Source: a virus. From it: a DNA stretch of 41,231 nt. Shown one piece after another: positions 1 to 41,231 of this stretch. The DNA lies in the IMG/VR virus record IMGVR_UViG_3300045988_102542, positions 1 through 41,231 of that record, one strand, 5' to 3'. The notes below the pieces were generated by a model that was not told where the DNA came from, did not search any database, and saw nothing but the letters and a program-made list of their open reading frames with translations. A program made the position numbers and the translations under genes. Position 1 is the first letter of the stretch; every line of letters begins with the position of its first letter.

Positions 1-52
1 AAAATAAATGGAGCGCCTAGAGGGATTCGAACCCTCGCACCTGGTTCCGGAG
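1..52 (-). repeat. attL core: 52-bp direct repeat, a displaced 3' fragment of a tRNA gene
   Basis: Base-for-base identical to 41180-41231. Minus strand reads T-arm GAGGGTTCGAATCCCTC, acceptor, CCA. Sequence after pos 52 is not tRNA-like (no 5' half). Confidence 0.9.
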
Positions 53-150
53 TTCTGTTTTATATGGGAAGAATTATTTTTAAAAAGCGTGATTTAATCG
101 ATAAAATCAATATGTCTGGCGGATTTATTTGCGAGGCTAAAAGGGGCTAA

Positions 151-203
151 AAATGGCAAAGTGGAGCAAAATATGGGTGAGATTGCTCCACAAACTGCTC
201 CAC
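151..203. promoter_or_regulatory. Candidate integrase arm-type binding sites (TGCTCCAC x3, one inverted)
   Basis: GTGGAGCA at 151-158 (inverted), TGCTCCAC at 184-191 and 196-203. The 20-mer TGCTCCACAAACTGCTCCAC recurs at 41097-41116 near the other att end. Confidence 0.45.
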
Positions 204-206
204 TTT

Positions 207-1283
207 TTAACAATAAATCTGATTAATTTTTTCTATAATACGTTCATCATAACTTGGGATAGCATGGCCATATAAATCTAAGGTGTGGCTTACTCTTGCA
301 TGACCTAACCGGCGGGACACTTCTATAATCGGAATACCGGCGGCTAATAATAGGGTGGCGTGGGTATGCCGCAAGCAATGGAAATTTCTATGAGGCAGTT
401 CGCATTGTGTGATTACTTTTTTCCAGGCACGTTCTAAAGCCTCAGGGCGGACAGGATTATTATTTGTGTTTCTGAAAACAAGCGTCTCTTGCTTGATATC
501 TATTGTCTTTTCGTTATTTCTCAATTCCTGCAGTGCGGCGGTGACCGTAGCGGGGATTGAGATTTTTCTTTTTCCTGATTTTGTTTTCGGAGGCTGAAAT
601 GTAATTTCACTACCGACACGCTGCAGTTGTTGGCGGATGGTAACGGTGCCATTCTTCAAATTTACATCTTTCCAACGCAAACCAAGCACTTCACCTCTCC
701 GCATGCCAGTATGAGCCGCCAAAAGAAAAATAGGATAGAAAACGGGGATTTTATCTTTTGTGTAAGAAAGTATTTTGTTAATTTCATCTTTATTAAATAT
801 GCCGGGTTCATCCCGGAGAATCTTTTTTGCTTTTGCAAGACGGACGATATTCTTCTGAATGATACTTAGATCAACAGCCTGCTGAAATGCAGCATGTAAA
901 AGAACATGAACTTTGCGGGAACAGTCCGGAGTTAAACTATTTAACAATTCTTGTACATGAGATACAGTACAGGACTGGAGAGGGATTTTTGAAATAGGCT
1001 CAATCTTTGCGGCAAGATAGAGATATCGTTCGTATGTACTGGCTCTGACAGTATCCTTTTTATAAGTAGAAAGGAAATACAAAAGCCACTGACCGACAAG
1101 CATATCTGATGGTGCAACAAAATTACCGTCACGCTCTGCTATTTTCTGCCGTGACATCCAGTCCATAGCATCGTCTTTCTTCTTAAAACGCTTGGAATAC
1201 CTTCTTCCGTTAATCATAACAAAAGCACGATAACTATCATGAAGCTTATCGTAAATCAAGGATCCTCTTTTATACTGTTTCAC
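207..1283 (-). CDS. int: Tyrosine recombinase / phage integrase
   Basis: 358-aa ORF next to the att repeat. Catalytic-domain motifs GMRRGEVLGL, HCLRHTHATLLL and LGHARVSHTLDLYGH (R..H-x-x-R..Y pattern). Confidence 0.95.
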   Translation of the reverse strand: MKQYKRGSLIYDKLHDSYRAFVMINGRRYSKRFKKKDDAMDWMSRQKIAERDGNFVAPSDMLVGQWLLYFLSTYKKDTVRASTYERYLYLAAKIEPISKIPLQSCTVSHVQELLNSLTPDCSRKVHVLLHAAFQQAVDLSIIQKNIVRLAKAKKILRDEPGIFNKDEINKILSYTKDKIPVFYPIFLLAAHTGMRRGEVLGLRWKDVNLKNGTVTIRQQLQRVGSEITFQPPKTKSGKRKISIPATVTAALQELRNNEKTIDIKQETLVFRNTNNNPVRPEALERAWKKVITQCELPHRNFHCLRHTHATLLLAAGIPIIEVSRRLGHARVSHTLDLYGHAIPSYDERIIEKINQIYC

Positions 1284-1331
1284 GCAACCGCATCCTCTTT
1301 CCGTTGTTACCAGTGGTATTATGGTTCGGTT

Positions 1332-1877
1332 TTAAAATTTTAAACCTTTTAATTTAATATCTGCTATCGATTTGTCATACACAATGAACATAGACCGCGA
1401 AACATCTTCCAATTTTCCGTTGTTTACATCTTCTGAAATTTTATATTTATATTCTCCGGAGTGGACATCTATAATTGTTAATACGGTTTGCCCTTTAAAT
1501 TTCATTGTTGTATGAAATAATCCGGGGGCATTTATTTTATCAATATAAAATTGGCTATATACGATGTAGTCGGCATTCAGGAGTTTTCCGATATTAATCA
1601 AATCTGTTGTACTGAACGAAATATCAATCTTATTATCTAAAATATAATCATTAGCGACCTGCGCTGTTTTTTCTTCAGGTATCATGGATCCTTGCATAGC
1701 ATTCACAATCAACTGCTGCTTTGATTTTAGTTCATTCAACTCATTTTTATCTTTTGTAGATTGTCTTGCGCCAGCCATTAAAACTGCGACATTTGGAGCC
1801 GACGCATAAACGATATTAAATGTAAATAAAGACATGATAGTAATTAATAGTGTAATCAACAATTCTACTTTTTTCAT
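1332..1877 (-). CDS. Secreted protein of unknown function (lysogeny-module accessory gene)
   Basis: 181-aa ORF with N-terminal signal peptide (MKKVELLITLLITIMSLFTFNIVYA/SA). No domain recognised. Same strand as repressor, ImmA and int. Confidence 0.6.
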   Translation of the reverse strand: MKKVELLITLLITIMSLFTFNIVYASAPNVAVLMAGARQSTKDKNELNELKSKQQLIVNAMQGSMIPEEKTAQVANDYILDNKIDISFSTTDLINIGKLLNADYIVYSQFYIDKINAPGLFHTTMKFKGQTVLTIIDVHSGEYKYKISEDVNNGKLEDVSRSMFIVYDKSIADIKLKGLKF

Positions 1878-1889
1878 TTTTCGACTCCT

Positions 1890-2333
1890 TTATAAATGAC
1901 GTGCCCCGTAAGAAATAGACTTAAGATAAACCAATTGATATGGAATACCGAACGTACGCGCCAGATTATAAATATCTATTTCCGGATGACCAGCTATCAA
2001 TTCATCGGAGAACAGCAATTCTACGGCAAACTGATTCGCTTCTTTTTCAATCTTGCAGTTAGCAATAAAAGAATTTCTATTAAAAGCATGAGTACCTGCG
2101 TGCGGATGAAGCAGCGCATGGCCGAGCTCATGAGCACAAATAAACGGCTGAAGAAACGGATCGGCATGATCATTTATCCGTATTGTTTTGATGCGAAAAA
2201 GATTACTGAAATATCCCAAATTCTTTCCGAGCTCTTCGTATAAAATGTAGATGTTATTTTCTGCAGCAATACGGAACGGATCTCTTGTATTGTGACGATC
2301 CACTATACCGTTTACGAGTTTCTTTATGTCCAT
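1890..2333 (-). CDS. ImmA/IrrE-family zinc metallopeptidase
   Basis: 147 aa with HEXXH motif (CAHELGHALLH). Lies directly downstream of the XRE repressor, as in ImmR/ImmA pairs. Confidence 0.8.
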   Translation of the reverse strand: MDIKKLVNGIVDRHNTRDPFRIAAENNIYILYEELGKNLGYFSNLFRIKTIRINDHADPFLQPFICAHELGHALLHPHAGTHAFNRNSFIANCKIEKEANQFAVELLFSDELIAGHPEIDIYNLARTFGIPYQLVYLKSISYGARHL

Positions 2334-2344
2334 GATGTGGTCCT

Positions 2345-2851
2345 TTATTTACGGTGTTTCTTCGGAGTAAACTTCTCTTTAGCTTTTAATTTTGCAAAGC
2401 GGAGAGCATTTTCAAGAGATGCTTTCATGTACTCCCGTGTTTCAGGATCCATTGGTTCCCCGCCATTATACATAGCAATAGCATCTTGACTGTCCATATC
2501 GTTCAAAATGTCGGACAGTCTTTTTTGGATGTCTTTTTCGTCTTTTTGAGTAAGTGAAGGTTGGAAATCTGTAGGAACATCATTCAGTCGGATGGAAATA
2601 TCTTTATCAAGTAATTTATATAATCTTTCTGATGTCATATTCATTGCAATCGCTAAATTGTGCAAAAATGTGATTGATGGATTTACAGGTTTACCTGTTT
2701 TAGAGTCTTTACCGTTCTCAATCATGCTTATGTATGGTTTGGAACATTTAGCAAGTTTTGCAAGATCGTTTTGTGTTAATCCATTTTGCATTCTGTAATT
2801 TTTTACTATATCGGACAATCGCAATTTAATCACCTCATTTCTTTTATACAT
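2345..2851 (-). CDS. XRE-family HTH repressor (CI/ImmR-like)
   Basis: N-terminal HTH GLTQNDLAKLAKCSKPYISMIENGK. ORF is open to GTG 2884. ATG 2851 or TTG 2824 (preceded by GAGGTGA) are more likely starts. Confidence 0.85.
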   Translation of the reverse strand: MYKRNEVIKLRLSDIVKNYRMQNGLTQNDLAKLAKCSKPYISMIENGKDSKTGKPVNPSITFLHNLAIAMNMTSERLYKLLDKDISIRLNDVPTDFQPSLTQKDEKDIQKRLSDILNDMDSQDAIAMYNGGEPMDPETREYMKASLENALRFAKLKAKEKFTPKKHRK

Positions 2852-2892
2852 ATTAGCATATAGATAAGAGGGTGTAAACTGCACTTAATAAA

Positions 2893-2939
2893 TTTACTTT
2901 ACTACACTTTACTTTTTGTGTTAAGTATGGTAAAGTGTA
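2893..2939. promoter_or_regulatory. Operator-like repeats in divergent repressor/cro intergenic region
   Basis: Perfect 10-bp inverted repeat TACACTTTAC (2903-2912) / GTAAAGTGTA (2930-2939), plus three direct TTTAC units at 2893-2912. Confidence 0.55.
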
Positions 2940-2959
2940 AAACGAAAGGAGAAAGAGAG

Positions 2960-3157
2960 GTGAAAAAAGTGAATAAAGTAAAGTTTTATAGGGAAAAAAG
3001 GAAATGGAGTGTAAGGCAGTTAGCAGATAAAGCAGGTGTTACTCCACCGACGATATATGATATTGAATCTGAAAAACCGGCGGATATTAAATTCTCAACC
3101 ATGCTTGCAATAAGCAAGGCGTTAAACCTTACAATCGACACTCTTTTTTTACCATAA
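2960..3157 (+). CDS. Cro-like XRE-family HTH protein
   Basis: HTH WSVRQLADKAGVTPPTIYDIESEK. Track ORF starts at 2918, but GTG 2960 follows SD AAAGGAG. Divergent from the repressor. Confidence 0.8.
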   Translation: MKKVNKVKFYREKRKWSVRQLADKAGVTPPTIYDIESEKPADIKFSTMLAISKALNLTIDTLFLP

Positions 3158-3201
3158 AAGTTAAGTATAGTTAAGACAAAGTGAAAGAGAGGTGAAGAAG
3201 A

Positions 3202-3339
3202 ATGAAAATGACAGATAAAAAGAAATTGAAAAAGAGCCATTATAGGTTAGAAAAAGGCTCTTCATCAATCGTTGTAGCAATGAAAGGAATTATTATCTAT
3301 GCCGATAAGATTAATATTTCACAGTTAAGAGGAATGTAA
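3202..3339 (+). CDS. Small hypothetical protein (45 aa)
   Basis: ATG 3202 to TAA 3339, read by hand (below the track cutoff). Preceded by AAAGAGAGGTGAA, the same block found upstream of the cro-like gene. Confidence 0.35.
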   Translation: MKMTDKKKLKKSHYRLEKGSSSIVVAMKGIIIYADKINISQLRGM

Positions 3340-3341
3340 AA

Positions 3342-3533
3342 ATGACAAACGAAGAAAGAATGTTGGCATTTAGACAAATGACGCAGGAAGAGAAAAATGA
3401 AATGCTGCTTGAGGCGGTTACTGATCTCCAAAAGATAGCAAATGCATACGCGGCGGCACTTGAAATATTAGGTAAAAAAGCCAACGAATTTCACCTTGAA
3501 GCTTCCGCAGTTGTTATAGAAAAACTCAAGTAA
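3342..3533 (+). CDS. Hypothetical early protein (63 aa)
   Basis: ORF with weak SD AGAGGA, tightly packed after the preceding small ORF. Confidence 0.5.
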   Translation: MTNEERMLAFRQMTQEEKNEMLLEAVTDLQKIANAYAAALEILGKKANEFHLEASAVVIEKLK

Positions 3534-4359
3534 CACAAGAAATGAAATTCTGTCCTAATGTAGTTATTTTGCCACACATTGGTTTAAATACGATTTTGTG
3601 ATCATTTAGTAGTTTTTTGATATCAGAAACCTTTTCGAGAGAAGCTATAAATTCTTGAAGAATTGGAATATCTGAATCATATGCATGAGGATCAGTGAAA
3701 CACATGGATTGATTGATAGAGATTATTCCCTGCATAGAAAGATTGTCCACTACCGCGCTAATTTGGTTTAGCGTATCGTAACCAATTAAATCTAAAAGGT
3801 TTTCTATAAGGACTAATTTGTTACTAAGTGAAAATCCTATTCCGCTTAGTTGCAATATATCCGGTAAATTGCCATTGTGCGTAAGGTCAAAGTTCTTCTG
3901 TATACGCACTTCATAAATACGGAAATCAAGATTTTTGTTGAAGAGATCTGATGATAAAGCTTTAGCATCTATTGGACTTAAGCTCTTGATGATATTAACA
4001 AAAACCGGGTGAACAGCATGGTCCATGTCTGTATTCATGGATGACGCCAGCAGATTAACAAACATATTGTGTAGATACTCACAGTTTGGCGCGGAATAGG
4101 TAAACATGTCTTGCATTAGCGGAAGCACCATATATGGTGCGGGTGATTTGAGCTTATCTTCAGGAATGGAATCAAGTTTCTTTGCCAGTTTCTTATGGGT
4201 CTTTTCTAAGCAATAGTCGATATATTCCCTGCCATACAAAATAGGGAATCCACCAATTTTGATCAAACTCCCGCAAACATGATCAAGTGCATTCATTGTG
4301 TTAGGGATAATTTCCCCAGTGGCATTCAAAACTTTAGATGCATCAATTTTTATATCCAT
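3526..4359 (-). CDS. Abi-alpha/DUF4393-like protein (candidate abortive-infection gene)
   Basis: Track ORF starts at GTG 4383; ATG 4359 follows SD AAAGGAG. The block LPLMQDMF..YLHNMFVNLLASSMN..HPVFVNIIKSLSPIDAKAL resembles the Abi-alpha signature (from memory). Opposite strand to the flanking early genes. Confidence 0.55.
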   Translation of the reverse strand: MDIKIDASKVLNATGEIIPNTMNALDHVCGSLIKIGGFPILYGREYIDYCLEKTHKKLAKKLDSIPEDKLKSPAPYMVLPLMQDMFTYSAPNCEYLHNMFVNLLASSMNTDMDHAVHPVFVNIIKSLSPIDAKALSSDLFNKNLDFRIYEVRIQKNFDLTHNGNLPDILQLSGIGFSLSNKLVLIENLLDLIGYDTLNQISAVVDNLSMQGIISINQSMCFTDPHAYDSDIPILQEFIASLEKVSDIKKLLNDHKIVFKPMCGKITTLGQNFISCVT

Positions 4360-4437
4360 ATTATTTTGCTCCTTTCTGCTCACAGTATAGCAAAAAGGGA
4401 GTGAATAAAAAATCAGAGAGGATGAGAGTCGATAAAT

Positions 4438-4671
4438 ATGCTTACTAATACAAAAGATTTCTGCAAGGCAACCGGATATCCGGTTACAACGATACGGATG
4501 CTATGCAGGATAGGAGAGATACCGTTCATTCCATCGGGGAAAGCGTATCTGTTTGATCCGAAAGATGCGGAAGAGGCTATCCGGCGGAAGATGGAAGAGA
4601 ATGCGCAGAAACGGAAAATGAAACAAAGCGGATATGATTTCCGGGCGGAAGTTAGAAAGATGAGAGCGTAA
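4438..4671 (+). CDS. Excisionase-like / MerR-type HTH DNA-binding protein
   Basis: 77 aa. FCKATGYPVTTIRMLCRIGEIPFIPSGKAYLF resembles excisionase-family HTH proteins. Confidence 0.55.
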   Translation: MLTNTKDFCKATGYPVTTIRMLCRIGEIPFIPSGKAYLFDPKDAEEAIRRKMEENAQKRKMKQSGYDFRAEVRKMRA

Positions 4672-4750
4672 AAATGGTAGATAAAATGATGAATTATTTA
4701 TGGCTGGCGGTTTTCGTGACAATGATTATTGCGGTTGCGGAGAAATTATC

Positions 4751-5035
4751 ATGCTTAAATTTATAACCGCATTCATGATTATCGTCGGTATCGCTGGGTA
4801 TGCAGTACAGCCAGAGCCACCGTCAATCTCATACGCGGTGAACATTTCAAAAGGCGAAACATTATGGGATGTATGTGACCGCGTTTCCGGCGGGCGGGAA
4901 AATCTCCAAGAGTTAGTCTGGAGAACCGCGAAAGAAAACAATATCAAAGACCCGGGAACATTACAGCCCGGACAAGAAATCGTTGTCAAAGTGAGGGAAA
5001 TCCCGAATGTACGAACTGAAGATACAAGCAGATAA
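4751..5035 (+). CDS. Membrane-anchored LysM-domain protein
   Basis: ATG 4751 after SD GGAG. N-terminal TM segment (FITAFMIIVGIAGYAV), then a LysM-like block ISKGETLWDV..NNIKDPGTLQPGQEIVV. Confidence 0.65.
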   Translation: MLKFITAFMIIVGIAGYAVQPEPPSISYAVNISKGETLWDVCDRVSGGRENLQELVWRTAKENNIKDPGTLQPGQEIVVKVREIPNVRTEDTSR

Positions 5036-5267
5036 CGAGCTGAAACAATACGATATCGCAGTAAAAGGCTTCGACGATAAATTCTTTTCATTAGCAGTTG
5101 CCGTTGCGATTAACGAGCTATACCGCGACCAGTGTCCGCCGGAACTGATAGGAATGATGAGCAGCCGTGATCCAGAAGTCAGAAAAAGAGTTATTGATAC
5201 GATGGAAAAGTGCCTTCTTGCGAAAATGGAGAAAGGAGATCTGGAATGGAAAAAAGAGAATATATAG
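5007..5267 (+). CDS. Hypothetical protein (86 aa)
   Basis: ORF in tight overlap with its neighbours. No domain recognised. Confidence 0.5.
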   Translation: MYELKIQADNELKQYDIAVKGFDDKFFSLAVAVAINELYRDQCPPELIGMMSSRDPEVRKRVIDTMEKCLLAKMEKGDLEWKKENI

Positions 5268-5599
5268 AAGGTCAGTTACTCTACATCGCTCACCCTTACG
5301 GAGGCGATGAGAAGAACAAAGAAAGAGTACAGACATATTTAAAAATGTTGCAAGCGAAATACCCAGAAAAAACATTGTTTTCCCCATTGCACAATTGGGG
5401 ATATGCACCATATGACAAGGAGCATCAGCATAAGCCGATGAAAGATTGTCTTGAAGTACTGCAGCGATGCAACGCGCTTATCCTCTGCGGAAACTGGAGA
5501 GAAAGCCGAGGTTGTAATCAGGAATATGCCGCTGCCTATGTAATGGATATGCAAATCTATGAAATAAAACCGACGGGGGAAATATGCAGCGTAGACTGA
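5246..5599 (+). CDS. DUF4406 / nucleoside 2-deoxyribosyltransferase-like protein
   Basis: ATG 5246 after SD GGAG. LFSPLHNWG and CNALILCGNWRESRGCNQEYAAA resemble this fold family (from memory). Confidence 0.45.
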   Translation: MEKREYIEGQLLYIAHPYGGDEKNKERVQTYLKMLQAKYPEKTLFSPLHNWGYAPYDKEHQHKPMKDCLEVLQRCNALILCGNWRESRGCNQEYAAAYVMDMQIYEIKPTGEICSVD

Positions 5600-5754
5600 T
5601 ATGCCACGAGTGCGGGAAAACAATTCCCGCCGAATATGTGATGTGGACGAAAGACGGAAAAGGAAACATGGTTCCTGTCCATCGGGACTGTTCATTCCAT
5701 GTTTATCGAGCCGATGAGACCTGGAGATATTCAAGAAAGAGGAAAAAGAGATGA
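5584..5754 (+). CDS. Small Cys-containing protein (56 aa)
   Basis: ATG 5584 after GGGGGA. CHECGK..HRDC pattern. Its stop overlaps the next start (ATGA at 5751-5754). Read by hand. Confidence 0.4.
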   Translation: MQRRLICHECGKTIPAEYVMWTKDGKGNMVPVHRDCSFHVYRADETWRYSRKRKKR

Positions 5755-6158
5755 GATTTGAATTGCCGGAAGCGGCATTCCGAAAATTATGCCGGCTTGT
5801 CAAACAAAGAGACGAGGAGCTGGCGGAAACGTACCAGTCCATTATCGGAGAGTGGCCGCCGTCGCGCGGTGAGGTTCATCATGCAAAACACGCAGGCAGC
5901 GGGGGACCGGATAAGGAAGATAATCTTATTCATCTGTCATACGAAACGCACCGTTTCAAAGCACACGGACTCTCTGGCACGCGAAAACAGTACATGGATG
6001 AACAAATCAAAACATATCTTAACTGTCATGCGGTTAAAGAATGGAGAAAAGAACATGAAATGGAATTGCAGGAACTTTATAAAACGGAAGAAGAACGAAG
6101 AATCAAAAAGAAAAGAGCAGGCTGTATTCCGAAAAAACCCAAGTGGGCGAAGTACTGA
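5751..6158 (+). CDS. HNH-like (beta-beta-alpha-metal) phage nuclease, putative
   Basis: RGEVHHAKHAG..EDNLIHLSYETHRFKAH has His/Asn spacing like HNH-type nucleases. Basic C-terminus. Confidence 0.45.
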   Translation: MRFELPEAAFRKLCRLVKQRDEELAETYQSIIGEWPPSRGEVHHAKHAGSGGPDKEDNLIHLSYETHRFKAHGLSGTRKQYMDEQIKTYLNCHAVKEWRKEHEMELQELYKTEEERRIKKKRAGCIPKKPKWAKY

Positions 6159-6383
6159 CATATATCTTTTGTGGGATAACGTCCGAAAACATCCTATCGG
6201 CTGGCTGATAGAAGAAACACCGGATAAAGAACGGCTGATACCACAGAAAGAAATGCAGGTATTTTTTATGGACAAAAACAATAACTATACATCATCCGGC
6301 GGACGAAAATTCAAGATAATAAAAAATCCCCGCGGGCGCTGGATCGTCCAAAGCGGGGATAGAAAAGAAAGGGTGAGCATAGA

Positions 6384-6617
6384 ATGGCAGTTATGAAATT
6401 GGCAGGCGGGAAAACAGTAGAAGTTTACCGCAACAGGAAATGCCGTGTATGCAAAGCAAAAGTATTCCAGACCGTATGCTGCAGAAAAGAAAAAGCCAAT
6501 ATATGCCAGAATCACTGCAGAAAATGCGAACATTACCTGGACTTTATGCAGAGATGCATATACCGAGAAAAAACAGAAGAGCCAGAAGAAGAGAACAACG
6601 AAAAAGAAGAAAAATAA
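6384..6617 (+). CDS. Cysteine-rich small protein (77 aa)
   Basis: CRVCKAKVFQTVCC..CQNHCRKCEHY Cys/His clusters with an acidic tail. SD-like GGGTGA 7 nt upstream. Confidence 0.4.
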   Translation: MAVMKLAGGKTVEVYRNRKCRVCKAKVFQTVCCRKEKANICQNHCRKCEHYLDFMQRCIYREKTEEPEEENNEKEEK

Positions 6618-6705
6618 AACCGCCCAGGGAAGAATCCTGAGCGGAAGTGCCGTAGCACCAAATCACTACATAAATTATAAGTGAAACGGCACAAAATGTC
6701 AAGAA

Positions 6706-6728
6706 AAAAGGGGATTTCAGCCCCTTTT
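6706..6728. terminator. Symmetric hairpin (bidirectional terminator-like)
   Basis: AAAAGGGG-atttcag-CCCCTTTT: 8-bp stem flanked by an A-run and a T-run. Confidence 0.45.
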
Positions 6729-6753
6729 GAGGACTTGATATAGTAGTTAATTC

Positions 6754-7590
6754 TTGGAACAGGAATTTAAAAAAGTGCCGTACCGAAAAGAAATATTTCA
6801 AGCCCCCGGAATTTATGAAGTGAAAAAATATCACACATATCGATTAGGGGGTAACAGAGTCAGAGGTCCAAATATTCAAAAAACAGATGATGGACTCAAG
6901 AAAAGAAACTCCCGCCGGGCGAAAACAAAACTCTACCGGCTCATAGCAACGAATTTTAAAAGAGATGATTTGCGTATTGACTTGACATATGCAAATCCGG
7001 AGCCGCCAGCAGAAGAAGCAAAAAACAGAATAAGAAAATTTATCAGAGACCTCCGCAAAAAATATAAAAAGAAAAATGCGGAACTGAAATACATCTACGT
7101 CACAGAACATGTCCGCCATCGAGTACATCATCACGTCTTGATTAATGACTGCGGAATATCAAGATCAGAAATTAATGAATGCTGGCCGTGGGCAAAATTC
7201 AATTACAGATCATTCCGGTACTTTGACGGAAGCCCGGAAGACTGCATGAGACTTGCGGAATATTTTGTAAAAGAAACAGATAAAGAAATCCGAAGTGAAA
7301 CCGCCGTACAGAAAATCCGATGGGTACCGTCTAAAAATCTAAAGCAGCCAAACGTGAAAAAGGTAACCATCTACGCCAGGAAATGGAAAGACAATCCGAC
7401 ACCGAAAAAAGGCTATCAGATAGTCAAAGTAGAAAGCGGCTACACAGCAGACGGATTCCCCTATCAGTTTTATCGAATGTACAAAGTGAATGAAAGGAAC
7501 GTATGGCCAATCACGCAGTCGAGAGTACAGAAGAAGAAAAAAGAATGTACCGTGAAACAGGCAAGAGACAAGCCGAGGAGAAGAACATGA
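6754..7590 (+). CDS. Rolling-circle (HUH/Rep_1-like) replication initiator, putative
   Basis: Motif order DLRIDLTYA .. ELKYIYVTEHVRHRVHHHVLIN .. MRLAEYFVKETDK, like RCR initiators (HxH motif, then Tyr). TTG start is uncertain. Confidence 0.5.
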   Translation: MEQEFKKVPYRKEIFQAPGIYEVKKYHTYRLGGNRVRGPNIQKTDDGLKKRNSRRAKTKLYRLIATNFKRDDLRIDLTYANPEPPAEEAKNRIRKFIRDLRKKYKKKNAELKYIYVTEHVRHRVHHHVLINDCGISRSEINECWPWAKFNYRSFRYFDGSPEDCMRLAEYFVKETDKEIRSETAVQKIRWVPSKNLKQPNVKKVTIYARKWKDNPTPKKGYQIVKVESGYTADGFPYQFYRMYKVNERNVWPITQSRVQKKKKECTVKQARDKPRRRT

Positions 7591-10085
7591 AATCATACAT
7601 AGAATTTTTGAAAGATAAAGTGATAAAAGCACCAGTATCAGGAATAGAAGTCAATCCGGCGGATATAAGTTCCGTCTTGAAACCACATCAAAGAGATGCT
7701 GTCTTGTGGGCGCTCAAAGGCGGGCGCAGGGCATTGTTTGAGGCATTCGGGCTGGGGAAGAGTATCCAGCAAATGGAATGGTGCCATGTACTTACTAAGA
7801 AAATAGGCGGCAAAGCGTTGATTGTCTGTCCGTTGGGGGTCAAGCAGGAATTTGCGGAAGACGCGGTACATCTGCTCAATATCCCCGCTCCGACATATGT
7901 AAGAAATATGGAAGAAGTTAAAGCCGCAGACAATAGAATTCTGATTACAAACTACGAAAGAATCCGCGACGGAGATATAGATCCCCATCACTTCACAGCC
8001 TGCAGCTTAGACGAAGCGTCCGTTTTAAGAAGCTTCGGCAGCAAAACATATCAGACATTTCTGCCAAAATTTAAAGGCGTGAAATACAAACTTGTTGCCA
8101 CGGCTACACCCGCACCAAACAGATATAAAGAATTAATTCACTATGGTGGATATTTAGAAATCATGGATACGGGACAGGCATTAACACGCTTCTTTCAGCG
8201 GGACAGTACAAAAGCAAATAACCTCACTCTCTATCCGCATAAAGAAAAAGAATTCTGGCTGTGGCTGTCTACCTGGGCACTGTTTATTCAAAAGCCCTCT
8301 GATCTGGGGTATAGCGACGAAGGATATAACCTTCCGCCGCTGCAAGTGAATTACCACATGCTGGCAAATACAAAACCCGTGAATGAAGAAGAAAAGAACG
8401 GGCAGGTCAAACTTATAAAAGACTTTGCCGTGGGACTTTCGGCAGCGGCCAGAGAGAAAAGAGAAAGCATTGATGTCAGGCTGGCAGAAACAAAACGGAT
8501 TATCGACGAATCACCTGATGAACATTTCATTATATGGCACGATCTGGAAAGCGAGCGGCATGCCATCAAACATGCAATCCCAGAAGCTAAATTTATCTAC
8601 GGCTTACAAGATATGGACGAAAGAGAAAGAAACACCATCGGCTTTTCAAAGGGAGACTTTCGTATCCTTGCCACAAAAAAAGAACTATCAGGGAGCGGAT
8701 GTAACTTCCAAAAACATTGCCATCGCCAAATATTTATGGGGATTGACTATGAGTTTAACGACTTTATCCAAGCCATCCACCGGTGTTACCGCTTCCTGCA
8801 AACAAAACCTGTCATTATAGACATCATATACATGGAAACAGAACAGCAGGTGCTGGAAGTACTGAAAAAGAAATGGGAGCAATATAACAAACTCACGGAA
8901 AGCATGGAAGAAATAGTCAGGAAATATGGACTGTCAAGAAACGATGCCATCATTGAAATGCAAAGGAGTATAGGCGTGGAAGAAATCATAGCAAAAGGGA
9001 AAAACTACATCGCGATACATGGCGACTGTGTTGAAGAAACGGGGAAAATGCAAGATAACTCAGTGGACATGCTTCTTACATCAATTCCGTTTGGAAATCA
9101 CTATGAATACTGCGCAAGCTATAACGATTTCGGGCATAACGAAAATACAGACAAATTTTTTGAGCAGATGGATTATTTAACGCCGAATTTACTTAGAATT
9201 TTGAAGCCCGGAAGAGTATATGCATGCCACGTGAAAGACCGTGTACTATTCGGGAACGCAACGGGAACAGGCATGCCAACCATAGAACCGTTCCACGCGT
9301 TGACTATCATGCACTACATGAAACACGGCTTCCAATTCTTCGGCATGATAACCGTCATAACCGACGTGGTTCGGGAGAACAATCAGACATACCGTCTTGG
9401 ATGGACGGAGCAGTGCAAGGACGGAACAAAAATGGGAGTAGGCTGCCCAGAATACATCCTGCTGTTCAGAAAGCTCCCTACGGATACATCAAGAGCCTAT
9501 GCAGATACACCTGTCACAAAGAGTAAAGAAGAATATACCCGCGGGCAATGGCAATTAGACGCTCATGCATTCTGGAGAAGCAGCGGAAACAGGCAGTTGT
9601 CCGTTGACGACCTGAAAGACATGCCCATATCAGATATACGAAAACTGTACAACAAATACAGTAAAGAAACCGTGTATGACTTTGATAAGCATGTAGAGAT
9701 GGCCAATGCGATGGACGAAAAAAACAAACTGCCCGCAACATTTATGTGCATAGATCCCGCGAGCTGGTCTCCTGACGTGTGGGACGATGTAAACCGTATG
9801 AGAACACTCAACACAGAACAATCACAAAGGAGAAAACAAATGCACCTCTGCCCTCTCCAGTTTGACATAGTAGACCGACTGATTAACCGGTACACAAACG
9901 AAGGAGAAACCGTGCTTGACCCCTTCGGCGGACTGATGACAGTACCGCTGGAAGCCATGAAAGCAGGGCGGAAAGGCATAGGAATAGAACTCAATCCGGA
10001 ATACTACCGTGACGGATGCTGGTATCTCAAGCGGGAAGAAGACAACCAGGAAACACCAACACTCTTTGATTTCATGGAGGTATAA
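7587..10085 (+). CDS. SNF2-family helicase fused to beta-class N6A/N4C DNA methyltransferase
   Basis: ATG 7587 (SD AGGAG) overlaps the upstream stop. Helicase motifs GLGKS, DEAS, ATATPAPN, QAIHRCYRFLQ. MTase motif IV TSIPFG precedes motif I DPFGGLMTV..IGIELNPEYY. Confidence 0.85.
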   Translation: MKSYIEFLKDKVIKAPVSGIEVNPADISSVLKPHQRDAVLWALKGGRRALFEAFGLGKSIQQMEWCHVLTKKIGGKALIVCPLGVKQEFAEDAVHLLNIPAPTYVRNMEEVKAADNRILITNYERIRDGDIDPHHFTACSLDEASVLRSFGSKTYQTFLPKFKGVKYKLVATATPAPNRYKELIHYGGYLEIMDTGQALTRFFQRDSTKANNLTLYPHKEKEFWLWLSTWALFIQKPSDLGYSDEGYNLPPLQVNYHMLANTKPVNEEEKNGQVKLIKDFAVGLSAAAREKRESIDVRLAETKRIIDESPDEHFIIWHDLESERHAIKHAIPEAKFIYGLQDMDERERNTIGFSKGDFRILATKKELSGSGCNFQKHCHRQIFMGIDYEFNDFIQAIHRCYRFLQTKPVIIDIIYMETEQQVLEVLKKKWEQYNKLTESMEEIVRKYGLSRNDAIIEMQRSIGVEEIIAKGKNYIAIHGDCVEETGKMQDNSVDMLLTSIPFGNHYEYCASYNDFGHNENTDKFFEQMDYLTPNLLRILKPGRVYACHVKDRVLFGNATGTGMPTIEPFHALTIMHYMKHGFQFFGMITVITDVVRENNQTYRLGWTEQCKDGTKMGVGCPEYILLFRKLPTDTSRAYADTPVTKSKEEYTRGQWQLDAHAFWRSSGNRQLSVDDLKDMPISDIRKLYNKYSKETVYDFDKHVEMANAMDEKNKLPATFMCIDPASWSPDVWDDVNRMRTLNTEQSQRRKQMHLCPLQFDIVDRLINRYTNEGETVLDPFGGLMTVPLEAMKAGRKGIGIELNPEYYRDGCWYLKREEDNQETPTLFDFMEV

Positions 10086-10379
10086 ATGAACGAAATAGAT
10101 TATATCAATGCATATAAAGGTTATAGGAAATGGCAGAAGCTTGTATACGGTATGATCCCGTGCAGAGTGGGAAGAGCAATTACCGCCATGGTAACCATAG
10201 CCGGTGTAGTAATATTGGCGTCACTGATAACACTGATTACCAGTCCGATAGTCATCATAAAAGCAGCAATTAAGAAAGTATATGAAGATGGTCCGCAAGA
10301 AATCATGATGGCCATTGAATTTAAAAGAATAAAAAACGGATATGAACAGTACATAAAAGATATAGGAGGTATTCAATGA
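10086..10379 (+). CDS. Small membrane protein
   Basis: 97 aa with SD GGAGG. Central hydrophobic stretch AITAMVTIAGVVILASLITLITSPIVII. Confidence 0.55.
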   Translation: MNEIDYINAYKGYRKWQKLVYGMIPCRVGRAITAMVTIAGVVILASLITLITSPIVIIKAAIKKVYEDGPQEIMMAIEFKRIKNGYEQYIKDIGGIQ

Positions 10380-10597
10380 CAGACACAGAAGAAATACTGA
10401 AAATATCCCGAGGATTTCCGGCGGAACCATATAGCAATACAGAACTATTTAACGTTATGGCGGCGTACCTGATAGGTGGTACAACAATCATTCACGGCAA
10501 AAAGATACGGGGAGTAAAATCACGCAAAACAAATCTGAAAAGAGCAGCGGCACTGCTTATACATGAAATTAACAGAATAGACGAGGTAGAAGAATGA
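10376..10597 (+). CDS. Hypothetical protein (73 aa)
   Basis: ATGA start/stop overlap with the upstream gene. SD GGAGG. Confidence 0.55.
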   Translation: MTDTEEILKISRGFPAEPYSNTELFNVMAAYLIGGTTIIHGKKIRGVKSRKTNLKRAAALLIHEINRIDEVEE

Positions 10598-10821
10598 ACT
10601 ACATCAAACCATTTACAGACATATTCGGTATCAAGCCTGGAGAAGAATTCGGCATATTATTTCCAGCGGAGAAGAGAGTATCAAAACACTTCTGCATAGA
10701 CGAGCGGAAAGGCTTAATGGTAATGGTTGGGAAGAACTGGACAAAAGCCAACGGAACGCTAATAGAAAAGATCCTTATTGGAGATGTTGAAATCAGAAAG
10801 CTAAAAAAGAAAGGAGCATAA
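10594..10821 (+). CDS. Hypothetical protein (75 aa)
   Basis: ATGA overlap with the upstream gene. SD GAGG. Confidence 0.55.
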   Translation: MNYIKPFTDIFGIKPGEEFGILFPAEKRVSKHFCIDERKGLMVMVGKNWTKANGTLIEKILIGDVEIRKLKKKGA

Positions 10822-10823
10822 CA

Positions 10824-11153
10824 ATGTTTAGAAACTTATGGATTGTTTTATTTTCAGCGGTATTTATATGCGGGCTAACGGGAATTATAAAAGCGGAATG
10901 GGTAACGACAGAACTCACAGTATATACGCCATATGAATGTCCTAACGAACATACCGCATCGGGAACCATCCCGACAGAAGGCAGAACCATAGCGTGCAAC
11001 TGGCTGCCATTCGGAACAAGAGTACAGATATACGGACACTGGTATACCGTGGAAGACCGGGGCGGCATGGAAGGCATAGACATATTTAAAAACTCATACG
11101 ATGAAGCGATAGAGTTCGGACGCAGGAATGCAGAAGTATACATAGAGAGGTAA
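10824..11153 (+). CDS. Secreted 3D-domain protein (MltA/RlpA-like fold)
   Basis: Signal peptide, then YTPYEC..TASGTIPTEGRTIACNWLPFGTRVQIYGHWYTVEDRGG..GIDIF, typical of 3D domains. Confidence 0.75.
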   Translation: MFRNLWIVLFSAVFICGLTGIIKAEWVTTELTVYTPYECPNEHTASGTIPTEGRTIACNWLPFGTRVQIYGHWYTVEDRGGMEGIDIFKNSYDEAIEFGRRNAEVYIER

Positions 11154-11157
11154 GAAG

Positions 11158-11625
11158 ATGAACACAGTACAAATCACAGGGAATCTTGCAAAAGATCCAA
11201 TTATCAGAGCAACAAAAACAGGGAAAGCCGTAGCGTCATTTTCAGTAGGAGTAAGTAAGAGAATTACAAAAGCAAACGGGGATATATTAGACCTAACCGA
11301 TTGGATCAATGTAACTGCCTGGGGGAAACTGGCAGAAGCCGCCGGTAATGAACTCACAAAAGGAAGCTATGTATTTGTAGAAGGAAGGTATTCCACCAGG
11401 TCATATGATACGCCGGATGGACAGAGGCGGTATATTACCGAAGTAGTAGCGAATGTAATTGCAAAACCAATCGGAAGTAATCAACAATCAACGAATGCAG
11501 GCTTTTCCGGCGGAACATCTGTAACGCAATTTTCTGCACCAGTGAAATTTGAAGACATGGGCACTGTGAGCAAAGAGCCGGGATATAATCAGCCAGAGTA
11601 TGAACAAGATGAAATCCCGTTTTAA
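11158..11625 (+). CDS. ssb: Single-stranded DNA-binding protein
   Basis: OB-fold N-terminus (MNTVQITGNLAKDP..), Gly/Gln-rich linker, acidic tail ending DEIPF. Confidence 0.92.
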   Translation: MNTVQITGNLAKDPIIRATKTGKAVASFSVGVSKRITKANGDILDLTDWINVTAWGKLAEAAGNELTKGSYVFVEGRYSTRSYDTPDGQRRYITEVVANVIAKPIGSNQQSTNAGFSGGTSVTQFSAPVKFEDMGTVSKEPGYNQPEYEQDEIPF

Positions 11626-11636
11626 AGGAGGACGAA

Positions 11637-11774
11637 ATGGATAGATTAATTGACGTAGTGAGTGTAGTGATATTTATCAGCATGATCATGTATGCCGCAA
11701 TTAAACTCGACGAAGCGGCAAGAAAACTGCGCGATGAAGAAGAGCGGATTTATAAAGAAAGGAAACTGAAATGA
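11637..11774 (+). CDS. Small membrane protein (45 aa)
   Basis: ATG 11637 after SD AAAGGAGG. TM segment VVSVVIFISMIMYAAI. Stop overlaps the dut start (ATGA). Read by hand. Confidence 0.45.
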   Translation: MDRLIDVVSVVIFISMIMYAAIKLDEAARKLRDEEERIYKERKLK

Positions 11775-12208
11775 GAAGAGGTTTTGAAAAAGTAAGCGGA
11801 TATGAATATGTAAACTTTCCAAAGAGAAAGACAAAGCAATCGGCAGGATATGACATTGAAAGTGCTGTTAATGTTGTAATCAATCCGGGCGAAACAAAAT
11901 TGATTCCAACGGGGATAAAAGCATATATGGATGAAAATGAATGGCTGGGAATCTATATAAGATCAAACATTGCGGTTAAGTATGGAATTATTTTGACAAA
12001 CAGTGTAGCGGTAATTGATTCAGACTACTACAACAATCCGGACAACGAAGGACATATCATGATGGCGCTTAGAAATACGTCGGGTTCGCCTTGCGCTATA
12101 AAAGTAGGAGACAGAATCGCACAAGGAATATTCCATCAATATTACAAAATAGATGATGACAGCGCTGATGGTGATAGGACCGGCGGAATAGGGAGTACGG
12201 GGAAATAG
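11771..12208 (+). CDS. dut: dUTP diphosphatase (trimeric dUTPase)
   Basis: Motifs SAGYDI, IPTGI, IRSNI, AVIDSDYYNN, GDRIAQGIF, GGIGSTG. Confidence 0.92.
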   Translation: MRRGFEKVSGYEYVNFPKRKTKQSAGYDIESAVNVVINPGETKLIPTGIKAYMDENEWLGIYIRSNIAVKYGIILTNSVAVIDSDYYNNPDNEGHIMMALRNTSGSPCAIKVGDRIAQGIFHQYYKIDDDSADGDRTGGIGSTGK

Positions 12209-12231
12209 AGCCACATGAAAAAGAGGAAAAA

Positions 12232-12405
12232 ATGAAAAAGATAGAGATAACTTTTGACGAAAAAGGAACGCACATTAACGTCAACGGAATCGGTAAAGAT
12301 GAAATAAAAAGTGCCGCCTATGCATTACTACATAAGATGCATGAAGATTTTGACGTGTCAAACAGAGAAATAGTAGTGATTATTGATGATTTTTTTATCA
12401 AATAG
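12232..12405 (+). CDS. Hypothetical protein (57 aa)
   Basis: ATG 12232 to TAG 12403-12405, read by hand. AG-rich SD-like sequence upstream. Confidence 0.4.
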   Translation: MKKIEITFDEKGTHINVNGIGKDEIKSAAYALLHKMHEDFDVSNREIVVIIDDFFIK

Positions 12406-12415
12406 AGTACGAAAA

Positions 12416-13867
12416 ATGCAGATAACAGTGGGAAGCCTATTTGACGGAATCGGCGGATGGTGTATAGCGGCAGAACGAAACGGGGCTGTTCCCGTGTGGT
12501 CATCGGAAATAGAACCATTCTGCGTAGAAGTCACTAAAAAACACTTTCCGAACGTCATGCAATTAGGCGACATCAAAAAAATAAAAGGTGACAAAATACC
12601 ACCAGTAGACATTATATGTGCGGGCAGTCCGTGCCAGGACCTGTCAGTAGCGGGGAAAAGAGAGGGATTAAAAGGTGAACGAAGCGGATTGTTTAGAACG
12701 GCAAATGACATTGTTTCCGATATGCTCAATGCCACAAGCGGAAAATACCCCAAATATTTTATATGGGAAAACGTACTTGGAGCGTTTAGCAGCAACAAAG
12801 GGTGTGACTTTCAGGCAGTGCTTAGCGAAATCACACAAGCCGATATTCCAATGCCTCGATCTGGAAGATGGGCAAGAAGCGGAATGGTACGAAGCAAAAG
12901 ATGTCACATCGCATGGCGCGTCATTAACGCTCAATATTGGGGCGTCCCCCAACATCGCGAGAGAATCTTCCTTATTGCGTGTTTTGGAAATAGGGGGGGT
13001 AGACCGGAAGTATTATTTGAGTCCGAAAGCATGTCGGGGAATCCTGCGGAGAGCGAAAGCAAGAAAGAAACGCTTACCCGAACTGCTGTACTGGGTACTG
13101 AAACATCAGTCTATGACATCGGAAATGGACAAATAAACTCTATAAGAATGAATGAAAAAACAGGAGCGCTGAACTGCATGCATGACCAGCGATGTGTGCT
13201 TGTCAAAACATATAGAATCGGATCATACGAAAGTGAAGGAATGAAAAGCAACAATCCGACAGCGGGCATAAAAGAAGTAGACAAAAGTAACACATTAGAT
13301 CTAAGTGGAAGTAATCCGGCAAGAAACCAAGGCGGCATCTGTATAAGCGTTCTCGATATGACACATGCGCAGGACGTCATAAGAGAAAGAAATGACGGAA
13401 CAGTGCAGACACTCAATAACAGGATGGGGACCGGCGGAAATCAAGTGCCGCTCATATACACATTTAACAGAGACGCAAGTATAAAAAACAACATGCCGAT
13501 CTATGATGATAAAACATCTACATTAAAATCATCCACAAGATTAGCGGTTGTATATGCAATTGACAGGGCGGCATTTAATCAGGGCGCAAATGCAAAATAT
13601 GATTTCAAGATCAGCGATAACGGAATCAACTCAACACTGGTAGCAAGAGGACCAAGCGCCGTGGGATGTATATACAAAAACATTGATTGCTCATACGTCC
13701 GCCGCCTTACGCCGCTTGAGTGTGAAAGACTGCAGGGACTTCCGGACAACTGGACAGAAGGCGGGAGTGATACGGCGAGGTACAGAGCAATAGGAAACGG
13801 AATGGCACAGCCATGTGCTGACTATGTGATGAGTAAGGTGGTTGAAGACATTAAGGATGAGACATGA
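12416..13867 (+). CDS. dcm: DNA (cytosine-5)-methyltransferase
   Basis: ATG 12416. Motifs FDGIGG (I), GSPCQDLS (IV), ENV (VI), QHRERIF (VIII), RRLTPLECERLQGLP (IX), YRAIGNGM (X). Long variable region between VIII and IX. Confidence 0.93.
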   Translation: MQITVGSLFDGIGGWCIAAERNGAVPVWSSEIEPFCVEVTKKHFPNVMQLGDIKKIKGDKIPPVDIICAGSPCQDLSVAGKREGLKGERSGLFRTANDIVSDMLNATSGKYPKYFIWENVLGAFSSNKGCDFQAVLSEITQADIPMPRSGRWARSGMVRSKRCHIAWRVINAQYWGVPQHRERIFLIACFGNRGGRPEVLFESESMSGNPAESESKKETLTRTAVLGTETSVYDIGNGQINSIRMNEKTGALNCMHDQRCVLVKTYRIGSYESEGMKSNNPTAGIKEVDKSNTLDLSGSNPARNQGGICISVLDMTHAQDVIRERNDGTVQTLNNRMGTGGNQVPLIYTFNRDASIKNNMPIYDDKTSTLKSSTRLAVVYAIDRAAFNQGANAKYDFKISDNGINSTLVARGPSAVGCIYKNIDCSYVRRLTPLECERLQGLPDNWTEGGSDTARYRAIGNGMAQPCADYVMSKVVEDIKDET

Positions 13868-13942
13868 GTAAAAATAAAGAAGAAGCGTTAATTCAATGTG
13901 CGATAGCAGCACATTTGGGTGAAAAGAATATTATGATACCGA

Positions 13943-14317
13943 ATGTTAGCTTTGCAAGAACATCATGTAGAGTTCCTAAGTCATGAAGCAGATTTGATAT
14001 GGATAAACGAAAATGACTATTTGACGGAGATAGAAATCAAAGTTAGTTATAGGGACTTCTTAGCAGATTTCCAGAAAAAAGAAAAACATCTTACAAAGTA
14101 CACGAGAGCAGTTTATTATGCGTTTCCGTGGGATATGTACAAAGAAAAGGTGCTGGTCGAAAAATTCCCAGAAGCAGGAGTAATTATTGTTGATGCAGAA
14201 GAAATGGCAGTAGACATAGTAAAGAATGCTAAATATTTCAATGGTGAAAAGATACCGATTGAAGTAAAAATCGGGCTAATGAAAATCGGATGTCAGAAAT
14301 GGTGGAGGAGAAAATGA
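13943..14317 (+). CDS. PD-(D/E)xK-like protein (MmcB-like), possibly 5'-truncated by a frameshift
   Basis: HEADLIWINENDYLTEIEIKVSYRDFLADFQKKEKH has a D..E.K pattern. No good SD at 13943. An upstream 40-codon ORF (13864-13986) lies in another frame. Confidence 0.45.
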   Translation: MLALQEHHVEFLSHEADLIWINENDYLTEIEIKVSYRDFLADFQKKEKHLTKYTRAVYYAFPWDMYKEKVLVEKFPEAGVIIVDAEEMAVDIVKNAKYFNGEKIPIEVKIGLMKIGCQKWWRRK

Positions 14318-14733
14318 AACATGATAAAGAAGAGTGGGTAGTGTCACTGGATGGAGAAAATTATAACGGATATATGACATACCCGACAAAGAAAGCGGCT
14401 ATTGAAGCTGGACGGAAGGAATTTGCGAATGTAAAAAAATGTCAATATTCAGAAGTTTTTGATGGATATATAGGTGATGATAAGTTCTTCTATGTTGCGC
14501 TACTTTCGAGGCCAGAACCAACAGCAAACGTTGATAATATTATTATAGATGTAGCGTGCAACGCAGATGTTGTTTATGGCGAATATCGCTTTGATTTTTT
14601 AGAAAATGTCACAGAAGAACAAAGAGAAGAGCTTGAAAAAGAAATCAATAAAGTTGTTCAGTGCTGGCTTGATAAATACGAATTGAGAGATTATGGATTT
14701 TTAGTTGAAAATGTGGAGATGGTCAAAATATGA
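14314..14733 (+). CDS. Hypothetical protein
   Basis: ATG 14314 after SD GGAGGAG, with ATGA overlap to the upstream stop. Track ORF starts at 14290. Confidence 0.6.
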   Translation: MKHDKEEWVVSLDGENYNGYMTYPTKKAAIEAGRKEFANVKKCQYSEVFDGYIGDDKFFYVALLSRPEPTANVDNIIIDVACNADVVYGEYRFDFLENVTEEQREELEKEINKVVQCWLDKYELRDYGFLVENVEMVKI

Positions 14734-15146
14734 AAACACTAAAAGAAGAAGTAATGGAATTGCTGATGAAAAGAATCGGAGTGGTAGAAGATGAAGAGTT
14801 CAAGGCGAGTACCGTTGACGGAGCTTGTGCTACTTACAAAATCTCAAAAGGTAAATTACTTTTTAAAAATTTATCAGAAGAATGGAGTAAGACCGAAAGA
14901 TGGGTTAATTTTATTAAGGATTTTGAAGAGTATGAATTTAAATTGAAGCCGTTTAAGCCGAAATTTGGCAACTGGTATTATCATATCAACATTTTGGGTA
15001 ATCCGGTTCATGGAGAATTTAAGGGGCATTATAACACTTTTGATTGTTTAAACAGAGCAATAGGAAACTGCTTTAGAACAAAAGAATTAGCAGAGGCGCA
15101 CAAAGAAGAAATTTTAAAAATCCTGAAAGGAGAAGGTCATGAATGA
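14730..15146 (+). CDS. Hypothetical protein (138 aa)
   Basis: ATGA overlap with the upstream gene. No domain recognised. Confidence 0.6.
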   Translation: MKTLKEEVMELLMKRIGVVEDEEFKASTVDGACATYKISKGKLLFKNLSEEWSKTERWVNFIKDFEEYEFKLKPFKPKFGNWYYHINILGNPVHGEFKGHYNTFDCLNRAIGNCFRTKELAEAHKEEILKILKGEGHE

Positions 15147-15504
15147 ACCAATAATAAGCCCATGGATATTATATTGGATTGAAGTGATAGACGCACTCAA
15201 AACACCTCTCTGGATGATGATTGTAATGAGTGGCGCCGTACGGGTATTTTTACAAGCCCTTTTGATGGATCCAGATTATGAGCCACAGCCAAGGGAAGAA
15301 AAAAGAGTACGTTGGTGGGCAAAAATGATAACAATATTTCTGGCACTTGCGATTCCGTTAAACTTTTTGCTTCCGTCGAAAGAAACCATGTATAAAATGG
15401 TTGCAGCCAGTTATATTACCAAAGAGAATATAGATGTTGTGGGAGATGAAATAGACAAAATTACAGACAAAATTATTGAAAAAATAAACAAGAGGGACAA
15501 ATGA
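15139..15504 (+). CDS. Membrane protein (121 aa)
   Basis: Two or three hydrophobic segments (PLWMMIVMSGAVRVFLQALL, MITIFLALAIPLNFLL). Confidence 0.6.
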   Translation: MNEPIISPWILYWIEVIDALKTPLWMMIVMSGAVRVFLQALLMDPDYEPQPREEKRVRWWAKMITIFLALAIPLNFLLPSKETMYKMVAASYITKENIDVVGDEIDKITDKIIEKINKRDK

Positions 15505-15959
15505 TAAAAGACTTTAAAACTGGGCAGGAATATCTCCAAGCGATATATAATCAACACCGGCGGTACCTGTCGGTGCAAAGAGAGCTTGCGGAACGTAAAT
15601 CACATATCTATCAAATAAAAGGGCAGCGATACGAAAAAGACAAGGTTTCCGGCGGAATACAGCCCGACCTGTCAGACAGAGTAATACTCGCAGAAAAATA
15701 TGAAGAAATGGTTATGCAAGAACATGAAGATCTCATTATCGCGAGGATAGAAGCACGAAGACTGATAGACATGATAAAAAACGATGACGAGAAAACAATA
15801 CTAAGAGAGTGGTATTTAAATCACAGGTCATATAGAGCAATATCAAGGACGATTCGCATAAGCAGGAACAATATTACAAAAACAAAAGAAGCGGCAGAAG
15901 TAAGCTTTGAGATAGTATTTCAAAGACTGAAAAGAAAGATATATACTGGCAATAAATAA
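15501..15959 (+). CDS. Late-gene transcriptional regulator-like protein (sigma-70 region 4 / DUF1492 / ArpU-RinA-like)
   Basis: C-terminal HTH ILREWYLNHRSYRAISRTIRISRNNITKTKEAA. Last gene before the packaging module. Confidence 0.55.
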   Translation: MIKDFKTGQEYLQAIYNQHRRYLSVQRELAERKSHIYQIKGQRYEKDKVSGGIQPDLSDRVILAEKYEEMVMQEHEDLIIARIEARRLIDMIKNDDEKTILREWYLNHRSYRAISRTIRISRNNITKTKEAAEVSFEIVFQRLKRKIYTGNK

Positions 15960-15965
15960 AAAAAG

Positions 15966-15990
15966 AAATCCATCGAAAGGTGGATTTTTT
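15966..15990 (+). terminator. Rho-independent terminator
   Basis: AAATCCATC-gaaa-GGTGGATTT stem (9 bp incl. one G:U, GNRA loop) followed by a T-run. Confidence 0.75.
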
Positions 15991-16011
15991 AATAAAAAAA
16001 TATAAAAACGC

Positions 16012-16040
16012 TTGACAATACATAAGAAAAGATGTATAAT
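16012..16040 (+). promoter_or_regulatory. Consensus sigma-70 promoter
   Basis: TTGACA (16012-16017), 17-nt spacer, TATAAT (16035-16040). Confidence 0.75.
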
Positions 16041-16069
16041 AAATACAGAAAGGAGGTGAGAATGCGGAT

Positions 16070-16147
16070 ATGAATAATAAAATAAGCCTTGTAACAGCAA
16101 TAATCAATTTGATAACAGCGATTATATTGCTTTACAAGGCTCAATGA
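16070..16147 (+). CDS. 25-aa hydrophobic peptide (candidate type I toxin)
   Basis: MNNKISLVTAIINLITAIILLYKAQ. Its ATG overlaps the TGA of a 3-codon mini-ORF (ATG 16062, MRI*) that sits at optimal distance from SD AGGAGGTG (16051-16058). Confidence 0.5.
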   Translation: MNNKISLVTAIINLITAIILLYKAQ

Positions 16148-16190
16148 CCGAAGAGGGTGGAACACCCACCCTCCACCCTCTGGGTGGTTC
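16072..16190 (-). ncRNA. Candidate antisense sRNA (antitoxin-like) convergent on the small peptide ORF
   Basis: Starts downstream of the minus-strand promoter at 16197-16225. Passes the GC hairpins and the long imperfect hairpin (16086-16140), then a minus-strand T-rich tract (TTATTTTATTATT). Confidence 0.4.
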
Positions 16191-16196
16191 ATTCAT

Positions 16197-24963: not shown

Positions 24964-25335
24964 ATGCGTAAATCGGTAGAAATCAAAATAGGAGAATCAA
25001 GGTATCAGCTGCTATACACAGTAAGAAGCCTTGAGAGATTTGAGCAGTATCTCGGAACGTCTCTCTTTTCAGTTATAAGTTCCGTGCTTGTTAACGGTGC
25101 AGTCGGAATGTTACAGAGTGCTACAATACACTTTATCATTTCCGGCTTGCAAGCCGGACTTTTAAACCAGCCGAAGAATTTCGATGCTTATGATTTCGTG
25201 GATATGTACTGTGAAAATGGCGGAAACATCGGAGAACTCGCAAAATACATCGTAGATGCGGTGGTTGAATCCGGACTTTTTACACAGGGGACGCCGAAAA
25301 AAGAGGCGCCGATGAAAAAGAAGAATCGCCGATAA
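24964..25335 (+). CDS. Tail assembly chaperone (gpG-like)
   Basis: 123 aa immediately upstream of the tape measure. A-rich slippery runs near the 3' end. Confidence 0.7.
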   Translation: MRKSVEIKIGESRYQLLYTVRSLERFEQYLGTSLFSVISSVLVNGAVGMLQSATIHFIISGLQAGLLNQPKNFDAYDFVDMYCENGGNIGELAKYIVDAVVESGLFTQGTPKKEAPMKKKNRR

Positions 25336-25646
25336 AGACAATTGAAGACTGGATGCGGTATGCAGAACCGATAGCATACCGCATCGGTTTCAAACCGTCT
25401 GAATTTCCGCGGTTAACGCCGCTTGAATTCTATAGATATCTTGAAGCGAGTGACGAACGTCGACGCTTGCAGGATTACCGCGTGGCGTACTTCATTTCAT
25501 GGCTAATGTCCCCGCAGCTGAAAAAGCCGATAGAACCGCATGAAATTGCGGACCCGCTGTGGATTACGGAAGAAGATAAAGTGAAAAATGCAAAAAAAGA
25601 AATGGAATATTTGAAAAAAGTATTTAATTTGGAGGGAGGTGCATAA
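25269..25646 (+). CDS. gpT-like extension reached by -1 frameshift from the chaperone ORF (G-T fusion)
   Basis: The -1 frame is open from 25269 and overlaps the G ORF by 67 nt. ATG 25353 has no SD. Candidate slip sites are G-AAA-AAA (25296-25302) and G-AAA-AAG (25314-25320). Confidence 0.55.
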   Translation: MRTFYTGDAEKRGADEKEESPIKTIEDWMRYAEPIAYRIGFKPSEFPRLTPLEFYRYLEASDERRRLQDYRVAYFISWLMSPQLKKPIEPHEIADPLWITEEDKVKNAKKEMEYLKKVFNLEGGA

Positions 25647-28600
25647 ATGTCTACTATTTCTGATTTACAGCTTAAAATTGGTGCAGACTCGTCCGGGCTG
25701 CAAAAAGAATTAAACAAGGTGCCCGGAAGTGTGAAGGCAGCTTTTAGGGTTAATCCGGTAAAAGACATGCAGTCCGCGCTGGAAGGAGCTACAGGAAGCC
25801 TTGAAACGTTAATCGGTAAATTTGGCGGAATGGCGGCATTGGCCGCATCGGGATTCGGATTAACGAATCTGATAAAGGGTGCCGTCGAGGCGGGGAACAG
25901 AACATACGAACTCGCACAAAGGCTGCAAATAACTAACGCTGAAGCTGCAAAATTCTCAAGAATACTCAAGCTAACCGGCGGTGACAGCGAACTTGCAGGG
26001 AAAGCGTTTATGCGCCTTGACTCGACAATCAAAGGAAGCGGAGAGGCGGCAGAAAAGACAAGAGCTGTCTTAAGTGCCGTAGGTGTTACTCTGACAGATC
26101 AGAACGGTAAACTGTTGCCTCTTAATGACCAGCTTGCGCAGCTGGCGGCAGGTTATCAAAAAGCGTCACAGGCGGGATATGCTCAGGAATTTATCATGAA
26201 TACACTGGGCGCCCGTGGTCTGACGCTTGTTGAAACCCTGCAAAACTATAATGAAGCATCAGAAAATGCGGCAAAAATCAAAGGCTTAGGACTTGACGCA
26301 AAGCAGATGCATGAAATAAGCGTAGAGCTTGATGTAGTGCAGGCACAGCTCGGACAGCTCGCTATCGCAGGCGGGGCTATACTTGCGCCGGTAGCGAAAG
26401 AAGTATTGCCGCCGATTTTAGAGGGATTGGCATCAACTGCTAAATATATAGCGGAAAACAAGGAAAATCTGCTGTCGCTGACGAAGACACTGGTAGCTTT
26501 TACGGTGGCGTATAAGACACTGCAGGCATTGCAAAAAGCAAGATCAGCAATGGGATCGCTTGCGTCGATTGGAACTGGAGACGTTTCAGAAGATGCGCTA
26601 ACAGTACAGCAAGAGAAAAGCATTGCACGCCGGATAAAAAACATAGAAAAAGCGGCAATGGCAGAAGAAAAAGCATATTTGAAGACTCTTAGTACAGCGC
26701 AGATGACAGACGCTGAAAAAGAGGCAAGCTACTCAAAATACTGTGTTATGCGGGAGGCTAAAGCGGCTGAAACCGCAAGAGTAGAAGCAGCACGCATGAC
26801 AGCCGCGTATCAGGAAATCAATATGCAGGCCCGGCAGTCGGCAGCAGTGCAGGCGAGCGCGGCAAATACAGCAGCCGGTGCACATAAAGCCGCAGCAGGG
26901 AAGATGGTTGCGGCTAATACGGCGGCCAGTGCGTCGAGCAATATGCTGGCGGCGGAACAGACCGCGGTTACCGTTGCTACACAACAGACAGGAAAAGCCG
27001 CCGTGGATACCGGTATCAGAATGAGCACAGCAGCGAGAGGGTCACTCGGTCCGTTGCGTCAGGCGGCAAGTGCGGTATGGGCACTGGCTGGAGGATGGCT
27101 GGGTGTGGCTGCTGCTATTGTAGCCGCAACGTATAAGCTGTATGAATTCCATCAGGAAGAGAAGAGAGAGGCAGAAAACGCACAGTATGTAAACGTAAAC
27201 GGTAAAGATTACTACTACAGCGAAAAAGACAATACAATGATCCGTGTAAAAGAAAATGGAACACGGATGAATGTTTATAGTCAGGAGGAAAACGATGAGG
27301 CAAAAGCGGCATGGGATAGGAAGTACGCTGCCGCTAACGAGAACTCTAAAAAACTTCACGAAAAATATGGTGACGGAACAAGCATAGACAACGGAGCTAT
27401 AAATTCACAAATTGAAGCTTTAAAGGCTGCTTTTGAATCGGGAACATCTGCAACAAAAGATAATACGAAAGCACTTAAAGAAGCAAAAACGTATCAAGTA
27501 GAGGCGCCAATCGGTCAGGAAGTTGTAAACATAGCATCAAGACATCCTGAGGGAGAACAATGGATGTCGCCGCTTGTTGAAGATGCACGTGTGCAATGCG
27601 CCGCTTTTGTTTCTGCATTGTATCAAGAAGCAGGTATACAAGGGCTGAACTCAATTAACGGGAATCAGCTTGTAAATCAGTTCGGTACGGCCTACCACAC
27701 CGCCGGAACAGGATACGTGCCGCAGGAAGGCGACATGATAGATTGGAAAGACCATGTCGGAATTTATGCGGGAAACGGTGAGTACATAGCAAGAAATTCG
27801 ACTGGCGGAGTGCATCGCGGAAGTATGTCGGAAGCAAATCAATGGTTCGGTAATCCGCTTGGCTACGGATCGATAGGTGAGTACACCGGAGGCAAAACAG
27901 TAACACTTACGACTGATGAAATCGGTAAAAAAGCTAACGAGGCGCTGAGACGGTTAAATCAGGCAAAAGAAGAGGCAATTCGGTTGTTTTCGACGATGCA
28001 GGAATCTATAGACAGCGAAACCGAAGGTGCCTACATGTCAGGTATGAACAAGCTGGCGGAAGATATCCGACAGAAGCAGGAAGAAATCAACAAACTATCT
28101 AATGCCGGTATTCCGAAAGACGCGGTTGAACAACTGCAAAAACAGCTCAGCACATACGGAACGGTTATGAAGCAGAAACTGACCGACACGTGGACGGAAA
28201 GCTGGAACAAAATCAAGACCGAAACAAAGCAGATAGGTGCAGAGCTCACCGGGGACTTTAAAGCACTTGCAGATGCCGAATATGAAGCTACAGTTAATGC
28301 GCTCAACAAAGAGAGAACAGAACGCATAAAAGAAGTTTCTAAAAACAAAGAAGATAAAGAAGCGATGGCGGCTGTCGAAGAATGGTATACTGCTAAGACC
28401 GCCGAAGCCGCAAAGAAACGTACAGATGCATATAGAGAGTCATTTGAAAAACAGGCAAAATACGCAATAGATAACCATCGTTCAGATCTGCTTAGAGCAT
28501 TAACAAGCAGCCGCGACGGACAAGATTACATGAACTGGAAAGGACAGACAGAAGCCCTTGAAACGTATCTGAGTATATGGAAGACCGGGCACGAGTCTAT

Positions 28601-29489
28601 GCAGTCGCAAATTGCAGAACTCGCGGAGAGCTCAACTGATAAATTCCAGGAGTTTTTCCAAAACATTTTGACAGGATCAGAAACACTCGGAGACTCGCTG
28701 TATAATCTCATAACAGGAATCGGAGAGACAATACTACAGCAGATTACGCAACAATGGGCAGGGCGGTTGACAGAATCTCTATTCGGCGGCAGCCTGCTCG
28801 GCGGCGGAAATAATAACAACAGTAACGGCGGAACATCTGACAATGGTATGAATACGATGTTTGATGCGTTCAAAAACAACCTAAGCGCGTCTAATGTAGC
28901 ACTGGGACTTTTCTCCGGCAGCACACAGAAAGGCGGAATGGTCATGGGCGCATATAACGTCATCCAAAACGCCATTAACACAGGCACAAAGCCGACAGAA
29001 GTCGGGGCAACCGTTACTGCTACAGGTGCTTTAGCAGCATTTACTACAGCAGTCGGTGCGGCTACTGTAGCACTGCAGCTTATGTCTGCAAAGTCAGGAT
29101 TCGGATTTGGCATGTTTGGATTTGCGACTGGCGGACCCATCAGCGGTCCGGGGACGGCTACATCAGACAGCATTCCTGCTTGGTTGTCTAATGGTGAGTA
29201 CGTTCTCAATGCTGACGCTGTCCGAAAAGTAGGATTGCCGCTGCTTAATGCAATCAATTCAGGACGTATGCCGCGTTTTGCAAAAGGCGGAGCGGTAAAG
29301 ACTGCAGACATCCGGAATATAGAGTCAACAACAATCACGAAAGGCGGAAACAGATCAGTACATTTAGACATCAATACTCTTGATGCCGCATCGTTTGCTG
29401 ATTTCTTGCGTAACGGCGCTGTAGACGAAATTCGGAAAGCATTTTTTGAAGAAGATTTGAATTTTGCAGGAAGTAGCGGGGTGTTCTGA
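25647..29489 (+). CDS. Tape measure protein with embedded NlpC/P60-like peptidase domain
   Basis: 1280 aa, Ala-rich coiled coil. Internal VQCAAFVSALYQEAG..DHVGIYAGNGEYIARNSTGGVH (Cys..His..) block. Confidence 0.9.
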   Translation: MSTISDLQLKIGADSSGLQKELNKVPGSVKAAFRVNPVKDMQSALEGATGSLETLIGKFGGMAALAASGFGLTNLIKGAVEAGNRTYELAQRLQITNAEAAKFSRILKLTGGDSELAGKAFMRLDSTIKGSGEAAEKTRAVLSAVGVTLTDQNGKLLPLNDQLAQLAAGYQKASQAGYAQEFIMNTLGARGLTLVETLQNYNEASENAAKIKGLGLDAKQMHEISVELDVVQAQLGQLAIAGGAILAPVAKEVLPPILEGLASTAKYIAENKENLLSLTKTLVAFTVAYKTLQALQKARSAMGSLASIGTGDVSEDALTVQQEKSIARRIKNIEKAAMAEEKAYLKTLSTAQMTDAEKEASYSKYCVMREAKAAETARVEAARMTAAYQEINMQARQSAAVQASAANTAAGAHKAAAGKMVAANTAASASSNMLAAEQTAVTVATQQTGKAAVDTGIRMSTAARGSLGPLRQAASAVWALAGGWLGVAAAIVAATYKLYEFHQEEKREAENAQYVNVNGKDYYYSEKDNTMIRVKENGTRMNVYSQEENDEAKAAWDRKYAAANENSKKLHEKYGDGTSIDNGAINSQIEALKAAFESGTSATKDNTKALKEAKTYQVEAPIGQEVVNIASRHPEGEQWMSPLVEDARVQCAAFVSALYQEAGIQGLNSINGNQLVNQFGTAYHTAGTGYVPQEGDMIDWKDHVGIYAGNGEYIARNSTGGVHRGSMSEANQWFGNPLGYGSIGEYTGGKTVTLTTDEIGKKANEALRRLNQAKEEAIRLFSTMQESIDSETEGAYMSGMNKLAEDIRQKQEEINKLSNAGIPKDAVEQLQKQLSTYGTVMKQKLTDTWTESWNKIKTETKQIGAELTGDFKALADAEYEATVNALNKERTERIKEVSKNKEDKEAMAAVEEWYTAKTAEAAKKRTDAYRESFEKQAKYAIDNHRSDLLRALTSSRDGQDYMNWKGQTEALETYLSIWKTGHESMQSQIAELAESSTDKFQEFFQNILTGSETLGDSLYNLITGIGETILQQITQQWAGRLTESLFGGSLLGGGNNNNSNGGTSDNGMNTMFDAFKNNLSASNVALGLFSGSTQKGGMVMGAYNVIQNAINTGTKPTEVGATVTATGALAAFTTAVGAATVALQLMSAKSGFGFGMFGFATGGPISGPGTATSDSIPAWLSNGEYVLNADAVRKVGLPLLNAINSGRMPRFAKGGAVKTADIRNIESTTITKGGNRSVHLDINTLDAASFADFLRNGAVDEIRKAFFEEDLNFAGSSGVF

Positions 29490-30061
29490 TGACACTTAGG
29501 AAATTCCCGGAAGATCTTAACGGATTAGCCTGGGAAAGTATAAAATCAATGGACTGGAATACAAAAGTACAAAAATCGGGAAGCGGTAAAGTACGTACAC
29601 TCACGACACAGCTATTGCCGAACTGGACGATAGAAACGAAATTCCAGATATTGACCGATGAACAATATAGAAAGCTGTTGGGATTTGTAGCGCTGTTAAA
29701 AGGCGCACATATCCCTTTTTTATGGCTTGATCCGGAAGACTACGAGGAAAAAGGAATACAGCTGCCGCTGATCACGAACGGAACTTATCAAGCCGTCATG
29801 AAAATGGGCGACTATGTAGAGCCGGTCGAATACATCGAAAAAGTAACAGTATATATTGACGGCGTGAAACAAGCAAGCAGTACATACACAGTTACCGGCG
29901 GGACGGTGAAGTTCAAAACTGCACCAGTGAGTACGGCAAAAGTTACAGCGGACTATACATATTACTGGAAAGTTATGTTTGCAGATGACGGAATAGATAT
30001 CGAGCGGCAGTATCTTAACATCAACAAGTCTAAAACATTTAAGTTGGAGGTAGTCCGATGA
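29489..30061 (+). CDS. Distal tail protein (DUF2460/TIGR02217-like, lambda gpM position)
   Basis: 190 aa directly after the tape measure. Family assignment is from memory of GTA-like tail modules. Confidence 0.5.
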   Translation: MTLRKFPEDLNGLAWESIKSMDWNTKVQKSGSGKVRTLTTQLLPNWTIETKFQILTDEQYRKLLGFVALLKGAHIPFLWLDPEDYEEKGIQLPLITNGTYQAVMKMGDYVEPVEYIEKVTVYIDGVKQASSTYTVTGGTVKFKTAPVSTAKVTADYTYYWKVMFADDGIDIERQYLNINKSKTFKLEVVR

Positions 30062-30639
30062 AAACAGTGGATAAAGCTCTTGAGACTTATCTTGAGACAG
30101 AAAAGAAGATTACTTCTTGCGATCTATACGATCTTGTCTTAGATAACGGCAATAAGTACTACTATGCCGATACAGATGTGGATATATTGTTTAACGGGCA
30201 CACATACTTACATAACGCATTGTTGATTAAGCGGCAGCAAGTCAAGATTCATGATCGTGTGGTAGTTGATACAATGACCGTTACTGTGCAGGCGGATATC
30301 AATGACAAGCTGGAAGGACTGCCGTTCTTGCAGGCGGCGCACAGCGGAGTACTTGACAGAGCTAAATTATATCTTCGGAGATGCTTCTTCCGCGATCAGT
30401 CCGTCGTGGGTGTGATTGACCTGTTCGGCGGGAATGTAGAAGTCAAATCGGCAGGCGGTATCAAGATTGAATTATCAGTAAAAGCCGAAACACAAGGGCT
30501 CAATATGGAGTTTCCGGTCCGCAGGTACTATCCGCAAGGAAGCTACACGACGAATGAAGACGGCGTCATTTACAGTAAAGAAACCGATGCCGCGACGCTG
30601 ATTGCGCCGTTCGTACCGCGAAGAGAGGTACTCATATGA
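30058..30639 (+). CDS. Distal tail protein (DUF2163/BR0599-like, lambda gpL position)
   Basis: 193 aa. ATGA overlap with the upstream gene. Confidence 0.5.
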   Translation: MKTVDKALETYLETEKKITSCDLYDLVLDNGNKYYYADTDVDILFNGHTYLHNALLIKRQQVKIHDRVVVDTMTVTVQADINDKLEGLPFLQAAHSGVLDRAKLYLRRCFFRDQSVVGVIDLFGGNVEVKSAGGIKIELSVKAETQGLNMEFPVRRYYPQGSYTTNEDGVIYSKETDAATLIAPFVPRREVLI

Positions 30640-31073
30640 CCAACGGCGAGAAAATAGCAAAAGCAGCCGCAGTATGGCTGGGCACGCCGCACATCAACGG
30701 CGCTAAAGTAAAAGGCCGCGGAGTAGACTGCGGCATGCTCCTGATAGGCTGCATAGAAGACGCCGGACTGCTGAAAAAAGACAGTATACAAATTGATCCA
30801 TATTCTAACGAATGGCATCTGCACCACAGCGATGAATGGTTCTTGAGTTATGTGCAGAAATATTGCGACGAGGTAGAAGATATGCAGCCCGGAGATTTTT
30901 TACTGTATCAATTCGGACGGTGCATTTCTCACGGGGCGGTCTATGTCGGCAAGGGGCGCGTCATTCATGCCTACATCGACCGCGGCGTAGTCATGACAGA
31001 TCTTTCTGATGTGATGTTTTTTGACGCGAAGGGCAGGAGCCGCTTGCGCGGGATTTATAGATTTCGAGTATGA
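30636..31073 (+). CDS. Tail-associated NlpC/P60 cell-wall peptidase (gpK position)
   Basis: WLGTPHINGAKVKGRGVDCGMLL (catalytic Cys) .. ISHGAVYVGKGRVIHA (His). Confidence 0.75.
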   Translation: MTNGEKIAKAAAVWLGTPHINGAKVKGRGVDCGMLLIGCIEDAGLLKKDSIQIDPYSNEWHLHHSDEWFLSYVQKYCDEVEDMQPGDFLLYQFGRCISHGAVYVGKGRVIHAYIDRGVVMTDLSDVMFFDAKGRSRLRGIYRFRV

Positions 31074-31098
31074 AAAAAGCCCCGTAAGGGGGCTTTAG
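31074..31098. terminator. Bidirectional Rho-independent terminator
   Basis: AAAAAGCCCC-gtaag-GGGGCTTT. Lies between the convergent tail gene and hicB. Confidence 0.75.
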
Positions 31099-31107
31099 GG
31101 TGAGAAG

Positions 31108-31512
31108 TTAAATCTGCTTCTGATAGAGCGCAAGAAGCGAATCTTGCAGGACTTTTGAAAAATTAATGTGCTGAGATTCTGCAAAAGTATTCAGCCAAGC
31201 GGGTATTGTTAAATTTTTACGGACTGCTTTATTCCCGTATTTTTCTGCGTAAGCGTCCATATCAAGAGTGAGCAGGCTTACGAAGCCGTCGGCACTGTCC
31301 AGATGTGTATCTTTTACGTTGCCGGGAGCCGGGACGGTTTTACCGTCTTCCCATTCGTCCAAAATCCATCCTGAGGCGGCATCGACGGCCATTTCGATGG
31401 CTTCTGCAAGCGTATCCCCTTCGGATACGCAGCCTGGAAGATCCGGAACGACGACGGTATATCCGCCTTCTTTCGCCGGATAAAAGCAAGCGGGATAGAG
31501 TAATTTATTCAT
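31108..31512 (-). CDS. hicB: HicB-family antitoxin
   Basis: N-terminus YPACFYPAKEGGYTVVVPDLPGCVSEGDTLAEAIEMA, typical of HicB. C-terminal DNA-binding-like tail. Confidence 0.9.
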   Translation of the reverse strand: MNKLLYPACFYPAKEGGYTVVVPDLPGCVSEGDTLAEAIEMAVDAASGWILDEWEDGKTVPAPGNVKDTHLDSADGFVSLLTLDMDAYAEKYGNKAVRKNLTIPAWLNTFAESQHINFSKVLQDSLLALYQKQI

Positions 31513-31550
31513 AATATCCTCCTATATCAAAACATTGGCAGGCAGGGAGC

Positions 31551-31733
31551 TTATTTCAGCCCCGCCTGTTTCAATATGTTATCGACTGTGCCGATTTTTA
31601 AATCCCCTTTATGATTTGGGACGGAAACCTTTCCGGGCTTCGTCGGGTGAACGTAGTGGTAGTGAGAACCTTTCACGCTTTTTAACTTCCATCCATCTTT
31701 CTTCAGTAGCTTTTCAAGTTCCCGGAATGTCAT
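31551..31733 (-). CDS. hicA: HicA-family mRNA interferase toxin
   Basis: 60 aa. ELEKLLKKDGWKLKSVKGSHYHYVHP..VSVPNHKGDLKIGT is a typical HicA sequence. Confidence 0.92.
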   Translation of the reverse strand: MTFRELEKLLKKDGWKLKSVKGSHYHYVHPTKPGKVSVPNHKGDLKIGTVDNILKQAGLK

Positions 31734-31755
31734 AATCTCATCTCCTTCTGCTTAT

Positions 31756-31784
31756 ATTATACGCATTATGCGTATAATCGTCAA
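31756..31784 (-). promoter_or_regulatory. hicAB promoter with 23-bp perfect palindromic operator
   Basis: Minus strand reads TTGACG (31784-31779), 17-nt spacer, TATAAT (31761-31756). Palindrome ATTATACGCAT-T-ATGCGTATAAT at 31756-31778 covers the spacer and -10. Confidence 0.7.
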
Positions 31785-31821
31785 GGGGGAAGTTTTATTT
31801 TTAGAAACGAGGTGTAAAAGT

Positions 31822-34800
31822 TTGAGCTTTTTTCGTGGACGCACGACAACGACACGGGCAAATAAAATAAGTGAATTTACAGTCAATACCGCGGAATACG
31901 GAGCCGTCGTACCGGAAATCATCGGTACAGTGCGCACAGCGGGAAACGTAATCTATTATGACGATTTCACAGCCCACGAACACCGAGAAACGCACAAAGC
32001 GGGGAAAGGCGGCAGATCTAAGCAGGTCAGCATAACCTATACCTACACGGTAGCCGTAATTTTAGGACTTTGCGAAGGGCCAATTGCGGGAATCGGAAAA
32101 GTATGGATCGGTAAAAATGTACACAATTATCCGGCGGATGACATCCAGTTGACACTGTTTGACGGGAAAGAAAATCAGCAGCCGTGGGCGTACACGCAGG
32201 GAAAGCACCCGGAAAAAGCCTTGCCGTATCCAGGGCTTGCATACATGGCGGGCGTTATTGATCTGGGGGATTCCGGATCTATGCCGTCATATAACTTTGA
32301 AGTGAAAGGCAGGCTATTAGAGACCGGCGATGGCATTGATGTTAATCCCGCCGACTACATCCGATACGTACTTGATAAAATCGGCAAAAAAGATATGCAG
32401 ATTATCGGGCTGGATAATTATCGGAAATACTGTAAAGAAGCCGACCTTTTAATTTCCTCTCCACCCGATGAAGACGCGAAAGCTGCCCGGGAAGTCGTAA
32501 ATGAAATCGCAAAACTGACGAATGCTTATGTGTTCTGGTCAAATGACAAGCTAAAAATCGTACCGCTGGCGGATAGACCGGTTGGTAGCTGGACACCGGA
32601 CAAAACAGGTATCACAGACCTGACGGCGGATGATTTCCTGCCGCAGACCGGCGGGGCTCTTGTAACGTATAAGAGAAAAGACAGCTCTGCGATATATAAT
32701 CAGTTTCCGGTAGAGTTCATTAATCGCGCGAACGGTTACGAAAAAGAATCAGTCAGCTATGAATTTACGGAAGACATCAAGAACTATGGCGTAAGAGCTG
32801 CCAGTGTGACCAATGCGCACTATATCTACACAAAAGAGCGGGCGGTAAAAATCGCTGAACAGTTGGCAAGAAACAATAAATACGAAAGAACGCAGTACAC
32901 ATTTAAGCTCGACTGGAGCCTGTGCCGCTTAGAAGTCGGCGACTTGGTAAGATTGACCGATGAAAATTCGGGTATCTTTGAACAGGTCGCAGTCATTAAC
33001 AGCATCACAGAAGGCGCCGACGGTTGCTTGACGGTAACCGCGATATCAAGAGCGCCGGGAGACTATCCTGCGGCAAAATATAACGTGCATGCAAACGACC
33101 GTCCGTACATCGACTACAACAAACCTGCACCGGACACCGTCCCGGTTATTTTCCAGCCGCCTGCGGACCTTACATCGGATGGTCTGGAGCTGTGGATTGC
33201 GGCAAAAGGCAAAGCGAACGGTTGGGGCGGATGTACAGTCTATGTATCTGACGATAACACGAACTACCGTACCGCTGGGCAAATTGCGAATAGCGCGCGA
33301 TGTGGGAAACTTATCAGTAACATCACAAAAGACAGCACAGACGTTATCGTCTCATGCAATGATCAGCTGCTTAGCGGCACACAGCAAGACGCAGAACGAA
33401 AGAACACGCTGTGCTGGATTGGCGGTGAATGCTTATCTTATGTGACAGCAACACTGCAGAATGATGGGAATTATAAACTGTCCGGCTGCATTCGCGGCCA
33501 GTATAACACGACCCCCATTGCGCACAGCGCAGGCGCGGATTTTGTCCGTCTGGATAACGGCGTGCTGCACTTAGATTTCACGAAAGAAGACATCGGCAAG
33601 AAGATCTACCTAAAATTCTGTTCGTACAACATCTTCGGAGCGGGCAATCAAGATCTGTCAGAAGTTAGAGCTTATGAGTACACGTTGGCTCCGTACTACA
33701 TCCCGCCTGTTACGAACATCACGGCATATAACCGTTACAGGCAGCTTGCGGATGGCGTCTCTCGCTATGACATCGTCGTAAGCTGGACGCCGCCGGAACT
33801 GCAGTCTTATTTACAAGGTGACGTCTGGTATAAGACCAGCAACGCGCAGGCAAAAGACTTAGTCATCAAAGAGGGCACGAAAGGCTCTGAACTCGGATTT
33901 GATGGTGAATGGACGTTTGGCGGCAGCGGAAAAGATCAGGTCGTCATTCCGCAGGCCATCGTTGGCGATACCTACTTAATCGCCGTATGCACAAAAGACG
34001 AATGGGGCGAAACGACAAGCCCGGATACATCTCCGCAGCTTAAAATTCTTGTTGCACTTAAAACGGAAATCCCGAACACACCCGACGGATTCGGAATAGA
34101 CTTCGGGTCTGTCTGTACTGCCAGCTGGAAAGAAGTCACGAATACCGACGTTGCATTTTACGAAATCCGGACGGATGACAATGCCGGCGCTGAAACAGCA
34201 GGACTGTTAGCACGGACAAACAACCTGTCCGCTATATTACCGCTAACTGAACGCAGCGGAAAGTTATATCTATATGCTAAGTCCGCAATCGGCAAATACT
34301 CGACACCGGCTATCTTGCAGTATAACAAGCCGATACCGAAAAAGCCCAATCCGCCTGTGCTTACAAGTACAATCGGTGGTTTCGGGCTGACGGCAGAAGC
34401 GATCCCCAAAGACTGCGCAGGCATGAACATTTACATCAACGGTACGGACGGGCAGAAGACAATCAAGACCGAAAACAACAGCTACAGTCACACTTGCGGC
34501 GCGGGTATCTATGACGTATCCATTGCTTATTATGACTTCTTCGGCGAAGGCGAGAAATCCGAAGCAAGCCGTGTCGTTGTCAAAGTATCTATCTCAAAGG
34601 ATATGCTTGAAGACGAGGCGGTCAGCATTGCGAAAGTAGACGCGTTAGTTAAGCAAAAGCTCAACGACGGCGCAATCGCAAAACAAGATGTTACAACGAT
34701 CGTCTCAAACCTCGGCAATCTTATGCTTGCAAAAGCAAATTACAGCGCCATTGCACAGATGACAGACGCCATCAATTTGAGGGTGCAAAAAGGCGATGTC

Positions 34801-35085
34801 ATTAATCAGATCAACTTGTCACCGACGACAACGACGATAAATGGAAAGTATTTACATGTTACCGGACAGACCGTTTTTGACAATAACGTTATTGTATCAA
34901 GAATGCTTGCGGCAAAAGCCGTAACGGCGGATAAGTTGGCAGTTACATCGTTATCCGCAATAACAGCAAGAATCGGTAGGCTGGAGACAGCGACAAGTGG
35001 AGCACGTACGGTAATTCAGGACAACCTGATTGAAATTTTTGATGAGAACAATTTCCGTGTTATAGCGTTAGGGGTGAACATCTGA
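31822..35085 (+). CDS. Host-specificity / central tail fibre protein (lambda gpJ-like)
   Basis: TTG 31822 after SD GAGGTG (the track ATG 31768 lies inside the hicAB operator). YTYTVAVILGLCEGPIAGIGKVWIGKN block and FN3-like repeats. About 1090 aa. Confidence 0.8.
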   Translation: MSFFRGRTTTTRANKISEFTVNTAEYGAVVPEIIGTVRTAGNVIYYDDFTAHEHRETHKAGKGGRSKQVSITYTYTVAVILGLCEGPIAGIGKVWIGKNVHNYPADDIQLTLFDGKENQQPWAYTQGKHPEKALPYPGLAYMAGVIDLGDSGSMPSYNFEVKGRLLETGDGIDVNPADYIRYVLDKIGKKDMQIIGLDNYRKYCKEADLLISSPPDEDAKAAREVVNEIAKLTNAYVFWSNDKLKIVPLADRPVGSWTPDKTGITDLTADDFLPQTGGALVTYKRKDSSAIYNQFPVEFINRANGYEKESVSYEFTEDIKNYGVRAASVTNAHYIYTKERAVKIAEQLARNNKYERTQYTFKLDWSLCRLEVGDLVRLTDENSGIFEQVAVINSITEGADGCLTVTAISRAPGDYPAAKYNVHANDRPYIDYNKPAPDTVPVIFQPPADLTSDGLELWIAAKGKANGWGGCTVYVSDDNTNYRTAGQIANSARCGKLISNITKDSTDVIVSCNDQLLSGTQQDAERKNTLCWIGGECLSYVTATLQNDGNYKLSGCIRGQYNTTPIAHSAGADFVRLDNGVLHLDFTKEDIGKKIYLKFCSYNIFGAGNQDLSEVRAYEYTLAPYYIPPVTNITAYNRYRQLADGVSRYDIVVSWTPPELQSYLQGDVWYKTSNAQAKDLVIKEGTKGSELGFDGEWTFGGSGKDQVVIPQAIVGDTYLIAVCTKDEWGETTSPDTSPQLKILVALKTEIPNTPDGFGIDFGSVCTASWKEVTNTDVAFYEIRTDDNAGAETAGLLARTNNLSAILPLTERSGKLYLYAKSAIGKYSTPAILQYNKPIPKKPNPPVLTSTIGGFGLTAEAIPKDCAGMNIYINGTDGQKTIKTENNSYSHTCGAGIYDVSIAYYDFFGEGEKSEASRVVVKVSISKDMLEDEAVSIAKVDALVKQKLNDGAIAKQDVTTIVSNLGNLMLAKANYSAIAQMTDAINLRVQKGDVINQINLSPTTTTINGKYLHVTGQTVFDNNVIVSRMLAAKAVTADKLAVTSLSAITARIGRLETATSGARTVIQDNLIEIFDENNFRVIALGVNI

Positions 35086-35366
35086 TGGCTATTGGATTAA
35101 AAATTTATCATCCGCAAAAAGGATTGATACTTGATATCACAGATTCACTGACCCGCATTCTCGGCAGTTTTACAGCCGACACACCGACAGGAAGCCGAAC
35201 TATCGATATTCGAGGTAACGACCGGCTATTTGTGTTTTTCGTTCCGGAAACTACGGAATATACAACACCGCTGCAAATTACGACATCGGGCAATCAAATT
35301 AGATGGGTATACCGCGGTGACTTCGACGGAAACAGAAAGCAGAGGATCTACTATGGCACTTATTAA
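35085..35366 (+). CDS. Hypothetical tail protein (93 aa)
   Basis: Start overlaps the J-like stop by 1 nt. Confidence 0.55.
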   Translation: MAIGLKIYHPQKGLILDITDSLTRILGSFTADTPTGSRTIDIRGNDRLFVFFVPETTEYTTPLQITTSGNQIRWVYRGDFDGNRKQRIYYGTY

Positions 35367-36081
35367 TTTTTTAGAAATTTACAATGCTGACAGGCACCTT
35401 ATTATTAACAATAAGTATAAAAACTTAAGGTTATTAAGAGTAGATAAACTGCCCGCGCCGTCACAAATAGCCGAGGGCGGTAGTAATTGGAAATGGTTCG
35501 AATACGAAATTGCTTTTAATATGCAGTACATTCCGGCGATCTATTGTAGTAACCCTCAATACTACGTTACCGCCGAAGCAAACGGCGGGAAAATGACGTT
35601 GCGAGTACACGCTCCCGTATCGGTGTCGATGATACAGACACAGGTACATGAATCGATTACTTTATATATTTTCACGCAAGAGTCCGATCCGAATACATTA
35701 GGAGCAGGACTGTTTATATGGGACCCCGATACGAAGAAATTAGTATTTAATAGTAAAACGCCGTACTTGAGAGTTGTAGGTAGTCATATCAAATCCGAAA
35801 TATCAAGTAATGATTCAGCAGGGCTTGCCGCGGTCATGCCGGAGACTTCCTTTCCGTGCGGTAAAGTGGCGGCAATTATGTTTTCGATGCACGAATTTCA
35901 AAGAAGCACACCACAAGCAGTAGTTCATAGCTCGCTAAAGCTAAATTGGGTCAATTCAAATAGAATTAAATCACAATGGCTTGCGGATAGTGCGATTGTC
36001 AATCCTGGCGGCGATATACACATACCGGGCGGTGTTTTAAGAGCTACATGCATTTTATTCGCAAATGTCACAGGTTATTAA
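35353..36081 (+). CDS. Hypothetical tail/fibre-associated protein (242 aa)
   Basis: ATG 35353 (MALINFLEIY) overlaps the upstream ORF end. The track start 35230 lies inside the previous gene. Confidence 0.55.
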   Translation: MALINFLEIYNADRHLIINNKYKNLRLLRVDKLPAPSQIAEGGSNWKWFEYEIAFNMQYIPAIYCSNPQYYVTAEANGGKMTLRVHAPVSVSMIQTQVHESITLYIFTQESDPNTLGAGLFIWDPDTKKLVFNSKTPYLRVVGSHIKSEISSNDSAGLAAVMPETSFPCGKVAAIMFSMHEFQRSTPQAVVHSSLKLNWVNSNRIKSQWLADSAIVNPGGDIHIPGGVLRATCILFANVTGY

Positions 36082-36095
36082 AAAGGAGAGAAATC

Positions 36096-36290
36096 ATGAA
36101 AAGAAACTACAATGTCAACGGCAAAGTGTCATATCCGCAGAACGACGGAGTTTTAACGACATTCAGCTTTCATAATCCGGAAACAGGCGAAATGCTGACG
36201 ATACAGACAACGTCGCAAGAAGAAACCGACGAACTGAACTACGGAGACACGGTCACGCTTGAAATTAGAAAAGTCGAGGTATCCGAATGA
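36096..36290 (+). CDS. Hypothetical protein (64 aa)
   Basis: ATG 36096 after SD AAAGGAGAG. Confidence 0.55.
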   Translation: MKRNYNVNGKVSYPQNDGVLTTFSFHNPETGEMLTIQTTSQEETDELNYGDTVTLEIRKVEVSE

Positions 36291-36994
36291 AACCACAAGC
36301 TTTTCAACATCCGGAAATTCGTGACGAAAACGACAACATCATACAGAACGGGGCGTTCGGGAAAAACACGCCGTTTTGCACGAAGGGGAATGACGGCATT
36401 TTAGACTACATTGCGAACGACCTTGAGTATCTATATGAAAACGGGGGCAGCGGCGGTAGCGGAGCAGGTCCGAAAGGTGACCCAGGTCCTAAGGGCGACC
36501 CCGGACCAAAGGGTGACCCGGGTCCTAAGGGTGCCGACGGGAAGAACGGACAAGACGGGGCAGCGGCAACGATAAAAGTCGGAGAAGTGACGACAGGTAC
36601 CTCCGCTTCGGTGACAAATTCCGGCAATAGTACAAATGCTGTATTTGATTTTGTCATTCCGGTTTCCGGCGGCGGACAGGGTATTCAAGGCCCCAAAGGA
36701 GATCCCGGGCCGAAAGGAACAGACGGAAAAGACGGAGTCGCTGCAACAATCAAAATCGGAACGGTAACAACAGTGGCACCAGGCACAAATGCTAAGATCA
36801 CAAATACCGGAACGGCCAACGCAGCAGTGTTTAATTTTTCAATTCCGAAAGGCGAGAAAGGGGAAAAAGGAAATACGGGGATACAGGGTCCGCCGGGACC
36901 TGCCGCAGATCTATCGCAGTATGTGAAGAAGACAGAAATTTTTGATGGAAATATGATTAAATTGCCGAATGGCGCAAAGATAGGAGTGGAATGA
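36287..36994 (+). CDS. Collagen-like repeat tail fibre protein
   Basis: Three Gly-X-Y tracts (GPKGDPGPKGDPGPKGDPGPKGADGKNGQDG; GPKGDPGPKGTDGKDG; KGEKGEKGNTGIQGPPGP) separated by two paralogous about 35-aa modules. Confidence 0.85.
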   Translation: MKPQAFQHPEIRDENDNIIQNGAFGKNTPFCTKGNDGILDYIANDLEYLYENGGSGGSGAGPKGDPGPKGDPGPKGDPGPKGADGKNGQDGAAATIKVGEVTTGTSASVTNSGNSTNAVFDFVIPVSGGGQGIQGPKGDPGPKGTDGKDGVAATIKIGTVTTVAPGTNAKITNTGTANAAVFNFSIPKGEKGEKGNTGIQGPPGPAADLSQYVKKTEIFDGNMIKLPNGAKIGVE

Positions 36995-37506
36995 TGGATA
37001 AATTTAAAATTATCAGGCCAAACGGGGAAGAAGAACTTGCAGAATTAACGACGGATAAATCTAAAGTCGGAGACAATTACTTAAAAATTAACATTGACGG
37101 TGTGCCGCATTACGCAAAAGTCGGAGATGTTGTTGACACGCACATGTACACATTTAGCGGCGTTGACGGTAAAAAATATTATGTGCAGAAGGAAATTGCA
37201 GCAGAAGCGCTTGCAGGCAGCGTTGAAGTTAAAGGAAATTCAGAATTTATTGTACCGGAAAGAGTTACAGTCATTGAAATAACAGCCGGTTCCGAAATGA
37301 AACCCGAAATGAAATATGTCAAAGTAACGCCCGGATCAACTCTTAGTATTGAGTTTTTTCATATGCATCCGTGGGATTACGGGTGGTTTATAGAAAGTGA
37401 AAGCGATAAAGTTTATGGAACACAGTTTTTAATGACAGATAGTATTACAATCAGATGGTCGAGTGAGATAAACGAGCATGAAACGGAAGCGGATTTAACA
37501 ACATAG
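36991..37506 (+). CDS. Hypothetical fibre-associated protein (171 aa)
   Basis: ATGA overlap with the fibre gene. Confidence 0.55.
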   Translation: MMDKFKIIRPNGEEELAELTTDKSKVGDNYLKINIDGVPHYAKVGDVVDTHMYTFSGVDGKKYYVQKEIAAEALAGSVEVKGNSEFIVPERVTVIEITAGSEMKPEMKYVKVTPGSTLSIEFFHMHPWDYGWFIESESDKVYGTQFLMTDSITIRWSSEINEHETEADLTT

Positions 37507-37519
37507 CAGGAGACCGAAA

Positions 37520-38161
37520 ATGACATTCTTTCAAAATCTCAAAAGAAAAATAAAAAAGTACGGCAAACCACCGTATCTGTGGGGCGGATTTGTTACATGC
37601 GTTTTTGTCTTAGACTTGATAGACTTTGCCGAATACTTCTGCCGAACTTCTCTCAATCTCTTAGACAAATGGGAATCAAAGACAGTCGTAAGCGTTGTGC
37701 TGATGTACATCTTGTCATTTATTAACAGTGCATACGGGGTTGTGCTCAACGCTTATTTTTGGCTGATTATCATTGACATTTCTACACGCTGGCTGGCTAT
37801 CGGTTATCAATATCTTGTAGATAAAGGCATGGATCCCGATTACTTAACAACGAGAGAAAAGCTATACGGTATTATTCTTGCGTTCAGCGCCAAAAGGCTA
37901 AAATCGAAAATCATGCTGTGGGGGTTTCTGACAAAATTTATTCTCTTCACAATTCTCATTCTTACAGCTTCGCAGATTGACACGGTTTTATCGGCAATAG
38001 AAATACCGTTGTCATGGCCGGTACTCAAATTCATGTTCGGCTATATCTGCTACAACGAGATATTGTCGATTTGTGAGAATTTGAGAGACGCAGGAAATCA
38101 GCACATCGACAAGTTGATAACGCTGCTTGACAACAATATTTTTGCAAAACTCAAGAAATAA
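37520..38161 (+). CDS. Holin-like multi-pass membrane protein
   Basis: At least four hydrophobic segments. C-terminal YICYNEILSICENLRDAG resembles the E..SI.EN motif of LL-H-type holins. Lies immediately upstream of the amidase. Confidence 0.6.
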   Translation: MTFFQNLKRKIKKYGKPPYLWGGFVTCVFVLDLIDFAEYFCRTSLNLLDKWESKTVVSVVLMYILSFINSAYGVVLNAYFWLIIIDISTRWLAIGYQYLVDKGMDPDYLTTREKLYGIILAFSAKRLKSKIMLWGFLTKFILFTILILTASQIDTVLSAIEIPLSWPVLKFMFGYICYNEILSICENLRDAGNQHIDKLITLLDNNIFAKLKK

Positions 38162-38180
38162 CCGCTAATGGCGGTTTTTT
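38160..38180 (+). terminator. Hairpin + T-run between holin and lysin genes
   Basis: AACCGC-taatg-GCGGTT followed by TTTT. Confidence 0.45.
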
Positions 38181-38194
38181 AGATGGAGGTATTT

Positions 38195-38719
38195 ATGACA
38201 ATAGCCGAATTTAAACAAGAGCTCATTGACAAAAGAAGCTATTTTTATCAATTCCCGTGGCCGGCTACTACATACGGACACTGGTCGGCCGGACGGTACT
38301 TCACAACGTTTAACGACTATCATTTTAATGTTGACGGAGACGGTGAAATCATCTACACAAGACCGCTCGACGAAGTACCGCGGGCAACTTGGCACAGGAA
38401 TACAGGCAGTATCGCAATTGCTCTGTGCTGCTGCTATAACGCCCGTCCAGATGACTTGGGAGAATACCCGCCTACGGAGGCACAGATTGAAACGCTGGCG
38501 AAGATGTTTGCGGTTATTGCAGATGTTTTCGATAATCCAATTGATAGAGAGCATTTCATGACACACGGTGAAGCGGCTAATGACGACGGCTACGGACTGT
38601 ACAGCGGAGAGCCTGACTGTCGCTGGGATTTAGAGCAGCTCTGTGATCAGGACGAAATCGGGACCGGCGGAGATATTCTCCGCGGAAAAGCGCAGTGGTA
38701 TTTAGAGAACGAGGTGTAA
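38195..38719 (+). CDS. N-acetylmuramoyl-L-alanine amidase (Amidase_2/PGRP-type endolysin), single domain
   Basis: ATG 38195 after SD GGAGG. HWSAGRY..DYHFNVDGDGEI..WHRNTGSIAIAL..PPTEAQIETL pattern. No cell-wall-binding domain. Confidence 0.75.
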   Translation: MTIAEFKQELIDKRSYFYQFPWPATTYGHWSAGRYFTTFNDYHFNVDGDGEIIYTRPLDEVPRATWHRNTGSIAIALCCCYNARPDDLGEYPPTEAQIETLAKMFAVIADVFDNPIDREHFMTHGEAANDDGYGLYSGEPDCRWDLEQLCDQDEIGTGGDILRGKAQWYLENEV

Positions 38720-38720
38720 A

Positions 38721-39104
38721 ATGTATGAGAAGAAAAAGATTATCACTATTGCTTGCGCTGTCTTTGCTGTCTGCGCCGTGCTTGTCTATCTCATATGCAC
38801 AGGCACCGGTGGCAACCGAAACGGTAACAATGCAAAGGACACAGTACGAGAAGCTCAAGAGTACAGCAAGCAATCAGCAGATGCGGTTAGATCTGCTGGA
38901 GAGCAAATTAAATCAGCTGGAGAGCAACTCGACCGAAGCATCTCAAGAGTTGACAGCGCTGCGGAATCAGCTGACAGAGTGCAGAAAAGAATTGATGAGA
39001 ACTCAAGAACAATTGCAGAGTGCAGAGATATCATTAAAGACAGCAGAAGAGAACTTGATGAAGCTGCAGATATCTTTAGACGAGTTGACGAAGAAAATCG
39101 ATGA
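38721..39104 (+). CDS. Alternative-frame N-terminal TM + coiled-coil protein (127 aa)
   Basis: ATG 38721 shares SD GAGGTG with ATG 38725. KKIITIACAVFAVCAVLVYLICTG TM segment, then a charged helical region. High G at codon position 1. Confidence 0.35.
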   Translation: MYEKKKIITIACAVFAVCAVLVYLICTGTGGNRNGNNAKDTVREAQEYSKQSADAVRSAGEQIKSAGEQLDRSISRVDSAAESADRVQKRIDENSRTIAECRDIIKDSRRELDEAADIFRRVDEENR

Positions 39105-39207
39105 CCTGACGCATGACGTGAAGCTTGTGAAACGGCAAAGAAACCTCTGGTCATACATCGCAGGAACAGTGGCAACAGGCTGGCTGGTAGACAGATTAAG
39201 TAATTAA
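38725..39207 (+). CDS. Signal/anchor + coiled-coil + C-terminal TM protein (160 aa)
   Basis: MRRKRLSLLLALSLLSAPCLSISYA/QAP, a long L/Q/E/K heptad region, C-terminal LWSYIAGTVATGWLV. Stop lies 2 nt before a strong terminator. Overlaps an alternative frame. Confidence 0.5.
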   Translation: MRRKRLSLLLALSLLSAPCLSISYAQAPVATETVTMQRTQYEKLKSTASNQQMRLDLLESKLNQLESNSTEASQELTALRNQLTECRKELMRTQEQLQSAEISLKTAEENLMKLQISLDELTKKIDDLTHDVKLVKRQRNLWSYIAGTVATGWLVDRLSN

Positions 39208-39208
39208 C

Positions 39209-39236
39209 GGGGCGGGAAACCGCCCTCTTTTTTTTA
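39209..39236 (+). terminator. Rho-independent terminator of the lysis module
   Basis: GGGCGG-gaaa-CCGCCC followed by TCTTTTTTTT. Confidence 0.85.
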
Positions 39237-39265
39237 TTGCATAAATTACTTTATTATGCTATGAT
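39237..39265 (+). promoter_or_regulatory. Promoter with extended -10
   Basis: TTGCAT (39237-39242), 17-nt spacer ending in TGC, TATGAT (39260-39265). Confidence 0.5.
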
Positions 39266-39271
39266 TTAGTC

Positions 39272-39346
39272 GTCAGGGGGAAACCTCTGTGGGTTTAAAT
39301 AATCTGAAAAAGGAAAAGGAGCAGGGAGAAATCCTTGCTCTTTTTC
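39272..39346 (+). ncRNA. Candidate about 75-nt small RNA (no ORF)
   Basis: Lies between the promoter at 39237-39265 and the terminator GAGCAGGG-agaaat-CCTTGCTC+T5 (39319-39345). 5' hairpin CAGGGG-gaaa-CCTCTG. No ORF longer than 3 codons. Confidence 0.4.
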
Positions 39347-39394
39347 TGTTGCATGATATAAAAAATAATTATAACAAAACATCTTGAAAATGTA

Positions 39395-39423
39395 TTGACT
39401 AATCAAAGATGATATAGTAATAT
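39395..39423 (+). promoter_or_regulatory. Promoter of the cargo operon
   Basis: TTGACT (39395-39400), 17-nt spacer, TAATAT (39418-39423). Located 60 nt upstream of a strong SD and ATG 39484. Confidence 0.5.
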
Positions 39424-39483
39424 ATAATCAAGAAAGGGAAGAACCCCTACAGATTATTTAAAACCACTAAGGAGGAAAACAAA

Positions 39484-39891
39484 ATGAAGTACGAAGTAAA
39501 AATGAGTTGCGGACACACAGAAACAATCCAGTTATTTGGTAAATGCGCAGACCGAGAAAGAAAAATTGAATGGCTTGAAAGATACGGGCTCTGCGAAGAA
39601 TGTAAAAAAGAACAAGCCGCAAAAGAAATAAAAAAAGCAGAAGAAGCAGGACTTCCGGAATTGGAAGGATCCGAAAAGCAGATCGCTTGGGCGGCAAAAA
39701 TCAGAAACGGATTCCTGCCGAAAGCAAAAGAGGCCTTAGAAAGAAACAGCAAAGCACCTTTCGCCAAAGAATGGTACGATTGGTTTGTTAGCCAGACAAA
39801 TGCTTCATATTGGATTGATATCAGAGATGATACTATCCGCGAAATTGTAAAGAACTGGTACGAAACCGTCTATACCAAAAAGGAGGCATAA
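39484..39891 (+). CDS. Hypothetical protein with N-terminal Cys/His (zinc-ribbon-like) cluster
   Basis: SD AAGGAGG. MSCGHTE..C..(16)..CEEC, then LEGSEKQIAWAAKIR. No confident family assignment. Confidence 0.65.
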   Translation: MKYEVKMSCGHTETIQLFGKCADRERKIEWLERYGLCEECKKEQAAKEIKKAEEAGLPELEGSEKQIAWAAKIRNGFLPKAKEALERNSKAPFAKEWYDWFVSQTNASYWIDIRDDTIREIVKNWYETVYTKKEA

Positions 39892-39894
39892 AAA

Positions 39895-40242
39895 ATGAAA
39901 ATTGCAATTACAGATAGAAATAACGAAATCAGGGATCTCAACTATCGGAAAAACGGACTCGATTATACCGAAGACTTGATTGGCTTCGGTATAATGCCGG
40001 CGTATAACGATAATGTCGACGCATATGAAATGAAAGAAGAGGAATATAACTGGTGGAAAAACCTCATTGCGATGCAAGAACGCTGTGATGAAATGGAAGA
40101 AGAAATTGATGATCAAGACGCCATTGAAGATATGAAAGAACAGTGTGGAAATACCGATCTTGAAGACAGCATAAGACAGTATAAGTATCTGCTTGAAGAA
40201 TATATTGAGAGCAGAAAGGAGAATGAGGATGAAAGAAAATAA
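39895..40242 (+). CDS. Highly acidic hypothetical protein (115 aa)
   Basis: SD AAGGAGG. About one third D/E residues (..CDEMEEEIDDQDAIEDMKEQ..). Confidence 0.65.
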   Translation: MKIAITDRNNEIRDLNYRKNGLDYTEDLIGFGIMPAYNDNVDAYEMKEEEYNWWKNLIAMQERCDEMEEEIDDQDAIEDMKEQCGNTDLEDSIRQYKYLLEEYIESRKENEDERK

Positions 40243-41008
40243 AACGGGCTGGGGCGGGCGCCGTAAGGGCGCAGGGGCAAAAAGAACACTGCCTCCGGGC
40301 GCCCGGGTGCGGTCCGTCAAGATGACGGATGAAGAATTATTGAAAATTAAAAAAGTTTTAAATGAATCAAGGAGGAATAAAGCCATGTTTAAACTGTATG
40401 GAATGAAAGATGTTAAGAAAGGAATTTTGTTCAATATCGAGGGGAGCCCGAACGGAGTGATCGCCGTCGCTACCGCATTGAAACCTGGACTGAATGAAAG
40501 AGTAGAGCTTGTCGATGATAGATTTAGAACAAGGTTCAATGTTTATGTAAGCACCGAACCACCTGCCAATTCCCGGGTAAAAAAATCAATGATCGGTGAA
40601 ACTGTTCTTATCGGCAGCGGTAACGATCTAAACGATTTGAAAGAAATAGAAACATACGGATTGGTCAGAATTAACATATATAAAACTTCAGACAGGATTC
40701 ATGTCCATGTAGAAGAGTTGGATACAGGGGCGATTACGGTGACAGGAGAAGGTACAGACTGGGACATCGAAGAAAATAATGGACGTTTCAAGAATATCAA
40801 TGACTATATCGATTGCTTTGTCCGGAATAAAGAAAATGTAAAATCTATAAAAAGGATCTCTAACGATACAATAGAGATCATCTGGTACGATGCAGAATTT
40901 AAGGGTTATATGAGATCAAAACATCAGTTTTGCGTGACGAAAGATCTAATCGGAACAGTCACGCTCGACATGGACGTCGTGAGAAAAAATGACGTAGATA
41001 AAGCGTAA
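40229..41008 (+). CDS. Hypothetical protein: basic RHH-like N-terminus + unknown 207-aa domain
   Basis: ATG 40229 after SD AAAGGAG. N-terminus GWGGRRKGAGAKR..VRSVKMTDEELLKIKKVL. In-frame internal ATG 40385 has its own SD AAGGAGG. Confidence 0.6.
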   Translation: MKENKTGWGGRRKGAGAKRTLPPGARVRSVKMTDEELLKIKKVLNESRRNKAMFKLYGMKDVKKGILFNIEGSPNGVIAVATALKPGLNERVELVDDRFRTRFNVYVSTEPPANSRVKKSMIGETVLIGSGNDLNDLKEIETYGLVRINIYKTSDRIHVHVEELDTGAITVTGEGTDWDIEENNGRFKNINDYIDCFVRNKENVKSIKRISNDTIEIIWYDAEFKGYMRSKHQFCVTKDLIGTVTLDMDVVRKNDVDKA

Positions 41009-41011
41009 TTC

Positions 41012-41045
41012 AAAAAGAGCGGTAATGAAAAAAGAGCGGTAATGA
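41012..41045 (+). repeat. Perfect 17-bp tandem duplication
   Basis: AAAAAGAGCGGTAATGA at 41012-41028 and again at 41029-41045. Confidence 0.9.
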
Positions 41046-41060
41046 TATCGCTCTTTAATC
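41033..41060 (+). terminator. Terminator-like hairpin after the cargo operon
   Basis: AGAGCG-gtaatgatat-CGCTCT followed by TTAATCTTTTT. Confidence 0.5.
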
Positions 41061-41096
41061 TTTTTGGGGAGTGTGTACTTTAACTTTTTTGTAAAG

Positions 41097-41116
41097 TGCT
41101 CCACAAACTGCTCCAC
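41097..41116. promoter_or_regulatory. Candidate integrase arm-type sites (TGCTCCAC x2)
   Basis: 20-mer TGCTCCACAAACTGCTCCAC, identical to 184-203. Confidence 0.45.
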
Positions 41117-41179
41117 ACTCTTTGCTTTTTGATGTTTATTAACGAGTATATGTGTGGAAATATTCGATAAATACAGATA

Positions 41180-41231: not shown

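Follow-up and report, generated by a model that had tools for sequence, protein, structure and literature searches.

A C5 cytosine DNA methyltransferase gene (dcm) within 41,231 nucleotides of viral DNA (IMG/VR record IMGVR_UViG_3300045988_102542; the whole stretch analyzed is referred to here as the window) very probably contains a second, genuine gene, nested in its +1 reading frame. Comparisons among dcm loci show the signature of purifying selection on the nested open reading frame (ORF), on its start signal, and on the C-terminal ~55 residues of its product across a very large Dcm subfamily. As an overall explanation we consider it likely that this is a selected nested gene with its own start, with a product that is a partner of the methyltransferase and is possibly tethered to the sliding clamp, and with poly-G tracts that switch its architecture; the individual parts of this explanation carry different weights, as discussed below.

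The host gene and its nested reading frame

The features of the dcm region are listed in Table 1. The 483-residue frame-0 product matches PF00145 (E=4e-49), TIGR00675 (E=4e-46), and phrog_116 (E=3e-83), and its assigned start fits the N-terminal sequence MQITVGSLFDG or MEITVGSLFDG of its homologues. Motifs I to X are all present on the single Dcm chain, including motifs IV (PC), VI (ENV), VIII (QxRxR), IX (RRLTPLECERLQGLPDNWT) and X (AIGNGMAQP), such that frame 0 is without any missing catalytic motif. Genes for SSB and dUTPase adjoin dcm, both in the window and in the related locus L001.

A preliminary description of this DNA had drawn attention to a +1 ORF of 153 codons from a GTG within dcm, and the ORF listing bears this out. 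The four places at which it had set blocks of the +1 product directly over conserved Dcm motifs (IWENVLG/YGKTYLE, YWGVPQH/IGASPNI, RIFLIACFG/ESSLLRVLE, and EVLFES/KYYLSP) are likewise all present. The nested product is 153 aa long in the window and about 130-160 aa in its relatives.

Table 1. Coordinates of dcm, the nested ORF, and associated features in the window
Feature	Coordinates	Strand	Remarks
dcm, frame 0, 483-aa C5 cytosine DNA methyltransferase	12416..13867	+	ATG 12416; hosts the nested ORF
Shine-Dalgarno-like site, GAGAGGGA	12660..12667	+	GGG ends 8 nt upstream of GTG 12675
Nested +1 ORF, 153 codons, GTG start	12675..13136	+	wholly inside dcm; TAA stop at 13134-13136
Leader, residues 1-95 of the +1 product	12675..12959	+	stop-free; predicted disordered
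QMTLF, residues 10-14 of the +1 product	12702..12716	+	fits beta-clamp-binding consensus QxxLF
Dcm motif ENV (E118-V120)	12767..12775	+	invariant in alignment A1; +1 frame forced to (K/R)(T/M)
Dcm motif VIII, PQHRER (P178-R183)	12947..12964	+	dual-coded with +1 SPNIAR
C-terminal module, residues 96-153 of the +1 product, RESSLLRVLEIGGVDRKYYLSPKACRGILRRAKARKKRLPELLYWVLKHQS...	12960..13133	+	sequence-constrained part
G7 homopolymer	12993..12999	+	flanked by the SLLRVLE helix and the KYYLS portion of the module; frame-switch hot spot
Frame-0 linker, motif VIII to target-recognition domain, RPEVLFESESMSGNPAESESKKETLTRTAVLGTETS...	13000..13135	+	poorly conserved

The +1 frame is kept open across distant homologues

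With the Dcm protein fixed and its synonymous codons resampled according to codon usage in the gene itself, the +1 frame is expected to contain 7.3 stops over 154 codons of the window dcm; none is observed, and a stop-free frame arose in 0 of 5000 resamples. The +2 frame over the same stretch contains 12 stops. Within the window's own clade, the nested ORF is open in all members with a G7 tract, at 81-89% identity.

We extended this to 90 dcm loci that were found via the Dcm frame, dereplicated at 85%, and share 31-57% Dcm identity. The +1 ORF is open in 85 of these 90 distant loci, with a total of 8 stops against a null mean of about 281 (minimum 244); codon usage in the null is that of the whole gene and ignores context, and the loci share ancestry, limits that the +2-frame control and the 85% dereplication mitigate but do not remove. 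In that control frame 619 stops are observed and 712 expected. The deficit extends over both parts of the ORF, with one +1 stop versus 171 expected in the leader and none versus 99 expected in the C-terminal module, and the median open length is 139 codons in the +1 frame versus 29 in the +2 frame. The +1 frame is thus open in close and very distant dcm homologues alike; the preliminary description had named a +1 frame closed in close homologues as grounds for refutation.

A conserved start signal

At the +1 start column, 65 of 89 loci have ATG, three GTG, and one TTG, and two Selenomonas loci (L047 and L122) have an ATG or GTG at the position equivalent to GTG 12675. In most relatives the start is a +1 ATG that follows a GAGG and lies some 10 codons upstream of the Dcm ENV motif, and in the short-form lineages the sequence GAA ATG AGG precedes the conserved +1 ATG as the counterpart of the Shine-Dalgarno-like site in the window. 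Synonymous choices in dcm follow this arrangement: the Arg codon upstream of the +1 start is AGG in 63 of 75 loci, versus a background of 17%, and the frame-0 codon under the start is AAT in 57 loci, CAT in four, GAT in four and GGT in three. AAC is never found there, against a background of 56% AAT. The +1 start and the GAGG site are held at synonymous sites of Dcm, and to judge from these alignments they are a conserved start signal.

The C-terminal module is constrained as protein

The family consensus derived from the +1 products, xGExPxxxxESxLSQILExxVPxKYYLSxxACxGILRRAxxRGKxLPxxLxxAL, agrees with the pattern KY(Y/F)LSxxACxGILRRAxxRGKxLP, preceded by an N(I/F)GExPN...LSQILE block, that the preliminary description had given. 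Family-wide, +1 identity in the module is 0.54-0.60 versus 0.16-0.25 in the null, and Dcm identity under the module, at 24 to 47 positions beyond motif VIII, is only 0.25, compared with 0.54 for the +1 frame and 0.16 for its null. Beyond motif VIII, variation is greatest at frame-0 codon position 1 instead of position 3. After the poly-G tract the variable nucleotides of the window clade number 19/8/6 at the three frame-0 codon positions, and variable amino-acid columns number 21 in frame 0 versus 10 in the +1 frame. Because +1 conservation peaks where Dcm is least conserved, and variation is concentrated at +1 third positions, this is the signature of a protein rather than of an RNA or DNA element. 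It also places the synonymous constraint on dcm exactly where the +1 module lies.

Column entropy in the linker that leads from motif VIII to the target-recognition domain is 2-3 bits in frame 0 versus 0.3-1.0 bits in the +1 frame, and the frame-0 linker appears to hitch-hike on the +1 module, being itself nearly unconstrained. Within motif VIII, the P, Q, R, and R residues are invariant in the Dcm alignment. In 88 of 89 loci its Pro codon also yields Pro in the +1 frame; the entropy at the third position of this codon is 0.09 bits, and by this comparison that position is a constrained synonymous site.

AlphaFold predicts helices at residues 99-105, 117-129, and 136-148, with pLDDT of 88-97 for residues from about 110 to 148, suggesting a three-helix basic module; the model is of a single chain and was built from a shallow alignment of database proteins. 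Searches of Pfam and NCBIfam with the +1 product gave no match, nor did it match PF00145 or display any recognized methyltransferase motif. Profile searches of the PDB returned no hits at E<=10, either for the whole product or for the module by itself, and Foldseek found nothing in the PDB; against BFVD it recovered only frame-fused relatives and an 81-aa protein of mycobacteriophage Thibault. Function is accordingly inferred by analogy only, neither sequence nor fold having a counterpart in Pfam, NCBIfam or the PDB. The one match in PHROGs is phrog_16143 ('DNA methyltransferase', 139 profile positions), at E values ranging between 0.2 and 1e-10, and this is probably the same nested ORF as called in phages.

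Profile-profile alignment (hhalign) places the module on residues 288/308-338 of E. coli Dcm, with an E value of 0.005-0.006 and a probability of 6-7%; the score of 26.2 compares with a maximum of 20.5 from 200 shuffles. The match starts immediately past residue 283, where the frame-0 profile alignment ends. No similarity was found between the module and M.HhaI.

The leader and a candidate clamp-binding motif

The leader has a pLDDT of about 50, and its +1-specific amino-acid conservation is not above that of the +2 control. Variable nucleotides of the window clade in this region number 20/9/32 at the three frame-0 codon positions. The leader is, on these comparisons, merely kept open, and its sequence is largely a by-product of Dcm motifs IV to VIII.

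In the predicted disordered N-terminus, QMTLF (pLDDT about 52) fits the beta-clamp-binding consensus QL[S/D]LF or QxxLF (PMC12309361). QxxLF is present in the leader of 27 of 90 lineages (30%), versus 1.45 expected and a maximum of five in 300 resamples, and is absent from both the +2 frame and frame 0; the strict form QL[SD]LF occurs eight times versus 0.015 expected. The motif is missing from 70% of lineages, including those with the commonest N-terminal form, MxNIQDTSxGKMS. We regard it as unlikely, if conceivable, that the N-terminal QxxLF tethers the +1 protein to the beta sliding clamp.

Poly-G tracts and frame-switched variants

The length of the G tract within the module varies among close relatives, and with it the architecture of the products. 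Relatives with G7 have an intact dcm and a 154-aa +1 ORF; those with G8 have a Dcm N-half truncated at about 195-204 aa and a leader fused to the Dcm C-half (388-398 aa); and those with G6 or G9 have the Dcm N-half fused to the KYYLS tail, giving proteins of about 240 aa, two of which (P0028 and P0031) have 23 and 40 member sequences. Tract length differs even among near-identical relatives, for which sequencing error is not fully excludable in single contigs. A second hot spot lies at +56..63, where L136 has G7 and L159 and L169 have G8, with the same frame behavior. Poly-G tracts of at least seven occur at either border of the module, but no lineage has both, and the longest G run is three to five in 140 of 183 loci. 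With the +1 frame open, altered tract length gives rise to long alternative fusions rather than to simple truncation. Changes in the G7 tract re-join the frames into alternative fused or split proteins, and may in this way act as a heritable on/off or architecture switch.

The nested ORF is repeatedly fused in frame to the target-recognition domain and motifs IX and X. Such fusions to the Dcm C-half are to be expected from indels in a dual-coded stretch and are therefore weak evidence for an interaction. Split forms (L069, L207, L208, Omega gp127/gp128, and the G8 variants) are cut between motif VIII and the target-recognition domain; a fused second ORF begins some 135 codons into the first, and the nested product forms its N-terminal extension. 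Beta-type fusions account for about 40% of the top profile hits, an excess in protein databases that is due to gene-caller bias.

Distribution and annotation

A profile of the nested product matches 5613 clusters at 50% identity. By tblastn, 160 phage records and 528 plasmids have the ORF within annotated methyltransferase genes, and at the site of the match the records searched mostly annotate a methyltransferase gene or a hypothetical protein. The carrier elements are phages, prophages, integrative and conjugative elements (ICEs), and phage-plasmids, and include phage P1 (dmt), P7, Vibrio phage CP-T1, and mycobacteriophage Omega, in all four of which the ORF is unannotated, as it is in hundreds of plasmids. 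Cultured carriers include Selenomonas noxia ATCC 43541, Blautia schinkii DSM 10518, and Streptococcus Javan prophages. In the phage P1 record, with 535 features, dmt is the sole annotation over the nested ORF, which has 162 aa there, and the C5 activity of P1 Dmt itself is annotated as 'perhaps' only. The nested gene is thus new to annotation even in this classical phage. Standard annotation bars genes nested on the same strand, and consequently the gene has been overlooked in thousands of genomes. In phage Saumur there is a frameshifted 'DNA methyltransferase' call that may be a chimera of both frames.

The ORF is tied strictly to one Dcm subfamily in Firmicutes, Proteobacteria, Actinobacteria, Verrucomicrobia, and cyanophage, and single-chain genes make up more than 90% of the loci in an unbiased sample. 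No free-standing copy of the module was seen in any locus inspected. The hypothetical or methylase-associated proteins of mobile elements in which the preliminary description had placed the module are not independent proteins: each case traced to its DNA (loci L002-L006, phage P1, mycobacteriophage Omega, and IncY plasmids) is a +1 ORF within dcm. An independent protein family is rejected on the same grounds, every DNA-traced candidate being nested in dcm. No Ribo-seq or proteomic data on the nested product were found in the literature.

Comparison with known systems

Several known arrangements resemble parts of this one. In M.EcoHK31I a beta chain is nested in another frame of the alpha gene with its own start, both chains are needed for activity, and beta carries motif IX, which is absent from alpha (PMC2836561). 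The window similarly has a second ORF with its own start in another frame inside a methyltransferase gene; however, its frame 0 already has motifs IX and X, the nested product is mostly a predicted disordered leader, and the nested-ORF family is orders of magnitude larger. A second type is M.AquI, which Karreman and de Waard are said to have described in 1990 as naturally split, with motifs I-VIII on alpha and IX-X on beta. Some relatives of the window gene are also split into two ORFs, as listed above, whereas the window dcm encodes one chain. The E. coli K-12 dcm-vsr pair also involves an overlapping gene on the same strand, but vsr overlaps only about 20 nt of the dcm 3' end and encodes a known endonuclease (PF03852), whereas the window ORF is wholly nested in the catalytic core and is without a known fold. 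Phase-variable methyltransferases share with the window a homopolymer in the coding sequence that varies in length and frame among close relatives; here the length change, as compared among the genomes of relatives, yields long fusions.

Overprinted nested genes are known from phages and viruses, as with phiX174 gene B within gene A. Viral overprinting (reviewed in PMC8227390) shares with the window the same-strand nesting, a disordered region, and constraint at the synonymous sites of the host gene. The window ORF differs in that its conservation spans bacterial phyla and numerous unrelated mobile elements, since the ORF moves with a single enzyme family and not with one virus lineage.

Alternative explanations

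One alternative to a gene is that the open frame is a functionless by-product of Dcm conservation, of codon usage, or of a nucleotide-level element such as an RNA structure or DNA site. Some of the similarity does have this origin: ENV codons dictate (K/R)(T/M) in the +1 frame and that share of the similarity is a by-product, WGVPQ forces G-x-(F/S/Y/C)-P, and the excess over the null in the leader is equal for the +1 and +2 frames. However, resampling that preserves Dcm predicts far more stops than are seen, and +1 conservation is strongest where Dcm is weakest, with variation at +1 third positions. The by-product reading is contradicted by these synonymous resampling tests, and the probability we leave to it is negligible. 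The ORF could alternatively be a relic of an ancestral split alpha/beta enzyme in which beta started inside alpha, decaying slowly in what are now single-chain genes. The split forms in several lineages and the many beta-type fusions among the top hits fit such a history, yet conservation of the ORF, of its start, and of the module sequence extends to the single-chain loci that make up the great majority, where a relic would be expected to gather about three stops per locus; with the excess of fusions in databases reflecting gene-calling, we consider a relic very improbable.

It is also improbable, though somewhat less so, that there is no separate small protein and that the module is expressed only in fusion isoforms, comprising either the Dcm N-half plus module or leader plus module plus Dcm C-half, through homopolymer slippage or ribosomal frameshifting. 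Genomic variants of this type are common (P0028, P0031, the G8 proteins, P0078, P0134, and P0169), and poly-G tracts are known at both module borders, but most lineages lack a long homopolymer, tracts at both borders occur in no single lineage, and expression of this kind does not need a conserved ATG or GTG, a GAGG, or a stop-free leader. The frameshift isoform offered as a second option in the preliminary description is accordingly represented only by genomic poly-G variants, with the conserved start opposing a programmed route, while the first, a genuine overlapping gene, is favored by openness and synonymous constraint. Its third option, two protein families related by an evolutionary frameshift, is not supported as stated, although a variant of it survives through the weak, positionally apt similarity to E. 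coli Dcm; as the +1 STLSQIL overlaps motif VIII instead of following it, a simple ancestral frameshift cannot explain the arrangement. A more serious competitor, possible although we are inclined to doubt it, is a real small protein whose job is independent of catalysis, such as a DNA-binding regulator, or an anti-defense or replication-fork factor riding in dcm. The module is basic and helical, the KYYLS strand and two helices joined by the conserved RGKxLP turn give a ribbon-helix-helix-like pattern, nearly a third of lineages have QxxLF, the hosts are orphan methyltransferases in early or replication modules of phages where SSB and dUTPase adjoin, and frame 0 is complete in catalytic motifs. 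Against this, no ribbon-helix-helix or helix-turn-helix family or structure is matched, the resemblance being a pattern backed by no tool, and the link to one Dcm subfamily is strict across phyla, with every module inspected lying in dcm.

A proposed role for the nested gene

Our preferred reading of its role, which remains tentative and draws on analogy, is that the +1 protein works together with the methyltransferase that carries it. Translation of a small protein would begin at a start of its own, which in the window is GTG 12675 behind GAGAGGGA, and the basic module of three helices in this protein would dock onto the methyltransferase or its DNA, possibly replacing the segment that canonical Dcm has in-frame after motif VIII, in the manner of the nested beta chain of M.EcoHK31I. 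A bolder version, which we view as a long shot, is that the whole family including P1 Dmt consists of two-component enzymes, in which the nested gene supplies the post-motif-VIII segment in trans, QxxLF couples methylation to the beta clamp at the fork, and poly-G tracts at the module borders switch between single-chain, split, and fused forms. If true, this would be a bacterial-virus counterpart of DNMT1-PCNA.

Few cases outside small viruses show simultaneous, long-range purifying selection on two frames as clearly as the nested gene does. Synonymous recoding of such dcm genes is not neutral, and frameshifted 'DNA methyltransferase' calls in phage genomes may be two-frame chimeras. If the protein is a subunit or targeting factor, the activity and specificity of the orphan cytosine methyltransferases of phages and ICEs would need to be viewed anew.

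A reading frame nested in the window dcm gene

Listing of the open reading frames returned a +1-frame ORF within dcm with exactly the start and stop claimed in the preliminary description, and all four of the +1 blocks that it placed over Dcm motifs are found in the window sequence. When the Dcm protein was held fixed and synonymous codons were redrawn from the gene's own usage, 7.3 stops were predicted in the +1 frame and none of 5000 resamples was stop-free; no stop is observed, and the +2 frame of the same stretch has 12. Frame 0, that of dcm, retains motifs IX and X.

The gene is located in a phage early or replication module and is preceded by genes for SSB, a 45-aa ORF, dUTPase and a 57-64-aa ORF (11158-12405; compare L001:1-3010, a related dcm locus), with an N6/N4 methyltransferase farther upstream in L001. 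No restriction endonuclease adjoins dcm in either of these intervals, and the window enzyme therefore appears to be an orphan methyltransferase.

Coordinates of features in the window and in other dcm loci (L-numbers denote loci)
Feature	Position or loci	Strand	Remarks
dcm, 483-aa C5 cytosine methyltransferase	12416-13867, ATG to stop	+	PF00145 E=4e-49, TIGR00675 E=4e-46
Nested +1-frame ORF	12675-13136, GTG to TAA	+	153 codons
QMTLF, beta-clamp-binding-like motif	12702-12716	+	fits QxxLF consensus
Other QxxLF/QL[SD]LF leaders	L002, L047, L054, L060, L061, L069, L074, L094, L108, L122, L125, L140, L141, L145, others		
Poly-G tracts	window 12993-12999; L001, L024-L037, L035; L136/L159/L169; L069, L102, L125, L182		
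P1 nested ORF, in dmt	L212:2301-2789 = NC_005856 66713-67201		162 codons, open, P=0.008 (resampling)
IncY phage-plasmid nested ORF	L211:2273-2770		open
Omega nested ORF, in gp127	L213:1573-2046		157 codons, starts MTFDQLDLFP
Omega gp127/gp128	L213:1398-2702		Dcm halves, same frame
Saumur chimera	L210:1171-2413 (ON453901)		annotated 311 aa
In-frame TAA in Dcm frame	L004:658-660		
TAG for Trp of WENV	L005:3027-3029		7 contigs

The +1 frame is open across the Dcm subfamily

Loci were gathered through the Dcm frame only, from viral contigs with a protein query and from GTDB genomes and viral contigs with a Dcm alignment, giving 183 with the ENV and PQxRxR anchors and 93 after dereplication at 85% nucleotide identity; retrieval used Dcm motif patterns and the best 80 per scan, and the sample represents the core of the subfamily rather than its edges. 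Hosts named in the genome records include many Firmicutes orders, Selenomonas, Akkermansia, Arcanobacterium and Streptococcus. The openness seen in the window extends to these homologues, with a median open length of 139 codons in +1 versus 29 in +2. Across 11,598 codons in 90 loci there are 8 stops in +1 against a null mean of 281 (minimum 244), the null ignoring codon-context effects and the loci sharing ancestry, points that are mitigated by the +2 control (619 stops versus 712 expected), the dereplication and the phase switch described below. The leader (residues 1-95 in the window product) has one stop where 171 are expected and the C-terminal module (residues 96-153 there, including KYYLS) none where 99 are expected; the few stops seen are early ORF ends or belong to one frameshifted locus.

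Constraint is concentrated in the C-terminal module

Over motifs IV-VIII the +1 identity exceeds the synonymous-resampling null only as far as that of +2 does, and the +1 sequence there is a by-product of Dcm: ENV forces (K/R)T in +1, and WGVPQ forces G-x-(F/S/Y/C)-P. Beginning some 6 codons past the Pro of PQxRxR, conservation is seen in both frames. From about +19 codons the phase switches, with frame-0 position 1 (the +1 third position) becoming the least conserved nucleotide, column entropy being 0.3-1.0 bits in +1 versus 2-3 bits in Dcm, and identity 0.54 in +1 (null 0.16) versus 0.25 in Dcm. The synonymous-site constraint in dcm raised in the preliminary description is thus borne out past motif VIII. 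Among 14 distinct sequences of the window clade, the close relatives of the window dcm, the counts of variable nucleotides by Dcm codon position are 20/9/32 for the leader and 19/8/6 beyond the poly-G tract, where 21 amino-acid columns vary in Dcm versus 10 in +1.

The phase switch and the conservation of the module therefore place the functional piece in the C-terminal ~55 residues, with the family consensus GExP....ESxLSQILE..VPxKYYLSxxACxGILRRAxxRGKxLPxxLxxAL, and the Dcm 'linker' that overlaps it appears merely to hitch-hike. An AlphaFold2 model of the window product with 96 homologues has pLDDT of ~50 at residues 1-100 and 88-97 at residues ~110-148, with predicted helices at 99-105, 117-129 and 136-148. 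Pfam, NCBIfam and PDB profile searches, and Foldseek against PDB, gave no match to the +1 product. In PHROGs, phrog_16143 (139 positions) shows a weak to moderate match and probably represents this nested ORF as called in phage genomes. In BFVD, G1FGG9 of Mycobacterium phage Thibault, annotated as 81 aa, resembles the module (Foldseek probability 1.00, 36% identity over 70 columns).

A start signal within dcm

In most lineages the nested ORF starts at one fixed column; of 89 loci, 65 have ATG at this column, 3 have GTG and 1 has TTG. In frame 0 the codon at this column reads AAT (57), CAT (4), GAT (4) or GGT (3), always followed by G; AAC never occurs, although elsewhere in these genes AAT accounts for only 56% of Asn codons. 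Upstream, the conserved Dcm 'EMR' is spelled GAA ATG AGG, with AGG in 63 of 75 cases against a background of 17%, and this spelling creates a +1 TGA and, ~8-10 nt ahead of the ATG, a Shine-Dalgarno-like GAGG(TG). On these codon choices, the start signal is encoded in Dcm synonymous sites. The window clade and some others have a longer form instead; the window GTG lies 8 nt downstream of GAGAGGGA, and Selenomonas loci have ATG or GTG at the equivalent position.

One ORF carried by one Dcm subfamily

Searching 5.8 billion proteins with the 153-aa product gave 44 matches: whole-ORF calls in close relatives, chimeras of 239-242 aa with a Dcm start and a +1-frame end, and proteins of 103-210 aa that look independent and have the C-terminal module in common. 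The module does recur in hypothetical proteins, as the preliminary description had stated, but these are not independent: all five of those traced to contigs lie in the +1 frame of a dcm gene that the gene caller had split or truncated, in some cases one with only 31-41% Dcm identity to that of the window. A separate protein family is therefore rejected in favor of one ORF travelling with one Dcm subfamily. In L004 the Dcm-frame TAA falls within the module region and the +1 ORF is intact; this locus and L005 are either pseudogenised dcm genes keeping the nested ORF or, for the TAG, a possible case of stop-codon recoding.

A profile of the product matched 807 proteins in a word-indexed database, and an exhaustive search found 5613 clusters at 50% identity (4112 with E<=1e-10), the sole name on profile matches being 'hypothetical protein'. 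With tblastn the ORF was found in 160 phage records and 528 plasmids; among the matches listed, what is annotated at that position is for the most part a methyltransferase gene or a hypothetical protein. The ORF is carried by, among others, Streptococcus Javan prophages, Akkermansia phage Chantilly, Vibrio CP-T1, phages of Pseudomonas, Pectobacterium, Caulobacter and Roseobacter, a Pseudanabaena phage, cluster-J-type mycobacteriophages such as Omega, the classical phages P1 and P7, and P1-like IncY phage-plasmids of E. coli. In P1 and the P1-like plasmids it spans 162-165 codons; the heavily curated P1 record (535 features) lacks it, dmt being the only feature annotated there. In Omega the two Dcm halves are parted by an in-frame stop that falls after the linker and ahead of the target-recognition domain (TRD).

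Poly-G tracts and frame-switch variants

The window G7 tract differs in length among near-identical contigs of its clade. With G7, dcm is intact and accompanied by a 154-aa nested ORF; with G8, Dcm is cut short at ~195-204 aa and a fusion of the leader with the Dcm C-half results (388-398 aa); and with G6 or G9 the KYYLS tail is joined to the Dcm N-half (~240 aa), as in database proteins P0028 and P0031, which stand for clusters with 23 and 40 members. Another hot spot, independent of this one, lies at the end of the nested ORF, with G7 in L136, G8 in L159, L169 and L125, G9 in L182 and G10 in L069, and a +1 nt change there fuses the whole nested product in frame to the TRD and motifs IX and X. 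These runs of 7-10 bases lie ~15 and ~56-63 codons past the motif VIII Pro and therefore flank the KYYLS module, and it is their length that sets the state of dcm: intact, split, or joined to the nested ORF. Such differences look like phase variation; sequencing errors may be among the variants in single contigs, although large clusters have these variants in common. Beta-type fusions make up ~40% of best profile matches versus <10% of unbiased loci, an excess reflecting gene-caller bias because intact dcm genes hide the nested ORF.

The annotated 'DNA-cytosine methyltransferase' of Clostridium phage Saumur opens with the +1 leader MENTQSISSGKTWQ and crosses into the frame of Dcm at a run of G ahead of motif VIII; either the gene call is chimeric or this run is a third frameshift hot spot. 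In the beta-type fusions P0182 and P0183 the protein goes on in frame beyond motif X and reaches motif I of another Dcm (PTMASLFDGIGGFPLV), which points to dcm copies in tandem or to a permuted order of genes.

Possible function

Three leads suggest a tie to the enzyme or to replication. One is the beta subunit of M.EcoHK31I, which is needed for activity and whose coding sequence lies wholly within the alpha gene in a different frame (PMC2836561); the arrangement is alike, but M.EcoHK31I beta carries motif IX, whereas here frame 0 itself keeps IX and X. Another is a single match in profile comparison with E. coli K-12 Dcm, of nested product residues 77/96-129 with Dcm 288/308-338, directly after motif VIII and just past residue 283, where the frame-0 profile alignment ends; its score of 26.2 is above the maximum of 20.5 in 200 shuffles, but it is weak (hhalign probability only 6-7%), and the same comparison with M.HhaI gave no similarity. 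The last is a leader motif near the N-terminus fitting the beta-clamp-binding consensus QxxLF / QL[SD]LF (PMC12309361). QxxLF occurs in 27 of 90 lineages versus 1.45 expected, 70% being without it, and in every long-form N-terminus; none occurs in +2 or frame 0 of the 90 lineages, and strict QL[SD]LF occurs 8 times versus 0.015 expected.

Our working model is that the nested ORF would yield a separately translated accessory protein. Its C-terminal module may act with the methyltransferase or its DNA, which we propose tentatively and put at somewhat short of an even chance; a regulatory or anti-defence role unrelated to the methyltransferase is about equally likely. A more speculative and less likely part of the model is tethering of the accessory protein to the sliding clamp in some lineages, as the leader motif might allow.

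Full-text literature searches returned no account of any nested gene, either for this Dcm family or for P1 dmt, and the accessible text of a 2025 restriction-modification review mentions dmt only for Dam methylation. The one C5 methyltransferase known to have a nested gene is M.EcoHK31I; the nested protein described here is a different one, of a far larger family and with a much broader distribution.

Follow-up and report, generated by a model that had tools for sequence, protein, structure and literature searches.

What do the three genes between the lysis cassette and the right attachment site of this Dialister prophage encode, and do they act as one unit? The window, by which we mean the whole 41,231-nt stretch of DNA that was analyzed, is a complete prophage flanked by 52-bp tRNA-derived repeats. 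Positions 1 to 52 are identical to positions 41180 to 41231, forming a direct repeat, and the window therefore spans att to att, which agrees with the placement of the genes at the attR end in the initial annotation. The repeat is the 3′ portion of a minus-strand tRNA gene. Genes for an integrase, a holin, an amidase, TerS, and TerL were confirmed by Pfam, and the relatives of the phage come from Dialister invisus. Members of Dialister are common in the human gut and mouth.

Three coupled open reading frames (39484 to 39891, 39895 to 40242, and 40229 to 41008, termed g1, g2, and g3) sit between the lysis terminator and attR, with a gap of 3 nt between g1 and g2 and an overlap of 14 nt between g2 and g3. 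They had been described as an operon downstream of the lysis terminator with its own promoter, its own terminator, and three SD sequences. All of these elements are present: the flanking terminators at 39209 to 39226 and 41031 to 41056, promoter P2, the sequence AAGGAGG ahead of both g1 and g2, and GGAG 7 nt upstream of the g3 ATG. The proposal that the genes form an insulated block of accessory cargo, set between lysis genes and attR, is thus supported by position, promoter, and terminator. The features of the island are as follows.

39209 to 39226, plus strand: intrinsic terminator of the lysis cassette and upstream boundary of the island (terminator scan; conserved in nine loci)
39237 to 39265, plus strand: promoter P1 of the small RNA (sRNA) candidate (TTGCAT, 17 nt, TATGAT); hexamers conserved, spacer variable among loci
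39270 to 39346, plus strand: candidate sRNA of about 77 nt, ends estimated (fold energy −34.2 kcal/mol, z = −5.3)
39395 to 39423, plus strand: operon promoter P2, sigma-70-like (TTGACT at 39395 to 39400, 17-nt spacer, TAATAT at 39418 to 39423)
39436 to 39447, plus strand: 5′-proximal leader hairpin with a G:C stem of 3 to 4 bp and a loop of 5 to 6 nt; stem changes preserve pairing
39450 to 39472, plus strand: leader segment complementary to sRNA positions 39284 to 39306, abutting and overlapping the g1 SD sequence
39484 to 39891, plus strand: g1, 135 aa, an N-terminal C-H-C-C zinc ribbon and a helical domain (SD AAGGAGG at 39469 to 39475)
39895 to 40242, plus strand: g2, 115 aa, an acidic ORFan and interchangeable cargo cassette (SD AAGGAGG at 39880 to 39886)
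40229 to 41008, plus strand: g3, 259 aa (ATG at 40229; alternative starts at 40223 and 40193)
40229 to 40384, plus strand: g3 residues 1 to 52, the conserved island-terminal module (WGGxRxGAGxKxxLP...TDxE plus a helix)
41031 to 41056, plus strand: intrinsic terminator of the operon (terminator scan)
41180 to 41231, no strand assigned: attR core, the same 52 bp as attL (window 1 to 52), with a partial tRNA match

The unit also takes in a second promoter and the conserved sRNA candidate (39237 to 39346), upstream of the point at which the initial annotation had let the operon begin.

The locus is more than a chance arrangement, since conserved homologs exist for each protein and the noncoding region of the island is 89% conserved among nine loci. 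The trio had been put forward as an undescribed three-gene system whose members should recur together in other genomes. Across about 30 Dialister phage loci, the conserved P2 and leader precede a varying assortment of small ORFan cassettes (at least 10 families in all), and the island always ends in the approximately 50-aa module that forms the N terminus of g3. The full trio was confined to near-identical relatives; among the best 80 of the 333 viral contigs with g1 homologs, g2 and g3 lay beside g1 in the closest relatives only. The second gene was found with or without g1, the third occurs without g1 or g2 in some loci, and some close relatives lack both g1 and g2 altogether. Even the first cistron varies, being g1 or a protein of 66, 91, or 99 aa. 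Because the trio does not co-occur elsewhere, an outcome that the initial annotation had itself named as speaking against its proposal, the reading as a system fails. The three genes are interchangeable cassettes of a variable cargo island, probably of anti-CRISPR type, and not one fixed system. The compared loci belong to related phages, so the co-occurrence counts do not represent independent events. Searches of Pfam, PHROGs, and PDB with the other island cassettes gave no matches with one exception, a 220-aa HNH-endonuclease-type zinc-finger/AP2 protein, and in one island variant a DNA methyltransferase gene lies just downstream of the island. A DNA search of the annotated phage collection with the island returned no match.

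Of the N-terminal CxH..C..CxxC cluster reported for g1, the ligands C9, H11, C37, and C40 are conserved, but C21 is not. The helical domain that follows carries the motifs GSEKQIAWAxxIR and WIDxR, and g1 matched phrog_16123 in PHROGs (E = 1.8e-29). When a profile of the g1 family was compared to all PDB sequences, it matched the anti-CRISPRs AcrIF23 (7fia; E = 7.8e-6) and AcrIE7 (E = 0.006 to 0.011). The first alignment, which exists at the profile level only, joins g1 profile positions 56 to 139 with residues 58 to 129 of the 7fia chain. Comparison by hhalign gave probabilities of 97.1% for AcrIF23 and 96.0% for AcrIE7, the latter placing g1 residues 60 to 115 on AcrIE7 residues 1 to 50. In this alignment, K6 and R49 of AcrIE7, which are needed for single-stranded DNA (ssDNA) binding and inhibition (PMC12002350), pair with K65 and R114 of g1, conserved in 43/43 and 36/43 members of the family, respectively. 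At the profile level, g1 is therefore a distant homolog of AcrIF23 and AcrIE7. The initial annotation had not been able to recognize g1; the motif that it quoted, LEGSEKQIAWAAKIR, turns out to be the one that g1 shares with AcrIF23 and AcrIE7.

A single-sequence phmmer search with g1 did not match AcrIF23. The AF2 model of g1 had a pLDDT of 88.9, and 7fia ranked second in its Foldseek search at a nonsignificant E value of 1.6 (TM score, 0.27 to 0.32; 74 columns; 26% identity). No AcrIE7 chain was among the Foldseek matches; AlphaFold models of AcrIE7 are reported to depart from the crystal structure (PMC12002350). Protein searches of the annotated phage collection with g1 found unannotated hypothetical proteins only, and no second copy of g1 was found in the window. 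The target of AcrIF23 is the Cas2/3 protein of type I-F systems, which it binds through a loop, residues 17 to 28, that is required for binding and inhibition (PMC9270243).

The host carries the corresponding defense. Dialister invisus possesses a complete type I-F locus, and 256 of 1,688 unique Dialister I-F spacers (15%), drawn from 120 arrays, matched the window with at most 5 mismatches. A CC protospacer-adjacent motif, as in type I-F, was present at 197/256 (77%) of the matching spacers. The phage is heavily targeted by the type I-F CRISPR of its host, and a conflict in which 15% of the sampled unique spacers match one phage is unusually visible. No self-targeting lysogen was found, the sole spacer match within the same locus (L141) being a spacer in a second array. 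Relatives that carry the same g3 island have inserted into the type I-F operon, within cas1 at its 5′ end, and the relatives adjoining the I-F locus are without g1. A literature search found no paper on Dialister anti-CRISPRs, and we know of none from Negativicutes in general.

The initial annotation had leaned toward a lysogenic-conversion or defense moron, that is, a lysogen-expressed operon that protects the host against other phages, by defense or superinfection exclusion, or alters its phenotype. A position between lysis genes and attR with a dedicated promoter and terminators is classic for such genes, variable cassettes are typical of defense hotspots too, and in Rhodobacter phage RcapMu the g1 homolog follows the repressor gene at the end of the prophage, a site for lysogen-expressed genes. 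Against this, none of the three proteins had a match in PADLOC-DB 2.0 at E values up to 1, and the sole detectable homology is to anti-CRISPR proteins. Nor is the island tied to the prophage end, since other Dialister phage contigs carry the same island in mid-contig, directly upstream of terS and terL. A conserved terminal module accompanied by small acidic ORFans is, moreover, commoner in counter-defense loci. Given the lack of a PADLOC match, the layout typical of anti-CRISPR (acr) loci, and the heavy type I-F targeting of the phage, we favor counter-defense over defense and regard the moron as unlikely.

The description of g2 as about one third Asp and Glu is borne out by its composition (34/115 residues, or 30%; pI 4.19), and no significant match to it was found in Pfam, PHROGs, PADLOC, or PDB sequences. 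For g2 and most of g3, the initial view that no described family applies held across Pfam, PHROGs, PADLOC, NCBIfam, PDB sequences, and Foldseek; g2 and the C-terminal part of g3 remain ORFans. Past residue 52, g3 has a mosaic ORFan body, with middle and C-terminal domains that occur in two variants each. Its AF2 model has a mean pLDDT of 45 and is confident at residues 180 to 259 only; Foldseek searches of PDB and BFVD with this model returned nothing at E values up to 1e-3, and a search of representative genomes with g3 gave no matches. Its N terminus had been called similar to ribbon-helix-helix (RHH) proteins, for which neither Pfam nor hhalign gave support: the module had no Pfam match to RHH or helix-turn-helix (HTH) families and no PDB match, and hhalign assigned 0.07% to an Arc-like RHH. 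A MobC_2 match (3.5e-4) was seen in 1 of 47 members.

About 75 remote homologs of the g3 module were detected among 1.84 billion representative proteins. Most are standalone proteins of 46 to 75 aa, others are fused to unrelated bodies, and their genes occupy positions inside, or close to the 3′ end of, stretches of small ORFan genes. The module is, in short, a mobile unit. In several phages, it stands alone directly upstream of HNH-type or TerS genes, a location that would also fit a role in packaging or late gene expression. We considered the alternative that g1, as a zinc ribbon joined to an ssDNA-binding domain, and the basic g3 module are housekeeping proteins of the phage that handle DNA or act as regulators in replication, packaging, or late transcription, with the variable genes as unrelated fillers. 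Part of the evidence on g1 points the same way. Many of its homologs are long fusion proteins adjoining helicases, so that the domain could have a part in other DNA transactions; the long homologs precede a SNF2 helicase gene and a PAPS_reduct/DUF3440 gene, and an Arc-like RHH gene is also among the neighbors. Yet such helicase and PAPS reductase neighbors have themselves been reported within acr-aca operons: a 2026 preprint describes "distant homologs of acrIF23" in operons of this kind alongside helicases, nucleases, and PAPS reductases, often with RHH regulators (10.64898/2026.07.27.740549). Since this set of neighbors agrees with the one found here, the preprint provides independent support from the literature for the anti-CRISPR assignment. 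In the prophage map of the window, the g3 module lies 22 kb from TerS, and no second copy of it was found near TerS or elsewhere in the window. The island is also dispensable and variable among close relatives, some of which do without g1 and g2. A housekeeping function for the island is accordingly quite improbable.

The noncoding part of the island suggests how it may be controlled. P2 is kept in every island variant, including those without the sRNA. It is flanked by TTGA/TCAA half-sites (CTTGA at 39383 to 39387 and TCAAG at 39429 to 39433); the half-sites CTTGA...TCAAG and TTGAC.AATCAA, which flank and overlap P2 and could be considered a putative inverted-repeat operator, are invariant among loci, short, and partly coincident with the −35 consensus. 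The stem of the leader hairpin reads GGGG/CCCC, GGGC/GCCC, or GGAC/GTCC among loci, and its fold is weak in the window sequence alone. The candidate sRNA is predicted to consist of a 5′ hairpin (39274 to 39289), a single-stranded seed (39290 to 39306), and a terminator hairpin (39319 to 39340) followed by T5; in locus L012, a G.U pair of the terminator stem is replaced by U.G. The element was found in 25 IMG/VR contigs, and Rfam gave no significant match, SpF25 scoring below the gathering threshold (E = 0.21). The sRNA and the leader form an inverted repeat of 23 nt with 87% complementarity. Their predicted duplex (−36.8 kcal/mol) compares with −22.1 ± 3.9 kcal/mol for shuffled sequences, 1 of 1,000 of which did as well, and the leader is the best non-self target of the sRNA in the whole window. 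Both partners are present in 26 loci and both are absent from 7, with the sRNA alone in 1.

Two other roles for the RNA were considered and rejected. For that of a CRISPR-repeat mimic, in the manner of Racr, a search of 185,579 representative genomes with a degenerate pattern of hairpin and handle found no array, and the RNA bears no relation to the Dialister I-F repeat, GTTAACTGCCGCATAGGTAGTTTAGAAA; complementarity to the leader is preferred. For that of a regulator that pairs with the cas operon of the host, even the best duplexes in the cas region of L086 were weak and contained large internal loops.

An RNA that is complementary to the region where ribosomes bind the first cistron, and that is present or absent jointly with its target, would also be expected of an addiction module in which an sRNA antitoxin restrains a toxic first gene and thereby stabilizes the prophage. 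The first cistron varies, however, while the sRNA and leader stay constant, which argues that the RNA controls the operon and not one specific toxin. None of the cassettes is similar to known toxins, and the short hydrophobic peptides that usually make up type I toxins are absent from these genes. We consider this explanation highly improbable.

The best explanation, to which we assign a probability of roughly 55%, is that the locus is an acr-type anti-defense island that is controlled by RNA and carries a 3′ anchor module of a new kind. The three genes would be the present load of a hypervariable island that is exchanged among Dialister phages. Its fixed frame consists, in order, of the candidate sRNA with P1; the strong promoter P2; a leader with a 5′ hairpin and an sRNA-complementary ribosome-binding site; a slot for 1 to 4 interchangeable small genes; and a closing module of about 50 aa, the N terminus of g3, which may stand alone or be fused to a larger body. 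P2 would drive g1, whose AcrIE7/AcrIF23-like helical domain (K65 and R114) may bind the displaced strand of the R-loop, Cas2/3, or both, so that DNA degradation by the host type I-F system would be blocked. The acidic g2 and the body of g3 could be further inhibitors. The basic N-terminal module of g3 may be the regulator of the locus and an autorepressor of P2, comparable to Aca proteins, AcrIIA1, and AcrIF24, and pairing of the sRNA with the leader across the SD sequence would limit translation of the first cistron. We infer all of these activities, whether inhibition, binding of DNA or RNA by the g3 module, sRNA-mediated repression, or when the genes are expressed.

A more specific and considerably more tentative version is that a phage-encoded, trans-acting sRNA controls the acr locus by masking its ribosome-binding site and acts jointly with a hitherto undescribed mini-regulator (about 47 aa) of neither the HTH nor the RHH class, that the island holds new families of inhibitors of type I-F or other defenses, and that integration into cas1 offers another means of disarming the host. 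The putative mini-regulator would comprise a Gly/Arg arm, a strand, and one helix. The candidate new Negativicutes inhibitors would be g2, the g3 body, and several of the approximately 10 other cassettes, and the same phage lineage may alternatively disarm I-F by integrating into cas1.

If the main reading is correct, the island is a compact catalog of about 10 inhibitor candidates. The zinc-ribbon protein g1 would then unite the "novel-fold" anti-CRISPRs AcrIF23 and AcrIE7 in one superfamily with a putative ssDNA-binding motif, which would suggest a common mechanism at the Cas3 step. The g3 mini-module could become a search handle for counter-defense loci, as aca genes were, and the locus would be the first case of sRNA control of an acr-type locus. 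Should it be wrong, the mosaic makeup would nonetheless show that the "three-gene system" does not form one functional unit.

Known systems resemble the island in different parts. Varble et al. reportedly described in 2021 the integration of Streptococcus pyogenes prophages into CRISPR loci as a form of immune evasion. The relatives with the g3 island are similar in that they sit in cas1, but they hit the start of the cas operon rather than an array repeat, and the phage of the window occupies a tRNA gene. An upstream sRNA complementary to the leader is, to our knowledge, not a described feature of acr loci. Solitary repeat units (Racr; PMC10651486) are likewise small structured RNAs within counter-defense loci, and the sRNA hairpin with its 3′ flank is superficially similar to a type I-C-like repeat of 32 nt, but the island RNA is complementary to the leader of its own operon and not to a host repeat.

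AcrIF23 shares with g1 a helical core (AcrIF23 residues 58 to 129) with the motifs L-x-G-(S/T)-x-(K/R)-Q-x-x-WA-x-x-IR and (A)-x-(F/W)-WI-(D/E)-x-R, and it blocks the Cas2/3 step of type I-F, the same system type that targets the phage studied here. Its Cas2/3-binding loop (17 to 28), however, is outside the homologous region, where g1 has a zinc ribbon (residues 1 to 45) instead, and it was characterized in a Pseudomonas system, whereas the host of g1 belongs to the Negativicutes. AcrIE7, a type I-E/I-C anti-CRISPR that binds the ssDNA of the R-loop (PMC12002350), has the GSEKQ-x-x-WA and IDNR motifs and the K6/R49 pair equivalent to K65/R114. It is a seven-helix bundle of about 106 aa, about half of which aligns; the E value of the profile match is modest, and the zinc ribbon is extra in g1.

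A further parallel is with acr-aca operons, in which RHH-type regulators such as Aca14 (10.64898/2026.07.27.740549) and fusions of regulator and inhibitor such as AcrIF24 (PMC9001735) have been described. These operons and the island both combine a strong promoter, changing small genes for inhibitors (putative ones in the island), and a conserved 3′ gene whose module can be fused to a larger body, and distant AcrIF23 homologs are frequent in them. They differ in that Aca proteins are HTH or RHH, whereas the g3 module is not HTH and has no detectable RHH. AcrIIA1 is also a fusion of regulator and inhibitor, and the acr locus of Listeria prophages lies downstream of the lysin gene. The island is placed in the same way, after the lysis genes at the end of the prophage.

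The two ends of the window (1-52 and 41180-41231) are identical and correspond to the 3′ part of a minus-strand tRNA gene; the window is a whole prophage. Pfam searches identified the integrase, holin and amidase and confirmed TerS and TerL. Three ORFs with Shine-Dalgarno sites, a promoter and a terminator were found at the attR end, at the positions where the initial annotation had placed a three-gene operon.

Features of the prophage, in window coordinates
207-1283, integrase (Pfam)
37520-38161, holin (Pfam)
38183-38719, amidase (Pfam)
39209-39226, lysis terminator (consensus scan)
39237-39265, P1, promoter of the sRNA candidate (TTGCAT 39237-39242, 17-nt spacer, TATGAT 39260-39265)
39274-39289, 5′ hairpin of the sRNA candidate (~77 nt), followed by an unpaired stretch
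39319-39340, strong terminator of the sRNA candidate, followed by T5
39395-39423, P2, operon promoter (TTGACT, 17 nt, TAATAT; consensus scan)
39484-39891, + strand, g1, 135 aa, AAGGAGG Shine-Dalgarno
39895-40242, + strand, g2, 115 aa, AAGGAGG Shine-Dalgarno
40229-41008, + strand, g3, 259 aa counted from the ATG at 40229, GGAG 7 nt upstream
41031-41056, operon terminator (consensus scan)

The gap between g1 and g2 is 3 nt, the overlap of g2 with g3 is 14 nt, and g2 is acidic (30% Asp+Glu, pI 4.19). A tandem duplication of the 14-nt AAGAGCGGTAATGA lies at 41015-41045 (41015-41028 and 41032-41045), just where the operon terminator begins: its second copy makes up the 5′ arm of that terminator. 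Each att arm carries one copy of the 19-nt GCTCCACAAACTGCTCCAC (185-203; 41098-41116), itself an internal GCTCCAC repeat; this is a candidate arm-type site to which integrase or an excision factor would bind. Where the lysis cassette ends, two ORFs overlap in different frames: 38695-39207 (170 aa; signal/lipoprotein-like N-terminus, coiled coil, hydrophobic C-terminal segment) and 38721-39104 (127 aa; N-terminal transmembrane segment). The related locus L001 has both frames open as well (5016-5507 and 5000-5404). They could encode a spanin-like pair, as would suit a diderm Negativicute host.

Comparison of the fetched loci, by tblastn of g1, g2 and g3 and a scan for the conserved RNA upstream of g1, revealed a constant frame whose contents change, not the self-contained three-gene system first proposed. 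The first gene after the promoter and leader (the P2 transcript ahead of the g1 start) is g1 or encodes a 66-aa, 91-aa (very acidic) or 99-aa protein, and the next position is occupied by g2 or by genes for unrelated 85-, 100-, 115-, 119- or 290-aa proteins; no Pfam, PHROG or PDB match was obtained for any of these cassettes. The final element is in every case the g3 N-terminal module (residues 1-52), standalone or fused to the remainder of g3, the g3 body. Downstream of a standalone module comes either an HNH-endonuclease-type zinc-finger/AP2 protein or TerS and TerL. The same island thus occupies a prophage end in the window and L005; in other Dialister phages (L008, L011 and L012) it separates the lysis genes from the packaging genes. 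In one variant (L092), g3 is followed by a 272-aa N6/N4 DNA methyltransferase (PF01555, E 2e-33) ~1.5 kb downstream of the sRNA element, consistent with a counter-restriction role in the same hotspot.

No Pfam, NCBIfam or PADLOC match was found for g1, which falls in the functionally unannotated family phrog_16123 (PHROGs); its homologues form 65 clusters with identities as low as 31%, and 333 IMG/VR contigs encode relatives. A profile built from 43 family members (A2) was searched against all PDB sequences and matched AcrIF23 (7fia, E 7.8e-6) and four entries for AcrIE7 (E 0.006-0.011), in alignments spanning the motifs L-x-G-S-E-K-Q-I-A-W-A-x-x-I-R and A-x-x-W-I-D-x-R. With hhalign, the family scored 97.1% against AcrIF23 and 96.0% against AcrIE7, matches that speak against the earlier view of g1 as recognisable as no described defence, anti-defence or toxin family. 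Residues K65 (invariant among the 43 members) and R114 (36/43) of g1 align with K6 and R49 of AcrIE7, mutation of which abolishes ssDNA binding and abolishes or lowers the protection of DNA from Cas3 (PMC12002350). The target of AcrIF23 is the type I-F Cas2/3 nuclease, whose cleavage activity it blocks while promoting DNA binding (PMC9270243), but the AcrIF23 loop that binds Cas2/3 (residues 17-28) is outside the part homologous to g1, which has a C9/H11/C37/C40 zinc ribbon in its place. Structural support was weaker: Foldseek with the confident AF2 model of g1 (pLDDT 88.9) ranked 7fia second without significance (E 1.6, TM ~0.3), and phmmer with the single g1 sequence did not find AcrIF23. 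At the profile level, g1 is therefore a distant homologue of two validated Cas3-step anti-CRISPRs rather than an established member of one family or the other. That g1 is itself a type I inhibitor is slightly short of an even chance.

Long g1-type proteins (370-460 aa) carry the g1-type part at their N-terminus; in L036 (3815-7875) one is followed by a SNF2-family helicase and a PAPS_reduct/DUF3440 protein, an arrangement repeated in L013, L037, L045 and L061, and some g1 homologues are followed by an Arc-like RHH protein. These neighbours agree with those reported independently in a 2026 preprint, which places "distant homologs of acrIF23" in acr-aca operons, with helicases, nucleases, R-M systems and PAPS reductases alongside; the RHH regulators it describes have AcrIF23 as their commonest partner (10.64898/2026.07.27.740549). 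Housekeeping functions in DNA metabolism or packaging would fit the helicase and TerS neighbourhoods, but the island is a variable, dispensable element, in the window a long way from TerS, which makes them improbable. RcapMu4 of the Mu-like Rhodobacter phage RcapMu (L119) is a g1 homologue encoded between the repressor gene and the left end. Expression in the lysogen is expected of genes at that position, downstream of the repressor gene. A defence moron would suit both the position of g1-g3 and this homologue in a lysogeny operon; it is nevertheless unlikely, if a shade less so than housekeeping, as PADLOC returned no defence-model match and the sole homology is to Acrs.

No significant match was found for g2 (17 clusters) in family databases or the PDB. 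Homologues of g3 form only 33 clusters, all at ≥56% identity and from gut metagenomes, and include the annotated Dialister invisus protein WP_276697567.1. Their alignment indicates a modular protein, with two variants each of the middle and C-terminal domains differently combined; the AF2 model is confident only for residues 180-259, and Foldseek returned nothing significant in the PDB or BFVD. When 1.84 billion representative proteins were searched exhaustively by HMM, full-length g3 was confined to its own small family, and residues 1-52 emerged as a separate unit with ~75 remote homologues (consensus wGGxRxGAGRKxxLPxGAxxRxxxxTDxExxKVKxxLxxLR). These are mostly standalone proteins of 46-75 aa, some being fused to unrelated bodies at either end, and in distant genomes the module lies within or near the 3′ end of runs of small ORFans. 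Neither Pfam nor the PDB holds a relative of the module, and it failed to align with an Arc-like RHH protein. That it is a regulator is possible but somewhat less likely than not.

The 280 nt ahead of g1 are 89% conserved over nine loci, even with different flanking genes; among these, the P1 hexamers are conserved and the spacer is variable. P1 and the sRNA candidate (39237-39346) sit between the lysis terminator and P2, ahead of where the initial annotation began the operon. The candidate folds at -34.2 kcal/mol (z = -5.3), carries a G.U to U.G swap in its terminator stem in L012, occurs in 25 IMG/VR contigs and has no significant Rfam match. At the start of the leader, a small hairpin varies in stem sequence but keeps its pairing (GGGG/CCCC, GGGC/GCCC, GGAC/GTCC). 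Positions 39284-39306 of the sRNA are complementary to leader positions 39450-39472 (23 nt, 87%), which end inside the g1 Shine-Dalgarno; the duplex energy was equalled or bettered by 1/1000 shuffled leaders, and the leader is the seed's best non-self target across the whole window. Of the island promoters with complete surroundings, 26 come with both sRNA and target, 7 with neither and 1 with the RNA only, counts that are non-independent because the loci are interrelated. A real, leader-directed regulatory RNA is about an even bet. An RNA-controlled toxin is very unlikely, given that different first genes follow the same RNA and leader. A CRISPR-repeat mimic was also considered and dropped, because representative genomes lack an array with such a repeat and the repeat of the host array is unrelated.

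Next to relatives of the phage is a complete type I-F locus (cas1, cas2-3, csy1-4), whose array has the repeat GTTAACTGCCGCATAGGTAGTTTAGAAA. In the first arrays examined, three spacers matched the window, all with a 5′-CC PAM. Scanning gut metagenomes with this repeat yielded 120 Dialister-type I-F arrays with 1688 unique spacers, of which 256 (15%) matched the window over their full length with ≤5 mismatches, at positions 190 to 41155; a CC PAM accompanied 197/256 (77%). The arrays considered lie in loci L086-L088 and L121-L240. The phage lineage is therefore a principal target of Dialister type I-F, so an inhibitor of the Cas2/3 step would be valuable to it. Some spacers hit g2 and g3; none of the 256 falls in 39215-39900 (sRNA, P2 and g1), where ~4 would be expected over 41 kb, a gap that is at most suggestive. 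Relatives beside cas genes (L001-L004, L086-L088, L205, L206) have inserted within the 5′ end of cas1. Identity to the uninterrupted cas1 locus L141 starts at codons 22-24 (junction ~6955 in L001, ~5930 in L141), and the upstream sequence is of phage origin: it contains the g3 terminator and an in-frame stop and displaces the native promoter and first ~21 codons. The insertion is present in at least 9/36 cas1 copies of the fetched loci, and its phages carry a g3 island without the sRNA, g1 or g2. One chimeric ORF, P0134, joins Cas1(1-24) to the g3 end.

We consider the g1-g3 region to be an anti-defence island with a probability of roughly 0.55. Its anatomy and mosaic make-up, the homology, the targeting and the RNA features are observed; the activities are inferred. 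P2 would drive a counter-defence operon in which g1 may bind the R-loop single strand and/or Cas2/3 and prevent degradation, with g2 and the g3 body as putative additional inhibitors; the g3 N-terminal module would repress P2 in the manner of Aca proteins and of regulator-inhibitor fusions, and the sRNA would mask the ribosome-binding site of the first cistron. AcrIIA1 is one such fusion. AcrIF24 (PMC9001735) is another. A literature search found no paper on Dialister anti-CRISPRs, and Dialister is new as the host lineage of such a locus. Also new are the zinc-ribbon form linking AcrIF23 and AcrIE7 via a common putative ssDNA-binding motif, a 3′ module that is not HTH and not detectably RHH, an sRNA complementary to the leader, and the ORFan cassettes as a set. 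The kind is already known, both acr-type loci and distant AcrIF23 homologues. The island shares the layout of acr-aca-type counter-defence loci, in which small, variable and often acidic ORFans stand between a conserved promoter and an element conserved at the 3′ side.
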